Origin: Wallemia ichthyophaga EXF-994
Taxonomy: Eukaryota; Fungi; Basidiomycota
Direction: 5' to 3'
Length of the DNA: 32,000 nucleotides
Assembly: GCF_000400465.1 (NCBI RefSeq)
Contig: NW_008806275.1
Coordinates: forward strand, 648,156-680,155
Numbering within the stretch: position 1 is the first letter of the stretch; every line of letters begins with the position of its first letter. The translations under genes were made by a program, and so were the position numbers. Shown in pieces: positions 1 to 32,000 of this stretch. The notes beneath the pieces were generated by a model, which searched no databases, had not been told where the DNA came from, and saw nothing but the letters and a program-made list of their open reading frames with translations.

Positions 1-113
1 TGCGCCTGCCAATTGGCTCGGACTCTGTCAAATTCACACTCGACAAGTTCAAGAGAGAGTCTGAAATGTACGAGGCATGGAGATCATTTGCGGCGGAGGC
101 CGACACTAAGTAA
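1..113 (+). CDS. 3' end of a short-chain dehydrogenase/reductase paralog (gene starts left of the window)
   Basis: The frame from nt 3 reads RLPIGSDSVKFTLDKFKRESEMYEAWRSFAAEADTK*, colinear with the C-terminus of the SDR at 2193-3044 (RLPIGSDAAKYMLDKFKRESEVCEAWKPYAAEADAQ*). TAA at 111-113. Confidence 0.9.
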   Translation, partial: RLPIGSDSVKFTLDKFKRESEMYEAWRSFAAEADTK

Positions 114-745
114 AGGGTGGAACAGGTTGAGCTTGTACATAATGAGCTAAATGTATGAAGATTTTAATGATTATAAAAGTAATTGGTTGTATGTTAGAGC
201 TGACTGAGCGTGTGTGGCCTGTAATAACGAAACAGTACCGCAAATGCACAAGTAAATTATGTTATATCTGCACATCTTCCACGCAATTCCGAGCTTATTT
301 CTGAGCCGCACCTTATTCAAAGTCCACAAATTATAGATAAGGCAATTTTTTGGCCCGTCTTTGATCAAAGATGGAATTTTGCGTAGCATGGAATGTTACA
401 GACATACCGGCGGGGTTTTGGAAGAAATTAAACCTCGTTCAACTCATATTTCACAACTCCTACGCAATATACGTGGGTGCAGTGAACTCGAAATGACATA
501 TTGGCATTTATGCAAGGAACTTTATACCTGAGGTACTTATTCACAGGCGAAATTAAAATAAGTAAAGTTGAATAACATTACAATAACATCAACATCGTTA
601 ATTGCAGTGAATTCATTTAGCTCCTGTCTTATTATTTAGGCTAGGGTCGAAATAATTCTGCTTGTACCTAAGTCTAACCTTATGAATTGATATTTGGTTA
701 CAATATCATCTCTGAGATTTCTCGTTAATATCATCGGTATCACAA

Positions 746-1020
746 ATTTCCAAAAAAAAAGTCTGTTTGATTACAGGCACTTCTTCTGGATTCGGCAGAG
801 AACTAGTTTTGGATCTCGCAAGCCGCGGTCAAAAAGTGATCGCTACTGCATTGTCCACCGACTTGATTGAGAATTTCACCAAACTCGATAATGCCAAGAC
901 CCAGAAAGTTGATGAGATAGACTCGCCAGCCAATCTCCAGCAGAAGGTAGAGGAAGCCATTACATTCTTCGACATTGACGTCCCCATGAACAACGCTGGA
1001 TTCTCTCAAACTACATCTTG
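746..1020 (+). pseudogene. Decayed SDR paralog (N-terminal Rossmann part recognisable; possible remnants to ~1490)
   Basis: ISKKKVCLITGTSSGFGRELVLDLASRGQKVIATA...DIDVPMNNAGFSQT aligns to MSTKVFYITGTSSGFGRDLVLDLNQRGHKVIATA...KIDALVNNAGYSQT. The start context caaATGtc of the intact copy reads caaATTtc here (746-748). Homology breaks down after ~1020 and no YxxxK is recognisable. An LVIG-(+1)-SDA remnant near 1340-1360 resembles LPIGSDA. Confidence 0.8.
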
Positions 1021-2192
1021 CATCGCGTTCTTCACATATCGAATTCACTGCTTCGTTAGTTGTCTCACCTTTAGCGACGTTTCCTTCCACGATCAGGCAA
1101 TCGATACGCATTTCTTAAGACATTGGCTTCAGTCCTTTATATATGCCAAAGCGTGTTTCTGGCAGCTCCAAAGGCTGTCTAAAAAAGTTTTCTGTTCAGA
1201 GCGCCTGAAGACGACTGAGGCTGTAAGTGCGGCGAGTAGGGACAGCAACAGATACTAGCCTACTAAAAATTATAATTTAATGCCCTATTGAGTTTTCCGG
1301 TAAAAGCTTCTCCGCGTAATCTGAGTGAAGTCATTTGCATTTTGGTCATCGGAAAGCGATGCATGAGAGAGGGATGTATTGTTAGCTGTTGTAGTAACCG
1401 GAAAACATTTCCCGTCAGCTTATACTTTCCAAAGCGCAGCTCAACAAGCATGAAGGCTCAGGTGCGAAGAGGCAGATGTCGATGCAAATGATGTCAAGGG
1501 GTCTAAAATTCGGGCTTGAACGACATTCAAAGCTGGAAAATGTGCATTGATTTTGGCAGTATTATGCGCGTGGGTGTTAATGCATGTTCAAATTTTACGT
1601 ATGTGCTCCCGGTACTACCTGCTAAGCTCGAGGTGAAATTTTGCATTTGAGGAGCCCAAAGGCAGCGCCAACAGACCTTAATTGGAATTTAAGCGGAGCA
1701 TGTCATTCCACTAGAATTTAAACTTTAAATTATGTGCGGTGTTTCCGATCAAACTAACGACAATCTCCTCCATTTCCCGTCACCTTTCGCATCAGGAAGT
1801 TGAACAAACAACTTGTCTTTTGATGCAACGCGAAGCGGTAGATTGAGAATATATATGCCAATCAATGCTTTAGATATGTGGACTTGGCAGAGTGAAGTTT
1901 GCATCAGTATTCGCTTCTTTATAATCAGATTTGCGGTGAATGGGGATGAGTAAGTTGTGTGGATATCCACGCTCGGATATGAAAATTGATATTGGAATTT
2001 GTTTCAGCTGGCGAGAGTTGGTATCGCGAAGGATAATTGGACGTTTCACCAATATACATGTTGATAGAATTAGAAGCTTACATGCAAACGCGGTACTACT
2101 TTGACAATTTGTAACACAGATCCACACGTGTCTTTCTATGCAAGTGAAAGTGAAGTCCGTGGCTCACTTAATATCCGTCATCATCGCTGCAA

Positions 2193-3044
2193 ATGTCGAC
2201 AAAAGTATTTTATATCACAGGCACCTCTTCTGGATTCGGGAGAGACTTGGTATTGGATTTGAATCAACGTGGCCACAAAGTCATCGCCACCGCGAGATCT
2301 CTTCACAAGATTGAAGATCTCGCCAAACTTGACAACGTCAAGATACAGCAGCTCGACGTTACAGATAAGCCAGCAATTCTCCAGCAGAAGATCGACGAAG
2401 CCATCACATTCTTTGGCAAGATCGACGCACTCGTCAACAACGCCGGCTATTCACAGACCGGTTGCTTCGAAGAGCTCACTGATGCTGAGATCAGGAAGGT
2501 GTACGACACCAACGTCTTCGGAACTGTCAACTTGACTAAGGCCATACTACCACACTTCAGGTCCACGGAGACGGAGAGCACGATCTGCACCATCACCTCG
2601 CTGGGCGGAACTGTGTCATTTCCTGTGTGCTCCGCGTACACATCCAGCAAATTCGCTCTTGAAGGCTTTTTTGAGGCGTTGGATGGCGAGTTGAAAATGT
2701 CACAGCAGCCAGTCAAGGTCCTTATAGTGGCCCCGGGGGCATTCAGGACTGAATTCATGGGCAACATCCAGAAGTCTAAGGAAGACATCGACGCGTACAA
2801 GCCCGTGAAGGATTACATTGATACGTCGTTCAAGCAGTTTTCAGTCACCGGGGGTGTCCCTAAGATCGGCGCCAAGTTGATGGCGGATGCGATGCTGAAG
2901 GAAGGCTCTGCGGAGGGCAAGGAGATTCCGCTGCGCCTGCCCATCGGCTCGGACGCGGCCAAGTACATGCTCGACAAGTTCAAGAGGGAGTCTGAGGTGT
3001 GCGAGGCGTGGAAGCCATACGCGGCAGAGGCGGACGCGCAGTGA
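2193..3044 (+). CDS. Classical short-chain dehydrogenase/reductase, 283 aa, intronless
   Basis: TGTSSGFG cofactor motif, NNAG, catalytic S and YTSSK (YxxxK), VAPGAFRT. Confidence 0.95.
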   Translation: MSTKVFYITGTSSGFGRDLVLDLNQRGHKVIATARSLHKIEDLAKLDNVKIQQLDVTDKPAILQQKIDEAITFFGKIDALVNNAGYSQTGCFEELTDAEIRKVYDTNVFGTVNLTKAILPHFRSTETESTICTITSLGGTVSFPVCSAYTSSKFALEGFFEALDGELKMSQQPVKVLIVAPGAFRTEFMGNIQKSKEDIDAYKPVKDYIDTSFKQFSVTGGVPKIGAKLMADAMLKEGSAEGKEIPLRLPIGSDAAKYMLDKFKRESEVCEAWKPYAAEADAQ

Positions 3045-3142
3045 GACGTGTACACTTATGATTTATATGCACAAAAATTAAAGAAAAACGACTTTCACGC
3101 GCCCCGAATGCAAAAACATTTCTAGGAGGAAGATAAAAGATT

Positions 3143-3230
3143 TGACAGGAGAGGGATTCGAACCCTCGCTCTTTCGAACACGGATGCTGTCGCCTTAACC
3201 GTGCGCCTTAGACCACTCGGCCATCCTGCC
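3143..3230 (-). tRNA. tRNA-Leu(AAG) with an 8-nt intron (3185-3192)
   Basis: Minus strand: acceptor GGCAGGA/TCCTGTC plus discriminator A; D arm GCCGAGTGGTCTAAGGC; anticodon stem CACGG/CCGTG with TT-AAG-G, intron CGACAGCA, then T; variable arm TTC-GAAA-GAG; T arm GAGGG-TTCGAAT-CCCTC; a T4 tract lies just downstream. Confidence 0.93.
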
Positions 3231-3314
3231 TATCCTGAAATAAAACCTTTGCCACATTATAAACCGTTATTGGAGCGGGAGGTTCTGGCAAAGCAGATGT
3301 GAGGCAGCGCGGCG

Positions 3315-3483
3315 CCCATTTACGAGTTTTTTTTTAAAACAGCAATTACGACGCTAGTCAAGAAACGCTCCCAGTAAATTCAGCACTCTCTTTGACTTCT
3401 CATGCTCTAAGAAGTATTGATGGACACAGTTTAAACATTTATCGTTTTAACAATATATTTAGATTTCATCATCATCATCATCA
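3315..3483 (+). mobile_element. Very short 5'-truncated or non-autonomous non-LTR retrotransposon copy with (TCA)6 tail and target-site duplication
   Basis: 3415-3482 is 63/68 identical to the 3' end of the LINE remnant (7394->7327). It is flanked by the direct repeats AGGCAGCGCGGCG (3302-3314) and AGGCGGCGCGGCG (3483-3495). 3321-3396 shows patchy similarity to the LINE ORF2 end and 3' UTR. Confidence 0.75.
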
Positions 3484-3969
3484 GGCGGCGCGGCGGAAGC
3501 GTATGTGCATTTGTGCAGGCGGTTGGGCGTTTCCCCTTGGGCGACTGTTTGCATCCGCGAGCACTTTTTTGGGCGGGCTTGACTCCCGCTGCGTCGCGAA
3601 GGGAGCGGAGTGCAGTACTGTACGCGGGAATGCGCGTTCGATTAGGGTGCGAAAATGTGTTTTCTTATGCTATGGCGTCATAGCGCCCCTCCCTCTGTAC
3701 CTTCACATCATACTTTCGAATCAGAGGTTCGTGCAGAGAAGCCTTGAATATACCTTGAATTAGAATATTACTACTACTACTCAACAATGTATAGTTAATT
3801 TTACTACCAACACTATTTTATTTTGAGGCACCGCTAAGGAGAGTCCGACGCGCTCTGCTTCTGAAGCGCTTTATTAGCACTCAAGCGTATCACAACACAC
3901 AACACACAGTACGCACAACTGGTCGTAAACGTAAATGTATCGTGCGTCGCGTAATCTATAAGCACAGCT

Positions 3970-4889
3970 CTAGTTGATGAGCGAGACTGTGAATATGCTC
4001 ATGTACCCAGTTACTGGAGGAGTGGTTAGTAAAGTAGCGCCAGTACCATCACACTCACATAGCCCGGTGAGCTTCTCGACCGGAGTATGGAAGTACATGC
4101 AAGTGACGAGCAGCATCCAGATCCACAGCACGAGCAGCGCAACTGAGGAATAGACGGCCACTCTGTGTACTGCACTGGCGCCCTTCTGCAGAGGAGCCTT
4201 CTCGTTTCTAGCAGAGGCAGAAATAGAATCCGCACCGCTAAAGTGGGCAAAGCACGGCTTGAGAGTGAGGTAGATGATGTAAGCAGAGAGCATGAGGAGG
4301 AAAGTGTGCCCAGAGACGTCATGTCCACCAACCCACTTCGCCGATGTGGGTGATGTGGTTGTTGTGGACGCAGATGCAGGAAGCAGCTGGGGATAGCACT
4401 CGAGGTGGTTGACAGGGACAAGGAGGGGAGTTGCTGGAGTGCCACCCTCGATACCGGCATTGATGTCTTCGATGACGCACTGTGCGCCTGTCATCAGCCA
4501 CAAACGGTGGAGGAGACCGTCACCGAAGAACCAAGTTGTGCTGTAAAGTGTGAGTAAGTGTACCATACAAAGCAGACAACGCACAACAAGAACCACGAGC
4601 TGGTGGCTGCTACCCAGCGCAAACCACTAACAACGCGCCAACGCTGACTCGTGCTGCGATCGTCGTTGGGCGCTGTGAGTACCAAAGAGAGAATAGAAAC
4701 GCTCGTCCATCCCCACGCCTTCTTGACGAAGAGCTTGTTGAAGACGTTCTTCCTTGCAGCAAAGTAGGCACCAGATTTGGCGAGAGAGCCGGCAGAGCTA
4801 GTATCCTGGAACGTGTCGTAGTAGACGCTGTAAACAGTGCCTAGAAGTACAACTGCCGTGAGTAGAGATATGAAAAGAAGACTAGACAT
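3970..4889 (-). CDS. SCS3: FIT family protein (Scs3/FIT2-like fatty acyl-CoA diphosphatase), ~276 aa; exons 4889-4585, 4540-4059, 4013-3970
   Basis: The spliced frame is continuous. Motifs: KNVFNKLFVKKAWGWT, FTTWFFG, GHDVSGHTFLL and YFHTPVEKLTG (both conserved His). Introns of 44 and 45 nt. Confidence 0.88.
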
Positions 4890-5203
4890 GGTCGTACGTG
4901 TGGAAGAACGACGGCGTGCGGGAGTGTTTATGAGAAATCTAGCGCCGATGATACCATTCATCGCTGTCATCAATGCCTTTGATTGGACGCGTCGGTTGTA
5001 TTACAATGCATGAGCTGTATGGAGATGGCAGTGCGGAGTATTCAGAAGATGCGATGACGCCTCTAAGCCTCTAAACCTTTATGCTTCTACTCGGGATCTG
5101 CAGCTGAATTTTCATTTTTACGATATTGAGCACATCAGCGTTATTTCTCGCTTAGGTCATCTCAGCGCAGTGCTTCTTCCACTGCAACCAACACGACAAG
5201 AAA

Positions 5204-6982
<1,779 letters not shown>

Positions 6983-7326
6983 GGTGGTTTTTATAGACAA
7001 TTTTAGATGTATTACATGCAAGCAGCTTTTCATGTTATTGAATGACTGGAATTGGGTTGCTAAAATCAAGCATTCCTTCGTTGAATGAGTATTCCTTTTT
7101 GAGTGGGCGGTATTAGCGGGATTTACATTGGCATTAGTGGGATTTACTTACCAATCATGAAGGTCTCTACTCACAGAACTTGCAAATCACTCAACCTTCT
7201 TTATCAATGGCTGCCCCACCGTCTATTGCCGGTCCGCCGCCAGCTGAATCTGCCGAGTTTGCCTCTGAAAGTCCAGTTAGCGTCACGCCTAGCGATTCCG
7301 CGTGATTCCATCTCTTGCTATCGATC

Positions 7327-8280
7327 GATGATGATGATGATGAAAACTAAATATATTGTTAAGACGATACATGGTTAAACTGCGTCCATCAATAGATAGA
7401 TAGAAAGAAATCATCATATATAGTCAAGAGTGTTACAGCGATTAATAATCTTCGCCTATCTATACTTCTTGTGCATTGATAGATGACGATTGTAGTGACT
7501 CAAAGGGATGCGGTTCTTGGCACGTTTGCCGTAAATTGGGAGGTAACTACGTGAAGCTACCGGAAGCGCGCGGGTGGGTGCTGAACTGGTTTTTGAAGAA
7601 CTCATAGAGAGATTTGAGAGCTTCTTTATTTGAAATCATGTATTTCATCTCTAATCTTAACCCAATCCATATATCCTCCTCCTCAACGATAATCTTGCTT
7701 GATCGAACTTGCTACATCTGAAAATCCTGTGTGTGATACAGTCTACTTCATTGCACTTGCTGCAAAGTGGTGAGTCAGACAATTTGAATCGGAATCGGTA
7801 AGACTTGGCAGTAGGGAATTGGCCTGAGGGGATCTATGTGGCCACACTTCGCGTACCACGGGGAAGCTTGTTGAGCATCCTGGCCGCCTGTGTGAAAGTC
7901 ATTCTACCCATTGCTCTCTCTGCATCTTTCGACAATGGTCCTGGAAAACTACGTGCATCTACTCTCAAGAGAGCAGTGTGTCGCTACGGAATGCGGAGAG
8001 AGCCGGCTTGAGAATGAAGTCAACAGAGTTCCTGTTTTCGCCGGTATCTTTTTTTCCTTCATGGGCTTCTTGATCGGCAAGTTCGTTGCCTTCCACATTC
8101 ATGTGACCCGGGATCCACATCAGGTACGTAATTCAACCGTATAGCCGTTGAGCTTGTTCAACAACAAGATAATTCTACTGATAATGTACTGTGAGGCTTT
8201 GGACGTCTGTGAGTGCACGATTGCTGCTAAGACCGCCTGGCTGTCTGTGTATCAGAATAGACGGTAAAATTGCAGAGGTG
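7327..8280 (-). mobile_element. Degenerate 3' part of a non-LTR retrotransposon (RNase H + CCHC, Tad1/I-group-like ORF2 end, 3' UTR, (TCA)5 tail); the 5' edge is uncertain and may reach ~8400
   Basis: Minus-strand frames give FTVYSDTQTA, QYIISRII, WIPGHMNVEGNELADQEA (WIPGH at 8117-8103), SPLCSKCNEVDCITHRIFRC (C-X2-C-X7-H-X4-C, 7764-7714) and ISNKEALKSLYEFF, with a stop at 7549-7547. Several stops and frameshifts interrupt these. Confidence 0.88.
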
Positions 8281-8622
8281 AAACTTTTGTACCAGTAAGT
8301 TTTTATACTACCCATACACGTATGCAGCAATATTATAAGTCAGGTGGTTCCGATATCTCAGGCTGGGAGGTAGTATTGCATGGCTTTTTATATGAATGTG
8401 TTTTTATGTATATATCGGTTAAGAAAGATAAAGGATTACAAATTCTGTGCTGGCGAGCGCGGAATCGCCGGAGCAAATATTCAAAGGTGGGGAGAGGAGA
8501 GTAGGTGAGGTGAAGTCAGGTGAGTAGGGGGAGGGTCAGTATTTGAGTTGTATGCTTTGCTATTGGGACAAGACGGCTTGCTAAGATTATTAATAGATTT
8601 GCTCTGGACAGCAAATATCAGA

Positions 8623-8696
8623 TCTCCGATGGCGCAATTGGCTAGCGCGTCCGACTGTTAATCGGGAGGTTGGTGGTTCGAGCCCACCTCGGAGAG
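8623..8696 (+). tRNA. tRNA-Asn(GTT), no intron
   Basis: Acceptor TCTCCGA/TCGGAGA plus G; D arm GCGC-AATTGGCTA-GCGC; anticodon stem TCCGA/TCGGG with loop CT-GTT-AA (GTT 8657-8659); T arm GGTGG-TTCGAGC-CCACC; T5 at 8701-8705. Confidence 0.97.
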
Positions 8697-8990
8697 TATA
8701 TTTTTGCGCGCACTTTTTGATTCGGAGATGCTTCAAGTATTGATCAGATTCGCCTTGACTTAGGACTTTTTCATTGAATTGAATCTACTGTCGTAAAAAA
8801 AAACTAATAATTTTTGCCATCGACATTGTCTGTCTGACATATCGATTATGAGAGACAGGAATGCAAGTATCGCACATATAAGTCCAAAAGAACTCTCAAA
8901 TACCATAAGACACACCCAGATTACACAACTTGATGAACATTTCATCATTGAACCTAGACTTTCATCAGCAAGATAACAAATTTTTGATGG

Positions 8991-9729
8991 ATGGTTTCGT
9001 CGTTTAATTATCATTACAGTGGGTTTGCTGTGCCACTCTAGGATCCCTGTTAACAAATTGTCTCTAGACTTCGGCTATCCGTGGCAACATGTGAGTCTGA
9101 CGATCTTCACTCAAGCATCGCTGAAGGGAGTGGCTGCGTAGGTAACTTCAGCACTATGGAGAAAATACCCAAATCCAAACTCATCTCACGTGAAAAGTGT
9201 GGACGTACTCAGTCGATCGATAGATGCGAAGACTGGTGATGTGACCACTGAGAGACTAATCGGTGTTGAGCAAGCGGCGCCACTTTGGGCGATCAAGGTT
9301 GGTTTCCTTGGTTTTTTGATAGCCAAGAAACCAAAATAACACGATAAACAGCTCTTCAACTGCAGTTCAACGGCATTCGTGATAGAGAGGCTAACGGTGT
9401 CACCTCAACTACAACGAACAACGGCTAGATCGGTTAATCTCTCGCTTAGTGACTATCTGAAGTGCGATGAGACTATCACATATACTCCTCATCCATCAAA
9501 TCCCGCACTCGCAACGCTCTTCTCCCAGACAGCTCAATTTACTTCAGCTGGCACACTGGGGTGGAAAATGGCAGAGAAGAAGCTTGAAGAGCATAGTGTG
9601 AGGCGGTTTAGTGAGAATGCAGGACGAGGGCGTGAAGGTGAGTGGTAATTGGGTTTGAAATTGCGGTAAGCAGCAGGCTAACAAAGCGTAGGATTCGAGT
9701 TTATACTTAGAAATTACAACAAGATATAG
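8991..9729 (+). CDS. PRELI/MSF1-domain mitochondrial lipid transfer protein (Ups2/Ups1 family); exons 8991-9018, 9068-9090, 9142-9297, 9352-9637, 9692-9729
   Basis: The spliced product reads MVSSFNYHYNFGYPWQHVTSALWRKYPNPNSSHVKSVDVLSR...TTERLIGVEQAAPLW...ETITYTPHP...FSENAGRGREGFEFIL. All four intron phases are consistent. Confidence 0.88.
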
Positions 9730-9812
9730 AATTATATTACGCGCGCTACTACCAGGACACTGCACAGCCACTAGTACTAGTCTAACACTTACCACCACAC
9801 CAGCCATTCAGT

Positions 9813-10294
9813 TCATTCATCGTCAATCAAAGCATCTTGTACACCGCGGCCATTTGGCACTAGAAATCCAATTAGACATTCATCCAGCATGTAATCTATG
9901 TTGACCCATGCGTGTGTTTTCACTGAGAGCGCCGTCAGCCTGTCTCAAACCACCTGAGGCACCACCTACTGAACAAATCCGTGCCATCCTTACCAGCGAT
10001 CCGGAGGACCTCTTTATCGCCACCTGGGTGGAATGGCAAATATCGCGTCACATTATACACTTTACCGCTAAAGCTACACCAGATTTCATCATCAACACTA
10101 TCTGGTTTACGACGGTGCAAGGACATCATTTTAGGTGAAATGGGTACTGGACAATTCCAATCAACCTGTCTAAGATCTTCTGAGGATGATTTCAATTTTG
10201 CCCAATCTAAAGGGCCGAAACCGGGCTGTAGGGCGACTTTCTGAGCGGGTTTCTGGGTATTTCTGGTGGTTGTTGGCGGTGGCATCAAGCTCAT
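9813..10294 (-). CDS. Cytochrome b5-like heme-binding domain protein (Irc21 / CYB5R4 N-terminus-like), 144 aa; exons 10294-9970, 9922-9813
   Basis: KVALQPGFGPLDWAKL, GKVYNVTRYLPFHPGG, AGKDGTDLF then MKTHAWVN (both heme-ligand His). Confidence 0.9.
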
Positions 10295-10390
10295 GATGAA
10301 GCAGAGTAATTTTACTTATCACTTGAGATAGTGAGTGTCAAACTCAGACCAATTCTCTTCAAATTCGACAACGAAAGCTAGCGATTGAAA

Positions 10391-11268
10391 ATGGACGACT
10401 GGGGTGTGTACGAGGAATTAGCAGACGCTCATGTCTAATCACATCGTCCAGACGCATCCTCATCCGACGAACAACCACAGCAAGCACCACAGCCAGTCGC
10501 TGCAGCTGCACCTGCTCGCAAGGGGAAGTTTGATGACGAAGACGAAGAAGACAAAGTAGAGGTGAGTTGTAGGCGCTAACGTTTACTTAAACAAACTCAC
10601 ACTAATTTCAGGACAGCTGGGACGCACCTTCAGAGGATGAGAAGGACGAGAAGAAATCAGCACCTCCAAAGAAGCCAGCCGCAACAGCAGCACCACCAAA
10701 GAAAAAAGGCACACTAAAGGCAAAGCTGGCACAAAAGGAAGACGAGCGCAAGCAAAGAATGGAGAAGCAGGGTGAGATTGACGATGGCGATGCTATCGAT
10801 TGGTTGGAGAAGCAGAGAATCGAAAGACAGCAAGCCAAAGAAAAGGAAATCGAGAGCGATCTTGCTAACGCAGCAGATCTCTTCGCCGGAATGAACGTCT
10901 CTCCGTCTACGACTCAAACGCTTAAGAAGAAGCCAACCAAGTTACCTGAATTCCAACAGCTGGCTGCTGCCGTACAGGAAGTATACTTTGCTCCATATGT
11001 CACCAACCCACAATACTCTCAATTCGTTACAACGCTCGTTAAGAACCTCGCAGACACACTCAAGGAAAACGAGATAAAGGGTATGGCTAGCAGACTCAAC
11101 ACACAAGCTGCAGAGAAGGCTCGCGCTAACAAGGCAGCTGCTGCCAAGAACAAGAAAACCAAACCAAGTCTTGGTGGTGGTCACACAACCACTGGTACTA
11201 GACTTGACACTAACATTTACGATGAGGCGCTAGATGATGGTGATGATGACGATTTGGAGTTCATGTAG
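10391..11268 (+). CDS. HCR1: Translation initiation factor eIF3 subunit J; exons 10391-10403, 10452-10561, 10612-11268
   Basis: MDDWD start, KFDDEDEE, DSWD, SDLANAADLF and acidic C-terminus DDDDLEFM; intron phases are consistent. Confidence 0.88.
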
Positions 11269-11402
11269 ATGTATATATTTAGAATTTGCGGCATTTGAAT
11301 TTGAATGAGTGTGTTATGTCTATAATAAATTAGAAATGGAAATAGCGATTGAGATTGAGTATGAGAGAAATGAGTTTGTCAAAAAAAACATTGAAAATTG
11401 TT

Positions 11403-14400
11403 TCAAGTATTGACTACCCAGACAACATTCGCAGGCCTCACGAATAACGCTTTGTGAGACTGGTTTGGTGTTTCTTGAACGGGTGGTTCGGAGAAAGCAG
11501 ACAAGCCAGAAGACTTTCTAAGACCATTGCCGCTGCCATTGCCATCACTCCTCTTGTCAATGCGACTTTGTAAGTTGAGGCTTGGGCGTGGCTCCATTGC
11601 ATTCCACTTCTCTCCTTTGATCTGGAAATGGCTTGTTAGACATATCACGAATAGAGACAAAAACACACATCAAAATAGCGCCTATCTTGAAGTATCCCAT
11701 CGTTCCATCCAGACACCGAATTCAGCTTCTCTTGGGTAATCTCCTCGGAAGGAATCTCGACGCCGACCCAGGGACCTAATTCATTAGCCAGTGTACCCAA
11801 GTATCTGACTAACGCTCTAAATCTAACAAAAGAGCTTGATTTACCTCTGCGTTTTGGTTTACAAGCAACAATGCAGGGTATACCAATACTCAGAGCGACG
11901 CCGTTAGGTTCAACGACTCTCCTTGGCGGTGGAATAGTGGGTGCTTGTGTGCTTTTCGACGGTGACTTTTGTGTGCTGTTCGATGAAGATCTCTGTGTGC
12001 TAATTGTTGGAGATCTTTTTGTTTCACTAGTCGGTGATGGCATGTCGGGGTGTTCGACAAGTGAAGCCATACTCATCCGAGTCGGAAGTGAGCGTTCAGT
12101 GAGCGATAATGAAGGAATACGCGACGGAACACTTTCATTGTCGTCGTCGTCTGTTTCTATGCCTCCCACAAAGCTCAGACTTTTGAGACTGTTGAGGTTA
12201 CTCCATCTTTGTGTCGATTTCGGAGAGCTTTTGTCACTATTGGATAGTGTTGCACGCGGTGTAGAGTTGACATCTTCTACGATCTCTTCCATCTCACTAA
12301 GTGAGGTGGAGTGCGGACGACGTGACTTTTTCTGGGGTGTTTGAATGTCACCTATTTGCTCATTTTCCTTTCCTTCGTCTTGCTGCTCGGAGGGAAGTTG
12401 GTCTATTCCTTGTAATTCTTCCTTGTCTTCCTCCTCTTCCATCTCCTTGCCCTCTCTCTGAGGCAAGGCAGCAGACATAGTCCTCGCGTCATTTTTACTG
12501 CCTCCCTCAAACTTGGCGGCTAAAGACCTTACACTACTCACCGGTTGCGACTGAGGGCGGGGGCGGCGATGGGGGCCATCAGCGTTATTCGTCATGGTAC
12601 CCCCTTTCTTCTCTAGTTTTTCTTTGTTGCTTTTCGGTGTCGAAGATTTACGCACGCTTATCGCATGTGTAGGGATAAGACTGGGAGAAGGAGTGCTCAT
12701 CCGTCTATTGGCAGGTGGGGTGAGTAGACTGGTGTCAGGTTCAGTACGCGTGCCGGTACCCATACCGGTGCTATTTCTTTGTCTGTGCTTCTGATTCTGC
12801 TCATCACGACTACTGCTTCCGATACTGCCTGCGCCACTCACACCACTCGAAAGGGAGTGATTGCGCATGAGTTTGGGTATGTGTGAGCTATTTCTTCCAT
12901 CGCGAGTACTTTGATTCTGCACGCTTTGGACGCTCTGGCTCCGTCTGTGGATATCTTCTGGGCTTTTCGGTTGGGTAGTAGAAGAGGACGTGCGGCTTGG
13001 TTTGGCGCCGAAGCCGGAGCGTACTGAAGGCGGTGTTGATGGTGAGTGTGAGTGTGAGTTTGATGTTGAAGATGAGGCTGAACTATACGCTACGGGACGT
13101 CTTCCGGGGTATTTGCTAGGAGTATTTTGACTGCTTTGCCTGGTTTGCGTGGTTGGCGTAGTGCGAGGGGATGAATTGCGCATCGCACTCGCTGTCGATG
13201 TACCGTTTGGTGTAGACGTGCTCGCGCTTAGGCTACCGGCGCGACGAGGAGGCATCTCGCGCGATACAGCATCTCTAGAAGGACTGGCGCTGACTGAAGC
13301 AGTACGAAATGGAGTGGACGTCGTACGTGTGTGCGTGTGAGTGGGTGTGATAATATTCTTGCTACTACCACCACCAGCCGCATTGCGAATCGTACCTGCT
13401 GCACTGCGCAATACACTCGCTCTCAACCCATCACTGTCATCTTTACGTCCTGCGTTGACCGGTTTCCTCACCACCCTGCGAGTTGTTTTTGGTGGGGAGG
13501 GTGAGGGTGTGTGGGGGGGTGCCTTAGGTTTTTGGGCTGCATTCATTTGGGGTGTTTGAGAGGTTTGTTCAAGTAGATCACTAACTGGCAAGTCTAGTTC
13601 TGTTGTTTGGTGTGTGACTCACTTGTTAGCCATCCACTCTCACCAAAAACGCTCTCACTCACCTATGCTCAGCTCATCGAGTGCCCAGTCATCAAGCAAA
13701 CCAAATCCACCTGCGGGATGCACATTCGAGAGCTTGACGTTCATCCACCTATTCCTCAACACTCCCAGAATCCTCTTGCGCTCCTCTTCGCACGTCTCGC
13801 GCGTGCTAGGCGTCAAGCATCTTCCGCCGTCCTGCTGGTGCTGTTGGTGCTCGTGCTCGTGCTCAATTTCCTCCGATCTGCGCAGCACTTTTTGAGTAAA
13901 GAGCTGGTAAACCAAGGCGCAATTATCGTCGTTGAGTATCTCCACAATAAGTTCGAGCAAGTGATCGAACGAGTCAGTAGAGAAGCCGACGCCGCGGACG
14001 AGGTCCCAGAACGACGGTGAGTCGAGAACGCCGGCGAGATGTTCGCTCAGCACGCACTTGATCTGAGCATCGACTGCGTCAAGCATGCTGTGCAACTCAT
14101 TCACCCATCCGCTATAACGCATCTCATTAGCAAGACGCTCTCTGGCACAAGCCACGCCACGCATTGTGCTAATCAGCGTCAAAGCCCCAACACCCTCGTT
14201 GACACCCTGCACTAACTTTCGACGCGTCACAAGAGGCAGCTCCGCTACATCCCTGTTCCACATATCTCCGAAGGCTTTGGTGCATACTTGGATAGCTGAA
14301 GCTTCCAAATCGGGCTCGTTCGTCGTTTCTCTCACTGCAAAGGCGAGGATGCGGGGTATACGAGAGAGACATTGTCGGTAGTTGGGTGTTTTGTGCGCAA

Positions 14401-15383
14401 ACCTAAAGTAGCTGGCCATCTCGGCTATCCTGGCTACAATCTGCTCCTTGAGTGGCTGGACATCGAGATATTCGGCCGCATCGTACACCTCGAAAGCAGT
14501 ACCGAGGTCGAGGGTGCGATTGGAAAAAACGACCGTTCCAGCGTAAAGATAACCCAACGCAAAATGGAGAGAAGCAGGGGTAAATGGTGGTTGGTGGAGA
14601 GTAATTGTGCGCGGTGCTCGTGCGTCCGCGTTTGCGTTTTGAACGGATTCGAAAAAGCCACTGCTGGTGGAGAGAATGTTGGCAAAGTAAGTAGACCGCG
14701 AGGCGAGGATGGCTCTATGGGCAGAGAAGGTTGCGTCTATTTCGTCATTGTCTTGTTCGTCAGTGTCAGTGTCTGTGTGAGCGTGTGCGTCCGTAGCCTG
14801 GTCGCGATCATCACCAACGAGTATAATCTTGACGTCTGAAAAGAGAGTGGATCTCCACATGTACACCAAATCAAAGCGCATCTTCTGCCGACGTTCGTCG
14901 GTGCTTTGTGTATCGACGAGTGGCTGGTCGAATAAAAAATCAAAGCTGTCTCCATCGTCTGCCGTGTATAGGAATTTGAGTGCAGATGAGAGGATAGCAG
15001 GGGATGTTGATTGTGGGAGAGTGAGTGTGTTGCACGCTGGATTTGGCGACGGAGATGGAGATGGAGATGGAGATGGAGAGATGGTCGTGTTATTTGAAAA
15101 TTCGTTTGCAACGCCTCCAAGCCGTGGTAGATACTTGCTCAAGAATTGGCTTGGGGCACGGGCGTATAAGATTGCTACAGGGTCGTGTAAATATAAATAT
15201 TAATATTAATACACACTCACCCTTATGCGCATACACCAGTTCATCCTCACCGCCGTCCTGTTTCCAGCTTATATCGCTGTATCTCGATTGGGCGTTGGAG
15301 AATAAATCAGCGAGATCACTGAGCCAGGCTTCTTCCGACTGGCGCTCGCTGTCCCTTGCTTTGCTCTGCCAGTTGACTGACAT
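11403..15383 (-). CDS. Uncharacterised ~1274-aa protein: tandem BTB/POZ-like domains, long S/T/P/R-rich disordered region, C-terminal CAP-Gly domain; exons 15383-15221, 15174-13663, 13599-11669, 11621-11403
   Basis: BTB-like segments YSDISWK...VYAHKAILYARAP and FSDVKIIL...FSAHRAILASRSTYF. CAP-Gly-like segment VRYLGTL...PWVGVEIP...GWNDGILQDRRYF...ALFVRP. Three introns join the ORF-track fragments in frame. Confidence 0.82.
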
Positions 15384-15570
15384 GATGGTTGTTTGGCTGA
15401 GAGAGCTGAGAGGCAAGCAAACAGACAAACAAAGACAGCGGGTATTATTGGACATCAAGTGAACATTATCTAAACTCAGGGCATCGCTATTACATCAAAT
15501 GCATTTGCCCCTTAAAACTAAAACAAATTGAAACAGATGAGATAACGTGTGGTAAAATATTCCAAGGCTT

Positions 15571-17242
15571 TTATAGCGGGTGACTGTGGCTATTGTGGCT
15601 GTTGTGGCTGTTGTGGCTCTGGTTATTACTCCATTGCCTCTCGCTCCTACGCCCATATATACTACCAGACGGTGATGTCAGTGCCACAGCGGGCAGCTCA
15701 TAGCTTGCGAACGAAGGCACCGGTTTACGGGGCGGGACGTGGCTGTAGTGAGAGTTGTAAGTGGTGTTGCTGCTATTTTGTCTGTTGTGGGTGTATTGCG
15801 GCTGTGAATGGGTGAAAGTGTGAGTTTGATTAGGAGTGTGATTGTGAGTTTGACTTTGAGCTTGATCTATATTGCTTAGGGTTGGAAATTTCTGATGCTC
15901 TGGCTGCTCTGGTGTGCACTTATGCACCACACTGACAGCCTGCCCAAACTCTCTACCCTTCACTTCATTTCCATCTGAATCCTGCGCGCCCCTCTGGCTG
16001 TTAACAATAGTACTACCGTCTACATCTTCAATGCTCGACAACTTGCTGAACTGTCTCCTGTCCGAGCTGTCTAGTCTGTTGACTCCTTCTGTGTCAAGTT
16101 GAGGGTGTGATTGTGAATGTGAATATGAGCGTGAAAGTGATTGCGAGAGTGAGAGAGAATGCTGCGACCTGCCACGCGAGTTAGAAAGCCACGAGCTGCT
16201 ACTTTCGTCGAGGGACCGCGACGACAGAGTGGAAGAGTGTGAGTGTGATTGAGCATGTGAATGAGAGCATCTGCCAAAGAACCTTGAGAGTCCATCGAGG
16301 CCCCACACACTAAGCATTTCTCTTTGCGTAGCAAATATGACAAAGCTAGACAAAGAATCCGTAGCGGTAAGAATAGCTAAAGATTTATGAATAGTTTTTG
16401 TGCGATACTCAACACAAGCAACGACGAGTGTCATAATGATCCACACTAAATAAAGGGCTACGCGGAGGAGAATATCGCCATTAACTGCATGACGCTGCAA
16501 CTGTGTCTGAATCTTTAGCTGTCTGCGCGCGCTCCGCCCGAGTGAGAAGAAGAGAGCAAGTGCCCACACGGCAAAGAGGACGCAGAGGGCGAGGAGAACG
16601 ACGACGATGAGCATTGACGATTCGTGAATCGAATTATGAGACGGGTATATCGTGCAGTAGAAGTAGTAGCGTTGCGCGTATACCGGTGCCGCACGCGCTA
16701 CGGCACAGCTGTACGCTAGCACAGGTAGCACTATCAGCCATGGAAATGATAGCAGGAGCGGGTCCCAGGTAAGCAAGCGCGCGAGAACTTTCACAGGCTC
16801 AGCGGCAAGCACCTCAGCAAGCACGGCCCAGATCTGGCGCGGTTGGATTAGATATTGAGACACCTTACATACAATCACCACACACCTTCATCGTCAGCGC
16901 TAGAAGCGTACCACCTTGCATTAAAGGAGCGGCTATCGAGAGACACGCACTCGCTATGCGCAATCCGTCGCTAGGGTGCTTGTTAAGTGGCTCACCGGCA
17001 AATATGAGCAGCGTATAGCATACTGATGACGCAGCCATAGATAGGAAAAAAACCCAGCTCGATGAATGGCGGTGTATGCAGGTGGAGAGGATGATTGTCA
17101 GCGCAAGTAGTACGTGCAGGGGGATGGCGAGCATGTGCAGCACGGCGAATGCAACGACTTGTCGTAACGGCGGGACATCGGGGAGATGTTGGAGAATGAG
17201 ATGCGTGGCAACGTCTTCAGGGAGACCTTCTAGCTTGTCCAT
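15571..17242 (-). CDS. Orphan 7-transmembrane, GPCR-like protein A, ~539 aa; exons 17242-16886, 16833-15571
   Basis: Seven hydrophobic segments, YCTI after TM4, TM7 ending FVIFATQREMLSVW, and a long Ser/His-rich tail. It is a clear paralog of 17875-19576 with the intron at the same position. Confidence 0.75.
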
Positions 17243-17874
17243 GGCGTGGTGGAATTGATGAGCTGTGACCAGTGTAACTTATCGCGCACAGACGCGGAGT
17301 TCTGGGCACAGATGCGATTAAAATAGGTTAAAAAGCTGGGAATTCTGCAGCATCTGTATTAAGGGAGAATTAGGAGGTGTATCATAATTGTGCGATTCAG
17401 AGATTGTTGGCGAGAAGCCATGGTGGTTAGCGGAGAGGAGATGAACGGAAGATAGACTGAGTGTGAGCTGAATATGAGGTGGTTAATGGATGCATACTAT
17501 GCGAAACTTTATTTACGCTCGCCAAACGCATCTCGATCACTGACGAATAGCGGCGGCTAAATCAACATCCGAATATGTGTATGTATAAATGCATAGTGTA
17601 TAATTATCTGACTAATATTTTATAACATGTTGTGCGAGGTAATCTTAGTAACGAGAAACGGCAATAGGAACGGCAACAGCAGTGGTGATACAACCAGCAT
17701 CAACGCCTATTCTGGCGGCTGTGAGTGGGGATTGTGAGTTTGAGTATTACTGTGAACGGGGCTACGTGGAGGGCTGTGTTGTATTAAATCAGGGGTGTGA
17801 GCGCGTCTGTGAGCGTCAGCCTGTATATGCTGGCTCTTCTTAGCGTGTCGATGTGCCAAGCTATGAGCACGCTG

Positions 17875-19576
17875 CTACTGCTGCTGCAACGGGCCTGAAG
17901 AGGCGCCTGTTGCACCAGCTCCCCTAGACCCGTTCCTGTTCAAAGCCGGTCTGTAAGCAGATGCAGAGGCGGAGGTGGCCGACGTGGGCGAAGGCACGGG
18001 TGGAAGTTCATAGCTGGCAAACGAAGGTACTGGCTTGCGATGCGGGATGCTCGACTCCCTCTTATGGCCCATGACCGTGTCTGTGTGCCCCGCGCTACTT
18101 GCCTGCCCGTGCGTTAAACTCGTTGCTGGCGAAGAGGGCGTGTAAGTGGGTGTGTCTGTCGGTGTGTGCACTGGTGTGGCGAATGGAGAGGTGATTTCGC
18201 CAATTTCGTTCACTTCTGCCGTCTGCGTATGATTTTGGTCGTCGCTGTGGCCGCGACTAGGGATATACCTCTCATTCTGGCCTCTGCCATGTGTACCGTG
18301 ATTTCCCTGCGACGCCCGCTTGTGAACGACCTGTACTTCATCTTCACCTTCACCTTCTTCACCTCGATCCAAGCCGCCGTAAATATCTGGATCTTTAGCA
18401 TCCAGTTGTCTGTCTATCTCTCTATCCGAACGCTCAACGTCGATATCATACTCGCTATTATGGAAGTCATCGACGCTAGACAGTTTGCTAAATTCTTTGC
18501 GTGACGATGGATCGACATCGACCTCATCCATTTCACGTTCGTTGGTGAGATTAGTGATAGCGCGAGAGGATCTGCGGTCGCTGCTGCCCGTATAATCCGT
18601 CGACTGTGTACAGTTGAAGTATCTCGCCAAACTTCCAATACCCCACACCTTGAGCATGTCGCGCTGCGATGCGAAGATGAAGAAGGCTGCAATGGGGTTA
18701 GTGCTTACAAGAATGGCGAGTGGGACGTGTATGGTGCGTGTGCTGTACTCGATTGCGGATATAACGAGTGTCATGATGATCCAGCATGTGAAAGTCATTA
18801 CGCGGAATATGAGATCGGCGTTGATCTCGGAGCTGCCCTTCCGGCGTAAGGTCCTGCTCACGCTGAAGTAGAGGATGGAGGACCATATGGAGAAGATGAT
18901 TGTGAGAGCGAGCTCGATCATTGAAATAAGCATAGCGGTAACGTGAATGTCGTTCTTCTGTGGGAGGATGGTGCAGTAGAAGTGAAGCCTTTGCACCCAA
19001 CGGACGTTGTCAGAGGCCACGACAGCGGCGTAGATGAGGATGGGGAAAGTGATAATCCAGGTGAAGGAGAGGAGGAAAGGGTCGTAAGAGAATAGCTTGG
19101 CAATTGGGCGTACGTAGCGGGGTTCAACGAGATCGACGAGGACAGTCCAGACCTGTGCGAGCAAGTTAAATTGAGATAATTCAACCAATAAAGACAGCCA
19201 AACATACCTTTACAACGAGAGCTAAAGTGACACCGCCTTCAACGGTGGGGGATATGATGGCCAAGACAGCACTAGCAACTCTGACATTGTCAGAGGGGTG
19301 CTTGTTGCGAGGCTCACCGGCCCAAATCAAGAAGGAATAACAGAAAGAGGAGAAAGCCATGGCAAAGAAGAAGATCCAGCTTACGGGATGGCGGTGAATT
19401 CGTTTTGAGCAAATGATGGTGAGTGCCAGGATGATGAGGAGGGGAATGGCTAAAAGATTGAGGAAGAAGAAGCCAGAAAGCTGAGAGACTGGGGGAACAT
19501 CTGGGAGTTGACTGAGTATAAGTTGCTCGGCTTTTGCCTTTGGGAGAGCATCTAATTTGGCAGGATCAACGGACAT
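17875..19576 (-). CDS. Orphan 7-transmembrane, GPCR-like protein B, ~548 aa; exons 19576-19208, 19152-17875
   Basis: Seven hydrophobic segments, FYCTI, TM7 ending NPIAAFFIFASQRDMLKVW, and a long polar tail. The phase-0 intron after LALVVK matches LALTMK in paralog A. Confidence 0.75.
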
Positions 19577-19877
19577 TTAGAATAATTTAGATATAATATA
19601 ATTAAGATATAATATAATTAAATTCCCCGCCCCTCACTGTAGCTGTACAAGAGTATATTATTCAAAGACAGATTGGACGTTCTTCCCTGGCAATTCGTTT
19701 AACCGTAAATCTGTCAAATATATGTAAAAGAGGGGAAGTGGGGAGATGTGGTTGTTAATTAGAAGAGTTAATATTTTAAATTAAATTTTATTTATTTGCT
19801 TGTTGTACCTTACTTGTCAGTCACTCTTAAGTCACAATATCAGTGATTCTCGGCATCCACCACACGTGAAAATCCAG

Positions 19878-20531
19878 TCACCTCAAATTGTTATGGATCT
19901 TTAGTGATTGACTGGTGAATGGTAGGCTGTCTTGGTATTTTAAATTACCGCTGTAAGTACTGGTTAATAAATTGAATCAACGGAGATAACGTGGTTTACT
20001 CGGCCGGGGAGAAGAACGTTAAACCGCGGACATGACTATCTTTTCCGTTGAGATGGTTGGTGAGGATTGCCAATTGAACAACGAAAGCTGTAATTGGTTT
20101 ACTGGGGTTGATTTGTTAGATGTTCCAAGTACTCAAGGAAATACACACGCCTCATCAGATACACCATTATCTTCCAATTGTTTACTCGGTGTAATCACAT
20201 CCATAGTCTCATTATCCAAAGCAAAGTGATGCCATCCACGTGGCTGATTGAGTTCAATATGACGTATCTCTTGTAAATCGCCAAGGTAAGTACCTGCTCT
20301 AATTGAAAGAGTTTTAGGTGTATAACTATCATCCAATCCATGATCAAAGTAGATAGACATCTGTGATACACACACCCTACGCGTGAATTGCAATGTAATC
20401 AAATGTGGCTGTGGTCCATCACTCTGCCACACTGTTTCAGTGTTTTGATCTCTTAAACATTCTAGTCCATTTCCCTCTTTAAACGAAGACACAGACCAGT
20501 GTGCTATAGATGATAGATTGTATTTGGGCAT
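19878..20531 (-). CDS. APC10: Anaphase-promoting complex subunit 10 (Doc1), 185 aa; exons 20531-20149, 20101-20000, 19950-19878
   Basis: WSVSSFKEGNG, LRD..TETVWQSDGPQPH, DDSYTP, ILTNHLNGKDSHVRGL and a C-terminal LR tail (IR-tail type). Confidence 0.93.
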
Positions 20532-20695
20532 GACTTGGTAGTTGGTTGATTACTTTATATTTTATATTTATACGTGTTTTGTATTTATACGCGTATTGCA
20601 ACGCGCATTTGTATTTATATCTGACTTATACTGTGACTCACCACACCACCCCACTCTCACCCGCAAATCTTCCACCTTGCGTTCTCACTCAGACC

Positions 20696-21884
20696 ATGTC
20701 TAAACTAAATGCACTCGATGATCAGCGTGGGAGGGTTGTTACTAACGAATACACTCACAGCTAATATTTATGCAGGCATCAATCAAATTAGACCTCTAAT
20801 CCCTCCACAAATTCTCTATGAAGATCTTCCACTGACCGATGAGCTAGCTGAAGTTGTTGAGAAGGGCAGAAAGCAAGCTGAGGCTATTGTGCGAGTGAGT
20901 TTCACTTTTTATTTACCCACACACACACAACTTACTCACAATGCCCAGGGAAATGACGACAGATTACTCGTAATCGTTGGTCCATGTTCTATGCATGATC
21001 CTGCTGCTGCTTTGGATTACATCAAGTTACTCAAAGACTACGCTGATCATGCCTCAAACGACCTCTGCATTATCGCCCGTACCTACTTCGAGAAGCCACG
21101 CACTACCGTTGGCTGGAAGGGATTAATCAACGACCCTTTCCTCAATGACTCCAATGAAATAAACAGAGGTCTACGTATTGGTAGGAAGCTCCTGCTCGAT
21201 ATTGTATCTCTCGGTATGCCCACTGCCTGTGAATTCCTTGACACTATTACCCCTCAATTCACTGCAGACGTTAGCTCATGGGGCGCTATTGGTGCCCGTA
21301 CCACTGAATCTCAAGTACACCGCGAGCTTGCATCTGGTTTGAGCATGCCCATCGGCTTCAAGAATGGCACCGATGGTAATATTCAAGTGGCCATCGACGC
21401 AATTAGATCGTCGCGCTCCCCTCATACTTTCCTCTCAGTGACCAAGCAAGGCTTGGCTGCTATTGTGGAGTCTCAAGGCAATCCATACGGCCATGTCATT
21501 CTTCGCGGTGGAAAGACACCTAATTACGAAAAGCATTTTGTTGAAAGCGCAGCAGAGCAACTACACAAAGCTGGTCTTACTAATAAACTCATGATCGATT
21601 GCTCTCATGGTAACTCTTCCAAACAACACGCTAGACAGTGCATCGTGGCTGATGACATCACTCAACAACTCAGCGCGGGTGGTGAGCATGCAGAGCGTAT
21701 AATGGGTGTCATGATGGAATCTAATATCAACGATGGTCGTCAGAACATGCCTGAGGGTGGTCCAAACGAGTTGGAGTATGGTGTGTCTATTACGGACGCT
21801 TGCATTGATTGGAGCACAACAGTCAGCACACTCGATAATCTTCGCAATGGTGTACAGCAACGTCGTCAGAATAGAAACAATTAG
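20696..21884 (+). CDS. ARO3: Class I DAHP synthase, 361 aa, probably Phe-sensitive type; exons 20696-20726, 20776-20894, 20949-21884
   Basis: IVGPCSMHD, YFEKPRTTVGWKGLINDP, IGARTTESQVHRELASG, DCSHGNS, SITDACI. HTFLSVTK has Ser at the position that separates yeast Aro3 (Ser, Phe-inhibited) from Aro4 (Gly, Tyr-inhibited). Confidence 0.93.
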
Positions 21885-22123
21885 TTAAAGTATTTATATT
21901 CCCATGGATAATGCATTAAATTGAGTAATGTGTTTGTGAGGGGCCGTAAGGGGTAATTAATTTATCTCTATATAACACAGCTTTTAATTATTACTCACTT
22001 AAACTTATTCTCACGTCTTGATACTTGAACCCAATTTCACTCCACTCGCTCACCCCCACATTCCCCTTCCATTTCAAACAAACACATCTTGCGCAGCAAC
22101 CATCAACAACAACAGCACCATAA

Positions 22124-23182
22124 ATGGCACAAACACAAACGCAATCACAAGCACGCCAAACACACGCTTCAGAACGCTACGAAACAATCCACCGCCTCCT
22201 CCAAATCCCTCTTATCAGGGATGGATTGGAGTACAGCAACGACGTTCTCCAGCGCTATCCACTGGCTCAAAGAGCGTGGTCGACGGGCTATGGCCTGGCA
22301 ACGGGTGTATCGCTCCCGCTGCTCAACGGCCCGCTCAACAAACCCGCCCAAATGCTCGACATATACTCGCTCCACCTGCTCGAGTACATCGCTAGCACGT
22401 TCCCGTACGCCTTCCAGAAGAATACGGGGGAGGTGTACCACGACGTCAAGCAGCCACTTGATACGGGCAAGCAGCGCATCAATGCGGACATAGTAACCCC
22501 GGCGCTCCTCCACATTGAGAACCTCGTCCATCGGTTCATACCGGCGAGTGAGCAAAAGGATACGCGCGACCTCTCTCCAGCAACGCGCACTATCCTCCTC
22601 AAAAACGAGGTCACGGACTACCTCACCACCGTCAGCACCGACCAGTGGAAGAAGCTGCGTCAGAACGAATGGGTCGACCACTACGCTGAATTCGTTGCTG
22701 ATCAGACCTCCTCTTTTCTCAAGGCCGTCAGCGAGTCCAAGGAGAACGTCGAGGGGCGCACCAACGACCTCCTCAATATGCTCCGTAGCGAGAAGGAGAA
22801 GATCGAGGGACGCGTAGCTAGACTCCCAACCGACGCTCGAAAGCGAGTAGAACCCGCTTTCCAAAGAGTCGAAAACGCCTACAAGGAAATGACGATACTC
22901 GCGAGTGATGAAACTATCCCCGCTAGAGACAAAGCAACGAAACTAGGCGACTTTATTACTTGTAATGGTGTGTATTGTGGGTATTAGCTGTGTTACACTA
23001 ACTACCTCCTCGCAGCCGTTCCCGTCCTCAAGTCCCTCCAGGAAATGCTCATCTCCACCGAAAAGGAGCTCGAAAAGACGGTCAACGATCAGACTGAGAA
23101 ATTTGACGAGAAAAAGGATAAAGGGGACGTTAGATCTGTTAGATCTGCTAAGAAGGGTAAAGGGAGTAGTGACGGTGCGTGA
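22124..23182 (+). CDS. Perilipin-like (fungal PAT family) lipid-droplet protein; exons 22124-22967, 23016-23182 (an alternative end at 23232 is possible)
   Basis: The N-terminal pattern HRLLQIPLIRDGL...P...LD...L..I...FPY...TGEV resembles fungal perilipin-like proteins and is followed by helical, charged segments. The family call is pattern recognition only. Confidence 0.6.
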
Positions 23183-23516
23183 GTGTTCAGTATATCATCG
23201 TTTGTTTCTCGAATAGGAAGCAACTCAAGTAATTTTACACAGCTTTTCAACTTTTTTCAAATCAGATAATCAAATAATTACAGCATCTCTATTCTCACTC
23301 TTCTCATTCTACTAGCACATGATTCGTCAACGTCAACCATCTTGTACAGCCACCGAGCCAGTTCTGTTGTATAGTTGTATGAATATACTTTTGTCACACC
23401 AATCACACTCGTCACACTCCTCACGCCCCCATAAACAAGAATGCAAAAAGAATCAAATTTACAAACTTGCAAACTTAACGGTCTTTGACAGTAGAGAAAG
23501 GTTGAAGCCACTCAAT

Positions 23517-24060
23517 TTAAGCACGTGGGGCACCACGACCGACACCGCCCTGTAGAGTTTCTTGTGAGTAAAAATCCACCTCAAAAACCATTGCACTTAC
23601 GAAACGTGGACGGAAGCCAGCATCAGCACCCTCCTTAGCATCAGCACGACGGTAAGAGTCACGGTCATCTCTGCCACCCTTGAATGCCTCTCCTTGCTGT
23701 CTGACCTGTGCTGGTCTTGCTGGTCTAGCAGCCTTACGGTGAGTGTTTGGTACAATCTCTGAAGGCAAGTGGAGGAACTCTCTGAGGTAGTCTAATCCCT
23801 CTGGTGTGAGAGTGTAGTAGAACCATTGCCATGAGAATTGGGTCTTAACGAATCCCTTGCTAGTGAGCGATTGCATCAACTTGATTACCTCGAGGTTAGG
23901 CACGTTGAGCTCATCGTGCTTGATTTCGTAGTCCTTCTGAGCGACGATTACTCCTTCCTTGAAAAGGTTTTCGAGGATTGCTCTACGGTTTTGCTGTGTG
24001 GTGTGAGTCTGTGATGTAGTGTGATTCTCCCACTGCCCAACTCACCTTCGAGATAATCAT
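23517..24060 (-). CDS. RPS10: 40S ribosomal protein S10 (eS10), 146 aa; exons 24060-24046, 23993-23601, 23549-23517
   Basis: [26 protein letters not shown]...[47 protein letters not shown]...GGVGRG. Confidence 0.97.
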
Positions 24061-24356
24061 GCTGCTAGAAGACCGCCTGTAACGCTATCAACATTTATTC
24101 TACTCCTCTCTCTTCAAACTCACTGAGATTGTCACTGAGGAAGGCGAGGGTGAGGCGCTTAAAATTCATCCTACGACAATTTCTAAAAATTTGAAATTCA
24201 CAGGTAAGTGGTAGTATTTGACGGTTTTTGTTGTGAGTATATTGAGAGTCTTCTAATGCTCTTTAAACTTGCTTTTCAAATGCATTTCCACATCTCCTCT
24301 TATAATCACCACAACGTATCTGCAAAACATGTTGATAAATATACACGTACGAGCGC

Positions 24357-26062
24357 TTACAATCCCATCTTATGGCGCAACAGCACGCCTGCAACCATCA
24401 GCACCAACTTGATCCTCTTCCCGTACCTCTTCAGCGCCAGATGCAGCAGCGTCACCACCAGATCCCACATGCGCGGTTTGGACTGCACGCTCAGCTTCCC
24501 CGTGCGTCTGCTTATAGAATAGATGGTTCTGTACTGAGTCTGCGTGTTAGATGGGCCACCTCGCTTTCTACACCCACCCCATACCGCGGATTGAGGTAGC
24601 TGTACCGATCTAATGTGTTTCTGGGCGTACTCACTGCACTTGCGATTGCGCTTGAATGCAGTGACCGCGACGGCGTCTCGCTCTCACTCTTCACACCCAC
24701 TCCCATTCTCTCTTTATGCCACGCGCTGATCTGCTCGCTGTAGCTGGTTAGGTCGCTGGGAACGAAAGGCTGGCTGCTATTGTCGTTCATTCTCCTACCC
24801 CGCTTTATCTGCAGCTGGAAACTCTGTGTGTGGTTCATCACACTGAGGTTGGTATATGAGCTGTCTGGGGTCTGCTTGGGGGTATACCACGGTGTGCTAC
24901 TCGACGTGCTCCTCTTAGCCGCCGTAAAATGCACCTCTGCCGGCGCAGATGTGGTCGCGTAGTCGGATATTCTGTCGTGTCTTCTCTCGCCGCCGAGGTC
25001 TGTATTTGTGTGGTTGTGTGAGTACTACTCATCGTCCAACGACACACCCACAAGTCGGCAGACTGTCCATCTCGAGCAGTTCCCCCATCCTGTCCCTCCC
25101 CACGAACGAAATCCTATCGACAATCTTCCTCGGCAGCAGTGGTTTTGCCATTCTCCACAGCGCATTAGTCCAGAGTTTGCTATTCACTATGACGACTGTC
25201 GGCGTGTTAGTGTTTCTTCGATATCTTAAACACTTGACACACTCTGTTTGCTCGTATTCGGGAAGTGCACGGAAATAATATCGGCGAAGAATCTGACTAT
25301 GTCGTAGTGTATATTCGCCATGCTCGCGTGTGTGGCATCGACCACCGTCAGGAATTCCACACATGGCTCTCTTTCGTTCTCCCTTCCCCGCCCATTTTGC
25401 GCCTGCATCAACCTTCGCCCCACTTCCCATATGTACAGCACGCTCTCCTTGATTTCGTCGAACGCGTCGTCGTCGTGTGTGCCATATGTCTGCCTGGGTA
25501 CAACTTGCGAGAGGGTGACGACAAGCACAAGTCTTCCGAGCCTGTCTGTTGCGTCCTTTAAGAAATATGCTACTGGCGGGGGTGACGCGTCTAATTGTTC
25601 GTCCTCCGCGCTCTCCCGGTCTCCCTCACCAACCACACCACCCGATATAAGGCTCAGCAGCGACGGCAATTCGAGACGATCAAGATTGGACTGGAGACGT
25701 ATACGCAGATGCTCCTTGATGGCCTTGTACGCGGCATCCCCATCGTAGTGCGCTTTCTGTATACGTCATGCGTTATCAGCTGGTGATGTAACCGTGAACG
25801 CAAACCGAAGCTCACCTTGAGGAATCTGAAGATAGAGCCTGTGGGGTGGGTGTAAGTGCTTACTACTCTCGCATCCACTCTGCCCACCCTTATCGCGTAG
25901 GAACGTCGCTGATCTCTCGCGTACGTCGTCCATCTCCATCTCCATCTCCGTTTCACTCAGCTCTCCTTCTAGCTCGTCCACGCAGCGCCCCAGCAACTCA
26001 CTCTGCAACGCTTGCACTGCCTCTTTGTTCTCGAAATATTCTTGAGCCTGCGTTGTCATCAT
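24357..26062 (-). CDS. CRAL-TRIO (Sec14-like) lipid-binding domain protein; exons 26062-25888, 25838-25816, 25756-25243, 25195-25052, 24999-24578, 24533-24357 (start and last exon less certain)
   Basis: IFRFLKKAHYDGDAAYKAI (CRAL-TRIO N), DRLGRLVLVV, VVDATHASMAN, HFP...IVIVN...LWRMAKPLLP...DRISF. All five intron phases are consistent. Confidence 0.8.
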
Positions 26063-26489
26063 GTGATGGCTGTTGCTGTGAGAGATATTCGAGAGATATG
26101 AGATGTACTGTTGAGATACACTTTTGAGATATGTTTGGATATTACAAAGCCACACTATCGATCCATACAATACAATAACAGAAAAAAATACCATCTGTAC
26201 AATTTTCACATGTAAAAATGATTCAATATTCATGGTTGTAGATTAGAAAATCAAACATAAGATGTAGCAAGAATCTAAGTTGCGGTCATTTCCACTTCAG
26301 ACGCGCACCAGCTTCACCCAAACTAGTCTTGTGTCAGATACAAACTTGCTGAGGCCTTGAGGGGACCACTATAAAAAGACGCAACTGTATGATGTCGTTG
26401 GGGAAGCAACTTGGACTATTTTTAAAAGCTGTTGCGCTGGCGCGGTGATCTCATCAGTAAACGAAATTTTGCTGTACTTGATAGCACAA

Positions 26490-26690
26490 CCCAAAGATAA
26501 CATCAAGATTGGATTTTATCATAAAAGACGTATTGCGATTATTCTAGGTAACAGAGTTTCAAAATAATATTAGAACAAGAAAGTAACGCGTGTAAGGGAT
26601 TAGCAAGATATAGCCAAGTTAGCGAGAAATGATTTGCAGTGCATGAATTATCAGAAAACTTGAAAAAACGCAAGGTCCCAGTCTATGAGA
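26490..26690 (+). repeat. Diverged direct repeat, copy 1 (partner at ~27875-28070)
   Basis: 26538-26603 matches 27924-27989 at 52/66 positions without gaps (offset 1386); visible similarity extends on both sides. Confidence 0.75.
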
Positions 26691-27874
26691 CAGAAAAATT
26701 CGAATCAATGCCAACTCGACATAATGTGATTTTGATAGCGACAACACAACGTCTAAAGTAGCATTGATAGTTAATGATTTGTCAAAGTAAATTAATGTCA
26801 AATTAAACCTTCAAGTGTTTTTGTTGGGTTAACTTGATGAAGAAAAAAAAAGTGAAAAAATGCGAGAATACGACTTCTCGCGATGCTGAGGATATTATGT
26901 TTCAATAGAGGTTTACCTTGGGACTTTTTTATAAATATTAAATAAACCAGAGTCTGATGATGAGCTGTGCCTGGTTTGAAAGTAAACTCTTTACTATCAA
27001 AAGATATGACAACGTCTAATGAGAAAACAAACATTCCACCGAGAGTGTAAGCAGAGCTGAATGATGAAACAGATGTAGAGTGTTTCAAGAAGCGTTCCCC
27101 AATTGGCTATTTTCTAAAATTTTAGGTGATTGTGATCCCAATAATTCAATTAATTAGAGCATCGTCTCATGAAACACTGCAACTCTTACAACCGCCAATG
27201 CTGCGCACATTTTCGTTGCTGAAGTATTAAGGTGTTCATTGCAGATTAATCAAGCATGAAGCTATTTAATGGGTAATGCTTTAGCCCATAAAGCTATTCA
27301 CCGCGTTCGTATATGTCCAAGTTGAAAATGGATAGAATATTGTTTAATAACCTTGAATAAACCGTCGTCACCTTCACTTCACTAACAACTGCAATAATTG
27401 AGCGTATTTTTGACAAGAGATTGCAAAACCACTGATCAATCACGTAAGAAATTTATTGGGGATAAGATTTAAGAGACAACTGTTTCATTTCTGAAAATGC
27501 TGAGCTCAGCTGGTCTAGTGTAATTATGGCTGCTCTGAATGCTTCGATATTATGGAGTTCAATGCGATTTGGACTAAGCAAGATTCTAGCCTGGCATTGC
27601 TCGAAACCCATATTTTACTAAATTTCTGAATCCAGTCTCTAAATCTGCAAAGTTTTTAGATGAGAGGGGTTTACGACGTCGCTAGCGGAGAATCTCGAGA
27701 GTGCCATGACTACTGATCATGTCGCTCATTGGACTTAATGATTTCAGAGTTGATATCGGTACATGATGGATGTCTTTTTCTTTAATTCTTAAACTGTCTT
27801 TTGATCTGATACCTGCAAATTAAAAATGACAAGTGTATCAAGCTTGCTCAGTTACGTTCCACCTCCACCACAGC

Positions 27875-28070
27875 GAAGATCATATCAAATTAATCATATT
27901 CATTATACAAGATGTGTATTTCGATTATTCTAATTTCTAAAATTTCAAAATAGTATCAGAACAGTAAAGCAACGTGTGTAAGAGATTAGTGAGAGAATGT
28001 GAAACTAGTGAAAAATGGTAGGAATGCGTGAAATATTAAAAATCTTGAAGAAAACGCGAGATCCTATTCT
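27875..28070 (+). repeat. Diverged direct repeat, copy 2, directly abutting the stop codon of the STL1-like gene
   Basis: Same alignment as for copy 1. Confidence 0.75.
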
Positions 28071-30036
28071 ACGCCTTCATAGCTGCTCCATCTTGAGAGC
28101 TTCCGTCAGGTGAATCCTGATGTTGTCTCTTCTCAATATCCGCGTCTATACCAGACAAACCGAATCTGTCAAGTTCACTCTTGATCTCATCTTGAGAGAG
28201 CTTTGGCATTTCTTCAGCGACCTTCCAGTATGTCCTACCCTCAGTGTAACCAATCGCGAAGATGATATCGATTTCCTCCAGCGATCTACCGGCAGTCTCT
28301 GGATAGAAGAAGTAGATTACGGGAACAAAGAGAAGACAAATTGCACCTGATGTAATGTTAGCATACCCGAGCGAAAACTTTAGCTAACCCACCAAAGAAC
28401 GCAAATGTACCGAAATCAATACTAGCAAGCATTGGAGGTGTCCACTGCACCACAGCAAAATTCCAACTCCAGCTAGAAGAAAAATTTAAATGAGCCATTT
28501 GACGTTGAAATGGGATAAAACTTACTTGCTCATGGTGGAGATGGCGTTGGCGTTGGTGCGGATACGGAGAGGGTTGATCTCAGCAGGGTAGAGCCAAGGG
28601 AGCTCCAGCCAAGTGGCACCAAAGAAACCTAAGAACAAGAACATGCCAACGACGGATCCCTTGATGACTTCTTGAGGGTCTTGCCCGGAGTAAGACAAGC
28701 CTTCGTTTACTCTGTACTGTGGTATCATACATGCCATGATCAGAAGCATGGAAAGACCCTGGCCGACCGAGCCCCACAGGAACATCTTGCGTCTGCCAAC
28801 GTGCTCGACGAGCCAGTAGGAGCTGTAAGCGCAGAGGGCGTAGACAGTGACGTTAACACCACCGAGAATAAGCGCGAGATTACGGTCCAAACTGAGACGG
28901 TCTTCGAAGATAACTGGCGAGAAGTAGATGACTGCGTTGCAACCACCAATCTGGGAACTCAGGGTTAGACCAGAGTGTTTTAAGATGATATATACGCACC
29001 TGCTGGAAAAATTGGGAGTTAGCTCCAAGCCAGACTCTGCGAAAGTGCTGGGTCTTGCCACCGGTGAACACATCTGTCTTCTTTGCCTTGATGGCCGACA
29101 TCGCCTTGACGGAGTCCTTAATAATCTGTATTTCTTGGATGGCAATCTTGTCGGTCATTGGGACGTTGTTGAGGGAGGCGACAACGCGCGCTCCTTGCTC
29201 TTCGTAGCCATTGACGAGCAACCAGCGTGGCGAGTCAGGGAGGAAGAATGCACCGGCGAAAAGACCGAAGGCGAAAACAATTTGGAAGGCGATAGGGAAT
29301 CTCCAAGAGACATCCATAACATCACCATCGACGAAGGAAAGACCAAAGTCAATCCAGTATGCTATGACGGTACCAGTTGCAATCATAGAACCCTCGATAC
29401 AGACGAGAAGACCACGGTTGTGCGACTTGGATGTCTCAGCCTGCCATGAGGGGATGGTGGCTGTGTTTATACCATTTCCAATTCCCGTAACAACTCTACC
29501 AACACAAAATTGTGCTTCTGGCGTGGAGCCCTTGTAGCAAGTGACCTGAATAATTGTACCGAGAACCATGATAAGTGCCCCAATACCCATCATTTTACAT
29601 CTACCAAGTTTGTCACCCAAAAAGAGTGCACTCGCGGCACCCATAAGACATCCGATTTCGTACTGGTGGGGTGTGAGAAAATGTCTGATATAAATTAAAA
29701 CCCACAATTGAAGTGTATGTAGCTTGAATAATAGAAGCTTGTTCATCTGCTCCCTGAGGATCGCCCTGATAGCCGTTTTCAAGCTGCCAGTCTTGACTGA
29801 CTCTTGGAAAAACTTCTGCAAACTGTTTCGCTGAAATGATACCAGACATAACACCTTGATCTGTTGCAGGCGTTAGCATGGCGCAAACAGTAAGCAGATA
29901 GTCCCCCACCGTAACCGAAAAGGAGGAAACCGGTGGTGGCCGTGGTTGTGATTGCAGCAACCAACTTGTTACCTGTTAGCCCCATGAAGGTGGGCACACC
30001 TGAACTATTCTCTGCTGGTCCTGCTTTCTTGAACAT
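28069..30036 (-). CDS. STL1: MFS sugar porter, STL1-like glycerol/H+ symporter, 575 aa; exons 30036-29910, 29860-29706, 29662-29000, 28950-28526, 28472-28393, 28346-28069
   Basis: FGYDQGVMSG, GDKLGR, GRVVTGIGNG, PDSPRWL, QQIGGCNAVIYF, WLELPWLYPAEINPLRIRTNANAISTMSNW, YPETAGRSLEEID. The STL1 subfamily assignment is by resemblance. Confidence 0.85.
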
Positions 30037-30388
30037 ACTTGCCTGCTGCCTTGTGAGCTGGAGTAAAGTCTCAGTTAAGAATGACTCACAATTGAGTGTT
30101 CGTAGTTCAAGTTTAAGAGAAAGAGGGAATCGAGGTCCCAATCAATATTTCAATCAGGTGTCACGAGGCTGAAATTTGCTCGTCAGGAACAGTACCACAT
30201 GAGCCTCCTATGCAATAACTCGGTATTGTATATGTGTAAAAAAATGCAATTTGTATTCATTTATCGTGTGAAAATAACCATGTCTTAATGCAACCTATTG
30301 CAGCCTAATGCAGCCAATCGAGTAAGTCCGGGAACCGGCCCAAACATACGCACCACTCTAATTTTTAATAAAATGGCTCAGTAAACAC

Positions 30389-32000
30389 TTAGAAAGATTC
30401 TTTGTAGAAGCTACCTTGTGTCAGCCTGTCACGCTGTCACAGTGCATGCTCACCTGAACTCGACCTCCTCGTCCTTCCCCACACTTTTAATAGCTTCCTG
30501 AAGTGACTTACCGAGCGGACCAGGTCCGCAAAAAAAGGTGGCGATATTCGTTTTAAGGCGTGCTTCTCTGCCATGGATATATGTGGAGTCTGCCTGGGTA
30601 ATTGAGCGCTTCAACTCGCTATAGATGTGCCTCCAATCAGGCCTCCCGAATCGTGTGCGAGCTCTGAGACTTGTGAGTGGGTCAGCCTTGGCGCCTCTGA
30701 GACTTATGAGTAATATTAGTAAGCTATTTGCAGCACCTACACATCATTCAACGTTATGTTGTGTATCATGTCATCTTCCCATCTTGTGAGATAGATATTG
30801 ATCGAGATAAACGACGAGTGCATTTGCTGACCCTCCTCGATTGCTATAAGAAGTTTCTTAAACCATATAAGAGATCTTTTCGGAATCATTGAGTCAGTGG
30901 TGGGGCCTCGTATCGTCTCGTACCTGGCTTACTCGGTTTCACGGCAAATCCAGTAGAACTCGACTCGTTTAAGAGTTCCGAGTTGGTCATTCGCGTTGCG
31001 GTACCTTTGTGAAATATTGAGATTAACCCAAAAGGGCAACTCAACCCACCATAAACTCTTCAATATCGAGGCGAACGGGGTCACGCCGATACCCGCACCA
31101 ACGAGAACGACCACCTCTTGCTTGAGTGCGTGCTGTAGTAAATTATTGGTAATTAATGCACACTCCGCCAACGTCAACGTCACGTACATCTGCTGGTGCA
31201 CCGTATGGACCGTCCACCAGGAATTTCGGCATCTTGCAGTTGCATATGACTTGTGATACATAATCAGAGCTCAAATCATCCTGCTTACCGGTGCCGCTAT
31301 TCATAGCCACACCAAATAATGCGCCCAACGACTTGCTAAAGTCACCGACCTGTCTTACGTGTACGGATATGAACTCATCTTCAGGTGCGCTGTGGCTGAT
31401 TAGCTGGTAGCAACTATGCAAAACTAAACTTACGATGTGATTGTGAACTGCAAAGAATTTCAGCACGTCCAAAGAGCAAACCACGTGGTGTGACCTACTG
31501 GATGCCACTGGAACTTGGATATCTCAGGAACTTGAATCCAAATATATTGACCACTCTTGTATCTAAATGTAGGAGAGGATTAAGAGTGTGCTCTTGATTT
31601 CTCCTCACCCCACTCACTTCAAAGATGGCTAGAGATGCTATGTTAATCGATATGACATAACGCCTTGAAAAAAGCGCACTTTTGCAAAACGTATCTCAAT
31701 CGTGTTTCCAGGATGAACAAGTACTTCTGTAATGTATGTTTTGAGGAAACGTGCTCGTGCCTCCCTAAACAACCGTTCAAAGATGTATGCGATAAATGGC
31801 CACTGTTGTAATGGTTAGAGGGGAGTGAATATGCGTATGATCCGCACAATAATGAATCTCCAGCTACGCAAGTGTCATTAGGCATAAAATACCCTTAAAA
31901 CACACTACACCCACCTCTCATAACCCAGACAATGCTCAGTTGAATAGTAAGGAAAGTAACTACGGAAGTCAGGTGCGGGTGTGTCACGCACGAAACATCC
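30389..32000 (-). CDS. noxA: NADPH oxidase NoxA/Nox1-type, C-terminal part (5' end outside the window); 12 exons and 11 introns in the window
   Basis: Spliced product: GCFVRD...HCLGYESWR...[76 protein letters not shown]. Exons 32000-31915, 31863-31848, 31802-31680, 31628-31618, 31562-31499, 31447-31434, 31389-31188, 31132-31050, 31004-30933, 30875-30741, 30696-30454, 30410-30389. Confidence 0.9.

Follow-up and report, generated by a model that had tools for sequence, protein, structure and literature searches.

Two tRNA genes and two LINE fragments in the window

The window, the whole 32,000-nt stretch of DNA analysed here, comes from Wallemia ichthyophaga, a salt-loving basidiomycete with a genome of 9.6 Mb. 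This genome is very compact, with 1.67% of repeats and about 74% of exons; its tRNA genes total 11.55 kb (about 140 genes) and its non-genic DNA about 1.8 Mb (Zajc 2013, PMC3849046). Both tRNA genes proposed in a first-pass annotation of the window were called by ARAGORN and Rfam, as tRNA-Asn(GUU) and tRNA-Leu(AAG) (Table 1). The latter, a type-II tRNA, was missed by ARAGORN in default mode and recovered by Rfam and by the intron mode of ARAGORN; its anticodon and its 8-nt intron were read manually from the sequence. Each gene is accompanied by a fragment of a non-LTR retrotransposon (LINE), and both elements point away from their tRNA gene with the truncated 5' end toward the tRNA 5' end, as described in that annotation.

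Table 1. Features of the window (positions within the 32,000-nt stretch) and tRNA genes upstream of LINE copies at the W. ichthyophaga loci (positions within each locus).
Feature	Coordinates	Strand	Evidence or remarks
tRNA-Leu(AAG) gene, 8-nt intron	3143..3230	-	Rfam RF00005, 48.3 bits; ARAGORN intron mode, identical coordinates
Copy 1 TSD, tRNA-proximal, 13 bp	3302..3314	.	aggcAgcgcggcg; -72 to -84 from tRNA-Leu 5' end
Copy 1, severely 5'-truncated LINE, 'B' (W. mellicola-like) subfamily	3315..3482	+	Sequence identity to W. mellicola LINE
Copy 1 TSD, distal	3483..3495	.	aggcGgcgcggcg; doubles as first bases of repeat Y
Repeat Y, GC-rich, unclassified, ends in (TAC)4	3483..3785	+	Alignment to L008 9712-9935
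Copy 2, 5'-truncated decayed LINE, 'A' subfamily	7327..8260	-	Translations; weak Pfam RNase_H hit; tblastn; DNA identity
Spacer, copy 2 recognisable edge to tRNA-Asn	8261..8622	-	No repeat match elsewhere
tRNA-Asn(GUU) gene, target of copy 2	8623..8696	+	ARAGORN; Rfam, 63.4 bits
Window locus (copy 2), upstream tRNA-Asn		opposite	
L003, upstream tRNA-Lys		opposite	At most 217 nt away
L005, upstream tRNA-Phe		opposite	71-85 nt away
L008, upstream tRNA-Leu		opposite	582 nt away
L005, LINE fragment near second tRNA-Phe	6739-6988		82 nt away; gene outside the selection
L005, ORF1-bearing 5' end near tRNA-Ile	reaches 8226		75 nt away; gene outside the selection
L008, 3'UTR scrap near intron-containing tRNA-Ala			333 nt away; gene outside the selection

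Copy 1 consists of the last ORF2 codons, a 3'UTR with an internal deletion, a 68-nt terminus (3415-3482) and a (TCA)n tail (3466-3482), and is 84% identical to the 3' end of the W. mellicola LINE. Comparison with the W. mellicola 3'UTR identifies its 'head' as ordinary LINE 3'UTR, and a reading of copy 1 as a SINE with a head of its own was rejected. The target site duplication (TSD) reported earlier at 72-84 bp from tRNA-Leu is borne out, aggcagcgcggcg (3302-3314) matching aggcggcgcggcg (3483-3495) at 12 of 13 positions. The adjoining repeat Y matched nothing in Rfam and is not similar to the W. mellicola LINE. At another W. ichthyophaga locus, L008, it is located between the tRNA-Leu gene and a LINE fragment. 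Both copy 1 and the older Y element have the tRNA-Leu(AAG) gene of the window as their target; repeat Y is probably an earlier insertion, with its tRNA-side boundary near -74 before copy 1 arrived.

Copy 2 comprises a (TCA)n tail (7327-7343), a 3'UTR (7344-7546), the end of ORF2 (about 7547), a Cys motif (CSKCNEVDCITHRIFRC, 7714-7764) and the C-terminal half of an RNase H at about 7986-8260 (..YTDSQAVLAAI.., WIPGHMNVEGNELAD), in a reading frame broken by frameshifts and stop codons. It matches W. ichthyophaga and W. mellicola LINE proteins and Tad1-like ORF2s in tblastn, and its DNA is 86-91% identical to that of the L003 and L005 copies. Its 5' edge, first placed at ~8280 or perhaps ~8400, is recognisable and secure to ~8260, the hints of a farther reach, to ~8520, being non-significant. 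The spacer contains an FLTD motif 57 codons upstream of YTDSQ and a weak PPW-like match at 8437-8523 (E 0.056); to judge from these sequence traces, it may hold the decayed N-terminal half of the copy 2 RNase H, which would bring the junction near -85. A profile built from five ORF2s judged Tad1-like, over their pre-RNH and RNH N-terminal regions, gave only non-significant matches, and the W. mellicola reference carries an N gap exactly at the same region. No TSD was found for copy 2. The W. mellicola orthologue of this tRNA-Asn gene has no detectable LINE upstream, and no empty site could be read there, the spacer between ATP-sulfurylase and tRNA-Asn being unalignable beyond about 9 bp from the tRNA. 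A bacterial promoter and terminator scan was uninformative.

Structure and relatives of the element

Over 68 nt, the termini of the two copies (3415-3482 and 7327-7394) show 93% complementarity, and (TCA)n ends both. The earlier proposal of two copies of one LINE family thus holds as far as both copies are real, but they belong to different subfamilies, which is why these 68 nt are all that they share. A conserved hairpin in the terminus was rejected, RNAalifold predicting no structure from nine copies; its conservation resides in the sequence.

A near-full-length copy, recommended for recovery at first pass, is present in W. mellicola, the sister species (L013 7012-12601, with an 11-bp TSD); ORF2 was recovered nowhere intact, being interrupted by N gaps, frameshifts or stops. 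The element is about 5.5 kb long, with a short T-rich 5'UTR, an ORF1 with CCHC knuckles, an ORF2 that encodes AP-endonuclease, reverse transcriptase (RT), RNase H and a C-terminal Cys motif, and a 3' end made of the 68-nt terminus and (TCA)n. Domain scores for L013 are 1e-15 (Exo_endo_phos_2), 1.7e-29 (RVT_1) and 3e-6 (RNase_H), and the two window copies belong to the L013 family as fragments collinear with its 3' part. An AP-endonuclease and an RT in a single ORF and the lack of LTRs in L013 make it an APE-type non-LTR element, while RNase H downstream of RT (in L013) and the C-terminal Cys motif (in the window) are the domain arrangement of the I group and of Tad1-like elements. The hallmarks of target-primed reverse transcription are present as well: 5' truncations that differ from locus to locus, (TCA)n tails and TSDs of 13, 13 and 11 bp.

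Named relatives of the RT N-terminus, all arthropod proteins, are 30-39% identical to it, and a metagenome ORF2 (P0038) is 50% identical. Two transposon-rich metagenome contigs with an RT identity of 43% (L016 and L017) have no tRNA gene nearby, so that the evidence for the targeting trait is confined to Wallemia. Two pattern scans of JGI metagenome contigs for the conserved 3' terminus and the 3'UTR yielded no further copies.

LINE copies lie upstream of tRNA genes throughout the W. ichthyophaga sample

The C-terminus of copy 2, used as query in two protein searches, returned W. ichthyophaga fragments only, at four loci (the window, L003, L005 and L008). At each of them a tRNA gene on the opposite strand precedes the LINE by 60-590 bp. 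Three more insertions are found upstream of tRNA genes outside this selection (L005 6574, L005 8302 and L008 8175). In total, the ~84 kb of W. ichthyophaga sequence fetched contain eight tRNA genes, and LINE debris lies upstream of all eight. With the other sequences analysed, roughly 200 kb of DNA was covered, drawn from a metagenome contig and three species; the resulting sample of about 14 insertions was partly ascertained via the LINE itself. Using the figures of PMC3849046, a random intergenic insertion would fall within 600 bp upstream of a tRNA gene in the correct orientation with p ~0.02; by our own arithmetic, the 4/4 protein-ascertained loci have p ~3e-7 under this literature-based null.

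Both spacing and orientation are narrowly constrained. The gap between element and tRNA 5' end is 71-85 nt at all five junctions that can be placed, and every copy with an upstream tRNA or tRNA-like gene (12/12) is oriented head-to-head with it. The junctions of copy 2, L003 and L008 are imprecise. The pattern first noticed at two tRNA genes recurs in every additional locus fetched, with junctions clustered at 71-85 nt, which supports the tRNA-targeting reading of the first-pass annotation.

A polymorphic insertion in W. mellicola

The search for empty sites, also proposed then, gave opposite outcomes in the two species. Between W. ichthyophaga strains, identity is 99.8% and large indels are absent, and all copies in this species are therefore fixed; they are old and decayed. 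In W. mellicola, a culturable species with a 9.8 Mb genome, the region orthologous to the window contains in strain CBS 633.66 a 5'-truncated LINE of 2.47 kb (L012 3661-6127), flanked on both sides by a perfect 13-bp TSD, GGTAGAAGCGGTC, at -72..-84 of tRNA-Leu(AAG). Three other strains (L009, L010 and L011) carry the empty allele, in which the site occurs once, without an insert. Since at least one W. mellicola insertion is polymorphic, the family has been active recently. An older LINE 3' scrap is located at -138 in all W. mellicola strains compared. Where one tRNA gene has been hit repeatedly, the newest copy is the closest and older debris is displaced outward.

Some copies depart from this spacing. 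The near-full-length L013 copy adjoins a tRNA-Thr-like gene (L013 6817-6909), non-canonical and permuted, at 91-102 nt instead of 72-84. To our knowledge, circularly permuted tRNA genes occur only in some algae and one archaeon. A pair of W. mellicola fragments on L013 (16903-16926 and 17270-17395) has no recognisable tRNA gene upstream, and in L014 the LINE lies 2.1 kb from the tRNA gene, with Ty3-like DNA between them.

Origin of the association with tRNA genes

Position-specific integration upstream of tRNA genes, as a safe harbour in gene-dense genomes, is a textbook strategy of mobile elements. The pattern could also arise if LINEs inserted at random and survived only in the dispensable DNA beside tRNA genes, coding sequence occupying about three quarters of the genome. 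This survival bias, raised as an alternative in the earlier annotation, fits the compactness of the genome (1.67% repeats, ~74% exons; PMC3849046) and the age of the W. ichthyophaga copies, which, being all old and fixed, have left selection time enough to filter them. It would not, however, confine five junctions to 71-85 nt, orient each copy head-to-head with its upstream tRNA gene, or place a young polymorphic W. mellicola insertion exactly at -72..-84. Moreover, the other intergenic spacers were sampled in the same ~84 kb of W. ichthyophaga sequence, and no LINE-related DNA was found away from tRNA genes. We consider survival bias improbable.

Still less probable is that a few ancient insertions were carried along when segmental duplication or gene conversion copied tRNA genes, the pattern then reflecting growth of tRNA families and not targeting. 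The two tRNA-Phe genes of L005 are indeed 98.9% identical, with a B-type fragment upstream of each, as are the tRNA-Leu(AAG) genes of the window and L008, each with repeat Y upstream. Yet the spacers between tRNA-Phe and LINE (82-85 nt) are unalignable, even though the LINE fragments are about 80% identical; at least six tRNA species are involved (Leu, Asn, Lys, Phe, Ile and Ala), truncation points vary among copies, and the W. mellicola insertion has its own TSD and empty allele. We give equally little credence to an endonuclease that reads a DNA motif located before the tRNA genes of Wallemia, in the way that R1, R2 and Tx1-type LINEs read their targets: sequence-specific non-LTR elements that hit tRNA genes do exist (NeSL-1_TV, LIN15_SM and LIN25_SM; PMC4640811), but the three TSDs (AGGCGGCGCGGCG in copy 1, GGTAGAAGCGGTC in L012 and AAATTTTTAAT in L013) are unrelated to each other and the upstream spacers are unalignable between tRNA genes or species.

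Very probably, then, what this Wallemia LINE family selects for integration is a fixed position upstream of tRNA genes and not a DNA sequence. Insertions produce TSDs of 11-13 bp, the two cleanest at -72 to -84, counted from the 5' end of the mature tRNA. Integration would proceed by target-primed reverse transcription, with a first nick near -72 on the tRNA-sense strand priming cDNA synthesis from the (TCA)n tail, and a second nick 11-13 bp further upstream. An element protein that binds TFIIIB or TFIIIC, in the Pol III pre-initiation complex, could sense the position, in the manner of TRE5-A ORF1p; for the Wallemia element, this link to TFIIIB or TFIIIC is drawn by analogy. On balance, and with distinctly less assurance than for the fixed position itself, we lean toward a broader picture in which Wallemiomycetes evolved, separately from dictyostelids and from the LTR elements of yeasts, an I-group LINE with RNase H that is anchored to the Pol III pre-initiation complex, nicks near -72/-84, a spacing of its own, and is still mobile in W. 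mellicola. Its insertions would then be a footprint of Pol III-occupied loci, including the permuted tRNA-Thr(CGU) gene of W. mellicola.

The polymorphic insertion in a culturable species suggests an experimentally tractable system. These elements also account for assembly breaks and for spurious 'hypothetical protein' calls beside Wallemia tRNA genes.

Comparison with known systems

A 2018 review lists tRNA-upstream targeting by non-LTR elements in dictyostelid amoebae only, and the fungal elements that it lists as targeting Pol III genes are all LTR elements using an integrase (PMC5911963, Table 1 for the former). If our reading is true, the Wallemia family would be the first case of tRNA-gene targeting known for a fungal non-LTR element. 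Fungal LTR elements such as Ty3 and Ty1 of Saccharomyces cerevisiae share with it the safe-harbour logic, a compact host genome and a tether to the Pol III machinery (PMC5911963), but they use LTRs and an integrase instead of target-primed reverse transcription, Ty3 inserting at the transcription start and Ty1 within a window of about 1 kb.

By domain structure, the Wallemia element resembles the Tad1-like and I-group fungal LINEs (Tad1, MGR583 and CgT1), which share the APE-RT-RNH-Cys motif order and the CCHC knuckles of ORF1; clades with RNH form the I group (PMC4640811). Full-length ORF2s judged Tad1-like align to the RNase H and Cys-motif region of copy 2. Unlike for the Wallemia element, we found no description of tRNA-gene targeting for Tad1, MGR583 or CgT1.

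By behaviour, it resembles TRE5-A of Dictyostelium discoideum, another non-LTR element with ORF1 and ORF2 that inserts in a compact genome at a fixed distance upstream of tRNA genes and that likewise shows TSDs, truncated 5' ends and a tRNA gene hit more than once. The narrow distance (71-85 nt, with TSDs at -72..-84 in two species) and the strict orientation (element 5' end toward tRNA 5' end) are, across the loci sampled, those of the TRE5-type functional class. TRE5-A, however, inserts at 47 +/- 3 bp (40-54 bp) and is listed in the L1 group (PMC5911963), lacking RNase H, whereas RNase H and a (TCA)n tail are both present in the Wallemia element; the hosts are an amoebozoan and a fungus, respectively. 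Its RNase H also sets the Wallemia element outside the TRE family proper, defined by an L1-group ORF2 (APE-RT-HC) without this domain. The first-pass annotation pointed to no described RNase H-bearing fungal LINE with such a habit; outside fungi, non-LTR elements with RNase H that target tRNA genes are already known, NLTR-B of Polysphondylium pallidum and NLTR-A of D. purpureum carrying RNH downstream of RT and being found upstream of tRNA genes (PMC5006619). These are both dictyostelid elements, compared here by description only, and lie about 50 bp (NLTR-B) and 2-6 bp (NLTR-A) upstream of the tRNA. The closest analogues, TRE5-A and NLTR-B, thus sit about 30 bp closer to the tRNA than the Wallemia element, and a fungal LINE that follows a TRE-like orientation rule at a different spacing would represent a third independent origin and permit a direct comparison of how target-primed reverse transcription machinery reads the Pol III complex.

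LINE copies upstream of the two tRNA genes

Both tRNA genes described in the first-pass annotation were recovered in the window with ARAGORN and Rfam, although tRNA-Leu was absent from the default ARAGORN output. Likewise, each of the two reported LINE copies proved to be directed away from its own tRNA, and positions 3415-3482 and 7327-7394 are 93% complementary across 68 nt, with a (TCA)n end in both. The copies could not be aligned upstream of these 68 nt. The minus-strand translation of copy 2 contains the C-terminal half of RNase H and a Cys motif (CSKCNEVDCITHRIFRC); its 3'UTR is about 200 nt long, and frameshifts and stop codons occur all along the copy. Copy 1 is bounded by a direct repeat matching at 12 of 13 positions (3302-3314 / 3483-3495), located, as had been proposed for its target-site duplication (TSD), at -72 to -84 relative to the 5' end of tRNA-Leu. 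Orientation, TSD and matching termini therefore confirm the earlier observation.

Features of the window and of related loci, with distances from the tRNA 5' end to the element
Feature	Locus	Position	Strand	tRNA gene	Distance (nt)	Evidence
Short-chain dehydrogenase gene	window	2193-3044				exact or near-exact match to named W. ichthyophaga protein
tRNA-Leu(AAG), 8-nt intron, long variable arm	window	3143-3230	-			Rfam, 48.3 bits; ARAGORN intron mode; manual reading
LINE copy 1	window	3315-3482	+	tRNA-Leu(AAG)	84	
ATP-sulfurylase gene	window	5393-6982				exact or near-exact match to named W. ichthyophaga protein
LINE copy 2	window (L002)	7327 to ~8260	-	tRNA-Asn	~360 or less (looser)	
tRNA-Asn(GUU)	window	8623-8696	+			ARAGORN, Rfam
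LINE	L003			tRNA-Lys(CUU)	at most 217 (looser)	
LINE (L005b)	L005, L006, L007			tRNA-Phe(GAA)	71-85	
B-type 3' fragment (L005a)	L005	6739-6988		second tRNA-Phe	82	
Decayed ORF1-bearing 5' portion (full-length 5' end)	L005	~6990-8226	-	tRNA-Ile(AAU)	75	
LINE	L008			second tRNA-Leu(AAG)	582 (looser)	
3'UTR scrap	L008	8614-8650		intron-containing tRNA-Ala(UGC)	333 (looser)	
W. mellicola insert	L012			tRNA-Leu(AAG)	84	
Older 3' scrap, all W. mellicola strains compared				tRNA-Leu(AAG)	138 (looser)	

Short-chain dehydrogenase paralogues with 72-81% DNA identity are present in the window (1-111 / 2932-3042; 757-974 / 2201-2418), and the longer flank of this locus carries a tandem array of three adh_short genes. 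GT-rich repeat families with a 12-nt period (GTGAGTGTGAGT-like), dispersed across 5 kb (13036-17757), are probably coding or low-complexity repeats.

Further copies in W. ichthyophaga

Protein searches, one using copy 2 translated and stitched together and another using a profile, retrieved only six short 'hypothetical proteins', all from W. ichthyophaga and from four loci, which were examined with 10 kb flanks. When the LINE is set on the plus strand, a minus-strand tRNA gene lies directly upstream at all four. All-against-all BLAST of the loci revealed three more insertions, at tRNA genes outside the selection: the B-type 3' fragment and the decayed ORF1-bearing portion in L005, and the 3'UTR scrap in L008. 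The ~84 kb of W. ichthyophaga DNA examined contains eight tRNA genes; every one of them has LINE debris upstream, and no LINE-related sequence was found there beyond the tRNA upstream regions. The strains of this species differ by ~0.2% and show no indels at the LINE sites, which therefore hold old and fixed copies. At the contig end of L008, a second LINE fragment (10136-10367; ..LPRATRCLATQLRSGHFPTTKSYRYRFKLTDS), which belongs to the W. mellicola-like subfamily, is better preserved, fused to an older fragment and continues past the contig end. This points to an assembly break caused by the repeat and perhaps to younger copies in W. ichthyophaga.

Filled and empty sites in W. mellicola

The empty-site alleles that the first-pass annotation had proposed to look for, absent among W. 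ichthyophaga strains, were found when the region of the ATP-sulfurylase orthologue was compared in four W. mellicola strains. A 2,467-bp insert in CBS 633.66 (L012) is missing in the other three (L009, L010 and L011). It starts within ORF2, between endonuclease and RT, contains an assembly gap, and ends with the Cys motif, stop codon, 3'UTR, 68-nt terminus and (TCA)n, in that order. A perfect 13-bp duplication, GGTAGAAGCGGTC, lies on both sides (3648-3660 and 6128-6140), and this site is present once in the empty allele. With the 5' end of tRNA-Leu(AAG) at 3576, the duplication spans -72 to -84, an interval identical to that of copy 1, and this element too is directed away from the tRNA. No LINE was detected upstream of the tRNA-Asn of W. 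mellicola or of one of its tRNA-Ala genes. Alone among the strains compared, CBS 633.66 shows an 890-bp stretch duplicated on both sides of a 20-N gap (L012 2443-2462), a duplication that probably arose in scaffolding.

In W. hederae, LINE termini directly follow ATP-sulfurylase, as in the window, on a contig that stops short of any tRNA-Asn; these termini (L015 11885-12017) have a (TAC)n tail instead of (TCA)n. The same locus holds a 31-nt copy of the tRNA-Leu 5' end (7544-7574), 105 nt upstream of an intact tRNA-Leu.

Structure of the element

An RT-based search recovered a near-full-length copy in CBS 633.66 (L013 7012-12601). It comprises a T-rich 5'UTR of 26 nt, an ORF1 whose homologue in L005 is a remnant ending in CCHC knuckles, endonuclease (Exo_endo_phos_2, 1e-15), RT (RVT_1, 1.7e-29; YADD motif), RNase H (3e-6), Cys motif, 3'UTR and tail, with an 11-bp TSD, AAATTTTTAAT. 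The full-length copy that had been sought was obtained in this form, with N gaps, frameshifts and stops, so that no intact copy was recovered among the loci examined.

Comparison with the W. mellicola 3'UTR identified the 100 nt of copy 1 without a match in copy 2 as ordinary 3'UTR of the 'B' subfamily. Copies 1 and 2 thus represent two subfamilies, with ~50% identity in the ORF2 C-terminus, which have the terminal 68 nt and the tail in common. The RT N-terminus shows 50% identity to one metagenome ORF2 (P0038) and only 30-39% to named proteins, all arthropod, and the RNase H and Cys-motif region can be aligned to full-length ORF2s judged Tad1-like. The architecture fits the I group, a candidate clade for the element.

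The full-length L013 LINE lies 91-102 nt upstream of a circularly permuted tRNA-like gene (JH668247.1; L013 6817-6909, minus strand), as would be expected if Pol III factors occupied this site. The gene consists of a 3' half (TGAGG..GGTTCGAATCC..AAGGCGCA), a 21-nt linker, a 5' half (GCGCCTTTAGCTCAGGGGTTAGAGCGCCTCACTCGTA) and a T8 run. Its joined halves form a canonical tRNA-Thr(CGU) according to ARAGORN; cmscan gave weak matches to YrlA and cyanobacterial tmRNA, with the T arm ahead of the D arm in both alignments. Outside certain algae and a single archaeon, permuted tRNA genes are not known to occur.

Position and orientation of insertions

The LINE 5' end faces the tRNA 5' end in 12 of 12 copies with an upstream tRNA or tRNA-like gene. 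The genome of the basidiomycete W. ichthyophaga spans 9.6 Mb; repeats account for 1.67% of it, exons for 7.08 Mb and tRNA genes for 11.55 kb (PMC3849046). Under a null model of ~140 tRNA genes and ~1.8 Mb of non-genic DNA (our own arithmetic from these figures), a random intergenic insertion has p ~0.02 of landing, correctly oriented, in the 600 bp upstream of a tRNA, and for all four protein-ascertained loci the value is ~3e-7. Sequence-specific targeting of a DNA motif is argued against by the three TSD sequences, which have no mutual relation and favour positional targeting.

Exceptions were also observed. Fragments at L013 16903-16926 and 17270-17395 have no recognisable upstream tRNA, and the LINE of the metagenome contig L014 lies 2.1 kb from its tRNA, with Ty3-like DNA between. 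At L013 17170-17395, LINE 3'UTR and terminus come after a stretch like a tRNA 3' half (..AGGTTCGAATCC..), an arrangement that may represent either a SINE-like chimera or a fragment that was rearranged.

Other repeats accompany these loci. One is shared at 87% identity by L008 (9417-9556) and L014 (2703-2842); the L014 copy, between tRNA gene and LINE, lies by a Ty3-like capsid gene (1593-2570), and LTR-element debris therefore also builds up upstream of Wallemia tRNA genes. Both tRNA-Leu(AAG) genes have a GC-rich repeat, Y, upstream (window 3483-3785; L008 9712-9935), which matched nothing in Rfam and is not similar to the W. mellicola LINE. The L008 copy adjoins a LINE fragment; that of the window, with a (TAC)4 end, served as the copy 1 target, and its tRNA-side boundary would have been at ~74 nt before this insertion.

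Discussion

The copies combine 5' truncation, tails, TSDs, fixed distance and orientation, and unrelated target sequences, and where they are stacked at one tRNA the youngest is closest to it. Integration may proceed by target-primed reverse transcription, with a first nick near -72 on the tRNA-sense strand and a second 11-13 bp further upstream. Contact with TFIIIB or TFIIIC could set the position, by analogy with TRE5-A ORF1p (PMC5911963); the site would lie just outside the expected TFIIIB footprint.

TRE5-A shares the orientation rule and the safe-harbour logic of the Wallemia element. However, it lacks RNase H and inserts 47 +/- 3 bp from the tRNA (PMC5391098), whereas the Wallemia site is ~30 bp further upstream. 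RNase H is present in the dictyostelid NLTR-A and NLTR-B (PMC5006619), as in Wallemia. The Candida LINE Zorro3 has no tRNA association (PMC1965478). A 2018 review lists tRNA-targeting non-LTR elements from dictyostelids only and, for fungi, LTR elements only (PMC5911963). No publication mentioning both Wallemia and non-LTR turned up in the literature searched. As far as that literature extends, targeting upstream of tRNA genes therefore probably has its first fungal non-LTR example in the Wallemia element.
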